From NCBI RefSeq assembly GCF_000020025.1, contig NC_010628.1, forward strand, positions 1,110,001-1,142,000: a stretch of 32,000 nucleotides of DNA. The letters are read 5' to 3'. The stretch comes from Nostoc punctiforme PCC 73102. GTDB taxonomy: Bacteria; Cyanobacteriota; Cyanobacteriia; Cyanobacteriales; Nostocaceae. This document shows, piece by piece, positions 1 through 32,000 of the stretch. Each line of letters starts with the position of its first letter. Within the stretch, counting starts at the first letter, position 1. Position numbers and translations under genes: made by a program. The notes below the pieces were generated by a model, which searched no databases, was not told the origin of the DNA, and worked only from the letters and a program-made list of their open reading frames with translations.

Positions 1-221
1 TTTTGCACAAAGTTAAAGACAATGCGACAATCATAATCTACTGAACACGCCTAAGCTCCAGACAGTTTACCTTTAAGTTTATGAGTCTGCAATAATGGAT
101 CAAATGGATCGGCGGTTAGTAATGCTAACCGCTCTTCAATTCGCTCTTGTAATTCTGGCTGTCGTCGTACCAATCGCTTAAATGCTCGTTTAAACGATGA
201 TGCCAGAACTACAGTTCTCAC
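1..221 (-). pseudogene. RelE/ParE-superfamily toxin interrupted by an in-frame TAG (51..53); 3' end runs off the window
   Basis: The minus-strand frame opens at GTG 221..219, overlapping the TGA of the upstream 71-aa ORF in a GTGA junction. It reads VRTVVLASSFKRAFKRLVRRQPELQERIEERLALLTADPFDPLLQTHKLKGKLSGA*ACSVDYDCRIVFNFVQ. The H-x-L-x-G-x-L-x-G-x-W...D-x-R-I-x-F pattern is typical of RelE/ParE toxins. The TAG sits where the conserved Trp (TGG) is expected, and the family-like sequence continues after the stop. Confidence 0.6.
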
Positions 222-433
222 TTGCGTAACTCATCCATTATTTGAGTAACAGTTCCACAGAACACTTTACCAGACTGGTATTCTGCTTGTGCTTGAGCGA
301 TGTTAGCAGCAATTTCAGAACGCCGCCGTTCTGCCAACCGATGACTGATCAGATCAATCAATGTTTCTTGTTCATCTACTGATAAGTCTTCAATGCTTTC
401 TAGAACTCGATCTAACCTGGAAACTGAGGTCAT
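218..433 (-). CDS. Putative type II antitoxin (small helical protein) paired with the downstream RelE/ParE-like gene
   Basis: The 71-aa ORF is acidic and helical-looking (LSVDEQETLIDLISHRLAERRRSEIAANIAQAQAEY). Its stop codon overlaps the toxin-like start (GTGA). The family was not recognised by name; the call rests on size, position and coupling. Confidence 0.55.
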   Translation of the reverse strand: MTSVSRLDRVLESIEDLSVDEQETLIDLISHRLAERRRSEIAANIAQAQAEYQSGKVFCGTVTQIMDELRK

Positions 434-477
434 TATTTATTGTTACCTTACTTGCAATACATAACTATTACGTATGC

Positions 478-1470
478 CTAAAATTGTTGCAAAAATCTCA
501 AATCACTAGCATACAATCGACGAATATCATCGATTTGATGTAACACCATTGCAAAGCGTTCTACACCAAAACCGGCAGCAAACCCAGTATAAACTTCTGG
601 GTCATAACCTACAGACTTAAGTACATTTGGATCGACCATACCGCAGCCCATCACCTCTAGCCAGCGACCATTCCACTGCAAATCCACTTCAGCAGAAGGT
701 TCAGTAAACGGGAAATAACTGGCGCGGAAGCGAATAGGTAAATCGCCAAAAATTGCTTGTAAAAATACTTTAATTGTGCCCTTGAGGTCTGTAAAAGTTA
801 GTCCCTCATCAATGGCTAAAAGTTCTATTTGATGGAAAACAGCCGAGTGAGTCGCGTCTACATTATCTCGCCGATAAACTCGCCCTGGAGCTACAACCCG
901 AATCGGTGGTTCTTCTCTTTCCATGTAACGAATTTGCACTGACGAAGTATGAGTGCGTAAAAGATTACCATCTGGCAGGTAGAAGGTATCCTGCATATCA
1001 CGGGCGGGGTGATCTGGCGGGGTGTTGAGAGCCTCAAAATTGTAGTAATCTGTTTCCATCTCTGGCCCTTGAGCTACGGTATAGCCCATACCAACAAAGA
1101 TATCCAGCGCCCGGTCGATAATGCCGTTGAGGGGATGAATGCGACCTTGGGGACTGTAAATTCCTGGCATCGTTACATCGAGAGTTTCCGCCTCTAGCTG
1201 TACCTGAATTTGCGCGGCTTCGAGGGCAACACGTTGCTGGTCTAGACTAGTTTGCAGAGATTCTTTGACTGTATTGGCGATCGCTCCAATTTTTGGTCGT
1301 TCCTCTGCGCTCATCTGCCCCATACTTCGCAACAGCGCCCCCAGTTCCCCTTTTTTACCCAGATAGTTAACTCTGAGTTCTTCCAGACGTTCTAGGGTGT
1401 CGGCGGCTGCGATCGCTTTTTCTCCTTCTTGCCGCAGTGCTAAAAGTTGAGCTTCTAAATTGCTAGTCAT
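478..1470 (-). CDS. pheS: Phenylalanine--tRNA ligase alpha subunit
   Basis: The 330-aa ORF has class II aaRS PheS hallmarks ([41 protein letters not shown]) over its full length. Confidence 0.97.
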
Positions 1471-1510
1471 TAGTTATTAGTCATTAGTCATTAGTCATTA
1501 GTCTATAGTC
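1464..1510. repeat. Tandem heptamer array TAGTCAT x ~6.7 (complement ATGACTA), STRR-type
   Basis: Direct reading: tagtcat tagttat tagtcat tagtcat tagtcat tagtcta tagtc. The first unit contains the pheS ATG-ACT codons on the minus strand. Confidence 0.85.
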
Positions 1511-1629
1511 AAAAGCTGTGAACTGCTCGATAAATCAACTTACAGGCAAGGGGTAAACTTCCGCCACAATGTACTGGTGAGTATAAATGTTTTTTTGGTG
1601 CTTGTGATTTCAGACATTGACAAATCGCT

Positions 1630-1668
1630 AATAACAAATAACTAATAACTAATGACCAATGACCCATA
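1630..1668. repeat. Tandem heptamer array (AATAACT/AATGACC variants); a related ATGACTA x2 array lies at 1758..1771
   Basis: Direct reading: aataaca aataact aataact aatgacc aatgacc. At 1758..1771 the sequence is atgacta atgacta, and the second unit supplies the surE ORF start (1765). Confidence 0.8.
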
Positions 1669-1764
1669 CTTCTCAACGAGAGGCTGCGTCCTAAGCGTAG
1701 CTATGCCGCAGGCTTTACGATTACGCGGTAGTTGAGCGCAGTCGAAACTCAGTACAAATGACTA

Positions 1765-2568
1765 ATGACTATGAGATTACTAATTAGCAACGACGACGGC
1801 GTTTCTGCTTTGGGGATTCGTACCCTAGCCAACTACTTGGCAGAAGCAGGTCATGATGTTAGTGTAGTTTGCCCAGATCGAGAGCGATCGGCAACTGGAC
1901 ATGGATTAACTCTCCACCAACCCATTCGTGCCGAAATTGTAGAGTCAATTTTTCATCCTGCTGTCAAAGCTTGGGCTTGCGATGGTACGCCTTCAGATTG
2001 CGTCAAATTGGCGCTGTGGGCTTTGCTAGATACTCCTCCCGATTTGGTTCTCTCTGGCATTAATCAAGGTGCAAATTTGGGAACTGAAATCTTGTATTCT
2101 GGAACTGTTTCGGCGGCAATGGAAGGTCTAATTGAAGGTATTCCCAGCGTAGCCCTAAGTCTTATTAGTCACACATCTAAAGACTTTCAACCTGCTGCTA
2201 AGTTTGCCAAAGTTCTCGTAGACCAGTTAGCCCAAAAACCTCTACCAGATTTAATGTTGCTCAACGTTAATATTCCTGCTGTGAAGTGGGAAGAAATTGC
2301 TGGAGTGACACTTACCCGTCAAGGAGTACGGCGTTACATTGATGTGTTTGATAAACGAGTTGATCCTCGTGGAAAAACGTACTATTGGTTAACTGGAGAA
2401 GTAGTTGAGGATGTGGAACCTCCAACTGGATTAAATCTGCCTCAAAATGTACCAACAGATGTGCAGGTTGTACGTAAAAATTACATCAGTATAACTCCGT
2501 TACAATACAATCTAACTTACGCAACTGTACTAGAGAAATTGTCTGATTGGGAATTCAATTTTACCTGA
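1765..2568 (+). CDS. surE: 5'/3'-nucleotidase SurE
   Basis: The 267-aa ORF starts M(T)[16 protein letters not shown] and contains [17 protein letters not shown] and [11 protein letters not shown], all typical SurE motifs. An alternative start is at 1771. Confidence 0.95.
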
Positions 2569-2855
2569 ATCATTTGATTTATCAGGACAAAACTGGAGTT
2601 ATTCAAATGCATCAGAGAAAAATGTAGGCTATAACGTAGGGGCACTCTTGAAATAACCGATACACATTCACCCCAAAAGCTAGAAAATTCTCCCTGACAG
2701 TATTTCATCCACATTTACACAATCAGCCAGAAACAGGGTATGCTGTTTTACCAAGAAATCTTCCCTCTAATACAATCGGTGAGACAGCGTAAACTTAGAC
2801 AATTTAAATAGTAATTTTTCCAGTTATCGCCCGCTCAGTCCAGCAAGCAACACCC

Positions 2856-3752
2856 ATGTCTAGGATAGAGAATCAATTTACCGTACAATTTTGGGGCGTT
2901 CGCGGCAGCATCCCCAGCCCAGGGCCACACACCGTTCGCTACGGCGGTAATACCCCTTGCATATCAATGCAAGCGGGCGATAAACGCTTAGTTTTCGATG
3001 CTGGCACGGGACTACATGTTTTGGGGCAATCTTGGTTGCGCCAAATGCCGTTAGAAGGTCACATATTTTTTACTCACTCTCACTGGGATCACATGCAGGG
3101 TTTTCCCTTCTTTACCCCAGGATTTGTCAAGGGTAATGACTTTCATATCTACGGTGCGATCGCACCTGATGGATCGACCATAGAGCAGCGCCTCAACGAT
3201 CAAATGTTACACCCGAACTTTCCCGTACCCTTGCAGATTATGCAAGCCAATTTAAAGTTCTATGACATTCGACCGGGGCAACCAATCCACATTGATGACG
3301 TTACCGTAGAAACAGCACCTTTAAACCATCCAGGAGAAGCCGTAGGATACCGTGTCAACTGGCGTGGTGGTGCTGTTGCTTATATTACTGATACCGAACA
3401 TTTTCCTGACCGGCTCGATGACAATGTGCTGTGGCTAGCTCGTAATGCTGATATTCTGGTTTACGATTCCACCTACACAGATGAAGAATACCACTCCCCA
3501 AAAACCCCAAAAATTGGCTGGGGACATTCTACCTGGCAAGAAGCGGTGAAAGTGGCACAAGCTGCTAACGTCAAAACTTTGGTAATTTACCACCACGACC
3601 CCGCCCACAATGACGACTTTTTGGATTGTGTAGGGCAACAAGCCTCTGAGAAATTTCCCGGTGCTATTATGGCACGGGAAGGAATGGTACTTCAGATTCC
3701 TACCTCAGTAGCCTTATCAGAATCTTTTCCTGTTAGTAAGTTTTCTACCTAA
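2856..3752 (+). CDS. MBL-fold metallo-hydrolase
   Basis: The 298-aa ORF has the metallo-beta-lactamase motif THSHWDH, followed by downstream His/Asp ligand positions (NHPGEAVGY, YHHDP). Substrate is unknown. Confidence 0.85.
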   Translation: MSRIENQFTVQFWGVRGSIPSPGPHTVRYGGNTPCISMQAGDKRLVFDAGTGLHVLGQSWLRQMPLEGHIFFTHSHWDHMQGFPFFTPGFVKGNDFHIYGAIAPDGSTIEQRLNDQMLHPNFPVPLQIMQANLKFYDIRPGQPIHIDDVTVETAPLNHPGEAVGYRVNWRGGAVAYITDTEHFPDRLDDNVLWLARNADILVYDSTYTDEEYHSPKTPKIGWGHSTWQEAVKVAQAANVKTLVIYHHDPAHNDDFLDCVGQQASEKFPGAIMAREGMVLQIPTSVALSESFPVSKFST

Positions 3753-4419
3753 AGATTGCGATCGCAGGAATTGGAGATTTTAGATTAGATTGGTAATCGG
3801 AAGCTTTCAGCGCGAGAGCGTACCTGTTGGCTGCAAGGTGAGACAGCGCTGCCCAGAGTTGTCACGCCAACCATAGGATAAGGGCGGCAACAGGAGGATA
3901 GACTTTATAGATTCACCAACACAGCCCAGGCACCCACAAGACCCTCTCTTGCGGCTGAATGAGGTTTTACCTCGTTGCAGTCCCAACAGGGAACTAGAGC
4001 CTTTTTAGCTCTGGTATTTGGAGTATCTGGAATTAGCAATTAGCTGTCAACCAATTTTGGATTTTGGATTGAAACAGACAACAGTCTTCTCTGCGAGACG
4101 CTCCACGAACGTCCTGCTACAAAGTTCGGGTATTAGTTCTGAAGATTTTGGATTTGTTCTGCCTATTAAGAGCGAGGACTAAACCAAAAAATAAAAATCT
4201 AAAATCTAAAATTAGTAGTCAAGCTGATAGCATAAGATCCCATCTGGGGCTACTTCCCGTGGGTTAGGCTTTTGGCTGATAGCTAAAAGGGGTGGCATCA
4301 ACACCTTGGCTGATCGTACAAGACCTCATGGGCAGTTGGTGAATGTCCTCCTCAAGGCGGTTTACTATAAGGTAGCTTCCTGCTGATAGCTAAAATAAAC
4401 CTAAAATCTCAGAATCCAC

Positions 4420-5499
4420 GTGCTAAATTTGTCTCAAAATGGGTGTTCTGTGTGGGTTGCTTCTTCGAGCGAAGGGCTGCTAACGCCGACTGCTGTTGCC
4501 CTTGGCAAGTTTGATGGTGTTCATCTTGGTCATCAAAGGGTAATTCAACCAGTTTTGCACCCTTGCGATCGCTTGTCAGTAGCCAGTAGTCCCCAGTCAA
4601 AGGAAAATCAACAACAAACAAATCAAGAATATATCTACTCAACAGTTGTCACCTTTGACCCCCATCCACAGGAGTTTTTCACGGGGCAACCCCGGACTTT
4701 GTTAACGCCACTGGATGAAAAAGTCCAACAATTGCGATCGCTTGGGGTAGAACAACTAGTATTACTACCCTTTGATAAAGAATTATCTGCTTTGACCCCC
4801 GAAGAATTCGTCCAAAAAATTCTCGTCCAGCAACTGCAATGCCAGCGAATTAGCATCGGGCAGGATTTTTGTTTTGGCGAAAAACGCAGTGGCACTGCTA
4901 AAGATTTGCAATTAATCGCCGCCAAACACAATATCCCCGTTACCATCGTTCCCTTACAAACTTATACAGGTGACTCGCCCACCCAAAGCAGTTGCGTCAG
5001 TACTAATCCAACTCAAGATGCCCGCATTAGCACTTCATTGATCCGCCAAACCCTTGAACAAGGCGACATCGAAAACGCAAATTTACTACTAGGTCGCCCC
5101 TATACTCTCTTTGGTGTTGTGGTTCAAGGTCAACAATTGGGTAGAACAATTGGCTTTCCCACCGCCAATCTCGAACTACCAAAAGAAAAGTTTTTGCCCC
5201 GCCAAGGAGTTTACGCTGTCCGTGTTTTTACTCTTAGTGAAACATCAAATGCTGCTTCTAGTGAGAGCTTGGGCGTAATGAACATCGGCAACCGCCCAAC
5301 TGTAAATGGTACTTATTCATCTGCGGAAGTACATTTATTCGATTGGTCTGGTGATTTGTATGGCAAAAAACTGGCTATAGAATTAGTTAAATTTTTGCGC
5401 CCTGAACAAAAATTCCCTTCTCTAGAAGCCTTAAAAACACAAATTCAACTTGACTGCGTTGTTGCTAAAGAAGTTTTGAGTGCTGAGTGGGAACAATAG
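4420..5499 (+). CDS. ribF: Bifunctional riboflavin kinase / FMN adenylyltransferase
   Basis: It carries the FAD-synthetase motif ALGKFDGVHLGHQ, then TFDPHP, and a C-terminal riboflavin-kinase region (GRTIGFPTANL, GVMNIGNRPT, EVHLFDW). The likely true start is GTG 4450 (VWVASS...). A Gln/Ser-rich segment (SVASSPQSKENQQQTNQEY) looks like a lineage-specific insertion. Confidence 0.93.
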   Translation: MLNLSQNGCSVWVASSSEGLLTPTAVALGKFDGVHLGHQRVIQPVLHPCDRLSVASSPQSKENQQQTNQEYIYSTVVTFDPHPQEFFTGQPRTLLTPLDEKVQQLRSLGVEQLVLLPFDKELSALTPEEFVQKILVQQLQCQRISIGQDFCFGEKRSGTAKDLQLIAAKHNIPVTIVPLQTYTGDSPTQSSCVSTNPTQDARISTSLIRQTLEQGDIENANLLLGRPYTLFGVVVQGQQLGRTIGFPTANLELPKEKFLPRQGVYAVRVFTLSETSNAASSESLGVMNIGNRPTVNGTYSSAEVHLFDWSGDLYGKKLAIELVKFLRPEQKFPSLEALKTQIQLDCVVAKEVLSAEWEQ

Positions 5500-5502
5500 A
5501 TA

Positions 5503-5579
5503 GGTCATGGGGCATGGGGCATGGGTTATTAATTCATCTTCCCAATGCCCAATTCCCCATTCCCTACTCCCCACTCCCC
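5503..5579. repeat. STRR-type heptamer inverted repeat (GGGGCAT units facing CCCAATG/CCCCATT/CCCCACT units)
   Basis: Direct reading: ggtcatggggcatggggcatgggt ... cccaatgcccaattccccattccctactccccactcccc. The arms can pair. The element sits right after the ribF stop, so it may act as a terminator-like hairpin. Confidence 0.7.
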
Positions 5580-5586
5580 GCGCTGC

Positions 5587-6495
5587 ATGAGAGAAAAAAT
5601 TGACGCTTTAACACAAAATCTGGCTCTTACCATTGTTGGCAAAGCTGAAGCAATACGCTTAGTGCTAGTAGCCTTGCTAGGTGGTGGTCATGCCCTGCTA
5701 GAAGATGTTCCTGGTGTTGGTAAAACCCTACTCGCTAAATCTCTAGCTCGTTCACTGGATGGTAAGTTTCAACGCCTACAATGTACCCCCGATTTACTGC
5801 CAACTGATATTACTGGCACCAATATCTGGAACCCAAAAAGCGGCGAATTTACTTTTCTCCCTGGGCCAGTCTTTACGAATATTCTCTTAGCTGACGAAAT
5901 TAACCGCGCTACACCCCGCACTCAGTCAGCTTTGCTGGAAGTTATGGAGGAACATCAGGTAACAGTCGATGGTGTCTCTCGTCTAGTTCCCCAGCCCTTC
6001 TTTGTCATCGCTACTCAAAACCCGATCGAGTATCAAGGTACTTTTCCCCTGCCGGAAGCGCAAATGGATCGGTTCATGTTGTCGCTGAGTTTGGGCTATC
6101 CTTCGGAGGCAGAAGAACTCCTGATGCTGCAAAATCTCCAAAATGGTATTAAGGTTGGTGATTTGCAGCCTTGTATTACCTTGGCAGAAGTACAGGAATT
6201 GCGTTACATCTGCTCTCAAGTAAAAGTAACAACCTCCTTGCAACAGTACATCCTCGAATTGGTGCGGGCAACACGCCAAGATGAGGAAATCGCTCTTGGT
6301 GTCAGTCCGCGTGGCACATTAGCATTACAACGGGCTGCCCAAGCGTTAGCTTTTCTATTAGGGCGTGATTATGCCATTCCCGATGATGTGAAATTTCTCG
6401 TCCCTCACGTTCTTTGCCATCGCCTTATTCCTAGAGGAGGACGCAACGCTAGAACTGTTGTTGAGCGATTATTGCGATCGGTTTCTATTCCTTAA
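5587..6495 (+). CDS. MoxR-family AAA+ ATPase
   Basis: It has Walker A (EDVPGVGKT), Walker B (LLADEINRA) and the ATQNPIEYQGTFPLPEAQMDRF sensor region typical of MoxR/RavA-type ATPases. The tracked ORF starts at 5545, but those 14 codons translate the heptamer repeat. ATG 5587 (MREKIDALTQNL) is the probable start. Confidence 0.9.
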   Translation: MREKIDALTQNLALTIVGKAEAIRLVLVALLGGGHALLEDVPGVGKTLLAKSLARSLDGKFQRLQCTPDLLPTDITGTNIWNPKSGEFTFLPGPVFTNILLADEINRATPRTQSALLEVMEEHQVTVDGVSRLVPQPFFVIATQNPIEYQGTFPLPEAQMDRFMLSLSLGYPSEAEELLMLQNLQNGIKVGDLQPCITLAEVQELRYICSQVKVTTSLQQYILELVRATRQDEEIALGVSPRGTLALQRAAQALAFLLGRDYAIPDDVKFLVPHVLCHRLIPRGGRNARTVVERLLRSVSIP

Positions 6496-6686
6496 TGTAA
6501 GAGTGAATATAAACTTTAGATTCTTTATCCTGCTTCAATTTGTACGTGTTAAAGTGAGTTCTATGCCTCTGAAATTTTGTGCTTGTTCTCTTAGTTATGT
6601 TCTACTTTATTAAGTACATACATTCACAAAATGTACACTATTTGGAAATGTCATAAATGACCGATAATAGTCATGTTAACACTGAG

Positions 6687-6998
6687 CTAATACAGGGTTA
6701 TCTGATATTTTTCTACCAGTGTAGACAATATTGAACGGGCAAGAGAGCCATTATAGTTCCTGTCAGCCAACCATTTTTTACCTTTATCTGAGATGACACA
6801 TTTGCCGCTTAATGGACTCTTGTCATTGATAACTTTCAATAATCCCAAATCTGATAATTCTCTCACTACTTGCGAAATATATTCATGACCAGCTAGTGGT
6901 TCACCTGTTAACATCATTAAGCGGTCGAGCTTGTACCAGTGAACTCCTTGATCACCTTTTAGATCAAGAAGTTCAAGAATGAGAGCATAATCCTTTTC
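6687..6998 (-). CDS. Hypothetical protein, possibly a winged-helix DNA-binding fold
   Basis: The tracked ORF is 6687..7064. The internal ATG at 6998 (MEKDYALILELLDL...) avoids overlap with the divergent antitoxin gene. The gene lies in an AT-rich islet. The fold guess rests only on the helix-rich pattern VVRELSDLGLLKV and is weak. Confidence 0.45.
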   Translation of the reverse strand, partial: EKDYALILELLDLKGDQGVHWYKLDRLMMLTGEPLAGHEYISQVVRELSDLGLLKVINDKSPLSGKCVISDKGKKWLADRNYNGSLARSILSTLVEKYQITLY

Positions 6999-7025
6999 CA
7001 TAGATTCTAATGAGGTAGACAACAG

Positions 7026-7283
7026 ATGAAAGCGATCGAAGTTACCGGTAGGATTGACTCTCAAGGAAACCTAGTTTTAGATGAGCCGATTCAGGGAAGC
7101 ACTTATCCTCATCAGGTTCGGGTAATTGTGTTGGTTCCAGAACCAGCAGAAGCAGAAGAGGTTGACCCTGATGATACACCCGTTGAAGAGATTAAAGCTA
7201 GCTTGAGGAGAGTCTTACAGCAAGCAAAAGCTGGTCAAACTAGACCACTTAGTGAACTATGGGACAGGATTGATGCAGAGTGA
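7026..7283 (+). CDS. Putative type II antitoxin
   Basis: The 85-aa ORF has an acidic Pro/Glu-rich middle (PEPAEAEEVDPDDTPVEE). It overlaps the downstream toxin-like frame by 11 nt (toxin ATG 7273, antitoxin TGA 7281..7283). Confidence 0.6.
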   Translation: MKAIEVTGRIDSQGNLVLDEPIQGSTYPHQVRVIVLVPEPAEAEEVDPDDTPVEEIKASLRRVLQQAKAGQTRPLSELWDRIDAE

Positions 7284-7635
7284 TAATGCGGTTTCAATTC
7301 GATTTTCCGATGAGTTTTAGCAGGAACTTTACAGACTATCAAAGAGATTCCGCAATATTCGCTCTGATGTTCAACCGATTATTGAGCAATTACAACAAAG
7401 GAATTTTGTAGGAGATCGCATTGCGGGCATTGGTGAGGAGTATGTTGTTTATAAGGTGAGAGTTCGCAACAGTAGTATCCAAAAAGATAAGAGTGCTGGA
7501 TACCGATTGATTTATCAAGTTGAATCACCTACAAATATTTTGCTACTAACGATTTATTCCAAATCTGACCGAGAAGATATTGGTGCGAATGAAATCCGAG
7601 ATATTATGGCTGATTTTTTTAGTGATTCAGGTTAA
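7273..7635 (+). pseudogene. RelE/ParE-superfamily toxin interrupted by an in-frame TAG at codon 16 (7318..7320)
   Basis: Hand translation: MQSDNAVSIRFSDEF*QELYRLSKRFRNIRSDVQPIIEQLQQRNFVGDRIAGIGEEYVVYKVRVRNSSIQKDKSAGYRLIYQVESPTNILLLTIYSKSDREDIGANEIRDIMADFFSDSG. The KVR...GKSAGYRLIY...LLTIYSK pattern is RelE/ParE-like. The frame is open for 104 codons after the TAG but has no plausible restart codon. Confidence 0.65.
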
Positions 7636-7782
7636 AACTGCTAAGAGATTTTTCCTTGCAATGTTGAGAGATGCAGACGCAGAAGGGCTTACCGATAGGC
7701 ATTGCTATATTACTACTGACAACGCTGGGTAAGTCCTATGATTAGCACAAGCGCCACTTCTAAATATCTGGGAATGTGAGGA

Positions 7783-8355
7783 ATGTCAATTTTTGTTAAG
7801 CGCAAAATCCGCGATGGCGATCGCCAAGGTTTACAGCAAAGTGCCGAACGTGAATTCAAACGCCAATTTTTCGGTTTACTTCTGGTAATTGTAACGTGGA
7901 GCCTAGCTATGGGTTGGCTTCTAGCCTTGGCAACTAACGCTCACAGTGCTACTCCTCCCGTCGAAATTGGTACTGTTGACGTAGTACCTGCACAGTACCA
8001 ACTTGGGCAAGAGCTGTATTTGGAAAACTGCTCCACCTGCCACATTGCCTTACCACCAGCCGTTTTACCCACCCAAACTTGGAAAAATCTCCTGCAAGAC
8101 TCGCAGCACTACGGCGCACAACTACAGCCTTTAGTCGATCCGCCGCGCATTTTGGTGTGGAAATATCTTTCAACTTTCTCGCGTGTGCAGCGAGACGACG
8201 AAGAAACACCCTATCGCCTCAGTAACTCACGTTATTTCAAAGCTTTACATCCAGGAGTTAAGTTACCACGTCCAGTCCAGCTTGGCAGTTGTGTCAGCTG
8301 TCATCCTAGCGCTACTGACTACAATTTCCGCCGCCTGACAGCAGAATGGAAGTGA
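7783..8355 (+). CDS. Diheme c-type cytochrome with N-terminal membrane anchor/signal
   Basis: It has two CxxCH heme-binding motifs (CSTCH, CVSCH) and a hydrophobic N-terminal segment (FFGLLLVIVTWSLAMGWLLALA). Confidence 0.8.
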   Translation: MSIFVKRKIRDGDRQGLQQSAEREFKRQFFGLLLVIVTWSLAMGWLLALATNAHSATPPVEIGTVDVVPAQYQLGQELYLENCSTCHIALPPAVLPTQTWKNLLQDSQHYGAQLQPLVDPPRILVWKYLSTFSRVQRDDEETPYRLSNSRYFKALHPGVKLPRPVQLGSCVSCHPSATDYNFRRLTAEWK

Positions 8356-8358
8356 GGA

Positions 8359-8386
8359 GTAGAGACGCGATTAATCGTGTCTCTAC
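8359..8386 (+). terminator. Near-perfect 28-nt palindrome hairpin downstream of the cytochrome gene
   Basis: GTAGAGACGCGATTAATCGTGTCTCTAC forms about 12 bp of stem (one G-T wobble) around a central TTAA. It lacks a clear U-tract, so it may be a dispersed Nostoc-type hairpin repeat rather than a classic terminator. Confidence 0.45.
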
Positions 8387-8674
8387 AGGAGTTAGGAGTT
8401 GAAAAAATTCATAACTTATAACTCATAACTCTATTCCCCCACTCCTTCTCTGGCCCCATCTGGGGGCAAAATGATACTATGAAGAAAGACTAAATATAAG
8501 ATAAGAGTTAAAACCAATCAGTTTACTAAATGATTGGCTAGTTTTTCTCCTGTTTTTGAGGTAATTTTCATTTGACACCCATCCACAACCAAGACGGTTG
8601 GTTTGGGTTAAATGTTTATAATCAATGCCGAACCTTTAATCCCCATCCCCCTTGATTCAGTTCTATAATCTGCC

Positions 8675-11467
8675 ATGCTAAAACTTTTGTTGGGCGACCC
8701 CAACGCTCGTAAGCTTAAAAAATACCAACCTTCTGTTACTGAAATTAACCTTTTAGAGGAAGAAATTAAGGTTCTTTCCGATGAGGAGCTAAAAGGTAAA
8801 ACTGCCGAATTTAAACAACGACTCGCCAAAGGTGAAGCCCTGGATGACCTTTTGCCAGAAGCTTACGCCGTTGTTCGGGAAGCAGGACGGCGAGTGTTAG
8901 GCTTGCGGCACTTTGATGTCCAACTCCTTGGCGGTATCATTTTGCACGTAGGGCAAATTGCCGAAATGAAAACTGGTGAGGGTAAAACGCTCGTAGCAAC
9001 CTTACCAAGTTATTTAAATGCCTTGACTGGTAAAGGTGTACATGTCATTACCGTGAACGATTACCTGGCTCGTCGGGATGCTGAATGGATGGGACAGGTG
9101 CATCGGTTCTTGGGGTTGAGTGTGGGGCTAATCCAGTCAAGCATGACTCCCAGTGAACGCCAGAAGAACTACGATTGCGATATCACTTATGTCACCAACA
9201 GCGAAGTCGGCTTTGACTACCTGCGGGATAACATGGCGACATCAATGGCAGATGTGGTCCAACGTCCGTTCAATTATTGCGTAATTGACGAGGTAGACTC
9301 AATTTTAATTGATGAGGCGCGGACACCTCTGATTATTTCTGGGCAGGTGGAAAGACCTACAGAAAAGTATCTGCAAGCGGCTGAAATAGCATTCACACTC
9401 AAAAAAGACGAACATTATGATGTAGATGAAAAAGCTCGTAACGTGCTATTGACAGATGAAGGCTTTGCGGAAGCCGAAAATCTTTTGGGAGTCACAGATT
9501 TATTTGACCCAGAAGATCCTTGGGCGCACTTCGTTTTCAATGCAATTAAAGCCAAAGAACTTTTCCTTAAGGATGTAAATTACATCGTCCGCAATGGGGA
9601 AGTAGTAATTGTGGATGAATTTACCGGTCGGGTGTTACCTGGACGGCGTTGGAGTGATGGACTACACCAAGCTATTGAAGCCAAAGAACACGAAGAGATT
9701 CAGCCAGAAACTCAAACTCTAGCGACAATTACTTATCAAAATCTGTTCTTGCTGTATCCAAAACTCGGTGGAATGACCGGAACAGCAAAAACGGAAGAAC
9801 CAGAATTTGAAAAAATTTACAAACTGGAAGTTGCGGTAATCCCTACCAACCGTGACAGAAGACGCGAAGACTTGTCTGATATGGTCTTTAAGACAGAAGC
9901 AGGTAAGTGGGGTGCGATCGCCAGAGAATGTGCGGAAATGCACGAACTTGGTAGACCTGTGTTGGTGGGAACCACTAGTGTCGAAAAATCCGAACTTCTC
10001 AGCCGATTGCTGAAGCAGCTAGAGATTCCCCACGAATTACTCAACGCCAGACCGGAAAACGTCGAGCGTGAAGCGGAAATTGTCGCCCAAGCTGGACGGA
10101 AAGGTGCTGTTACTATCGCTACTAACATGGCTGGTAGAGGTACAGACATCATCTTGGGTGGTAACTCCGAATACATGGCACGTTTGAAGCTGCGGGAATA
10201 TTTTATGCCCCGCATCGTCATGCCAGAAGATGAAGATAGCTTTGGCGTTCAAAGACCAGCCGGATTGCCTACAGGACATGGTGGTGGTCAAGGCTTTGTC
10301 CCTGGCAAAAAAGTCAAAACTTGGCGGGCTTCACCAGAAATTTTCCCCACCCAACTGACAAAAGAAACAGAGAAACTACTTAAAGATGCAGTAGAAATTG
10401 CAGTCCGTGAGTATGGCGATCGCAGTTTACCGGAACTCGAAGCTGAAGACAAGGTAGCTGTGGCTGCCGAAAAAGCTCCTATCGACGACCCTGTGATTCT
10501 GAAATTGCGGGAAGCTTACAACCGGGTTAAACAGGAATACGAACAATTTACTACCCGCGAACATGATGAGGTAGTAGGAATCGGTGGTTTGCACGTAATT
10601 GGTACAGAACGCCACGAATCGCGGCGGATTGATAACCAGTTGCGGGGACGTGCAGGTAGACAAGGCGACCCTGGAACCACGAGATTCTTCCTCAGCTTAG
10701 AGGATAACCTACTGCGGATTTTTGGTGGCGATCGCGTTGCTGGGTTAATGAATGCTTTCCAAGTGGAAGAAGATATGCCCATCGAGTCTGGGATGCTTAC
10801 CCGCAGTTTGGAAGGCGCACAGAAAAAAGTCGAAACCTACTACTATGACATCCGTAAGCAGGTATTTGAGTATGACGAGGTGATGAACAATCAACGTCGT
10901 GCTATTTACGCCGAACGCCGTCGGGTTTTAGAAGGTCAAGATTTGAAAGAACAGGTAATCAAGTACGCTGAAAAAACGATGGATGACATCGTTGACTACT
11001 ACATCAACATAGATTTACCCTCCGAAGAGTGGGAGTTAGAAAAGTTGGTTGAGAAAGTCAAAGAATTCGTCTATCTACTAGCAGACTTGCAGCCAAATCA
11101 ATTAGAAGATATGACAGTCGGCGAGATTAAAGCTTTCCTCCATGAACAGGTGCGAATTGCTTACGACCTCAAAGAAGCGCAAATTGACCAAGTTCAACCA
11201 GGACTGATGCGCCAAGCTGAACGTTTCTTTATCTTGCAACGCATTGATACCCTGTGGCGGGAACACCTGCAACAAATGGATGCCTTACGTGAATCGGTGG
11301 GATTACGTGGTTACGGGCAAAAAGATCCACTAATTGAGTATAAGAGCGAGGGTTACGAACTCTTCTTGGATATGATGGTCAACATCCGCCGAGATGTGGT
11401 TTACTCGTTGTTTATGTTCCAACCGCAGCCACAGCAAATGATGCAGGCATCATCAGAGATGGTGTAA
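8675..11467 (+). CDS. secA: Preprotein translocase ATPase SecA
   Basis: The 930-aa ORF starts [10 protein letters not shown] and contains [14 protein letters not shown] (Walker A), [19 protein letters not shown] (DEAD motor), TGMTGTA and [25 protein letters not shown]. Confidence 0.98.
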
Positions 11468-11495
11468 GTAGAGAATATCTCATGCAGAGACGCAG

Positions 11496-11527
11496 AGACG
11501 CAGAGGCGTTTTTGCGTCTTTGTATTT
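11496..11527 (+). terminator. Candidate rho-independent terminator after secA
   Basis: The stem AGACGCA (11496..11502) pairs with TGCGTCT (11513..11519) and is followed by ttgtatttt. It is preceded by tandem cagagacg units. Confidence 0.5.
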
Positions 11528-11571
11528 TAAGGCATCTCTCAAAAATATTTTGTTTTCAGGAGTTTGCTGAA

Positions 11572-12030
11572 ATGGGTAAGCTGATACTACCAAATCTTCA
11601 AGGTAAGCAAATGGGGCAAGTAATAGTTACCCTTACTGTCACGAATCGAATTGATCAAGTTTTGGCTCAACGAGGCTTTATTTCTTCGCAGGAAGTTCGC
11701 TCTTATACTCTGGATAATGTTTTAGTTGATACGGGTGCGACTTTGCTGTGTTTACCTGCTAGCATTCTTAGTCAACTAGGTTTAGTCCAAGGTGGAGAAG
11801 CCCAGGTAGAGACTGCTGCTGGAGTGCAGCAGGGGCGAATTTTTCGCGATGTAGAACTAAGTATTGGAGAACGTCAAGGAACCTTTGATTGTCTGGAACT
11901 CACAGAAGTACCTTATGCCCTTTTGGGTGTAACGCCAATGGAAGTTTTAGGATTAGAACCAGACCTTAAAAATCGGAAGTTGCGGATTTTGCCGATGAAT
12001 TCTGAGCAAACTTATTTGAGTGTATTGTAA
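11572..12030 (+). CDS. Retropepsin-like (clan AA) aspartic protease
   Basis: The VLVDTGATLLCLP motif (D-T-G-A active-site signature) lies in a protein of about 140-150 aa. The tracked ORF starts at 11482, but that part overlaps the secA terminator. ATG 11572 or 11611 is the probable start. Confidence 0.7.
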   Translation: MGKLILPNLQGKQMGQVIVTLTVTNRIDQVLAQRGFISSQEVRSYTLDNVLVDTGATLLCLPASILSQLGLVQGGEAQVETAAGVQQGRIFRDVELSIGERQGTFDCLELTEVPYALLGVTPMEVLGLEPDLKNRKLRILPMNSEQTYLSVL

Positions 12031-12178
12031 GCGATCGTATATTTTATGCTGAAAGCAGGTACTCAGTTTTTCAGATTTGGCATTGGCTGGACAAACACTT
12101 TATAGGATTAGAAAGACCTCAGATAATCAGGGGAGGACAGAATTCATGAAACTAATAAGAGAAATAGTAAATTAATGA

Positions 12179-12511
12179 ATGAAAAAGCTCTTATTTATCT
12201 GTAGCCAGAATAAATTGCGAAGCCCCACAGTTGAGGCTGTGTTTTCTGAATATGAAGGATTTGAAACAGATTCAGCAGGTTTAGATCGCCATGCCGAAGT
12301 ACCATTATCAACTGAGGCTATTCGATGGGCTGATATGATATTTGTGATGGAAAAACCTCATAAAAGCAAGCTATCAAAAAATTTTCAGCCCTTTCTTAAA
12401 GATAAAAAGATTATCTGTTTAGATATACCAGATGACTATGAGTATATGGAACCAGCTTTAATTGAGTTGTTAAAACAGAAAGTTCTACCAATATTAAGAA
12501 TTAAAAAATGA
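12179..12511 (+). CDS. Low-molecular-weight phosphotyrosine phosphatase-like protein (short form)
   Basis: The N-terminal P-loop LLFICSQNKLRS matches C-x5-R-S/T. At 110 aa it is shorter than classic LMW-PTP/ArsC. Its stop overlaps the next start in an ATGA junction. Confidence 0.65.
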   Translation: MKKLLFICSQNKLRSPTVEAVFSEYEGFETDSAGLDRHAEVPLSTEAIRWADMIFVMEKPHKSKLSKNFQPFLKDKKIICLDIPDDYEYMEPALIELLKQKVLPILRIKK

Positions 12512-13191
12512 ATATTCAAGAAGCTTTTAATGCTGCCGCAGTAGATTACGATAGCTTACGTCGGATTCTAATTCCCTGTTTTGATGACTTTTACAAAACA
12601 GCTGTTGAAATCATCCCAATCGAGCGCACCGCACCGATAAAGGTTCTAGATTTGGGTGCTGGTACTGGACTTTACTCAGGTATGGTGCAATCTGTTTTTC
12701 CAAATGCAGAGTTAACCTTACTAGACTTAGCCCCTGAGATGTTAGAGAAAGCTAAGTTGAGATTTAGCAAAATGGGTAAATCTCCCAAAATCTTAATCGG
12801 TGACTACGTTGAGACTAATTTAGATGATTCCTACGACCTAATAATCTCTGCCTTATCTATTCATCATCTTTCTGATTTTGACAAAGAACTTCTTTATCAA
12901 CGGATTTATAATTTCCTCAATCCTGGAGGGATATTTGTCAACGCTGACCAAGTTCTCGGCAAAACCCCTGATTTAGAAGAACTTTATCGTCAACACTGGT
13001 TAGATTCTGTCCGTGCTAAGGGTATCTCAGAAGAGGATCTTAAAGCTGCACAAAAACGTATGGAATACGATCGCATGGCAACCCTTGAGATTCAACTTCA
13101 CTGGCTAGAAGCAGCTGGGTTTCAAAATGTGGATTGCTGGTACAAAAATTTTAGCTTTGCGGTTTTTGGGGGTTATCGACCGACTATTTAA
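12508..13191 (+). CDS. Class I SAM-dependent methyltransferase
   Basis: It has motif I VLDLGAGTGLY and post-I LLDLAPEML, then ALSIHHL and LNPGGIFVNAD. Substrate is unknown. Confidence 0.85.
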   Translation: MNIQEAFNAAAVDYDSLRRILIPCFDDFYKTAVEIIPIERTAPIKVLDLGAGTGLYSGMVQSVFPNAELTLLDLAPEMLEKAKLRFSKMGKSPKILIGDYVETNLDDSYDLIISALSIHHLSDFDKELLYQRIYNFLNPGGIFVNADQVLGKTPDLEELYRQHWLDSVRAKGISEEDLKAAQKRMEYDRMATLEIQLHWLEAAGFQNVDCWYKNFSFAVFGGYRPTI

Positions 13192-13228
13192 CTGCTTTTT
13201 TTGTAATAAAGAGCCCATACAAAATTGA

Positions 13229-13690
13229 TTATTTGCCAGAACAGTAGCTATTAATTTCGTTAACTATTGAACTTTCTTCGGTACTACTTTTTTTCAGAGA
13301 TACCAAAAAGCCCTTTGCTGCTGGTAAATTCTTTTTATCTATAGCTCCTGCGGCATTGTTCAATTCCTTGCTGATGTTCTGATAGAGTGTGATAAAGCGC
13401 CCTTGAAAACCTTGTAGCTTTTCATCTTTAATTTCGAGAGTTTTCATCTCTTGGGCAAGTGGATCTATTTTACCAGCAAGTTCTGTTAAAGCTTTAGAAC
13501 CTTTTGCTGGATTGGGGTTTTTACTAAATTCCTGACCTAGAGTAGATGCTTGATTAGCAACCTTGATAACTTTGTTACATTGGGCAACTTTACTTTCTCC
13601 GCACCCTGCAAATAATAATGCGATCGCAGTAGTGACTGAAAGCATAAAACTTTGTTTAAATACGCGTTGCATAAATCCTATTATCTCCAA
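13229..13690 (-). CDS. Putative lipoprotein, function unknown
   Basis: It has a signal-like N-terminus with a lipobox (ALLFAGC); the remainder is Lys/Glu-rich and helical-looking. Confidence 0.55.
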   Translation of the reverse strand: MEIIGFMQRVFKQSFMLSVTTAIALLFAGCGESKVAQCNKVIKVANQASTLGQEFSKNPNPAKGSKALTELAGKIDPLAQEMKTLEIKDEKLQGFQGRFITLYQNISKELNNAAGAIDKKNLPAAKGFLVSLKKSSTEESSIVNEINSYCSGK

Positions 13691-13859
13691 CTAGGTTTCG
13701 GGAAAGTTGAGCAGCAGAAATAGATGGACAGCGAAAATACTTTTTTATAAAAATAATCTTGATTTCTATTGCCCTGCTACTTTATACTTCATTTTTTCGA
13801 TAACGTATATGTAATTACACTTAAGTAGCAAAATTTAACATTCTCTAGTTGGGTTGCAC

Positions 13860-16412
13860 TTATTCTCCCAATTTGGGAATTAACTTCAATGTCGCAGCAG
13901 TGTTATCTGTGACATTCCTTTGTTGCGACAACATTTGGTGATATTCAATATTGCGCCAAGAATCAACCATATCGTTGTAGTGGGTATGGAAAGCATGGCC
14001 TGACTGTCCAGGTGTATGAATTGCAACTGAGTTATCCAATTTTCCCAAATCTACGATCATCCGTAGAGAAGGAATATCTGTCACCTCAAAGGATTTATTT
14101 GCTCTCCATCGGTTAGCATTCACTGTTTCGCCGTTACCAGCCGTTGCAAATGCACCACGATTAAATAAACTTTCAATCGGTGCAACCCCAGATTTACCTA
14201 AAGTGGCATTACGGAAAGTAACAGTATGTAGTTTGCCCCAATTCCAGTTTTTCGGATCTTTACTTTGAATCCTTTCTAGTTCATCCACGGCTTCTGTAAA
14301 GGATTGCCGCAGAATTTCGTCGCGATTCTCAACTTTTGGGGTGTTGCGATTATCCCACCAAGAACTATTGGGCTGTTTTACTAAATTTGCTACCACAGCA
14401 TACCAGCGATCGCCCCCGTTGGGAAAATATCTCTCAGGTAACTGATCGTGAAACGTGTCTTTTAGCAAGTGTTTCCAGAATACTTCAAACAAGGCAGCAG
14501 CCGATGATGTCATTCCCAACTGCAAATTCCAATCTTGCAAAAGTTTTTGGGCTGCTTGCAAGCGGGGAGTATCAACAGTGATAGATTGCAGTAGTGGTAC
14601 TAATGTTTGTGCATTGAGATTGCGATCGTCACCCTGTATTTGCTGCACATCTTCCAGGGAAATCGGTTCGGTTTGTTGTGAAATCATCTCAACGATGCGC
14701 TGTGCCCGATAGCCATAAACCCAATCTGCGGTAATTAAGTAAGGATATTTACGCATCACTAAATTATTGGCAGTAGCAATATAACCTTGAGATGGATTGA
14801 AACTTTTGGGTAACTTCTCAAAGTCAATATAGCCTTGCCACTCATATTCATCTGTCCAACCAGGAACGGGATAACGCCCATTTCCCTTAGCTCGGATGGG
14901 GAATTTACCAGGCATTTGGTAGCCAATGTTGCCATCAACGTCAGCGTAGACCAAGTTTTGAGCGGGGACATCATAATTACTGGCAGCAGTGCGGAATTCC
15001 TGCCAGTTTTGGGCGCGATTGATTTGGGGAATAGCATAGCCTAATTTGGAAGGTTCTAGAGCTGTCCAGCGCAGGGCTACGGCGTAGTTTTGAGGTATTT
15101 CTAAGGGCTGACTTGCCTGGAACTTCTTCAGATTGGGTGAAACATCAGAGAGAATCGGCCCATGTCGGGTATAGCGCACCGTTTGCACAATCGGCTGACT
15201 CCCCGCAACTTGAATTGTTTCTTGCACGAGTTTCATATCAACCCATTTGCCATTTACCTCATACTGATTGGGGTTTTTGGGATTGATTTTCTCGATGTAT
15301 AAATCCATCACATCAGATAGTACATTAGTTACACCCCAGGCAATGCGATCGCTATGACCGATAATTACCCCAATCATCCCGGCAAAGGAAAAGCCAGTAA
15401 CGTTGTAGGGACATTCTGCACTCTTAGATATGCAGTGCAAACCAACCTCGTACCATATAGAGGGTATTTGCACACCTAAATGGGGGTCATTTGCCAAAAT
15501 TGGCTTACCTGTATCTGTAAGCTCACCGGATATCACCCAGTTATTGGAACCAATGCCTATCCCCGTAGGCCCTATGAGTTGTTCCAAAGCCATCATCGGC
15601 TTGGTAATTGACTCTATTACCTCTTCAATACCAAAAGCAGTGAATTGTGTCTCGTCAGAATTTTCATCCTCTCCTGTTTTCCCTTTTTGGAACTCAGGTA
15701 AAATCGCTGGCAAGTCTTGAGGATAAGGTGGATAAAGTTCTTCTACTTGAGTGGGAGTAAGGGTTTTAAGTAGTATGGCACGTTCAACTTCACTCTGGAA
15801 ATTTGTACCCAAATCGTAGGCCATCACCTTCCCCCAAGTCAGAGAATGCAATATTTGCCAAGGTTCTGGCTTATACCCAGGATTGAGGAATTTTAGCACA
15901 GCGTATTCTAGACTCAGGGCGTTACCTTGATGCTCTTTCAGATAAGCATTGACACCATCTGAATATGCTTCCAGGTATGCCTTCATCTCTGCATTAATTT
16001 CCTGAATTTCTTGCTGCGCCACCCTTGCCCAACCCATTGTCCGCAGATATCTATCAGTGTCAACCTGAGAGGAACCAAACATTTCTGAGAGTCGCCCAGA
16101 ACCGATGTGTCGCCAAAAATCCATTTGCCAAAAACGGTCTTGGGCGTGGATATAACCTTGCGCCATAAATAAATCGTGAGAGTTGGCAGCATAAATGTGG
16201 GGAATTCCCCATTTATCGCGCTGGACGGTTACTTCAGCTTTGAGTTGAGGTAGTTGAATTGTGCCACTCTCTTGCGGAAAGGATTGGCGTACAGTGTAAG
16301 TGGCCAATCCCACTAACAATAGCCCCAGCACTAACAGCACAATTAAACTTCTTTTGAGAATCCGAGGAAACCAACGTTTCCTAAAGCTTTTTATTTGGGC
16401 TGGTTGTGGCAT
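13860..16412 (-). CDS. Penicillin acylase family Ntn-hydrolase, AHL-acylase-like (comparable to Anabaena AiiC / Pseudomonas QuiP-PvdQ type)
   Basis: The 850-aa ORF has an N-terminal membrane/signal segment. The GSNNW motif marks the autoproteolytic site and nucleophilic Ser, and family-wide similarity is visible (DRFWQMD, LANDPHL, NVTGFSFAG). Confidence 0.9.
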   Translation of the reverse strand: MPQPAQIKSFRKRWFPRILKRSLIVLLVLGLLLVGLATYTVRQSFPQESGTIQLPQLKAEVTVQRDKWGIPHIYAANSHDLFMAQGYIHAQDRFWQMDFWRHIGSGRLSEMFGSSQVDTDRYLRTMGWARVAQQEIQEINAEMKAYLEAYSDGVNAYLKEHQGNALSLEYAVLKFLNPGYKPEPWQILHSLTWGKVMAYDLGTNFQSEVERAILLKTLTPTQVEELYPPYPQDLPAILPEFQKGKTGEDENSDETQFTAFGIEEVIESITKPMMALEQLIGPTGIGIGSNNWVISGELTDTGKPILANDPHLGVQIPSIWYEVGLHCISKSAECPYNVTGFSFAGMIGVIIGHSDRIAWGVTNVLSDVMDLYIEKINPKNPNQYEVNGKWVDMKLVQETIQVAGSQPIVQTVRYTRHGPILSDVSPNLKKFQASQPLEIPQNYAVALRWTALEPSKLGYAIPQINRAQNWQEFRTAASNYDVPAQNLVYADVDGNIGYQMPGKFPIRAKGNGRYPVPGWTDEYEWQGYIDFEKLPKSFNPSQGYIATANNLVMRKYPYLITADWVYGYRAQRIVEMISQQTEPISLEDVQQIQGDDRNLNAQTLVPLLQSITVDTPRLQAAQKLLQDWNLQLGMTSSAAALFEVFWKHLLKDTFHDQLPERYFPNGGDRWYAVVANLVKQPNSSWWDNRNTPKVENRDEILRQSFTEAVDELERIQSKDPKNWNWGKLHTVTFRNATLGKSGVAPIESLFNRGAFATAGNGETVNANRWRANKSFEVTDIPSLRMIVDLGKLDNSVAIHTPGQSGHAFHTHYNDMVDSWRNIEYHQMLSQQRNVTDNTAATLKLIPKLGE

Positions 16413-16526
16413 TGTTTAGTAAAATCACACGATGTTACAACGTTGATATTACAGTAGAGCGAGCAATATTAATTTGATGCCCACAAAATTCTGGGAAACT
16501 CCTCTAAACAAGTTGGCTAGTTGAAA

Positions 16527-16640
16527 AAGAGGCAAGGGAGCAGGGGGCAGAGGTGGGAGACGGAGAGACTTGTTTAATAATTCCCCCTTGTCCCTCTTGT
16601 CCCCCTGCTCCCTTGCTCCCCAGCTCCCTGCCTCTTCCTC
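16527..16640. repeat. G-rich / C-rich inverted-repeat element (GGGAGCAGGGGG ... CCCCCTGCTCCC)
   Basis: The arms gaggcaagggagcagggggcagagg and ccccctgctcccttgctcc include a 16-nt exact complement. The element lies just downstream of the ndhD stop. Related elements are at 24463..24582 and 31733..31813. Confidence 0.7.
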
Positions 16641-16663
16641 GACAAGCCTATTAGTCAAAAAGC

Positions 16664-18352
16664 TTACTTCAAAGTTCCCAAAACGGGCGCTACCTCAACC
16701 TCTGAAATTTGCGGAACCAATAAACTCTTAGCATAAATCTGAGGATTTGTTTGCGAGACTATGGCATAAGACTGGCGAAGATTAGCATTCACTGCCACAG
16801 TCTTCACGTCGTACATCTGCATCGCTATCTTGGGATAGAAACCAATACCAATAATCATCAGCAGAAAACAGGCAGCGATAAACACTTCACGAGGTCTAGC
16901 ATCGTCGTAGACTGCATCCTCTGGCACGAAGCAATCTGTACCAAAACAAACTGTTCCCTCATCTTCTTGATTTTCTGAGCCTGCATTATTAATGTCGCAT
17001 ATCAGCGCTGCACCGTCACCATAAAATACCTCTCGCAGCATGGAAAGTAAATAAATGGGTGTGAGGATAACTCCAACTGCGGCAAGAAAAACTGTGACAG
17101 TGCAGAAAGTCGAACTGTAAACGTCACTGCTTGTCATACCAACGAATACTGAGAGTTCGCCAGCAAAACCGCTCATACCGGGAAGTGCTAGAGATGCCAT
17201 TGCGCTGATTGTAAATAGGGCAAAGACTTTGGGCATGGCTTGACCAATGCCACCCATATCTTTCATTACCATTGTGTGGGTGCGATCGTAAGTAACTCCA
17301 GCCAAGAAGAACAGCACTGAGGCAATCAAACCATGCGAGATCATTTGCAACATCGCGCCGTTGATTCCCAAATCAGTGAATGAGGCAATACCAAGAAGTA
17401 CAAACCCCATGTGGGAAATCGACGAATAAGCCAAACGCCGCTTCATATTCGTCTGAGCAAAGGAGTTTAATGCACCATAGATAATGTTGACAACACCCAG
17501 AATGGCTAGAACTGGCGCAAAGTAAATGTGTGCATCGGGGAGTAGCTCAAGATTCAGGCGAATTAGTCCATATCCACCCATCTTTAGCAACACACCAGCC
17601 AAAATCATCGATACAGGAGAGGATGCTTCGCCGTGGGCATCAGGCAACCAGGTATGCATCGGGAAAACAGCAAGCTTGACACCAAATGCAATCAATAACC
17701 CTGCATAAAGTAACAGTTGTAGACCAAGGGGATATTCCTTACTTGCGAGGGCAGTTATGTCAAATGTCGTATCACCGCCGCCGTATAACCCCATTGCCAA
17801 GGCTGCAACCAAAATAAATATAGAAGCGGCTGCGGTATACAACAAAAATTTCGTAGCCGCATAACGCCGTCTTTGTCCACCCCAAATGCATACTAGTAGG
17901 TAGACGGGGATTAGCTCTACTTCCCACATAATGAAAAATAGCAGCAAGTCTTTGGCAACGAACACCCCTACTTGTGCAGAATAAAGCACCAGCATTAAAA
18001 AATAGAAGAGGCGGGGGCGGCGATCGACTTGCCAAGCTGAAAAAATCGAGAGTGTGGTGACAAATCCTGCTAGAAGCACAAGTGGCACTGAAAGTCCATC
18101 AACTGATACTGCCCAGTTCAAGCCTAACTGAGGCATCCAGGCATAACTTTCTACAAGTTGAAAACTAGCACTGCTGGCATCGTAATGCTTCCAAAAGGCA
18201 TAGCACATCAAGGCAAAGTCTGCAATACCTACACCCAGTGCATACCACCGCACGAGCTTGCCATCTTTATCAGGTAGCACAGGAATGAGCAAGGAAGCAA
18301 CGAGTGGCAGCAAGACAATCGCGGTAAGCCAGGGAAATTGATCCGCTATCAT
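16664..18352 (-). CDS. ndhD: NAD(P)H-quinone oxidoreductase (NDH-1) subunit 4, NdhD1/D2-type
   Basis: The 562-aa polytopic membrane protein starts [24 protein letters not shown] and contains [28 protein letters not shown] and [15 protein letters not shown], typical of NdhD/NuoM. Confidence 0.95.
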
Positions 18353-18477
18353 GTATATGAGGAAAAATACTTATTTGTTCGTCAATTATGTCATTTTACT
18401 AAAGTGTGTAACAATTTCTTAATAAATCTTTGTACAGGTAATCGATTTGACCAAAAGAGAATTGTTTGTCAGTATAT

Positions 18478-19197
18478 TTATGGTACTAATCCAGCCCGCA
18501 AAGCACGGACGGCAGCCTGTGTCCGGTCAGCAACACAGAGTTTATTGAGAATACCTCTAACATGTGTTTTTACAGTACCGACTGTTAAATAGAGCCTTTT
18601 AGCAATTTCTGCATTGTCACACCCAGCGACAATCAACTCTAAAACATCCATCTCTCGGTGAGTTAAAGGATAGCTGACTATACTTTTCTCAACATCTGGG
18701 TCAATACCTTCAATCAAGACTCTTTTTCCAGATGCGCCTCTGCTACCATCGGGGAAATCTTGACGTATTTGTTGTAGTACAAGGTCTGCGATCGCAGGAT
18801 CGATCCATGAGCTACCTGCATGGGTCGTTCGCACAGCCTCAACTAGTCTCTCAGTTTCGATATCCTTCATACAATAAGAATCTGCACCTGCTGCAAATGC
18901 CGCTAAAACAGCCTGTTCGCTATTTTGCATGGTTAAAATTAGTAGCTTTGTGGTGTAATCTTCATTCTCTGCTTGATATTGCCTAAATGTGCGTGTTAGC
19001 TCAATACCATCCATGTCAGGCAAACCAATGTCAATAGTAGCAACATCAGGCTTGAGAGTTTTCAAAAGCTTGATGCCATCGGCTGCATTGGCAGCTTCCC
19101 CAACAATGTTAAACTCTGGCTGGGTTTGTAAGGCAGACCGTAAGCCGATTCTTGTAAGGTTGTGATCTTCAATCACGAGGATCTTGATTTCACTCAT
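18478..19197 (-). CDS. Response regulator, NarL/FixJ family (REC + LuxR-type HTH)
   Basis: The REC domain reads ILVIEDHNLTRIGL...DIGLPDMDGIEL. The C-terminal part reads LTHREMDVLELIVAGCDNAEIAKRLYLTVGTVKTHV. Confidence 0.92.
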   Translation of the reverse strand: MSEIKILVIEDHNLTRIGLRSALQTQPEFNIVGEAANAADGIKLLKTLKPDVATIDIGLPDMDGIELTRTFRQYQAENEDYTTKLLILTMQNSEQAVLAAFAAGADSYCMKDIETERLVEAVRTTHAGSSWIDPAIADLVLQQIRQDFPDGSRGASGKRVLIEGIDPDVEKSIVSYPLTHREMDVLELIVAGCDNAEIAKRLYLTVGTVKTHVRGILNKLCVADRTQAAVRALRAGLVP

Positions 19198-19783
19198 AGT
19201 TGCTTAAATTTACTGTTATCTATCTCAAGTACAGATTAAAATAATCTCGTTCTTCTATTCGGTATCTTATACAAAAAGCAATGCAATTGGTATTGCTTCC
19301 TGAACTTCATCTACCATTAGGCATAAATAACCTTATCTTGGAAGTTTTTCCAAGGCAAGAGTTTCCATCTCGGAAATAATTCAATCAAAAAATGTTTTTA
19401 TACATTCACGGTTGATAGATGTTTTATGGTGGACAATTTTTCACTGAAAATCCGCTAGCAAGCAAGAGTCGGTAACTATTAAATAATTACCCCTGCAGTG
19501 GCTATGATAGCGTAAATACAATGGATTAAGCGACCTTAACTTAAGACCCAGACACAGATATTGTTTAAAAAAGTAAACAAATAATCTACTCAGTAAAAAA
19601 TAAATTTTAAAATAATTAATACTATTTTTGTATTTTTTAGCAGTGTTTTTACTTAAAAAGCCAGATACTCAATTCGGGAAACTTTAAAGGAAAATGTGAA
19701 TCCTTAATAATCTCAGCGCTGGTAAAGTAAGTTATTACTAGATTTGCTAGGGATAGCCAAGCACTTCTTTTTTTTATTCAGCC

Positions 19784-20878
19784 ATGTCTTTAACTAAAAG
19801 TGTCAAAAAAGATAAAATTCTCGCTGTAGATGATGTTTTTGACAATCTACTGGTCTTAGAAGCAGTCCTAGAAGATGAGGGCTATGAAATTAGCTTGGTG
19901 GAAGATAGCAAAATTGCTCTGGCTATGGTTGAGGAGTCACCACCAGACATCATTCTCTTAGATGTGATGATGCCAGAGATAGATGGCTATGAATTTACTC
20001 GACGCATCCGACAGAATCCGGCGTTGCCATTTATCCCTATTCTGCTGCTAACGGCTCACTATCAGTCTAGCGTTGTGGAAGGACTCGATGCTGGTGCAGA
20101 TGACTTTATTCGTAAACCATTCGATCCTGATGAACTACATGCACGAGTGCGATCGCTCCTGCGCCTCAAACACAGCATCGACGAACGAGATCAGATGGCT
20201 AACCTGCGTGCAGATTTTGTCTCGCGTTTTACTCACGATTTACGTATACCACTAGTAGCCTCCAACCGCGTCTTAAAATTATTGCTGGAAGGCAGGTTTT
20301 GCGAAGTTTCGCCACAATTGCAAGAAATAATTGATACCATGATTGGCAGTAATCAAGACCTGCTGGAAATGGTAAATACCTTGCTAGAAGTTTATCGTCA
20401 TGAAGCGGGCTGTAAAACCTTAAAAATTGCTCCCTGCAATATTGAAGAACTAGTTAGTGAAGTTTCCCAAGAATTAACTCCCTTAGCTGAGGAAAAAGGA
20501 TTAGCTCTAAACATAGAGCGAGATGAAACTGCAAGCACCGTCATGGGCGATCGCTTAGAACTGCGGCGAGTTTTAACAAATATTATCGGCAATGCTATCA
20601 AATTTACAGACAAAGGTTCTGTAGATATTCGCTGCCATCTCACTCCAGCAGATGTGACTATTGATATCCAAGATACGGGGCCGGGAATTTCTAAACAAGA
20701 CCAGGCAATATTATTTGAGCGATTTCGCCAAGGTAAACACCAGCGTTCTGGTAGTGGTTTGGGACTATATCTATCTCGCTGTATTATCGAAGCACATCAA
20801 GGCACAATTGATGTAGCATCTGAGCCAGGGCAGGGTAGTACATTTACTATTCGTCTACCTGTAGCAGCCGACAATTAA
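19784..20878 (+). CDS. Hybrid sensor: N-terminal receiver + HisKA + HATPase_c histidine kinase
   Basis: The REC domain reads ILAVDDVFDNL...LDVMMPEIDGYEF. The H-box is FVSRFTHDLRIPL, the N-box NIIGNAIKFT, G1 DTGPGI and G2 GSGLGL. No transmembrane or other sensor domain is present. Confidence 0.92.
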   Translation: MSLTKSVKKDKILAVDDVFDNLLVLEAVLEDEGYEISLVEDSKIALAMVEESPPDIILLDVMMPEIDGYEFTRRIRQNPALPFIPILLLTAHYQSSVVEGLDAGADDFIRKPFDPDELHARVRSLLRLKHSIDERDQMANLRADFVSRFTHDLRIPLVASNRVLKLLLEGRFCEVSPQLQEIIDTMIGSNQDLLEMVNTLLEVYRHEAGCKTLKIAPCNIEELVSEVSQELTPLAEEKGLALNIERDETASTVMGDRLELRRVLTNIIGNAIKFTDKGSVDIRCHLTPADVTIDIQDTGPGISKQDQAILFERFRQGKHQRSGSGLGLYLSRCIIEAHQGTIDVASEPGQGSTFTIRLPVAADN

Positions 20879-20906
20879 AAGTGAGGAAATTTTAGAATAA
20901 AAAATA

Positions 20907-20933
20907 GTGTTCACAGATAAAATCCGTGAACAC
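20907..20933 (-). terminator. Hairpin terminator between convergent genes
   Basis: GTGTTCAC (20907..20914) pairs with GTGAACAC (20926..20933) across an 11-nt loop. The minus-strand reading is followed by tatttttta, which fits termination of the 20965..21174 gene. It may also serve the kinase gene. Confidence 0.5.
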
Positions 20934-20964
20934 TAAAAGATGGGAGGAGTCAGACAAAAAATTA

Positions 20965-21174
20965 TTACTTATCAATTTCTGGAACAACATTGGGACGTTC
21001 TTTCTCTTCCCAACCTACGGGACGTTTGGAATTGTACCAAGCAATTGACCCTATAGTAACAGCAGCGATAAAGCCCAATCCTAACAACCCTGTCAGCACA
21101 ATAGAATAGCTAGAATTACCTTGTGATGTTAAAGGGATGTCTGTTAAAAGATAGGTAAATAAAAGATTAATCAT
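20965..21174 (-). CDS. Small membrane protein, hypothetical
   Basis: The 69-aa ORF has a hydrophobic segment IVLTGLLGLGFIAAVTIGSIAWY and a terminator hairpin downstream. No family was recognised. Confidence 0.4.
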   Translation of the reverse strand: MINLLFTYLLTDIPLTSQGNSSYSIVLTGLLGLGFIAAVTIGSIAWYNSKRPVGWEEKERPNVVPEIDK

Positions 21175-21333
21175 GAATCGACACCTTTTAAAAATCTGTG
21201 AGAGGTTGTAAAAGTATTGTGAAATAGGGATTTTAAAAATGCCTAAAACCCAAGCTAAAAACAGATTTAATAGAGGAAGAAAGTTTAGTAAATAATTATT
21301 TACCCTACACCTTCTTCCTAGATCAAGTTCAGC

Positions 21334-21516
21334 CTATTCTAAAGTCTTTTTTACTTCATCTTTGATATTTTCAGCAGTGTGACGAACTTGGGCTTCAGCT
21401 TGTTTAGCTTTGCCTTCAGCTTTATCGTTAGGGTTGCCAGTTACTTCGCCAACAGCTTCTTGTACTTTTCCTTCGACGTTCTTTGCAAAAGCCTTTGCTC
21501 TATCTTCGATACTCAT
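21334..21516 (-). CDS. CsbD-family stress-response protein
   Basis: The 60-aa protein has the GKVQEAVGEVTGNPNDKAEGKAKQ pattern characteristic of CsbD-like proteins. Confidence 0.75.
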   Translation of the reverse strand: MSIEDRAKAFAKNVEGKVQEAVGEVTGNPNDKAEGKAKQAEAQVRHTAENIKDEVKKTLE

Positions 21517-22515
21517 ATACTTTGTTCCTAAATATGTTAACTAGTGATTAGTTATTGCTTGCTAATAAAGCGCTGCAATGTTTATATATTACTTTTAGAC
21601 AAGTTTTAATTCTTCTATCTGACGATGTTTTTATGAAGAATATTTGTGTCCATTGTACATAGTTATTTAAAGGTTAAATTCATCTTTAAGAATTCAAGTA
21701 ATATCCAAAAGATAGAAAGGATTTATTCTATTGTTCTATCTTGAGAGAAAATCATTTGCTACCTTAGCTAGATAGTGATGCAGATATCTAGCCTAAATTA
21801 GCGGTTAAGAAATACTCAGAATGTGATAAACCGCAACTTGAGTTACCAATACTACTGTAAGCAAGTGATTTATTATACTTTGAAAAGTGGTTACTTAAAC
21901 TATAATACGGTTCAGTTAACACCAAAATCTTCAAATTCATAGGTTGGATTGAGGAACGAAACCCAAGATTTATGGGACTTTGTTGGGTTGCGCTTTGCTT
22001 AACTAAACTATATTGGCTTAATCCGCAGTTAGAAACATCTGGCACAACAAAACAGTTGAGATGTAAGAAAATCTTCTAATATTCATAGTTTCAGAAAAAT
22101 GATGTTGTCACAAATCTTAAGCGGAAAGAAACATAATTTTTCAAGTTTTAACTGAAGAGTAGTTTAACTAGTGTAAGAAAGCAGAGAGAAGTCTGTAGAT
22201 TTTTCTGCGGCTTTCCGTAGGGTACGTAACTTCAAAGAGACAGCAGGCAGGAAAGAAAGCTTGTAAATTCAGCTTTTGTTACCTTTTTAAACTGGATACT
22301 TATTTCTGCCATACCGCACTAGTAAAACTTGTGACTAATTTCTCACCAAAGACAGCAGGAACAAGTAAGTAAGTTGGCACAATAAAATCAAACTATGTAA
22401 TATTAATGAATTAGGCTAAAACCTTTATAACTATTGCCTGTTGCCTATTGCCTTATCCTAAGGACAATTATTTACGCCCACTTATTTATGTTTATTTCTA
22501 TTCATCCAGGTATTT

Positions 22516-22743
22516 ATGCAATCAAATTCTACTACTAAACCAACTCCTAACTCCCAATATGTAGATTCTCGGATGCAAACTGATGTATCTATTAACATTT
22601 TCATCGGATTTTCTATTTTGATTCCAATGATTGTGTTTGTAGGATTTAATATCTATAAGAAACACCGTGCTGTTGTTCTCAGTCAGCAAATTGCTTCATT
22701 AGAAAAACTGTGGCTTTTGAATATTAAGAAAAAAAGAGCTTGA
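22516..22743 (+). CDS. Small single-pass membrane protein, hypothetical
   Basis: The 75-aa ORF ends 18 nt before the TPR-like gene and has a hydrophobic segment IFIGFSILIPMIVFVGFNIY. No similarity was recognised. Confidence 0.35.
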   Translation: MQSNSTTKPTPNSQYVDSRMQTDVSINIFIGFSILIPMIVFVGFNIYKKHRAVVLSQQIASLEKLWLLNIKKKRA

Positions 22744-22761
22744 ATAAAAACAATATAGACA

Positions 22762-24384
22762 ATGAAGTACTTATTTATAATTTGGGTGCTTATACTCTCT
22801 TTAATCGCTCCTAATGCGGCGATCGCTCAAGCAAGACAACCCTACAGCTTAATATCTGGACTTGGCGCAATCCACCATCCAGTTTCCACTGCTAATGCTC
22901 ACGCGCAAGAGTTTTTCGATCAGGGATTAAATTTAATTTACGCTTTCAATCATGATGAGGCGGTGCGTTCTTTTCAACACGCTGCCAAACTCGATCCGCA
23001 TTTAGCGATCGCATATTGGGGTATTGCTCTGGCTCTAGGCCCCAATATTAACTCAGCAATAGACCCCAATCGAGAATTAGCTGCTTACCAAGCAGTACAG
23101 CAAGCTTTGGCACTTTCCACCAAAGCATCTAACCAGGAACGAGACTACATTTCCGCCTTAGCAAAACGTTACTCCCAAGATCCTGGTGCAGACTTGTATC
23201 AACTGGCGGTAGACTACGCAAAAGCAATGGCAACCCTAGTTGAGCGCTATCCTGATGATTTAGATGTGGCAACGCTTTACGCTGAAAGCTTGATGGATCT
23301 GCATCCGTGGCAGCACTGGACTAAAGATGGCAAGCCACAGCCAGATACAGAAAAGATTGTGGCTGTTTTGGAATCAGTTCTCAAGCGTAACCCGAATCAT
23401 ACGGGGGCCAATCATTACTATATCCATGCAGTGGAAGCCTCGCCTTCCCCAGAAAGGGCCCTTGTGAGTGCCAAAAGACTAGGAACCCTAGCGCCAGCAG
23501 CAGGACACTTGGTACACATGCCTTCCCATATTTATTTTCGTGTAGGAGATTATCGAGGGGCAATGCAGGCGAACGAGCAGGCGATCGCTCAAGATGATAT
23601 TTACATCAAAAAATATCAAGTCCAGGGTACTTACCCCATGATGTACTACAACCACAACGTACATTTTCTCATGGTGGCCAGCAGTATGGCAGGAAAATAT
23701 GAAGATGCTCTCCAAGCCGCAGATAAATTAGTCGCAAATGCTACTGCTATTAACCCATACATACCAATGCTTGAGGGATTTCTGGGCAGCAAAATGCTGA
23801 TTCAGACACGCTTTAGTGACTGGGATGCCATCTTAAAAACTCCTGCTCCCGATGTTAAATTACCTACTACTACAGCACTTTGGCATTTTGCTCGCGGTAT
23901 GGCTATGGCTGCCACAGGCAAACTTAAAGATGCAGCAAATGAAAACCAGGCATTACTTGCTGCCAAACAGGAAATTTCTACCGAAGCAACTATCGGATTC
24001 AGTCCTGCCAGTCGCATTTTAGACATTGCCTCAAAAGTTATCAATGCCAAAATTGCTGCGAAAAAGCATGATTATGAATATGCTATTCAATTACTAGAAA
24101 AAGCTGTAGTAGCAGAAGATGCGCTCGATTACGTAGAACCACCAGATTGGTACCTTCCTACGCGGGAATCTTTGGGCGCTGTGCTTTTGGCTAAGGGTGA
24201 TTATAGAGAGGCGGAGAAAGTCTTTCGTACCGATCTAGAAAAGTATCTTCATAATGGGCGTTCTCTATTTGGCCTACAGGCAACTTTGCAGGCATTGGGG
24301 AAAGATGAGGCTGCTCAAGTTGTCAAAGCCGAATTGCAAACAGCTTGGAAAGGTGACGAGCGGCAACTTGACCTTACTTATTAA
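22762..24384 (+). CDS. Secreted TPR-like repeat protein, function unknown
   Basis: It has a signal peptide (MKYLFIIWVLILSLIAPNAAIAQA) and repeated helical hairpin patterns (AVRSFQHAAKLDPHLAIAYWGIALAL; GDYREAEKVFRTDLEK). Confidence 0.75.
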   Translation: MKYLFIIWVLILSLIAPNAAIAQARQPYSLISGLGAIHHPVSTANAHAQEFFDQGLNLIYAFNHDEAVRSFQHAAKLDPHLAIAYWGIALALGPNINSAIDPNRELAAYQAVQQALALSTKASNQERDYISALAKRYSQDPGADLYQLAVDYAKAMATLVERYPDDLDVATLYAESLMDLHPWQHWTKDGKPQPDTEKIVAVLESVLKRNPNHTGANHYYIHAVEASPSPERALVSAKRLGTLAPAAGHLVHMPSHIYFRVGDYRGAMQANEQAIAQDDIYIKKYQVQGTYPMMYYNHNVHFLMVASSMAGKYEDALQAADKLVANATAINPYIPMLEGFLGSKMLIQTRFSDWDAILKTPAPDVKLPTTTALWHFARGMAMAATGKLKDAANENQALLAAKQEISTEATIGFSPASRILDIASKVINAKIAAKKHDYEYAIQLLEKAVVAEDALDYVEPPDWYLPTRESLGAVLLAKGDYREAEKVFRTDLEKYLHNGRSLFGLQATLQALGKDEAAQVVKAELQTAWKGDERQLDLTY

Positions 24385-24462
24385 ACCCGAAGAACCCCAT
24401 ACTGCCAAAGCTACGCTGGGAGCAATGCGAAAAAGTGAGAACATCGTGAAAAAAGCTTTCTT

Positions 24463-24582
24463 GAGCAGGGGGAGTAGGAAGGATAAAGAGAAATTTTTAG
24501 TAATTTTTATGACTGTTATAGCCTTGAATATACTTGTTTATTTCTCTCCCCCTGCCTCCCCTGCCCCCTATCCCCTACCTCC
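24463..24582. repeat. G-rich / C-rich inverted-repeat element, same family as 16527..16640
   Basis: The arms gagcagggggagtaggaagg and ctccccctgcctcccctgccccctatcccctacctcc are separated by an AT-rich spacer. Pairing is imperfect. The element lies downstream of the TPR-like gene. Confidence 0.55.
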
Positions 24583-24980
24583 TTCAAACTTGTTGCCTGA
24601 CTTTGGCTTTCGTATTAAAATTTTGGAGTAATGCTTCATGGTTAATGCAGTCAAACATTCAATTCGGATATTCTAAAGATGTGCCCCTGTATGTCTGATT
24701 TCCTTTATCACCCTACAGAATTTATCTTCTTCCATTTCCAACCCTTTTTTGTGTTGGGCTGAACTTAGGGTGGCTGGGGCAGGCGATCGCGTAAATGCGA
24801 TCGTATCACTAGTTAACTATCTACTGGATGCAGAGAGATGGCTCGTATGTCATCCTAGATTTAGGAGAGTTAATTCAGTGACGTCTTTGATTTTAGTATT
24901 GAAAGGCTTTTCCTTTTAGTATTTACAGACTTCTCAGAGAAATTAAAATCTCTACACAGTGATGATTTTGGAGCGAATCG

Positions 24981-25301
24981 ATGTCAATTTACGTAGGTAA
25001 CCTCTCTTATGACGTTACACAAGAAGATTTAAGTGGTATTTTTGCAGAATATGGTACTGTAAAGCGAGTACAAGTACCTACTGACCGTGAAACAGGTCGT
25101 CCGCGAGGCTTTGCTTTTGTGGAAATGGGAACTGAAGCGGAAGAAACAGCTGCCATTGAAGCTCTCGACGGTGCTGAGTGGATGGGCCGCGACCTGAAAG
25201 TAAATAAGGCTAAACCCAAGGAAGATAGAGGTGATAGAGGTTCCTTTGGTGGAAACCGAGGAGGATACGGCGGTGGCGGCGGACGCGGTGGACGCTACTA
25301 A
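24981..25301 (+). CDS. RRM-type RNA-binding protein with glycine-rich C-terminus (cyanobacterial Rbp family)
   Basis: It has RNP2 IYVGNL, RNP1 RGFAFVEM and the tail [18 protein letters not shown] cannot tell which Rbp paralogue this is. Confidence 0.95.
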
Positions 25302-25338
25302 CTTTGGAAACAAAAAAAATTTACCAATAGTCTTAAGG

Positions 25339-25367
25339 TCAGACAAACAACAGTCTGTCTTTTTTTT
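25339..25367 (+). terminator. Hairpin plus T8 between rbp and rpsU (partial terminator/attenuator candidate)
   Basis: CAGAC (25340..25344) pairs with GTCTG (25353..25357); an alternative register is AGACA/TGTCT. The hairpin is followed by tttttttt. Confidence 0.5.
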
Positions 25368-25409
25368 GTAATGTTCCCACCTGATTAAGTCAACTTAGTA
25401 GGAGAAGTA

Positions 25410-25598
25410 ATGACCCAAGTAATTGTCGGTGACAATGAACACATTGAATCAGCCTTACGACGATTTAAGCGAGAAGTTTCCAAGGCTGGAATTTTTCCAG
25501 ACATGAGAAAGCATCGTCATTTTGAAACACCCTTAGAAAAACGCAAGCGCAAAGAAGTCGCCAAGCACAGACAGAGTAAGAGAAGTTTTCGTAATTAA
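25410..25598 (+). CDS. rpsU: 30S ribosomal protein S21
   Basis: The 62-aa basic protein contains [34 protein letters not shown], the typical S21 sequence. Confidence 0.95.
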
Positions 25599-25618
25599 GG
25601 GCTGACATAGCTATAAAA

Positions 25619-25654
25619 GAAAACCTTCATAGATTCTATGAGGGTTTTCCTTTT
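25619..25654 (+). terminator. Rho-independent terminator after rpsU
   Basis: A 14-bp stem, GAAAACCTTCATAG (25619..25632) with CTATGAGGGTTTTC (25636..25649), has a 3-nt loop and a cttttg tail. Confidence 0.75.
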
Positions 25655-25721
25655 GCCTATTTAAAAATCAGGAAACCTCAAGAAACGCTAAAATCAAGTC
25701 AGCCTTTGTATTGTAGCGGTT

Positions 25722-27482
25722 GTGTCCCACATCACTCAGAGGGCGGTTCACTGTATAAATCCTGATTGTCAACGTCCTTATCCCCAACCTTGGGGAAACA
25801 AATTCTGCAACAGCTGTGGCACACCGCTAGAGTTGTTAGACCGCTATGTTCCACTTCAGCCATTAGGTTCGGGAGGATTTGCTCAAATTTACACGGTTTG
25901 GGATGAAAAAACTCAAACAGAGAAAGTGCTGAAAGTGTTGGTAGAAGATTCACCAAAAGCACTGGAATTATTTACCCAAGAGGCCGCGGTTTTATCTAGT
26001 TTGCAGCATCCAGGTGTCCCCGCAGTCGATACTGAAGGGTATTTTCAGGTACAACTGTTTAACCCCAAGCCGCACCAACTACCTTGTCTGGTAATGGAAA
26101 AAATCAATGGACGGACTTTAGAGGAGATATTAAAAAAGTTTCCCCAAGGGTGTCCAGAGAACTTGGTTATCAATTGGTTTGCCCAAGCTGTAGAGATTTT
26201 ACAAGAATTACACAAACGTCAGATTATTCACCGGGATATTAAACCTTCTAATTTAATGCTGGGCACATCTTCGCCCACTGTCAGCCTACCTCAAGGGCAA
26301 ATAGAAGGCGATCGCCTGGTACTAATTGATTTTGGTGGGGCAAAGCAATTTAGCCCCTCTAAGCTGCGTTCTCAGTCGAGTTCTACCCGATTATTTTCTT
26401 CTGGTTACAGTCCACCAGAACAAGTGAGTGGAAGTATTGTCGGGCCAAGTGCCGATTTTTATGCCCTTGGTCGAACGATGATTGAACTGCTAACAGGCAA
26501 ATACCCGCTAGAGTTGGAAGATCAGCAAACTGGGAAACTTGTATGGCGCACTGCGGTAAATGTCAATCCGCAATTAGCAGATTTGCTGGATGAGATGGTG
26601 CAAGAGGATGTGCGATCGCGTCCAGCAAATGCAGCTATGATTCAAAAACGGTTGGCGAAGATTTCTCAACCATTACCGCCGCCAGGATTATTTGCCCAAC
26701 TGCGAGATCGGGTTAAGCAAGCTTCAACGCAAGTTTCCCAGAGATTTACACTGCTAATCCAAGCTATTGAACAAGTTTTAGCGAACTTTAGCCAAGCTGT
26801 AACTAAAACCGTTGTTTTTATCGCTCAAACAATCATCAAAATTTTCCAAGCTTGTTTGGCGACGATTTGGGCGATGATTTTGGCTTATGTTGGCGCTTGT
26901 TTTGGTGCGATCGCTGGTTTTATTTTGGCATATCACACCAACTTGGGGCGTTGGGTTGTGGAATTTATTTCGAGTCAGCTAAACCAATTAGTCCCAAATA
27001 CTCAAACCGTCTTTGGGGCAGATATTTTGGTATTCATCGCCGCAGGCTGGGGAACCGCTTGGGGACTGACAGCATCCGGGTGTTTTGGTCAACGGCGGCG
27101 CTTTTTAGTAGCATCGCTGATGGGCATGATTAGCTACGGCTTTGGCTGGTTCATTTTGCAATTAATCACACCAAAAGACAGTGGTGAAGGCTTAGTTGCA
27201 GTGATTTTAGTAGCAGCTTGCCTACTCACATTGAGCTTAGGTCTTCGCAGCCATCACATAGTGTACGCCGTGTTAGCTGCCTTTGGTAGCGCGATCGCCT
27301 ACGCATTTTTGATTCTTTTGAGGTTAGCACCTCCCATCTTCCAATTTTCTAGTCAACCAGCCTGGTCAGAGTTACAGTTACCTCTGATTTTTTTTGGTTC
27401 TGTAGGCTTCTTTATCAGCTTCTGGTTAGGAGTAAGTTACTACCTAATTGTCCCTGGATTGCGCCTTTTAGGGTGGCGATGA
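25722..27482 (+). CDS. Ser/Thr protein kinase with N-terminal zinc ribbon and C-terminal polytopic membrane domain
   Basis: The start is GTG. The zinc ribbon reads CINPDC...CNSCG. Kinase motifs are GSGGFAQIY, VLKVL, HRDIKPSNLML, DFGGAK and SPPEQ. The last ~230 residues hold several hydrophobic helices. Confidence 0.9.
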   Translation: MSHITQRAVHCINPDCQRPYPQPWGNKFCNSCGTPLELLDRYVPLQPLGSGGFAQIYTVWDEKTQTEKVLKVLVEDSPKALELFTQEAAVLSSLQHPGVPAVDTEGYFQVQLFNPKPHQLPCLVMEKINGRTLEEILKKFPQGCPENLVINWFAQAVEILQELHKRQIIHRDIKPSNLMLGTSSPTVSLPQGQIEGDRLVLIDFGGAKQFSPSKLRSQSSSTRLFSSGYSPPEQVSGSIVGPSADFYALGRTMIELLTGKYPLELEDQQTGKLVWRTAVNVNPQLADLLDEMVQEDVRSRPANAAMIQKRLAKISQPLPPPGLFAQLRDRVKQASTQVSQRFTLLIQAIEQVLANFSQAVTKTVVFIAQTIIKIFQACLATIWAMILAYVGACFGAIAGFILAYHTNLGRWVVEFISSQLNQLVPNTQTVFGADILVFIAAGWGTAWGLTASGCFGQRRRFLVASLMGMISYGFGWFILQLITPKDSGEGLVAVILVAACLLTLSLGLRSHHIVYAVLAAFGSAIAYAFLILLRLAPPIFQFSSQPAWSELQLPLIFFGSVGFFISFWLGVSYYLIVPGLRLLGWR

Positions 27483-27666
27483 AAGAGGAAGGAGGGATTC
27501 CTATATTTAGGACTTGCGTAATTGTCATATTTTTTTGTAGAGGTTATCAAGAGTCAAAAAATCAAAATCTTGACCCCTGACTTCGATAACATGAAAATAT
27601 ACGTGCCAGTTGCGTAAATCCTGCCATTTTAGCTGTTAGATACAAACAAATAATTGGGGATTAACT

Positions 27667-28047
27667 ATGGAACCTATTTCTATGATTATTGCTGCTTTAG
27701 GTGCTGGTGCGATCGCAGCTACTAAGGATACCGCAGGAACAGCAGTTAAAGATGCCTATCAGGGGTTGAAAACCTTGATTAAGAAGAAGTTTGAAAGTGA
27801 ACCAAAAGCACAAATGGTTCTGGAAGAACACGAAACAGACCCTGAAACCTATGAAGCACCACTTAAAAAGAAATTAGCTGAAGCTGGTGCTGAAAAAGAT
27901 GCAGAAATTATTAAGTTAGCCCAAGAGTTACTGAAACAGGCAAAACCTGATGAGTCAGCAGCAGGTAAATACAACACAGTGTTTCAAGGAGAAGTAAAAG
28001 GGATTCAGGTGGGCGATCACAACAAACAAGAAAACACATTTGGCTAA
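27667..28047 (+). CDS. Bell/HeLo-like small effector candidate with a C-terminal amyloid-signalling-type motif
   Basis: The 126-aa ORF has a Gly/Ala-rich hydrophobic N-terminus (MEPISMIIAALGAGAIAATKD), a helical Lys/Glu-rich body (AVKDAYQGLKTLIKKKF...) and the tail KYNTVFQGEVKGIQVGDHNKQENTF. That tail matches the N-terminus of the next gene. The downstream ORF starts 19 nt after the stop. Confidence 0.72.
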   Translation: MEPISMIIAALGAGAIAATKDTAGTAVKDAYQGLKTLIKKKFESEPKAQMVLEEHETDPETYEAPLKKKLAEAGAEKDAEIIKLAQELLKQAKPDESAAGKYNTVFQGEVKGIQVGDHNKQENTFG

Positions 28048-28066
28048 CAGCCACTGGAGTATTTAG

Positions 28067-31000
28067 ATGGCTGAAGAGAATTCCAACTACAGTTCAAGGT
28101 TTGAAAATGAAGTAAAGAGTGCTGTAGTTGGTGAAAAAAACATTATCTACAACTACTTTTACTATAGAGAAGAAGCAAGAGTAGAACCTGTTGATTCTAC
28201 CGACGCTGCTGATGAATATCTCCCTTGTCCTTATCGGGGGTTGTTTCATTTTGGCCCCAATGATGCGGATGTTTTCTGTGGGCGGGAAATATTTATCGAA
28301 GAACTTTATAGTGCAACTAAAACCAATAATTTTATTCCGGTGCTAGGTGCATCAGGAAGCGGTAAATCTTCGGTGGTATTAGCGGGATTAGTCCCTAAGT
28401 TACAAACAGCAGGTCATTGGCAGTTTACTCACTTTCGTCCTGGTTCTGACCCTTTCCATGCTCTAGCTTTAGCTCTTGTTCCTCTTTATACACCTAATTT
28501 AGATCAAACAGACCAAATTGCCCAAGCCCGAAAGATGGCTGGTTACTTGCAAGATGGTTCTGTTATTCTCTTAGATGTTTTTGCTAAAATTCAGCAAAAT
28601 CACCCTAATCATCGGGTACTACTGATTGCTGACCAATTTGAAGAAATTTACACACTCTGTAACAATCAAGAAATTCGCCGTAAGTTTCTCGACTGCTTAT
28701 TAGCCAGTTTAGTAACTCCTACTTCCCTGACTTCATCAGCTACGGTGTTAGTGACAACGATGCGGGCAGATTTTTTGGGAAATGCTCTCTCCTATCGTCC
28801 CTTTGCTGATGTCTTGCAAAATGCTGACGTGAAACTGGGGCCGATGAATCGGGAGGAACTAACAGAAGTCATTGGAAAACCTGCCCAAAAATTTGGGGTG
28901 ACATTTGCAGACGGACTGGTAGAACGCATTCTGGATGATGTGGAAAACCAACCGGGAAATTTACCTTTGCTAGAGTTTGCTTTAACAGAGTTGTGGAATA
29001 AGCGAACAGGTAAACAATTAACTCACAAAATCTATGAAGAAATTGGTCAAGTAGAAGGTGCGTTAGCTCGTCATGCGGATGAGAAATATGGCAACTTGAC
29101 AGATGATGAGAAGGAAAAAGTGCGGCGGATTTTTATTCAATTGGTGCGTCCGGGTGAGGGAGCAGAAGATACAAGACGCATAGCGATGAAAGCGCAATTG
29201 GGGGAACAAAGCTGGTCTTTGGTAAAAAAATTAGCTGATGCTCGGTTGGTGGTGACAAGTCGCAATCTTAGCAGTCAAGAAACAGTAGAAGTAGTCCATG
29301 AAGCTCTGATTCGCAATTGGGGAGAACTGCGACAATGGATGAATACAAACCGCGTTTTTAGAGCTTGGCAAGAGCGATTGCGAGCAGCAAAGGGACAATG
29401 GGAAGCAACAAATAAAGATTCGGGGTCATTGTTGCGGGGTGCAGCATTAGCAGAAGCAGAAGAAAAACTGAAGGAACGCCCAGAAGACTTAATTGATGAA
29501 CAAGAATTTATCGAGCAGAGTATTAAAGAAGGAAATCGCCTTAAACAAGTTGAAGCAGCCCGCAGAAAGCGCGAAATCAGAACCGCCTGGGCAATTGCGG
29601 CAGGTTCAGTGGTGGCGGTGGTAATTAGCAGTGGATTGGGTTTGACGGCATGGAATCAGACGAAGCAGGCACAACTCAATCAAGCTGAATCTCTGAGTAG
29701 ATATTCCTTATCTCTAATTAATGAACATAAAGACTTAGAAGCTTTCGTCACAGCAATAAAAGCAGGAAAAATCCTGCAAAGCCAACACACAACTAAACTA
29801 GAAACTTTCAATGCTTTGCAGACAGTTCTGGTTCAGGGAAGAGAACGAAACCGCTTAGAAGGGCATCAAAGCGCAGTCAATAGTGTGAGTTTCAGCCCGG
29901 ACGGCAAAACCATCGCCACGGCATCACAAGACAAGACAGCGCGGTTGTGGAACCTGCAAGGGCAACTGCTGCAAGAATTCAAAGGGTATCAAGGCACAGT
30001 CTTAAGTGTGAGTTTCAGCCCGGATGGCAAAACCATCGCCACGGCATCATCTGACAAGACAGCGCGGTTGTGGAACCTGCAAGGTAAACTGCTGCAAGAA
30101 TTCAGAGGGCATCGCAGTGGTAGAGGTATGAGTTTCAGCCCGGACGGCAAAACCATCGCCACGGCATCAGAAGACGGGACAACGCGGTTGTGGAACCTGC
30201 AAGGGCAACTGCTGCAAGAATTCAAAGGGCATCAAGGCAGTGACGAAGGTGTGAGTTTCAGCCCGGACGGCAAAACCATCGCCACGGCATCACAAGACAA
30301 GACAGCGCGGTTGTGGAACCTGCAAGGGCAACTGCTGCAAGAATTCAAAGGGCATCAAGGCGAAGTCTCAAGTGTGAGTTTCAGCCCGGACGGCAAAACC
30401 ATCGCCACGGCATCATCTGACAAGACAGCGCGGTTGTGGAACCTGCAAGGGCAACTGCTGCAAGAATTCAAAGGGCATCAACGCGGTGTCAATAGTGTGA
30501 GTTTCAGCCTGGACGGCAAAACCATCGCTACGGCATCATCTGACAAGACAGCGCGGTTGTGGAACCTGCAAGGGCAACTGCTGCAAGAATTCAAAGGGCA
30601 TCAAGGCCTAGTCTTAAGTGTGAGTTTCAGCCCGGACGGCAAAACCATCGCTACGTCATCAGATGACAAGACAGCGCGGTTGTGGAACCTGCAAAGGCAA
30701 CTGCTGCAAGAATTCAAAGGGCATCAAGGCGAAGTCTCAAGTGTGAGTTTCAGCCCGGACGGCAAAACCATCGCCACGGCATCAGAAGACGGGACAGCGC
30801 AGTTGTGGAACCTGCAAGGGCAACTGCTGCAAGAATTCAAAGGGCATCGCAGTGGTAGAGGTGTGAGTTTCAGCCCGGACGGCAAAACCATCGCCACGGC
30901 ATCAGCTGACAGGACAGCGCAGTTGTGGAACCTGCAAGGGCAACTGCTGCAAGAGTTCAAAGGGCATCAAAACGTAGTCTCAAGTGTGAGTTTCAGCCCG

Positions 31001-31702
31001 GACGGCAAAACTATCGCCACGGCATCCTGGGACTGCACAGCGCGGTTGTGGAACCTGCAAGGGCAACTGCTGCAAGAATTCAAAGGGCATCAAGGCGCAG
31101 TCAATAGTGTGAGTTTCAGCCCGGACGGCAAAACCATCGCCACGGCATCAGTTGACGAGACAGCGCGGTTGTGGAACCTGCAAGGGCAACTGCTGCAAGA
31201 ATTCAAAGGGCATCAAAGCGGTGTCAATAGTGCGAAGTTCAGCGCAGTCAATAGTGTGAGTTTCAGCCCGGACGGCAAAACCATCGCCACGGCATCATCT
31301 GACAACACAGCGCAGTTGTGGAACTTGCAAGGGCAACTGCTGCAAGAATTCAAAGGGCATCAAGGCCTAGTCTTAAGTGTGAGTTTCAGCCCGGACGGCA
31401 AAACCATCGCCACGGCATCATCTGACAACACAGCGCGGTTGTGGAACCTGCAAGGGCAACTGTTGCAAGAATTCAAAGGGCATCAACGCGGTGTCAATAG
31501 TGTGAGTTTCAGCCCGGATGGCAAAACCATCGCCACGGCATCTTATGACAAGACTATTAAACTCTGGGATCTAGATTTACACCCTTTAATGAGGCGCAGT
31601 TGTGATTCGGTACGCGATTATTTAACCTATAATCCTTTAAAAGATAATCCTGATGTCAGCGAGAATGACAGGCACTTGTGCGACGGTATTGGCAGAAAGT
31701 AG
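28067..31702 (+). CDS. NLR-like STAND (NACHT-type) P-loop NTPase with N-terminal signalling motif, one predicted TM helix and 14 WD40 repeats
   Basis: GGAG lies at 28056..28059. The N-terminal motif spans residues 7-31. CPYRGLFHF...FCGRE leads in to Walker A GASGSGKS (28346..28369) and Walker B-like [10 protein letters not shown]. The hydrophobic segment [24 protein letters not shown] maps to 29582..29653. The 14 WD40 units run from residue 599. Confidence 0.93.
29861..31575 (+). repeat. Coding tandem repeat: 14 WD40 units of 123 bp (two of 120 bp, one of 147 bp), near-identical at nucleotide level
   Basis: The string gtgagtttcagc recurs at 29885, 30008, 30128 (as atgagtttcagc), 30251 and onward. 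The block ttgtggaacctgcaagggcaactgctgcaagaattcaaagggcatc recurs almost verbatim at 13 unit junctions. Confidence 0.95.
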
Positions 31703-31732
31703 GGAGCAGGCTTGCCGTGAGCGTAGCCGAAC

Positions 31733-31813
31733 GGGGGCAGGGGGCAGAGGAGCAGGGGAGCAGGGGAGCAGAGGAGAGTTTTTGTACAAGTTCTTTCCCC
31801 TCTGCTCCTCTGC
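31733..31813. repeat. G-rich / C-rich inverted-repeat element downstream of the NLR gene (same family as 16527..16640)
   Basis: The G-rich arm is gggggcagggggcagaggagcaggggagcaggggagcagaggagag and the C-rich arm is tttcccctctgctcctctgc. They share a 12-nt exact complement (GCAGAGGAGCAG/CTGCTCCTCTGC). Confidence 0.6.
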
Positions 31814-31958
31814 ACTCAAGCTTGTGAGAAATGCGGGCTATTGAACCTGATGCAGAGTAGGCGATCGCACTTTGGGAAAACTTCAGGGGCGATCGCCTTG
31901 ATCGAGGAAAAGTGCGATTGGTATACTGAGAACAACTTCTAGAAAGGGCGATCGCATC

Positions 31959-32000
31959 ATGACGACACGCGAACTCTTATTCCAGGAACTAGCAAACACA
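31959..32000 (+). CDS. Start of an unidentified ORF running off the window
   Basis: The ATG at 31959 opens MTTRELLFQELANT... Only 14 codons are visible, too few to evaluate. Confidence 0.2.
   Translation, partial: MTTRELLFQELANT

Follow-up and report, generated by a model that had tools for sequence, protein, structure and literature searches.

The question raised by this locus is whether two adjacent genes of Nostoc punctiforme PCC 73102 encode the two halves of an amyloid-templated switch, a small effector and the receptor that would trigger it. The window, i.e. the whole stretch of 32,000 nucleotides analysed, is taken from contig NC_010628.1 and all positions below refer to it. In the list of open reading frames, the effector gene (27667..28047, + strand) starts with ATG, encodes 126 residues and ends with a TAA stop codon at 28045-28047; it is followed after 19 nt by the receptor gene (28067..31702, + strand), also opening with ATG and encoding 1211 residues. 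A GGAG ribosome-binding site (28056..28059, + strand) lies within this intergenic gap, 7 nt 5' of the receptor ATG. These elements had been described in an earlier note made from the DNA alone, and all of them are confirmed. No terminator-like site is found on the + strand between the two genes; the sole one on this strand (28222-28240) falls within the receptor ORF, and the number of such sites equals the expectation from shuffled sequence. No structured RNA within or around the pair was matched in Rfam.

Exact-sequence look-up identified the effector as ACC79696.1 (WP_012407718.1, UniProt B2IUC5) and the receptor as ACC79697.1 (WP_012407719.1, UniProt B2IUC6), both of N. punctiforme PCC 73102 and both matching residue for residue. 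The pair is therefore not new, since these are the proteins used by Dyrka et al. 2020 (bioRxiv 10.1101/2020.01.06.895854), who had already described it and partly tested its motifs; the reading given in the earlier note is correct rather than novel. A search of the later literature for the two accessions and for BASS3 returned nothing beyond the 2020 paper.

The effector and the shared BASS3 motif

The effector begins with MEPISMIIAALGAGAIAA, continues with a Lys/Glu-rich helical body and ends with the tail KYNTVFQGEVKGIQVGDHNKQENTFG, as the earlier note had stated. In the AF2 model, a kind of prediction proposed in that note, it is a five-helix bundle (residues 3-19, 25-41, 46-57, 59-73 and 79-92) followed by a disordered tail; pLDDT is 77 on average, about 89 in the core and below 50 for residues 106-126. 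Residues 1-98 (27667..27960, + strand) are assigned to a Bell-type helical domain on the basis of this model, of the N-terminal "MEPIS" motif described by Ibarlosa 2024 (bioRxiv 10.1101/2024.11.07.622273), and of HetE-N matches in homologues. Helix 1 (MEPISMIIAALGAGAIAAT, residues 3-19) is hydrophobic and preceded by an acidic residue at position 2; a hydrophobic first helix with such a residue at position 2 or 3 is a mark of Bell domains, and helix 1 is here a putative membrane-inserting helix. Dyrka et al. 2020 treat ACC79696.1 as the Bell side of the pair. By analogy with characterised systems, the Bell domain would target membranes and kill the cell.

The effector has 405 homologues, and those named are all cyanobacterial; among the 120 listed, an M-(E/D)-P-type start is seen in 116, in 59 of them as MEPIS itself. 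Profile searches, which the earlier note had also put forward, give a divided answer: a precomputed match to HetE-N (Pfam PF20701) is recorded in 118 of these 120 homologues, while the window protein itself yields only sub-cut-off matches or none. The local PF20701 model, whose cut-off is 25 bits, reaches only 13-21 bits and does not match the window effector; every local Pfam match of HetE-N, EAD10 and RHIM is below cut-off, and HeLo is absent from the Pfam matches. NCBIfam gave only a weak, sub-threshold match to rSAM_lost_HExxH, and no PADLOC model matched. Foldseek comparison of the AF2 model with the PDB reached a best E of 2.8, so that no link in fold to HeLo, to the MLKL four-helix bundle (4HB) or to the Babybell domain of Bab was recovered; no sequence link to any PDB chain was detectable either.

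The C-terminal tail of the effector and the N-terminus of the receptor carry the same 24-residue motif, YNTVFQGEVKGIQVGDHNKQENTF in the effector. Aligned to each other, effector residues 102-125 (27970..28041, + strand) and receptor residues 8-31 (28088..28159, + strand) are identical at 10 of 24 positions; their local score is 44, against 19.4 +/- 3.8 in 5000 shuffles, one of which reaches 44. The similarity between effector and receptor N-terminus claimed in the earlier note is thus real, and on the effector side it resides in the tail. The effector motif contains GIQVGD and scores 14.4 bits with Pfam RHIM (cut-off 20); the receptor motif reads SAVVG(E), in which the Q expected from an I/V-Q-I/V-G core is missing, and a Pfam search with only the receptor N-terminus gave no match. 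With the BASS3 profile of Dyrka et al. 2020 the effector is found at E <= 0.01, and ACC79697.1, with an E of 0.1, remains just under the threshold.

The behaviour of these motifs in heterologous systems is known from the same study, where the cyanobacterial BASS3 Bell/NLR pair consists of fragments of exactly these proteins, ACC79696.1(94-126) (nt 27946..28044) and ACC79697.1(1-38) (nt 28067..28180). In Podospora every fusion tested was bistable and propagated as a prion, the tested motif pairs co-localised, and the Bell-side motif was converted by the NLR-side motif; in vitro, fibrils with a width of 5-7 nm were obtained from Nostoc residues 94-126. The statement in the earlier note that no cyanobacterial member had been characterised experimentally is accordingly inaccurate for the motifs, because those of this exact pair were tested in Podospora and in vitro; for native function it stands.

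Conservation and genomic context of the pair

An nSTAND1 homologue adjoins the effector gene in 34 of 43 related loci. Among the 35 loci with an intact pair six classes of effector tail can be distinguished, and the tail class is always matched by the N-terminus of its own receptor, so that the two genes switch class together. The mean motif score is 60.8 within pairs and 22.0 for cross-class pairings, and at all non-A loci the own partner outscores any receptor of another class. The survey of related loci suggested in the earlier note thus finds both conserved pairing and co-variation of tail and receptor N-terminus. Flanking synteny is preserved only in the four closest Nostoc, indicating that the pair moves as a unit.

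Two further elements of the surroundings were considered and discarded. A Ser/Thr kinase encoded upstream (25722..27482) was examined as a third component and is syntenic in the four closest Nostoc genomes only; a defence-island setting was rejected, since the neighbours are housekeeping genes (pheS, ribF, a MoxR ATPase, secA, a penicillin amidase, an NDH subunit, two-component regulators, an RRM protein and rpsU).

The receptor and its predicted transmembrane helix

Residues 55-452 of the receptor (28229..29422, + strand) form a STAND NTPase of the nSTAND1 clade (Pfam PF20703, E 8.7e-121), with the P-loop GASGSGKSS at residues 94-102 (28346..28372, + strand) and a Walker B-like motif near residue 185. 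Fourteen WD40 units follow at residues 591-1170 (29837..31576, + strand), as given by 14 Pfam WD40 stretches and by hand count; at the DNA level they are a 123-bp tandem array with 88% matches. Mean identity between units is 83%, and variation is mostly confined to unit positions 12, 13, 15, 31 and 33. This number would allow two propellers of seven blades each, which presumably sense the ligand. Both the P-loop STAND NTPase and the 14 blades of the earlier note are therefore present, the former now refined to nSTAND1, as distinct from NACHT and NB-ARC: among the 25 Pfam families listed for the receptor, of 66 in all, nSTAND1 is the sole NTPase family. In partner receptors of the other tail classes the NTPase is nSTAND1 in 7 of 8 cases and NACHT in 1 of 8. 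PADLOC returned for the receptor only a repeat-driven match to HEAT-ARM_XIII, and NCBIfam only sub-threshold beta-propeller families.

Between the NTPase and the WD40 repeats, a transmembrane helix is predicted at residues 507-529 (29585..29653, + strand) from hydrophobicity and recurrence in relatives. The stretch is the most hydrophobic 19-mer of the receptor (Kyte-Doolittle 1.91). A hydrophobic segment of 19-23 residues with positive-inside flanks is conserved between NTPase and repeats, and the predicted helix recurs at the same position in all 29 partner receptors and in 122 of 145 diverse nSTAND1 representatives, which were taken as the closest relatives in a family that comprises 45,596 cluster representatives. 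The RRKREIR sequence ahead of the helix fits the positive-inside rule, implying an N-in, C-out topology, and the WD40 sensor would then lie outside the cytoplasm. Judged from sequence, the receptor may thus be no cytosolic NLR. We put at slightly under even odds the possibility that it is a single-pass membrane protein, whose amyloid motif and nSTAND1 domain are cytoplasmic and whose 14 WD40 blades extend into the periplasm or the thylakoid lumen. In the papers covered here on the pair or its family, no such helix is mentioned for it, and the word "transmembrane" is absent from the accessible text of Dyrka et al. 2020. If true, the switch would carry a signal from outside the cytoplasm, such as phage contact, envelope damage or a molecule of a neighbour, across the membrane by means of amyloid; nucleation of the pore-forming effector by a receptor in the membrane would take place directly where that effector acts, and the description would apply to NLR-like transmembrane receptors as an entire class. 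A real helix would also alter where the ligand should be sought and extend NLR-like signalling beyond the cytoplasm.

Proposed mechanism, alternatives and known systems

The preferred reading, to which we assign a probability of about 0.75, is that the pair works as a Bell/BASS/NLR-type switch for regulated cell death or immunity, operating by amyloid templating. The proposal of the earlier note to this effect is supported by identity with the accessions of Dyrka et al. 2020, by the predicted five-helix bundle and by the co-varying motifs. In such a switch, the nSTAND1-WD40 receptor would bind some ligand through its WD40 propellers and oligomerise via the NTPase domain, gathering the BASS3 motifs at the receptor N-termini (about residues 8-31), which would adopt a cross-beta amyloid fold; this fold would template the C-terminal BASS3 motif (about 102-125) of the 126-residue Bell protein. 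Conversion of the tail would then destabilise the five-helix bundle and free the hydrophobic "MEPIS" helix 1 to attack the membrane, so that the cell would be killed or arrested. Three of these steps are proposed from the analogy with fungal HET-S/NWD2 and E. coli Bab/Agp: that a ligand drives oligomerisation, that the membrane is attacked, and that the result in Nostoc is abortive infection or cell death.

Several observations were counted against the switch: the sub-cut-off profiles, the missing Foldseek link, the receptor motif devoid of Q, the housekeeping context, the predicted transmembrane helix and the decay of several related loci.

The same mechanism could serve a role other than antiphage defence, such as kin or allorecognition between filaments, developmental cell death, for instance when filaments fragment, or a reaction to cues from the envelope or the cell's exterior that are perceived outside the cytoplasm; we consider this unlikely, though it is the most plausible of the alternatives. 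It agrees with the position of the locus among housekeeping genes, outside any defence island, and with the predicted N-in/C-out helix, which would place the WD40 sensor in periplasm or thylakoid lumen; however, this helix is a prediction. A tblastn search of 50,697 phage records for effector relatives or phage-encoded decoys gave no match. The absence of phage relatives was counted in favour of such a role, as were the enrichment of Bell/BASS pairs in multicellular bacteria and the function of the fungal prototype in allorecognition; conversely, Bab/Agp, the sole bacterial Bell/BASS system tested in vivo, is antiphage. The WD40 units, 83% identical with few variable positions, follow a pattern that in fungal NLRs has been tied to rapid diversification of binding specificity (Dyrka 2020), but pathogen recognition fits rapidly diversifying sensors equally well.

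Two further explanations were weighed. In the first, the shared sequence would be a plain homotypic adaptor of the effector-associated (EAD) type, such as EAD10, bringing effector and NTPase together through a soluble protein contact and templating no amyloid; the pairing of NTPase N-termini with effectors through EADs has been described as a general principle (Kaur et al. 2021), and effector residues 73-121 match Pfam PF19954 weakly (E 0.024), with a stronger match in one homologue (E 0.00032). Nevertheless, the effector match (15.1 bits) lies below the cut-off of 24.1, the receptor N-terminus alone lacks any Pfam match, the motif is unstructured and of low confidence in the AF2 model, and the exact fragments give fibrils, self-propagating aggregates and cross-seeding, which makes a soluble adaptor improbable. 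It is more improbable still that the two genes are neighbours with no functional link, or a decaying relic that no longer signals. Decay is seen at some related loci, with an in-frame fusion that deletes the NTPase (L014), frameshifted tails (L019, L030), an N-terminally truncated receptor (L035) and several broken downstream ORFs (304-803 aa); in the window, however, neither ORF is broken, the P-loop, Walker B and all 14 repeats being present, the effector-receptor gap is kept at 18-20 nt in most class A loci, and the co-variation of motif classes between the genes contradicts the absence of a link.

As a discovery, the amyloid switch carries little weight, since the pair was published in 2020 together with its motif class and the amyloid properties of the motifs; the additions made here are the co-switching of classes in 35 loci, the nSTAND1 identity and the predicted transmembrane helix. 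The pair is nonetheless a useful target: N. punctiforme is genetically tractable, and this is the cyanobacterial pair for which motif-level data are in hand.

Among known systems, the pair of Dyrka et al. 2020, described as Bell-side and NLR-side BASS3 (RHIM-like), shows no difference in sequence from that of the window. The genome screen of that study covered NB-ARC and NACHT proteins only, whereas the window receptor is of the nSTAND1 type, and the window pair is missing from its Table S2. The only bacterial case in which cell death and phage defence have been shown is Bab/Agp of E. coli ECOR25 (Ibarlosa et al. 2024, bioRxiv 10.1101/2024.11.07.622273), where abortive infection against T5 is brought about by a Bell-type protein whose BASS motif is shared, and is abolished by the helix 1 mutation G11K; as here, the product of the adjacent gene bears the same motif N-terminally. 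Bab/Agp differs in its motif, BASS11 instead of BASS3, in its "Babybell" effector domain of about 80 residues instead of about 100, and in its location within a prophage defence island, whereas the window pair sits amid housekeeping genes.

The layout of Podospora anserina HET-S/NWD2, which the earlier note had recognised in the locus, is found again in gene order and motif arrangement: the genes are adjacent, and an N-terminal amyloid motif on a STAND-WD40 receptor templates a C-terminal motif of the effector. HET-S is likewise a helical membrane-targeting protein, as predicted for the window effector, and the WD repeats of NWD2 are also internally highly conserved. The resemblance does not extend to the NTPase, since NWD2 is a NACHT protein and the window receptor belongs to nSTAND1, as opposed to NACHT or NB-ARC; moreover, HET-S has a HeLo domain in place of Bell (HetE-N), its HRAM motif comprises two pseudorepeats whereas BASS3 is a single RHIM-like unit, and NWD2 is cytosolic whereas the window receptor has a predicted transmembrane helix. 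The mammalian RIPK1/RIPK3 RHIM necrosome is set apart by its kinases, which the window pair lacks, by an effector that in the window itself bears the motif, and by the RHIM profile, which is matched below cut-off on the effector side, the receptor side having SAVVG without Q. BASS3 has nevertheless been described as RHIM-related, and the necrosome resembles the window pair in that upstream sensors are, or in the window would be, coupled to a membrane-permeabilising helical-bundle executioner by a short amyloid motif, whose I/V-Q-I/V-G core reads GIQVG in the window effector.

The gene pair and its published characterization

The effector is encoded on the forward strand by a 126-aa ORF (27667..28047, with ATG at 27667 and TAA at 28045-28047), which is followed on the same strand by the 1211-aa ORF of the receptor (28067..31702); the intergenic gap in the window sequence is 19 nt and contains a GGAG at 28056-28059, 7 nt before the receptor ATG. 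The ORF coordinates, the gap and the GGAG position claimed in the earlier note are all confirmed by the list of ORFs and by the sequence itself. A consensus scan, whose totals of terminator-like sites equal the shuffle expectation, finds none on the + strand between the two genes, so that co-transcription is plausible.

Exact-sequence look-up identifies the small protein as ACC79696.1 (WP_012407718.1, B2IUC5) and the large one as ACC79697.1 (WP_012407719.1, B2IUC6), both from Nostoc punctiforme PCC 73102. The pair is already known, since it was published in 2020 as the chosen cyanobacterial example of the RHIM-like amyloid signalling motif BASS3 (Dyrka et al. 2020, bioRxiv 10.1101/2020.01.06.895854). 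The earlier note had correctly read the locus as a Bell/BASS/NLR amyloid switch, and the window pair is the very one in the literature it cited; its statement that no cyanobacterial member had been characterized experimentally is mistaken, as motif fragments of both proteins, ACC79696.1(94-126) and ACC79697.1(1-38), were cloned and tested in that study. In Podospora every tested fusion has two states, one diffuse and the other aggregated and infectious, and switches between them; paired motifs co-localize and the Bell-side motif is converted by the NLR-side motif. The Nostoc fragment of residues 94-126 assembles in vitro into fibrils with a width of 5-7 nm (Dyrka et al. 2020). ACC79697.1 scored slightly below the BASS3 profile threshold (E 0.1; Dyrka et al. 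2020), which fits the degenerate SAVVG core in the receptor motif. A literature search by accessions and BASS3 found no later papers on the pair; the sole element with potential for novelty is the predicted membrane-spanning character of the receptor.

The effector and the co-variation of the shared motif

The helical body claimed for the small protein is recovered in an AlphaFold2 model (15-sequence alignment), which predicts five helices (residues 3-19, 25-41, 46-57, 59-73 and 79-92) with a core pLDDT of ~89; residues 106-126 have pLDDT < 50 and no secondary structure. A Foldseek search of this model against the PDB (best E = 2.8) did not connect its fold with HeLo, MLKL or Bab, the Bell-type effector of the Escherichia coli abortive-infection pair Bab/Agp. 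The protein begins with MEPIS, an N-terminal motif common to Bell, Hell and several antiphage NLRs (Ibarlosa et al. 2024). The Pfam profile search proposed earlier gave clear domains for the receptor; for the small protein it lends indirect support, the local HetE-N model scoring below cut-off while precomputed HetE-N matches are present in 118 of the 120 effector homologues listed.

The likeness between the effector tail and the receptor N-terminus, also claimed before, is borne out by a local alignment of 24 residues with 10 identities, whose score of 44 compares with 19.4 +/- 3.8 in shuffles and is reached by one shuffle in 5000. Homologues of the effector number 405 at E <= 0.001, and where an organism is named it is cyanobacterial. 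Among the best 120 of them (P0001-P0120) the helical body is conserved and the last ~25 residues are modular: about 103 carry a BASS3-like FQGEVKGxQxGD tail, 11 the tail GDFKGIQGDISGG, three GDVFGVAGTNSGTVNIG, one KYAATSGSGNASISG and one another tail, so that the same Bell-type body is found with at least five or six interchangeable motif classes. One homologue (P0050) contains two copies of a GDFKG.QGDISG unit.

A scan of species-representative genomes yielded 43 loci, with an intact effector gene followed by a receptor gene in 35. In all 35 the motif class at the receptor N-terminus is that of the tail of its own effector, and each switch of tail class is mirrored in the adjoining receptor (L023, L029, L032, L034, L038, L039, L041, L042 and L043); examples are TVQGDVFGVAGTNSGTVNIG with TEGDVLGVAGTNSGTVNIT in L023 and KYAATSGSGNASIS with EYAATSATGNATIT in L029. 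Mean motif alignment scores in the 35 paired loci are 60.8 for own pairs versus 22.0 across classes. For each locus outside tail class A, no receptor from a different class reaches the score obtained with the partner encoded at that locus. Among the sequence-level evidence, this co-variation argues most strongly for joint action of the two motifs.

The survey of related loci also finds the pairing conserved, as an nSTAND1 gene adjoins the effector in 34/43 loci; most loci of class A have a gap of 18-20 nt. The flanking genes (RRM protein, S21, Ser/Thr kinase) are syntenic in the four closest Nostoc genomes only, and the two genes of the pair thus move together as a unit. For the same reason the upstream 586-aa Ser/Thr protein kinase (25722..27482, +) probably does not belong to the module; its N-terminus has weak, sub-threshold Pfam matches to zinc-ribbon models and its C-terminal half is long, hydrophobic and probably multi-pass. 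Effector relatives occur on eight conjugative plasmids, two of them from Arthrobacter. On the Nostoc plasmid pNPM2 (L045, 5001-8587) class B motifs match in effector and receptor; on pJ353-116 of Arthrobacter sp. J3.53 (L044, 5001-7906) an effector copy, 48% identical over residues 1-104, precedes a TPR protein with a P-loop, at whose annotated start no obvious matching motif was seen.

Some related loci show decay or rearrangement. In L014 (5974-8592) a deletion of the NTPase leaves Bell and BASS3 directly fused, in frame, to what follows that domain in the receptor; the tails of L019 and L030 are frameshifted, the L035 receptor is truncated N-terminally, and several loci (L001, L006, L010, L011, L015, L020) have broken downstream ORFs of 304-803 aa, which are either pseudogenes or repeat assembly errors. 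Just past the receptor stop, at 31733..31812, the window contains a purine-rich, GGGGCAGAGGAGCA-like short tandem repeat with periods of 8, 16 and 24, which pairs with the downstream CCCCTCTGCTCCTCTGC. The resulting long hairpin (MFE -56.7 kcal/mol over 31703-31830, z -2.45) is not followed by a U-run and could act as a terminator or belong to a dispersed repeat. Elsewhere, a MoxR-type AAA ATPase (5545..6495, +) passes the cut-off (29.1 bits vs 27) of bpMoxR, the Pfam model of a 'MoxR-vWA-beta-propeller ternary system'.

The receptor and its predicted transmembrane helix

Receptor residues 55-452 match Pfam nSTAND1 (E 8.7e-121), and 14 WD40 stretches are recognized by Pfam, the same number as counted by hand, in agreement with the STAND NTPase and 14 repeats described earlier. 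The NTPase is thus of the nSTAND1 type, neither NACHT nor NB-ARC, as in 7/8 partner receptors from other tail classes. The published screen covered NACHT and NB-ARC neighbours only (Dyrka et al. 2020), leaving a large nSTAND1 subfamily of pairs outside its net.

The WD40 units (29837..31576) have a mean pairwise identity of 83% and differ mainly at unit positions 12, 13, 15, 31 and 33; in the DNA they form a tandem array with a period of 123 bp (88% matches), and one unit contains an 8-residue internal duplication (receptor residues about 1040-1088). In the related loci of class A the receptor length varies from 1024 to 1282 aa, suggesting that repeat units have been gained and lost. Internal repeat conservation of this kind is found in fungal NLRs, where it has been related to fast diversification of binding specificity (Dyrka et al. 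2020).

Between the NTPase and the repeats, hydropathy predicts a transmembrane helix at residues 507-529 (29585..29653, +), preceded by RRKREIR; no 19-mer of the protein is more hydrophobic (Kyte-Doolittle 1.91 vs 1.45 for the next best). In all 29 partner receptors with a length of 560 aa or more (among loci L002-L043) the top hydrophobic window lies at residues 480-566, even with unrelated sequences, with Kyte-Doolittle values of 1.74-2.97 and naive Hessa-scale sums of -3.9 to +2.3 kcal/mol, versus +4.8 to +9.6 for soluble proteins of the window; K+R average 5.2 in the 15 residues upstream of the segment and 1.3 downstream. An exhaustive HMMER search with the NTPase region matched 45,596 cluster representatives; among 145 usable proteins of the best 150 (P0137-P0286, 46-82% identity), 122 have the segment at a fixed offset, a median of 416 residues past the P-loop, and for 119 of the 122 this segment is also the global maximum of the protein. 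Several relatives lacking it end shortly after the NTPase domain, and the plasmid-borne L045 receptor is also without it. By the positive-inside rule, the flanking charges imply a cytoplasmic NTPase and WD40 repeats predicted to lie outside the cytoplasm. The word 'transmembrane' is absent from the text of Dyrka et al. 2020, and Kaur et al. 2021 make no mention of such a segment for nSTAND1; periplasmic sensors have been predicted for some other STAND proteins (Doré et al. 2024).

Proposed mechanism and comparison with known systems

The published amyloid-switch reading is the best-supported one for ACC79696.1/ACC79697.1. Other explanations can be weighed against it. The shared motif could be a non-amyloid adaptor of the EAD type; this is quite improbable, given a sub-threshold match to the adaptor family EAD10 and fibril data that contradict such a role. 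Even less credible is a relic or unlinked pair, with which the motif co-variation is at odds. A role other than phage defence is unlikely on balance but deserves more weight, being somewhat favoured by the housekeeping gene context and by the possible external sensor.

Under the amyloid-switch reading, a ligand would drive receptor oligomerization, whereupon the N-terminal BASS3 motif would fold into an amyloid nucleus and template the effector tail; the MEPIS helix would then be freed for membrane attack. Amyloid, prion and cross-seeding steps have been demonstrated for these fragments in heterologous systems, and the pairing and the motif co-variation are directly observed in the genomes. 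Oligomerization, membrane attack and a cell-death outcome would follow by analogy with Bab/Agp and with the Podospora anserina pair HET-S/NWD2. Helix 1 of E. coli Bab, which is required for abortive infection and whose G11K substitution abolishes it (Ibarlosa et al. 2024), corresponds to the MEPIS helix of the Nostoc effector.

Follow-up and report, generated by a model that had tools for sequence, protein, structure and literature searches.

A probable BASS3 amyloid-signalling pair of a Bell-domain effector and an nSTAND1-WD40 sensor in Nostoc punctiforme PCC 73102

Two adjacent genes in the window, a stretch of 32,000 nucleotides of Nostoc punctiforme PCC 73102 (contig NC_010628.1, positions 1,110,001 to 1,142,000), encode proteins that carry similar short motifs at the termini facing each other, which raised the question of whether they act together and by what kind of signal. 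The answer reached here is that they very probably form a two-gene cell-death module, the Nostoc BASS3 pair, in which an NLR-like sensor signals to an effector by amyloid templating. The effector gene (27667..28047, + strand, 126 aa) and the nSTAND1-WD40 sensor gene (28067..31702, + strand, 1211 aa; from the ORF and Pfam) were identical, without a single sequence difference on look-up, to ACC79696.1/WP_012407718.1 and ACC79697.1/WP_012407719.1, respectively. Both genes are collinear on the same strand and separated by a spacer of 19 bp (28048..28066), which holds a GGAG (28056..28059) 7 nt 5' of the NTPase ATG and a TAG (28064..28066) in frame immediately before this ATG, so the NTPase ORF could not start farther upstream. 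A gap of 18-23 bp between the effector and NTPase genes was also found in most related loci, and the two genes are probably co-transcribed; scans for promoters and terminators at the locus gave nothing better than shuffles.

The effector-side motif (KYNTVFQGEVKGIQVGDHNKQENTF, with the core GIQVGDHNKQENTF) covers residues 101-125 of 126 (27967..28041, + strand), and the NLR-side motif, in which Val replaces Gln, covers residues 7-31 of 1211 (28085..28159, + strand). BASS3 pairs as given by Dyrka et al. 2020 have one motif ending a Bell-domain protein and the other beginning an NLR-like protein of a neighbouring, mostly collinear gene, and the window genes show this layout. The coordinates and sequences of both 25-residue segments, their terminal placement and their gap-free match with ten identities (Y, F, E, V, K, V, G, N, N, F; BLOSUM62 score 44) were exactly as the original prediction had given them. 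Shuffling, which it had proposed as a check, placed the match above chance in the fixed register and in any register. Composition-preserving shuffles of both 25-mers in fixed register scored -17.7 on average (sd 11.2; observed z 5.5), and neither the observed score nor the identity count was reached in any of 200,000 shuffles. When the last 45 residues of the effector were compared with the first 45 of the NTPase in any register, the best ungapped segment scored 44 vs a shuffle mean of 19.1, with an empirical p of 2e-4 (2 in 10,000) and a Gumbel p of 1e-4. The effector-side motif was kept in more than 100 homologues, and in 36 related pairs the downstream NTPase still carried the NLR-side motif at its N-terminus.

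A BASS3 HMM, rebuilt on the rows that Table S2 of Dyrka et al. 2020 gives for this family, served to assign the motif. This model matched the effector tail at residues 111-125 with 22-26 bits, while the rebuilt models of BASS1, 4, 5, 6, 7, 8 and 9 (the set left out BASS2 and BASS10) gave no signal on either terminus. For the NLR the BASS3 score was 0.7-4.4 bits with the full protein and 9.5 bits with the first 45 residues, which is sub-threshold and marks a divergent copy, with model positions 10-21 lying on residues 20-31 in the same register as in the effector. Related NLRs that retained the Gln (MNHAEFQGEVKGAQIGDHNIIYNYF) matched the BASS3 HMM at an E-value of about 0.003, which supports, at the level of sequence, a link between the NLR copy of the window and the BASS3 family. 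The model was also run on 2440 ORFs taken from 80 related loci; at E<0.01, 45 matches fell in Bell proteins (44 of them at the C-terminus) and six at N-termini of downstream ORFs, and the remaining matches were just a few with E of at least 3.

A relation of BASS3 to RHIM and PP has been described, and BASS3 was classed as RHIM/PP-like in the 2020 preprint (bioRxiv 10.1101/2020.01.06.895854). The G-hydrophobic-Q-hydrophobic-G core expected from this relation was found in the effector (GIQVG), and was not found in the NLR (SAVVG), which lacks the core Gln. The Gln is also absent in published BASS3 NLR-side rows, namely AINLG, GMVIG and GAMWG (Dyrka et al. 2020). Pfam RHIM (PF12721) gave 14.2 bits on KGIQVGDHNK of the effector tail, below its cut-off of 20, and had no match on the NLR N-terminus; the effector tail has a high content of G, N, Q and V. 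Of a divergent BASS3 pair and a separate motif family, the two options left, the former is favoured by the HMM scan, the bridging NLRs and the published identity of the pair, and membership of the motif pair in BASS3 is supported from the sequences.

In fact, the Nostoc BASS3 pair of Dyrka et al. 2020 (bioRxiv 10.1101/2020.01.06.895854) is ACC79696.1/ACC79697.1. The fragments cloned in that work were ACC79696.1(94-126) and ACC79697.1(1-38), and both 25-mers lie inside them. Both fragments showed prion behaviour in Podospora and co-aggregation, the NLR-side fragment converted the Bell-side one, and in vitro fibrils were obtained from the Bell-side fragment; the prion and cross-seeding assays used a fungal host and overexpressed fusions. 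ACC79697.1 was reported slightly under the BASS3 profile threshold (E 0.1). The strings FQGEV, YNYF and QENKF were not found in Table S2 of the preprint, and a reading of the pair as an unreported subfamily, based on this absence, was overturned by the methods section, according to which the pair was chosen by accession and deliberately omitted from Table S2. The finding is a correct rediscovery: the pair had been described as a BASS3 amyloid-signalling pair in 2020, with experimental tests; since it was one of three BASS3 examples characterised then, the window adds no new system. What is added here to the published pair is the Pfam nSTAND1 class of the sensor, a widespread family, and sister pairs with other motif classes.

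Co-variation of the two termini, another check that had been proposed, was followed in 65 related pairs of a Bell protein and a downstream NTPase, and the motif class switched in both partners together. The median HSP score was 64 for cognate vs 27 for non-cognate combinations. Ten motif classes were distinguished among these pairs, the cognate partner was the best one in nine of the ten, and the observed cognate sum was reached in 0 of 200,000 permutations over the classes. About ten unrelated classes, each mirrored in the partner, require selection for matching. A search of the 2020 BASS table for strings characteristic of five of them had no match. The mutually non-matching classes of the cyanobacterial Bell/nSTAND1-WD40 family could serve as an orthogonal "address code", insulating many NLR-to-effector channels in one cell. 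The conserved Val/Ala in place of Gln in the NLR-side copy could mean a functional asymmetry, making this copy a poor nucleator when alone that fires only when oligomerised. Taken jointly, the address code and the asymmetry form a tentative proposal, rather doubtful as it stands. The swapping of motifs among relatives is a natural experiment which could be used for testing the specificity of amyloid signalling.

The effector starts with a hydrophobic helix (MEPISMIIAALGAGAIAA; 27667..27720, + strand) bearing an acidic residue at position 2-3, as the "MEPIS" region requires. The MEPIS motif was named and mutated in a preprint (10.1101/2024.11.07.622273), and this helix is the predicted pore-lining helix of Bell/Hell/Bab domains. 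In the AF2 model (pTM 0.71) residues 3-98 formed a bundle of five helices (3-18, 25-41, 46-57, 59-73 and 79-92, plus 94-98), with a mean pLDDT of about 90 across residues 1-100, in agreement with the alpha-helical bundle of about 100 aa and five helices that is characteristic of Bell/HetE-N, followed by a tail disordered over residues 103-126 (pLDDT <50 at 109-121). Precomputed annotation gave an unmarked PF20701 HetE-N match for this exact effector and a PF20701 match in 119 of 120 homologues among the matches listed. A local search with PF20701.3 gave no match to the window effector at E <=0.1, and 20.9 bits vs a cut-off of 25 on the homologue P0055. Foldseek of the Bell model against the PDB returned no significant match and no solved homologue, and phmmer against PDB sequences returned nothing below E 0.2; for this reason a membrane-targeting role of the effector is putative, drawn from its N-terminal motif and by analogy. 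PADLOC had no model for the effector, and NCBIfam gave a single irrelevant sub-threshold match.

The sensor contains an nSTAND1 STAND NTPase domain at residues 55-452 (28229..29422, + strand; PF20703, E 1.4e-121), which scored 18.6 bits with Pfam NACHT, below the cut-off of 26.7, and had no match with NB-ARC. A STAND NTPase in the centre and C-terminal repeats give this 1211-aa protein an NLR-like architecture, so the label "NLR" used in the original prediction holds for the architecture, and the Pfam class is nSTAND1 and neither NACHT nor NB-ARC. This clade was outside the target of the original NACHT/NB-ARC screen for BASS motifs. The C-terminal array (29859..31554, + strand) is made of 14 WD40 repeats of 41 aa (123 bp) each with high internal conservation, seen as 14 stretches with Pfam WD40 and by TRF as period 123, 11.1 copies and 88% matches. 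Variation among the repeats was concentrated at five positions per unit, and the array is presumably the ligand-sensing domain. For this protein PADLOC matched nothing but a generic repeat model, and NCBIfam gave repeat-driven matches only, far below their cut-offs.

With these parts, a ligand bound to the WD40 propellers would lead to NTP-dependent oligomerisation of the nSTAND1 sensor, by which the N-terminal 30-residue motifs would be gathered and adopt a cross-beta fold. They would then template the normally disordered C-terminal motif of the effector (GIQVGD-N-Q-N-F), and conversion of this tail would free the N-terminal hydrophobic MEPIS helix from the five-helix Bell bundle. HET-S/NWD2 and Bab/Agp are the analogues from which we infer the trigger, the nucleation driven by oligomerisation, the attack on the membrane and the role in Nostoc. 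Amyloid templating from an NLR to a pore-forming effector connects the cell-death signalling of bacteria, fungi and animals through BASS3, PP and RHIM.

HET-S/NWD2 of Podospora anserina is similar in its adjacent genes, in a WD40 NLR with an N-terminal motif, in a helical effector that forms pores and bears the matching amyloid motif at its C-terminus, and in the greater divergence of the motif copy on the NLR side. It differs in being eukaryotic, in having the HRAM motif with two pseudorepeats whereas the Nostoc pair has a single BASS3 copy, in its HeLo effector domain vs Bell, and in its NACHT NTPase vs nSTAND1. In the Bab/Agp system of E. coli ECOR25, a Bell-type protein activated via a common amyloid motif executes abortive infection, with membrane damage and cell death as the outcome (10.1101/2024.11.07.622273). 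Its motif is BASS11 instead of BASS3, its Babybell domain has about 80 aa vs about 100 aa in the Nostoc effector, and its antiphage function was demonstrated, whereas that of the Nostoc pair is a candidate one by analogy. The mammalian RHIM (RIPK1/RIPK3 necrosome) and the fungal PP motif have their G-[IV]-Q-[IV]-G core in common with the GIQVG of the effector, but differ from the Nostoc pair in the flanks, the partners (kinases) and the organisms, and the NLR-side copy is without Gln.

The names nSTAND1 and HetE-N come from another framework, that of NTPase conflict systems coupled by effector-associated domains (EADs), in which a short module is likewise present on the NTPase and on an adjacent effector and homotypic adaptor binding, not amyloid templating, was proposed (Kaur et al. 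2020, 2021; PMC7159879, PMC8195603). The shared segment might accordingly be a small folded or peptide homotypic adaptor which recruits the effector by ordinary binding, an improbable explanation for which there are four points: nSTAND1 itself was defined in the EAD framework, the paired EADs of Kaur et al. have the same arrangement, effector residues 73-121 gave a weak match to Pfam EAD10 (PF19954, E 0.024, 15.1 bits), and the paralogue-type homologue P0055 reached 21.1 bits. However, both scores are under the cut-off of 24.1, the NTPase N-terminus had no EAD10 match, and AF2 predicted no fold in the effector tail. The composition of this tail and its BASS3 profile match fit amyloid motifs, and the published fibrils in vitro and prion conversion in Podospora also argue for templating. 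EAD coupling and amyloid coupling may be two names for one principle.

The likeness of the two motifs might also be a relic without a signalling role, if the NTPase gene had acquired its 5' end through duplication of the upstream gene's 3' end or through gene conversion from it. Some related NLR N-termini (MNHAEFQGEVKGAQIGD..., in loci L006, L018, L022, L027 and L035) come close to a copy of the Bell side, which suggests sequence exchange between both ends. In the window, however, the two motif-coding segments agree at just 42 of 75 nucleotides and use different codons at three of the ten shared residues, so the likeness is at the protein level, and recent gene conversion or a DNA repeat is rejected for the window. 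Both termini have kept the motif in Nostocales, Chroococcales and Leptolyngbyaceae alike, and this, with the mirroring of unrelated motif classes between partners, makes such a relic very unlikely. Chance or compositional likeness of two low-complexity termini would have in its favour that N, G, V, K and E abound in both segments and that just 25 residues are matched, at 40% identity. It has next to no probability left and is counted as refuted by the shuffles and by the co-variation, the pairing recurring in related loci.

The surroundings of the locus are housekeeping genes, with no obvious defence island. A Ser/Thr kinase gene upstream was considered as a further member of the system and rejected; it adjoins the pair in only 6 of 71 loci, all of close Nostoc relatives, and is thus taken as local synteny.

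A small ORF of 126 aa (27667..28047, + strand) was followed after 19 bp by a large ORF of 1211 aa (28067..31702, + strand) in the ORF call. By exact-sequence look-up they were ACC79696.1/WP_012407718.1 and ACC79697.1/WP_012407719.1 of Nostoc punctiforme PCC 73102, and the upstream kinase was ACC79695.1 of the same strain; two public contigs bearing the gene were exact substrings of the window. An in-frame TAG stands immediately 5' of the ATG of the large ORF, so no start further upstream is possible, and GGAG lies 7 nt upstream of this ATG. Residues 101-125 of the small protein, the effector (KYNTVFQGEVKGIQVGDHNKQENTF), could be aligned without gaps to residues 7-31 of the NTPase with 10 of 25 identities, which reproduced exactly the coordinates, residues and identities of the original prediction.

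The motif pair is real and its BASS3 reading is right, but the pair is already known rather than new, since both proteins were described, with experimental tests, in 2020. ACC79696.1(94-126) and ACC79697.1(1-38) were among the cloned fragments of Dyrka et al. 2020 (bioRxiv 10.1101/2020.01.06.895854), who explain that these BASS3 sequences were omitted from their Table S2. In that preprint, the Nostoc punctiforme BASS3 pair behaved as prion-forming domains in Podospora, both motifs co-aggregated, the Bell-side (effector) motif was converted by the NLR-side motif, and the Bell-side motif formed fibrils in vitro. As these assays used the same segments, most of the peptide and cross-seeding tests that had been proposed for the pair are already done.

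For the small protein, the N-terminus was MEPISMIIAALGAGAIAA, and AlphaFold2 (75-sequence alignment) gave a confident five-helix bundle at residues 3-98 (pLDDT about 90, pTM 0.71), with the tail unstructured from about residue 103 (pLDDT <50 at 109-121). The precomputed Pfam annotation was HetE-N (PF20701) for the exact protein and 119 of 120 listed homologues, and the local Pfam scan gave only sub-threshold HetE-N and EAD10 matches. Neither sequence search nor Foldseek revealed a matching solved structure, and no PADLOC or NCBIfam model covered the protein. In the literature such a helical domain of about 100 aa, in which the first helix is hydrophobic and position 2-3 holds an acidic residue, is named Bell, and its conserved N-terminus is the 'MEPIS' motif region common to Bab, Hell and some antiphage NLRs (bioRxiv 10.1101/2024.11.07.622273). 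A non-amyloid homotypic adaptor of the EAD type that Kaur et al. describe (PMC7159879, PMC8195603) would be compatible with the gene architecture and with the weak EAD10 match on the effector, but this reading is improbable, since that match falls short of the threshold and has no counterpart on the NLR, the effector tail has no predicted fold, and the Bell-side fragment was observed to form fibrils.

The sensor is an nSTAND1 protein, not NACHT or NB-ARC, with the STAND NTPase domain at residues 55-452 (PF20703, E 1.4e-121) and a sub-threshold Pfam NACHT match (18.6 bits vs a cut-off of 26.7). C-terminal to this domain were 14 WD40 repeats (29859..31554), each 41 aa long; the DNA beneath them is a tandem repeat with a unit of 123 bp and 88% matches. 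Amino-acid differences between the repeats cluster at about five positions in each, with the patterns GHQ-x-x-V-x-S and AS-x-D-x-T; the array resembles those of fungal NLRs, whose repeats combine high internal conservation with hypervariable sites.

Motif families were compared on both termini with profile HMMs, which were rebuilt using the motif alignments that Dyrka et al. 2020 give in their Table S2. The BASS3 model gave 22.7-26.5 bits on residues 111-125 of the effector tail, whereas the BASS1, 4, 5, 6, 7, 8 and 9 models gave at most 3 bits on either terminus. On the first 45 residues of the NLR the BASS3 model reached only 9.5 bits, with model positions 10-21 on residues 20-31, which is the matching register. 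Published BASS3 rows from the NLR side also lack the core Gln (AINLG, GMVIG and GAMWG; Dyrka et al. 2020), and Pfam RHIM matched the effector tail weakly (14.2 bits vs a cut-off of 20). On these scores, the register and the Gln-less rows, the effector motif GIQVG is classed as a clear BASS3 and the NLR motif SAVVG as its divergent BASS3 partner. Of the two choices in the original prediction, the divergent BASS3 pair is favoured over a separate family.

Homologues of the small protein numbered 405 at E <=0.001, nearly all cyanobacterial, and most had the tail GKYNTVFQGEVKG[IAV]Q[VI]GD.N.Q.N.F. In 65 of the 80 related genomic loci retrieved, the Bell gene was followed by an NTPase homologue, usually 16-23 bp downstream. 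Among the 2440 ORFs of these loci, the BASS3 HMM (E<0.01) found 45 Bell proteins (44 of them C-terminally) and the N-termini of six downstream ORFs, five being NTPases; the few remaining matches were noise (E >=3). The BASS3-type NLR N-terminus read ..F...[VA]K[GS][AFV][VAQ][VI]G[EDN].N[IT], then further residues. Val or Ala was the common state at the Gln position, and on these alignments the Gln-to-Val asymmetry of the NLR side is conserved. The NLRs of loci L006, L018, L022, L027 and L035 retain the core Gln as near-copies of the Bell side (MNHAEFQGEVKGAQIGDHNIIYNYF), which links the SAVVG variant to canonical BASS3. These NLRs start with MNH[AT]EFQGEVKGAQ[IV]GD.NIIYNYF, shorter than the window N-terminus (from 1737, 5402, 5414, 5414 and 5415, respectively), which suggests that the NLR 5' end was occasionally homogenised with, or replaced by, the Bell 3' end.

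The Bell domain also carried very different tails, for example GDVFGVAGTNSGTVNI, GDVKGIVGDISGG.INQ (GDVKGIVGDISGGxINQ), YAATSGSGNASI, INIGQGAKGIIGQTVTGATI and NFQGFYGENLGTV, and each time the downstream nSTAND1-WD40 protein opened with the matching sequence. About 10 motif classes were found in Bell/HetE-N and nSTAND1-WD40 pairs, each mirrored at the partner N-terminus; the characteristic strings of five do not occur in Table S2 of the 2020 preprint, the only table compared. Representatives included L022, L071, L028, L040, L061, L042, L055, L077 and L080 (Bell ORF near 5001-5400 plus the next ORF). Over 65 pairs the median HSP was 64 for cognate vs 27 for non-cognate combinations, 9 of the representatives of the 10 motif classes paired best with their cognate NLR, and the observed sum was not attained in any of 200,000 permutations of the partners, so the correlated conservation asked for in the original prediction was found across related pairs. 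A neutral duplication remnant, which would leave the shared motif without a role, is very unlikely, because the motif is deeply conserved and about ten classes are swapped in mirrored fashion, both of which contradict it. The coding DNA of the two segments was identical at only 42 of 75 positions and 3 of the 10 shared residues used different codons, so the resemblance is maintained at the protein level. A chance match has a negligible probability and was ruled out by shuffling: in fixed register none of 200,000 shuffles of both 25-mers reached the observed score or identity (z 5.5), and when the 45-residue termini were compared in all registers, their best ungapped segment had p ~1e-4 to 2e-4.

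Some loci departed from the usual arrangement. In L014 (5001-7619) and L034 (5001-8855) the Bell domain lay within one long ORF (872 and 1284 aa), ending in a sequence like the window NLR C-terminus and in WD40-type sequence, respectively; these could be 'all-in-one' Bell-NLR fusions, or assembly or frameshift artefacts. In L031 the Bell gene was intact (5001-5393), and the NLR ORF (5666-8878) began 272 bp downstream at MFHFGPND without the N-terminal motif; this partner may have decayed, or its assembly may be faulty.

Amyloid signalling as in fungal NWD2/HET-S is the best-supported model for the pair, whose architecture, motif pairing and co-variation were observed directly. The WD40 repeats would sense a ligand and the nSTAND1 NTPase would oligomerise; the clustered NLR N-terminal motifs would then nucleate a cross-beta fold, which would serve as the template for the effector tail, and the MEPIS helix, freed from the Bell bundle, would attack the membrane. 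Amyloid and prion behaviour and cross-seeding have been shown in the literature, with heterologous hosts and in vitro. By analogy with HET-S and E. coli Bab/Agp (BASS11) we infer the trigger, oligomerisation of the sensor, damage to the membrane and a physiological role in Nostoc. In E. coli abortive infection by Bab/Agp, a Bell-type protein is activated through amyloid signalling, and the 2024 preprint states that what bacterial Bell/NLR pairs do has still to be elucidated (bioRxiv 10.1101/2024.11.07.622273).

The neighbours were housekeeping genes (pheS, surE, ribF, MoxR ATPase, secA, penicillin amidase, RRM protein and rpsU), and the locus is outside any obvious defence island. Directly upstream of the pair is the Ser/Thr kinase ACC79695.1 (586 aa, 25722..27482), whose N-terminus resembles a zinc ribbon and whose long, hydrophobic C-terminal half probably crosses the membrane several times. 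Just 6 of 71 related loci keep the kinase next to the pair, and it therefore probably lies outside the module. Promoter and terminator scans were uninformative. A perfect 5-bp inverted repeat, TGGCT-AAC-AGCCA (28041..28053), spans the stop codon of the effector and lies 14 nt upstream of the NLR start; it could be a small hairpin acting on translational coupling, or chance. About 30 bp past the NLR stop codon is a short G-rich tandem repeat (31733..31776) with GGGGCAGGGG-like units of 8, 16 and 24 bp.

What the first reader, a model, noticed from the sequence alone, without database searches (positions are those of the whole stretch)
29861..31575. Fourteen WD40 units with very high internal nucleotide conservation and variation confined to two codon patches
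Seen: the units read GH-[xxxxx][14 protein letters not shown][x]-D-[x]-T-[xx][13 protein letters not shown]. About 60 nt at each junction recur almost verbatim, and synonymous differences are rare (for example gac/gat, gcc/gct, acc/act). Amino-acid changes cluster in two places. One is directly after GH (SAVNS, GTVLS, SGRG, GSDEG, GEVSS, RGVNS, GLVLS, NVVSS, GAVNS). The other is in the AS-x-D-x-T-xx segment (QDKTAR, SDKTAR, EDGTTR, DDKTAR, EDGTAQ, ADRTAQ, WDCTAR, VDETAR, SDNTAQ, YDKTIK). Established: the same signature is known from fungal NWD/HET-E type NLR genes and has been noted in bacterial NLR-like proteins. There it combines concerted evolution of repeats with hypervariability at positions on the ligand-binding face of the beta-propeller. 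Inference: two 7-bladed propellers form a rapidly diversifiable recognition surface.
Basis: partly seen in the sequence, partly recalled or inferred. Interest (0 to 1): 0.7.

Follow-up and report, generated by a model that had tools for sequence, protein, structure and literature searches.

The report
Hypervariable WD40 sensor array, Nostoc NLR
A Nostoc gene for an immune-receptor-like protein ends in 14 almost identical WD40 repeats that differ only at the few positions expected to touch a ligand; the pattern is real, but the design is already known from cyanobacteria and from fungal self/non-self receptors.

Summary
Nt 29861-31600 encode 14 WD40 units of 123 nt. They are 97% identical outside nine codons, and four columns (5, 7, 23, 25) carry most of the variation.

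The array is the C-terminal sensor of a 1211-aa nSTAND1 NTPase protein (28067-31702). A 126-aa Bell-type ("MEPIS") protein is encoded 19 nt upstream. Its C-terminal 24 residues match the receptor's N-terminus, the signature of bacterial amyloid-signalling (BASS) NLR pairs.

The variable codons lie in the D-A loop, the start of strand A and the B-C turn, the loops that conventionally form the top face of a WD40 propeller. They coincide in spacing with the positively selected codons of Podospora HET-E/NWD repeats. The closest solved structure is Nostoc punctiforme WRAP (2YMU), which has 14 blades forming two 7-bladed propellers.

Comparison with 13 other arrays shows the same variable columns, 7-17 units, and homogenisation within several arrays. 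Patch alleles are private to each array. At the orthologous chromosomal locus whole arrays have been swapped.

A conserved hydrophobic helix between NTPase and array predicts that the propellers are extracytoplasmic.

All these elements are already described in the literature, so this is a well-characterised new member of a known kind.

The parts
27667..28047 (+). Bell-type (HetE-N / 'MEPIS') putative membrane-targeting effector protein, 126 aa, with a C-terminal signalling motif
   Evidence: The ORF is listed. It has 405 homologs, nearly all of which carry PF20701 HetE-N. The AlphaFold model shows five helices at pLDDT about 90 and a disordered C-terminus. The N-terminus MEPISMIIAALGAGA matches the 'MEPIS' motif of Bell/Hell/Bab (preprint 10.1101/2024.11.07.622273).
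27967..28041 (+). Bell-side BASS-like motif KYNTVFQGEVKGIQVGDHNKQENTF
   Evidence: It aligns without gaps over 24 residues to the receptor N-terminus, score 44, P=2e-4 against shuffles. Pfam gives a faint RHIM match on IQVG and a weak EAD10 match.
28067..31702 (+). NLR-like receptor gene, 1211 aa. Order of parts: BASS motif, nSTAND1 NTPase, predicted TM helix, helical linker, 14 WD40 units, Cys-containing cap
   Evidence: The gene starts 19 nt after the Bell gene.
28088..28165 (+). Receptor-side BASS-like motif [26 protein letters not shown]
   Evidence: The motif type switches together with the Bell C-terminus across loci; three types are seen.
28229..29422 (+). nSTAND1 STAND NTPase domain (aa 55-452)
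   Evidence: Pfam PF20703, E 8.7e-121.
29582..29653 (+). Predicted single-pass transmembrane helix [24 protein letters not shown] (aa 506-529)
   Evidence: Kyte-Doolittle 19-residue mean is 1.91. There are 5 K/R in the 15 residues upstream and 1 downstream. The segment is conserved in position in 21 orthologs and present in 108 of 111 homologs. The AlphaFold model has low confidence here.
29654..29860 (+). Helical linker ending in the non-repeated strand RERNRLE, which probably closes a blade ('velcro')
   Evidence: The model shows helices here. RERNRLE aligns to KERNRLE of 2YMU, described there as the non-repeating velcro strand (PMC6805158).
29861..31600 (+). 14 WD40 units. In each, patch 1 is codons 3-8 and patch 2 is codons 23, 25 and 28
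31217..31264 (+). 24-nt tandem duplication inside patch 1 of unit 12. The copies are 19/24 identical and enlarge the D-A loop by 8 residues
   Evidence: Codon listing. In the model this is an unstructured, low-confidence loop at residues 1037-1049.
31574..31702 (+). Conserved C-terminal cap [17 protein letters not shown]...[11 protein letters not shown] with two invariant cysteines
   Evidence: The cap is conserved after arrays of every type in the orthologs. The model predicts a helix at 1160-1177.

Best explanation
The 14-unit array is the ligand-sensing domain of a two-gene, NLR-like cell-death or immune module of a Nostoc chromosome.

Shown:
- The receptor has an N-terminal motif of about 25 residues, an nSTAND1 STAND NTPase, a conserved hydrophobic helix, a helical linker, 14 WD40 blades and a small capped C-terminus.
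- The gene 19 nt upstream encodes a five-helix Bell-type protein. Its disordered C-terminus carries the same motif as the receptor's N-terminus.
- Within the array the scaffold codons are kept nearly identical at nucleotide level.
- A few codons in the D-A loop, the start of strand A and the B-C turn are saturated with non-synonymous differences.
- Patch 1 alleles recur with different patch 2 partners.
- Related arrays differ in unit number and share almost no patch alleles.
- At the orthologous locus other strains carry arrays of other repeat families.

Inferred:
- Unequal crossing-over and gene conversion, within an array and between paralogous receptor genes, homogenise the scaffold and reshuffle units.
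- Diversifying selection keeps and renews variants on the binding face of two 7-bladed propellers.
- Ligand binding causes NTP-dependent oligomerisation. This brings the N-terminal motifs together, templates the Bell protein's motif into an amyloid-like fold, and releases its hydrophobic N-terminal helix to damage the membrane.
- If the hydrophobic helix spans the membrane with the NTPase inside, the propellers sense something outside the cytoplasm.
For: Architecture.

Site-specific variability and excess of non-synonymous change.

The same variable columns appear in 14 arrays of two unit families from several genera.

Up to 18 amino acids occur per variable column. At col 7, W+Y+F make up 31% of residues.

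Recombination inside units: five patch 1 alleles each occur twice, with different patch 2 alleles.

Homogenisation: scaffold identity within arrays is 0.976 (window), 0.979 (L003), 0.938 (L005) and 0.929 (L019). Between arrays it is mostly 0.80-0.89.

Mosaicism: the window and L003 array consensus scaffolds are identical (0 of 22 synonymous sites differ), although NTPase dS between them is 0.276. Window versus L002 shows the reverse, array dS 0.51 against NTPase dS 0.195. The identity profile changes in the linker.

Orthologous locus: L001, L023, L025 and L007 share the S21-RRM-kinase upstream genes. L001, L023 and L007 carry other array families, L025 ends at a stop before any array, and L007 has another motif type.

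Bell/BASS pairing. In L015 the Bell domain is fused to the receptor.

Literature: Dyrka 2020 preprint; Ibarlosa 2024 preprint, where Bab/Agp is an abortive-infection anti-phage system; Paoletti 2007; Hu 2017; Afanasieva 2019 and Pereira & Lupas 2022.
Against: No experiment bears on this locus.

The dN/dS values come from pairwise counting on recombining repeats. No site-model or recombination-aware test was run, so positive selection is inferred rather than proven.

Several comparison arrays (for example L003) come from short-read metagenome bins, where unit order could be chimeric.

In two arrays (L002, L016) within-array identity is no higher than between-array identity.

Foldseek found no solved structure resembling the Bell model (E>6). 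PADLOC and NCBIfam have no model for the system.

A membrane helix between NTPase and sensor does not fit the usual NLR picture, in which the sensor folds back on the NTPase.

Face assignment rests on strand positions and convention, not on computed coordinates.
Confidence: 0.72

Rival explanations
1. Recently amplified propeller (the 'WRAP' model). The array was amplified a short time ago from a single blade and is now differentiating by ordinary mutation, with loops simply less constrained. There is no ongoing concerted evolution or diversifying selection.
For: The closest structure, 2YMU, is the type example of this model (PMC9218822). Between arrays there are array-specific fixed synonymous differences, for example 8 between the window and L002 consensus units. 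This is the pattern those authors read as independent amplification. Within-array scaffold dS is low, 0.065.
Against: Patch dN (1.14) is about 17 times scaffold dS (0.065), and patch dN/dS is 2.4-2.6. Relaxed constraint cannot exceed the neutral rate. Five patch 1 alleles are duplicated with different patch 2 partners, which shows exchange after any amplification. Unlike Npun_R6612, this array has more than ten synonymous variants. The same columns vary in 14 independent arrays. The two models are not exclusive, because cycles of amplification could be one way the scaffold is homogenised.
Confidence: 0.15
2. The array, or its unit order and number, is an assembly artefact of a repetitive region.
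For: Arrays of this kind break assemblies. Most public orthologs are 'partial' proteins at contig ends. L019 has a run of N inside its array. Short-read Logan contigs carrying the identical Bell gene all stop about 255 nt into the receptor gene. I had no reads to check.
Against: The longest exact repeat in the array is 104 nt, so every 105-mer is unique and the path is resolvable. The frame stays open through 14 units into a cap conserved in all orthologs. Arrays of the same design occur in complete or near-complete chromosomes: L002 Nostoc sp. C117, L016 and L022. A 14-blade homolog has been crystallised.
Confidence: 0.05
3. Targeted mutagenesis, for example a diversity-generating retroelement (DGR), writes the variation into the patches.
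For: nSTAND1 NTPases in other multicellular bacteria carry DGR-diversified C-type-lectin sensors (PMC10907252). The rate contrast between patch and scaffold is very large.
Against: No reverse transcriptase or template repeat lies among the window's genes, which are ordinary chromosomal genes. Patch codons differ at all three positions and show no adenine-specific pattern. Variation is spread over 14 separate copies rather than one variable region.
Confidence: 0.03
4. The protein is a signalling scaffold with no immune or non-self role, for example a partner of the neighbouring Ser/Thr kinase. On this view the loop variability reflects many endogenous partners.
For: The kinase-Bell-receptor order is conserved in four syntenic loci. 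Hu 2017 noted frequent kinase neighbours of cyanobacterial WD40 genes. There are no functional data.
Against: Endogenous partners would not predict private patch alleles in every strain, or the replacement of the whole array at one locus. Nor would they predict a partner protein of a family shown in E. coli to execute abortive infection.
Confidence: 0.08

Closest known systems
Podospora anserina HET-E / HET-D / NWD receptors (NACHT + highly internally conserved WD40 repeats; Paoletti 2007, PMC1805685)
   Same: An NTPase is followed by near-identical WD40 units. Four hypervariable codons occur in two pairs, each flanking a conserved residue, with identical spacing. Unit number varies. Units are exchanged within and between loci.
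   Different: The NTPase is nSTAND1, not NACHT. The host is a bacterium, so RIP plays no part. A predicted membrane helix lies between NTPase and repeats. The effector is a separate Bell protein reached through a shared motif. A recognition function has been shown in the fungus and not here.
WRAP domain of Nostoc punctiforme Npun_R6612 (PDB 2YMU; Afanasieva 2019, Pereira & Lupas 2022)
   Same: It has the same 41-residue unit and 59% identity. It has 14 blades, a non-repeated N-terminal velcro strand (K/RERNRLE), a STAND NTPase host protein, and comes from the same genus.
   Different: WRAP has only 10 amino-acid differences and no synonymous ones, most of them at the position equivalent to col 7. 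The window array has 45 codon variants, including synonymous ones, and five strongly variable columns. WRAP's partner gene is a TIR-STAND protein, not a Bell protein.
Bell/BASS-NLR gene pairs (Dyrka et al. 2020) and the E. coli Bab/Agp abortive-infection system (Ibarlosa et al. 2024 preprint)
   Same: A small helical protein has a hydrophobic 'MEPIS' N-terminus and a C-terminal motif repeated at the N-terminus of the adjacent collinear NLR-like gene. The intergenic gap is short. The host is a filamentous cyanobacterium.
   Different: Dyrka's screen used NB-ARC and NACHT neighbours, whereas here the NTPase is nSTAND1. I could not assign the motif to one of BASS1-11. Amyloid formation is untested for this motif.
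Apaf-1 (apoptosome)
   Same: It is a STAND NTPase followed by two WD40 propellers that bind the activating ligand. The full-length model aligns to it at Foldseek E 2e-41.
   Different: Apaf-1 has 7+8 diverged blades, a CARD effector adaptor and no membrane helix. Its NTPase is NB-ARC.
Cyanobacterial orthocaspase-AAA_16-TM-WD40 proteins (reviewed in PMC7475262)
   Same: They have the same NTPase-membrane helix-WD40 layout. An extracellular position of the WD40 part has already been proposed for them. Some homologs of this receptor are annotated as peptidase C14.
   Different: Their effector, a caspase-like protease, is fused to the protein rather than recruited through a shared motif.
DGR-diversified nSTAND1/NACHT-CLec sensors of multicellular bacteria (PMC10907252)
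   Same: They have the same NTPase clade and the same logic: a conserved signalling core with a hypervariable C-terminal sensor.
   Different: Their diversity comes from error-prone reverse transcription into a lectin fold. Here it comes from repeat exchange plus point mutation in WD40 loops.

Membership tests
Highly internally conserved WD40 sensor arrays of NLR-like proteins (fungal HET-E/NWD type) | A NOD-type STAND NTPase lies N-terminal to the WD40 array | tested here: met
   nSTAND1, PF20703, E 8.7e-121, aa 55-452. The clade differs from the fungal NACHT.
Highly internally conserved WD40 sensor arrays of NLR-like proteins (fungal HET-E/NWD type) | Units are at least about 80-90% identical to each other | tested here: met
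   Nucleotide identity is 90.2% over whole units and 97.3% in scaffold codons.
Highly internally conserved WD40 sensor arrays of NLR-like proteins (fungal HET-E/NWD type) | Hypervariability is confined to two pairs of codons, each pair flanking a conserved residue (fungal codons 7/9 and 25/27) | tested here: met
   Cols 5/7 flank V6 and cols 23/25 flank D24, with entropies of 2.2-2.7. The spacing is the same as in PMC1805685. Col 4 is also variable.
Highly internally conserved WD40 sensor arrays of NLR-like proteins (fungal HET-E/NWD type) | dN/dS is above 1 at those codons | tested here: inconclusive
   The Nei-Gojobori ratio is 2.4-2.6, and patch dN is 1.14 against scaffold dS of 0.065. No likelihood site model or recombination-aware test could be run.
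Highly internally conserved WD40 sensor arrays of NLR-like proteins (fungal HET-E/NWD type) | Unit number is polymorphic | tested here: met
   Related arrays have 7 to 17 units, with 14 the commonest. The comparison is between genomes, not within a population.
Highly internally conserved WD40 sensor arrays of NLR-like proteins (fungal HET-E/NWD type) | Concerted evolution: units resemble others of their own array more than units of other arrays | tested here: met
   This holds for the window/L003 group, L005 and L019. It does not hold for L002 and L016. Consensus units carry array-specific synonymous differences.
Highly internally conserved WD40 sensor arrays of NLR-like proteins (fungal HET-E/NWD type) | Repeats are exchanged between paralogous loci | tested here: met
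   The window's 5' part is closest to syntenic L001 (NTPase dS 0.129), while its array is identical in consensus to non-syntenic L003.
Highly internally conserved WD40 sensor arrays of NLR-like proteins (fungal HET-E/NWD type) | The repeat domain determines recognition specificity | not testable with these tools
   This needs genetics or binding assays.
WRAP (Npun_R6612-type recently amplified propeller) | Close sequence and structure relationship to 2YMU, with 14 blades forming two 7-bladed propellers | tested here: met
   phmmer E 1.6e-210. Foldseek E 4e-59, and TM 0.98 to a 7-bladed WRAP-T design. The 7+7 partition is taken from the homolog and was not measured on the model.
WRAP (Npun_R6612-type recently amplified propeller) | No synonymous differences between blades, the mark of very recent amplification | tested here: not met
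   At least ten synonymous variants occur in scaffold codons.
WRAP (Npun_R6612-type recently amplified propeller) | The gene is coupled to a TIR-STAND partner gene | tested here: not met
   The upstream partner is a Bell-type protein. The 298 nt downstream hold no such gene.
Bell/BASS amyloid-signalling NLR pair | A helical domain of about 100 residues with a hydrophobic N-terminal helix and an acidic residue at position 2-3 ('MEPIS') | tested here: met
   The sequence starts MEPISMIIAALGAGA. The model shows five helices at pLDDT about 90. Homologs carry PF20701 HetE-N. The window protein itself scores below Pfam thresholds.
Bell/BASS amyloid-signalling NLR pair | A C-terminal motif of about 25 residues is repeated at the N-terminus of the adjacent NLR-like protein | tested here: met
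   Ungapped 24-residue alignment, P=2e-4. Three motif types switch together on both partners across loci, scoring 44-74 within a type and 13-27 between types.
Bell/BASS amyloid-signalling NLR pair | The genes are collinear with a very short intergenic distance | tested here: met
   The gap is 19 nt in the window and 13-23 nt in most loci.
Bell/BASS amyloid-signalling NLR pair | The motif matches one of the published BASS1-11 profiles | not testable with these tools
   The profiles are not available here. There is only a faint Pfam RHIM match (E 0.26) on IQVG.
Bell/BASS amyloid-signalling NLR pair | The motif forms amyloid, and the NLR side templates the Bell side | not testable with these tools
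   This needs fibril, prion or NMR assays. The model leaves residues 108-124 disordered.
Diversity-generating retroelement target | A reverse transcriptase and a template repeat are nearby, with adenine-specific substitutions | tested here: not met
   The window has no reverse transcriptase. Substitutions occur at all bases.

The most novel reading that the evidence does not exclude
The receptor may be a membrane-spanning NLR. On this reading the NTPase and the amyloid-type motif are cytoplasmic, and the two hypervariable propellers sit outside the cytoplasmic membrane. There they would bind extracellular non-self, such as phage particles or the surfaces or secretions of neighbouring cells. 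Signalling would work by ligand-induced clustering that nucleates the cytoplasmic motif, not by the intramolecular release seen in known NLRs. In addition, one chromosomal locus would act as a docking site where whole sensor arrays and signalling motifs are exchanged as cassettes among paralogous receptors. That would give a population-level recognition repertoire in a bacterium.
Probability: 0.3. Interest if true: 0.65.

Novelty: new member of a known kind. Interest (0 to 1): 0.35.

Why it matters
The locus shows in one place the full set of features proposed for a bacterial counterpart of fungal NLR immunity:
- a hypervariable repeat sensor with the same variable codons as in Podospora;
- repeat homogenisation and reshuffling;
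- an amyloid-motif link to a putative pore-forming partner.

The comparisons made here add concrete, testable points. Between strains, scaffolds can be identical while patch alleles are completely different. The orthologous locus carries different array families in different strains. Almost all family members have a membrane helix between NTPase and sensor.

None of this changes the current picture, but it gives a good natural system for testing it. Useful tests would be swapping arrays, measuring topology, and challenging with cyanophages.

Tried and rejected
- A first alignment of the WD40 region with full-length homologs (A1) mis-registered the query against the NTPase region. I discarded it and modelled residues 12-1211 with 65 full-length homologs instead.
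- Model coordinates are not exposed. Face mapping therefore had to rest on strand positions and convention.
- An exact look-up of the receptor protein found nothing. The Bell protein is found only on short Logan contigs, so no same-strain or near-identical allele was available for an intraspecific comparison.
- PADLOC and NCBIfam have no model for either protein. The only hits were an unrelated repeat model and a sub-threshold chance hit.
- I could not assign the motif to a numbered BASS family from the papers held.
- Promoter and terminator scans were at chance level.
- A DGR origin was considered and rejected.
- The antisense ORFs inside the array (29989-30225 and 30724-30960) are by-products of the repeat.
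- A test on synonymous codon pairs within the patch columns (1 observed, about 3.7 expected for random codons, my arithmetic) is not significant. I do not use it as evidence.


Full report
**The observation**

The window holds one long ORF, 28067..31702 on the + strand, encoding 1211 aa. Tandem Repeats Finder reports a 123-nt period from 29859 onward, and Pfam finds 14 WD40 stretches.

I delimited 14 units at 29861-31600. Eleven are 41 codons long. Units 3 and 9 lack one codon in the segment after GH. Unit 12 carries a 24-nt duplication in the same segment. Unit 14 diverges after its D-x-T into a non-repeated tail.

In units 1-13 the amino-acid entropy is:
- 2.66 at column 5
- 2.50 at column 23
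- 2.20 at columns 7 and 25
- 1.57 at column 4
- at most 0.78 everywhere else

Of 45 codon variants, 25 lie in five of the 41 columns. No uniform simulation out of 200,000 reached this.

Scaffold codons are 97.3% identical at nucleotide level and the nine patch codons 63.6%. Nei-Gojobori counting gives dN/dS of 2.4-2.6 in the patches and 0.26 in the scaffold. Patch dN (1.14) is about 17 times scaffold dS (0.065).

**What the array belongs to**

Residues 55-452 are an nSTAND1 STAND NTPase (PF20703, E 8.7e-121). The best relatives of the N-terminal 598 residues are Nostoc proteins at 85-95% identity, many of them truncated at contig ends. The rest of the window is ordinary cyanobacterial chromosome, including pheS, surE, ribF, secA and ndh.

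An AlphaFold model of residues 12-1211 has mean pLDDT 74, and 80-95 over most of the repeats. Over its full length it aligns to Apaf-1 (E 2e-41). Its best match is 2YMU (E 4e-59). Part of it superposes on a 7-bladed WRAP-T design at TM 0.98 and 0.8 A.

By sequence, 2YMU is the closest solved structure by far (E 1.6e-210). It is the WRAP domain of Nostoc punctiforme Npun_R6612, whose 14 blades form two 7-bladed propellers (PMC6805158).

**Where the variable sites sit**

In every unit of the model, strand A is columns 6-11, B is 17-22, C is 27-31 and D is 36-40.

The variable columns therefore fall in three places:
- the D-A loop (columns 3-5)
- the first residues of strand A (columns 7-8)
- the B-C turn and the start of strand C (columns 23, 25, 28)

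The A-B loop (SPDGK) and the C-D loop (LQGQ) never vary. By the established WD40 convention the D-A and B-C connections form the top face. I could not verify this on coordinates, because the model file is not exposed.

The four strongest columns come as two pairs around a conserved residue: 5 and 7 around V6, and 23 and 25 around D24. Paoletti et al. describe this arrangement for the positively selected codons 7, 9, 25 and 27 of the Podospora NWD family, which surround purified codons 8 and 26 (PMC1805685).

Hu et al. had already noted that highly repetitive WD40 proteins of cyanobacteria and fungi are conserved except at predicted hotspot sites (PMC5587647).

**Comparison with related arrays**

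A scan of one genome per species returned 78 loci. Fourteen arrays belong to two unit families:
- a 41-residue "Q-type", as in the window
- a 42-residue "E-type", ...TLASGSxDxTIKLWNLETGKEIRTLTGHS

These come from Nostoc, Anabaena, Calothrix, Trichormus, Microcoleus, Phormidium and others. All are variable at the same columns 4, 5, 7, 23 and 25.

Unit number ranges from 7 to 17, with 14 the commonest. Patch 1 also tolerates insertions and deletions of -4, -1, +2 and +8 codons in different arrays.

Across 270 units, up to 18 different amino acids occur at a variable column. Aromatic residues are frequent, with W+Y+F at 31% of column 7.

Among 276 units there are 216 distinct patch 1 sequences. 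None of the window's ten patch 1 nucleotide alleles recurs in another locus.

**How the array evolves**

Inside the window array five patch 1 alleles occur twice: QSAVNS, RSGRG, QGEVSS, QRGVNS and QGLVLS. Each time the patch 2 partner differs, so units have exchanged segments with breakpoints in the conserved 42 nt between the patches.

Scaffold identity within arrays is 0.976 (window), 0.979 (L003), 0.938 (L005) and 0.929 (L019). Between arrays it is mostly 0.80-0.89. L002 and L016 are not more homogeneous than the between-array level.

Consensus units of different arrays differ only at synonymous sites (dS 0.42-0.72, dN about 0), which shows strong protein-level constraint on the scaffold.

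Array history is uncoupled from NTPase history:
- The window and L003 consensus scaffolds are identical (0 of 22 synonymous sites differ), although their NTPase regions have dS 0.276.
- The window and L002 show the reverse, array dS 0.51 against NTPase dS 0.195.

Upstream synteny (S21, an RRM protein, a Ser/Thr kinase) identifies L001, L023, L025 and L007 as the positional orthologs of this locus. L001 is 93% identical in protein over the N-terminal 598 residues (94.8% at nucleotide level; NTPase dS 0.129), yet it carries 14 E-type units. L023 carries a third unit family. L007 carries a diverged E-type array and a different N-terminal motif.

The identity profile of the window against L001 falls in the linker before the array, while the profile against L003 rises there.

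Taken together, these results show three things. Scaffolds are homogenised within arrays. Variants at a few surface codons turn over much faster than the scaffold. Whole sensor modules move between receptor genes. This is the regime described for the fungal NWD family and suggested, but not tested, for bacterial NLRs by Dyrka et al..

The Lupas group reads similar data as repeated fresh amplification from single blades. That may contribute to homogenisation. On its own it does not explain a non-synonymous patch divergence far above the synonymous scaffold divergence, or the recombinant units.

**The partner gene**

Nineteen nucleotides upstream lies a 126-aa ORF (27667-28047). It has 405 homologs, almost all about 125 aa long and carrying PF20701 (HetE-N). 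The window protein itself scores below Pfam thresholds, with weak EAD10 and faint RHIM matches over its C-terminus.

Its model is a five-helix domain at pLDDT about 90 followed by a disordered tail. It begins MEPISMIIAALGAGA. This is the hydrophobic "MEPIS" N-terminus that Ibarlosa et al. describe as common to Bell, Hell and Bab cell-death domains.

Its last 24 residues align without gaps to residues 8-31 of the receptor: Y...F..EVK...VG..N...N.F, score 44, P=2e-4.

Across loci, three unrelated motif types occur. The Bell C-terminus and the receptor N-terminus always switch together, scoring 44-74 within a type and 13-27 between types. In L015 the Bell domain is fused directly to the receptor.

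These are the defining features of the Bell/BASS-NLR pairs of Dyrka et al.. One such pair, Bab/Agp of E. coli, has been shown to be an abortive-infection anti-phage system working through amyloid templating.

Amyloid formation by this particular motif, and its assignment to a numbered BASS family, could not be tested.

**A predicted membrane helix**

Residues 506-529 ([24 protein letters not shown]) have these properties:
- They contain no charged residue.
- Their 19-residue Kyte-Doolittle mean is 1.91.
- They are bracketed by tryptophans.
- They have five K/R in the 15 residues before and one after.

A segment with these properties is present at the same place in 21 orthologs even where its sequence differs, and in 108 of 111 homologs.

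The simplest reading is a single-pass helix with the NTPase inside and the WD40 array outside the cytoplasm. The two invariant cysteines of the C-terminal cap would fit an oxidising compartment, but that is speculation.

The same topology has been proposed for cyanobacterial orthocaspase-AAA_16-TM-WD40 proteins (PMC7475262). Periplasmic sensors have been predicted for some STAND systems (PMC10907252). The idea is therefore not new. The papers on amyloid-signalling NLRs that I read do not mention it.

**Rivals**

- An assembly artefact is unlikely. Every 105-mer of the array is unique, the frame runs into a conserved cap, and equivalent arrays exist in complete chromosomes. I had no reads, and arrays of this kind do break short-read assemblies.
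- A retroelement-driven mechanism is not supported. The window has no reverse transcriptase, and the substitutions show no adenine bias.
- A purely endogenous scaffolding role does not explain private patch alleles or array replacement.

**Verdict**

The object is the sensor array of a Bell/BASS-nSTAND1-WD40 receptor pair of Nostoc. Each of its components is already described:
- highly repetitive WD40 arrays in cyanobacterial STAND proteins, with a crystal structure
- hotspot-restricted variability
- the fungal concerted-evolution model
- amyloid-motif effector pairing
- a membrane helix before WD40 in related proteins

I rate it a new member of a known kind, of moderate interest. Its main value is as a clean natural case for experiments.

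Noticed in passing
window 27667-28047 and 28088-28165: A small upstream ORF starts with MEPIS and a hydrophobic helix. Its last 24 residues match the N-terminus of the WD40 protein, so the pair looks like a Bell/BASS amyloid-signalling pair. Three motif types switch together on both partners across related loci.
   Followed up: yes
window 29582-29653: A conserved 24-residue uncharged segment lies between the NTPase and the WD40 array. It has tryptophans at both ends and a strong K/R excess on its N-terminal side. A segment like it is present in 108 of 111 homologs. It predicts a membrane-spanning receptor with the array outside the cytoplasm.
   Followed up: partly
window 31574-31702: A non-repeated C-terminal cap (…[12 protein letters not shown]…DRHLCDGIG) has two invariant cysteines. 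It is conserved after arrays of every repeat family and even after degenerate, non-repetitive WD40 domains. Its role is unknown.
   Followed up: partly
window 31217-31264: A 24-nt tandem duplication (19/24 identical) lies inside the variable segment of unit 12 and adds eight residues to one loop. Other arrays have -4, -1 and +2 codon changes at the same place.
   Followed up: partly
L015 5686-9537 (Nostoc sp. CMAA1605): The Bell-type domain is fused in frame to the N-terminus of the receptor in place of the two-gene arrangement. This is a natural 'all-in-one' version.
   Followed up: no
L001, L023, L007, L025 versus the window: Loci that share the upstream S21-RRM-kinase genes with the window carry arrays of other repeat families. 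L007 also has another signalling motif, and L025 has a premature stop. The locus looks like a site of repeated module replacement.
   Followed up: partly
L019 (Trichormus sp. NMC-1) array; the 'partial' proteins; L079-L083: Public assemblies often break in or near these genes. There is a run of N inside the L019 array. Most orthologous proteins are truncated at contig ends. Five short-read contigs carrying the identical Bell gene all end about 255 nt into the receptor gene, which suggests near-identical paralogous NTPase sequences in the same genome.
   Followed up: no
window 25722-27482: The upstream Ser/Thr kinase has an N-terminal Cys-rich (zinc-ribbon-like) segment and a long hydrophobic C-terminal half. 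Its position next to the Bell/receptor pair is conserved in four loci. Any functional link is untested.
   Followed up: no
window 31733-31812: A G-rich imperfect tandem repeat (GGGGCAGGGGGCAGAGGAGCA…) just after the stop codon pairs with a C-rich stretch to form a stem of about 15 bp (MFE -56.7 kcal/mol, z -2.5). It lacks the T-run of a classical terminator.
   Followed up: partly
whole window; none in 28067-31702: The cyanobacterial HIP1 palindrome GCGATCGC occurs 28 times in 32 kb (0.18 expected). It is absent from the 3.6-kb receptor gene, where about 3 would be expected at the local density.
   Followed up: no
window 5545-6495: This is a MoxR-type AAA+ ATPase (AAA_3) with a weak match to the MoxR of MoxR-vWA-beta-propeller ternary conflict systems. 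I did not examine its neighbours for vWA or propeller partners.
   Followed up: no
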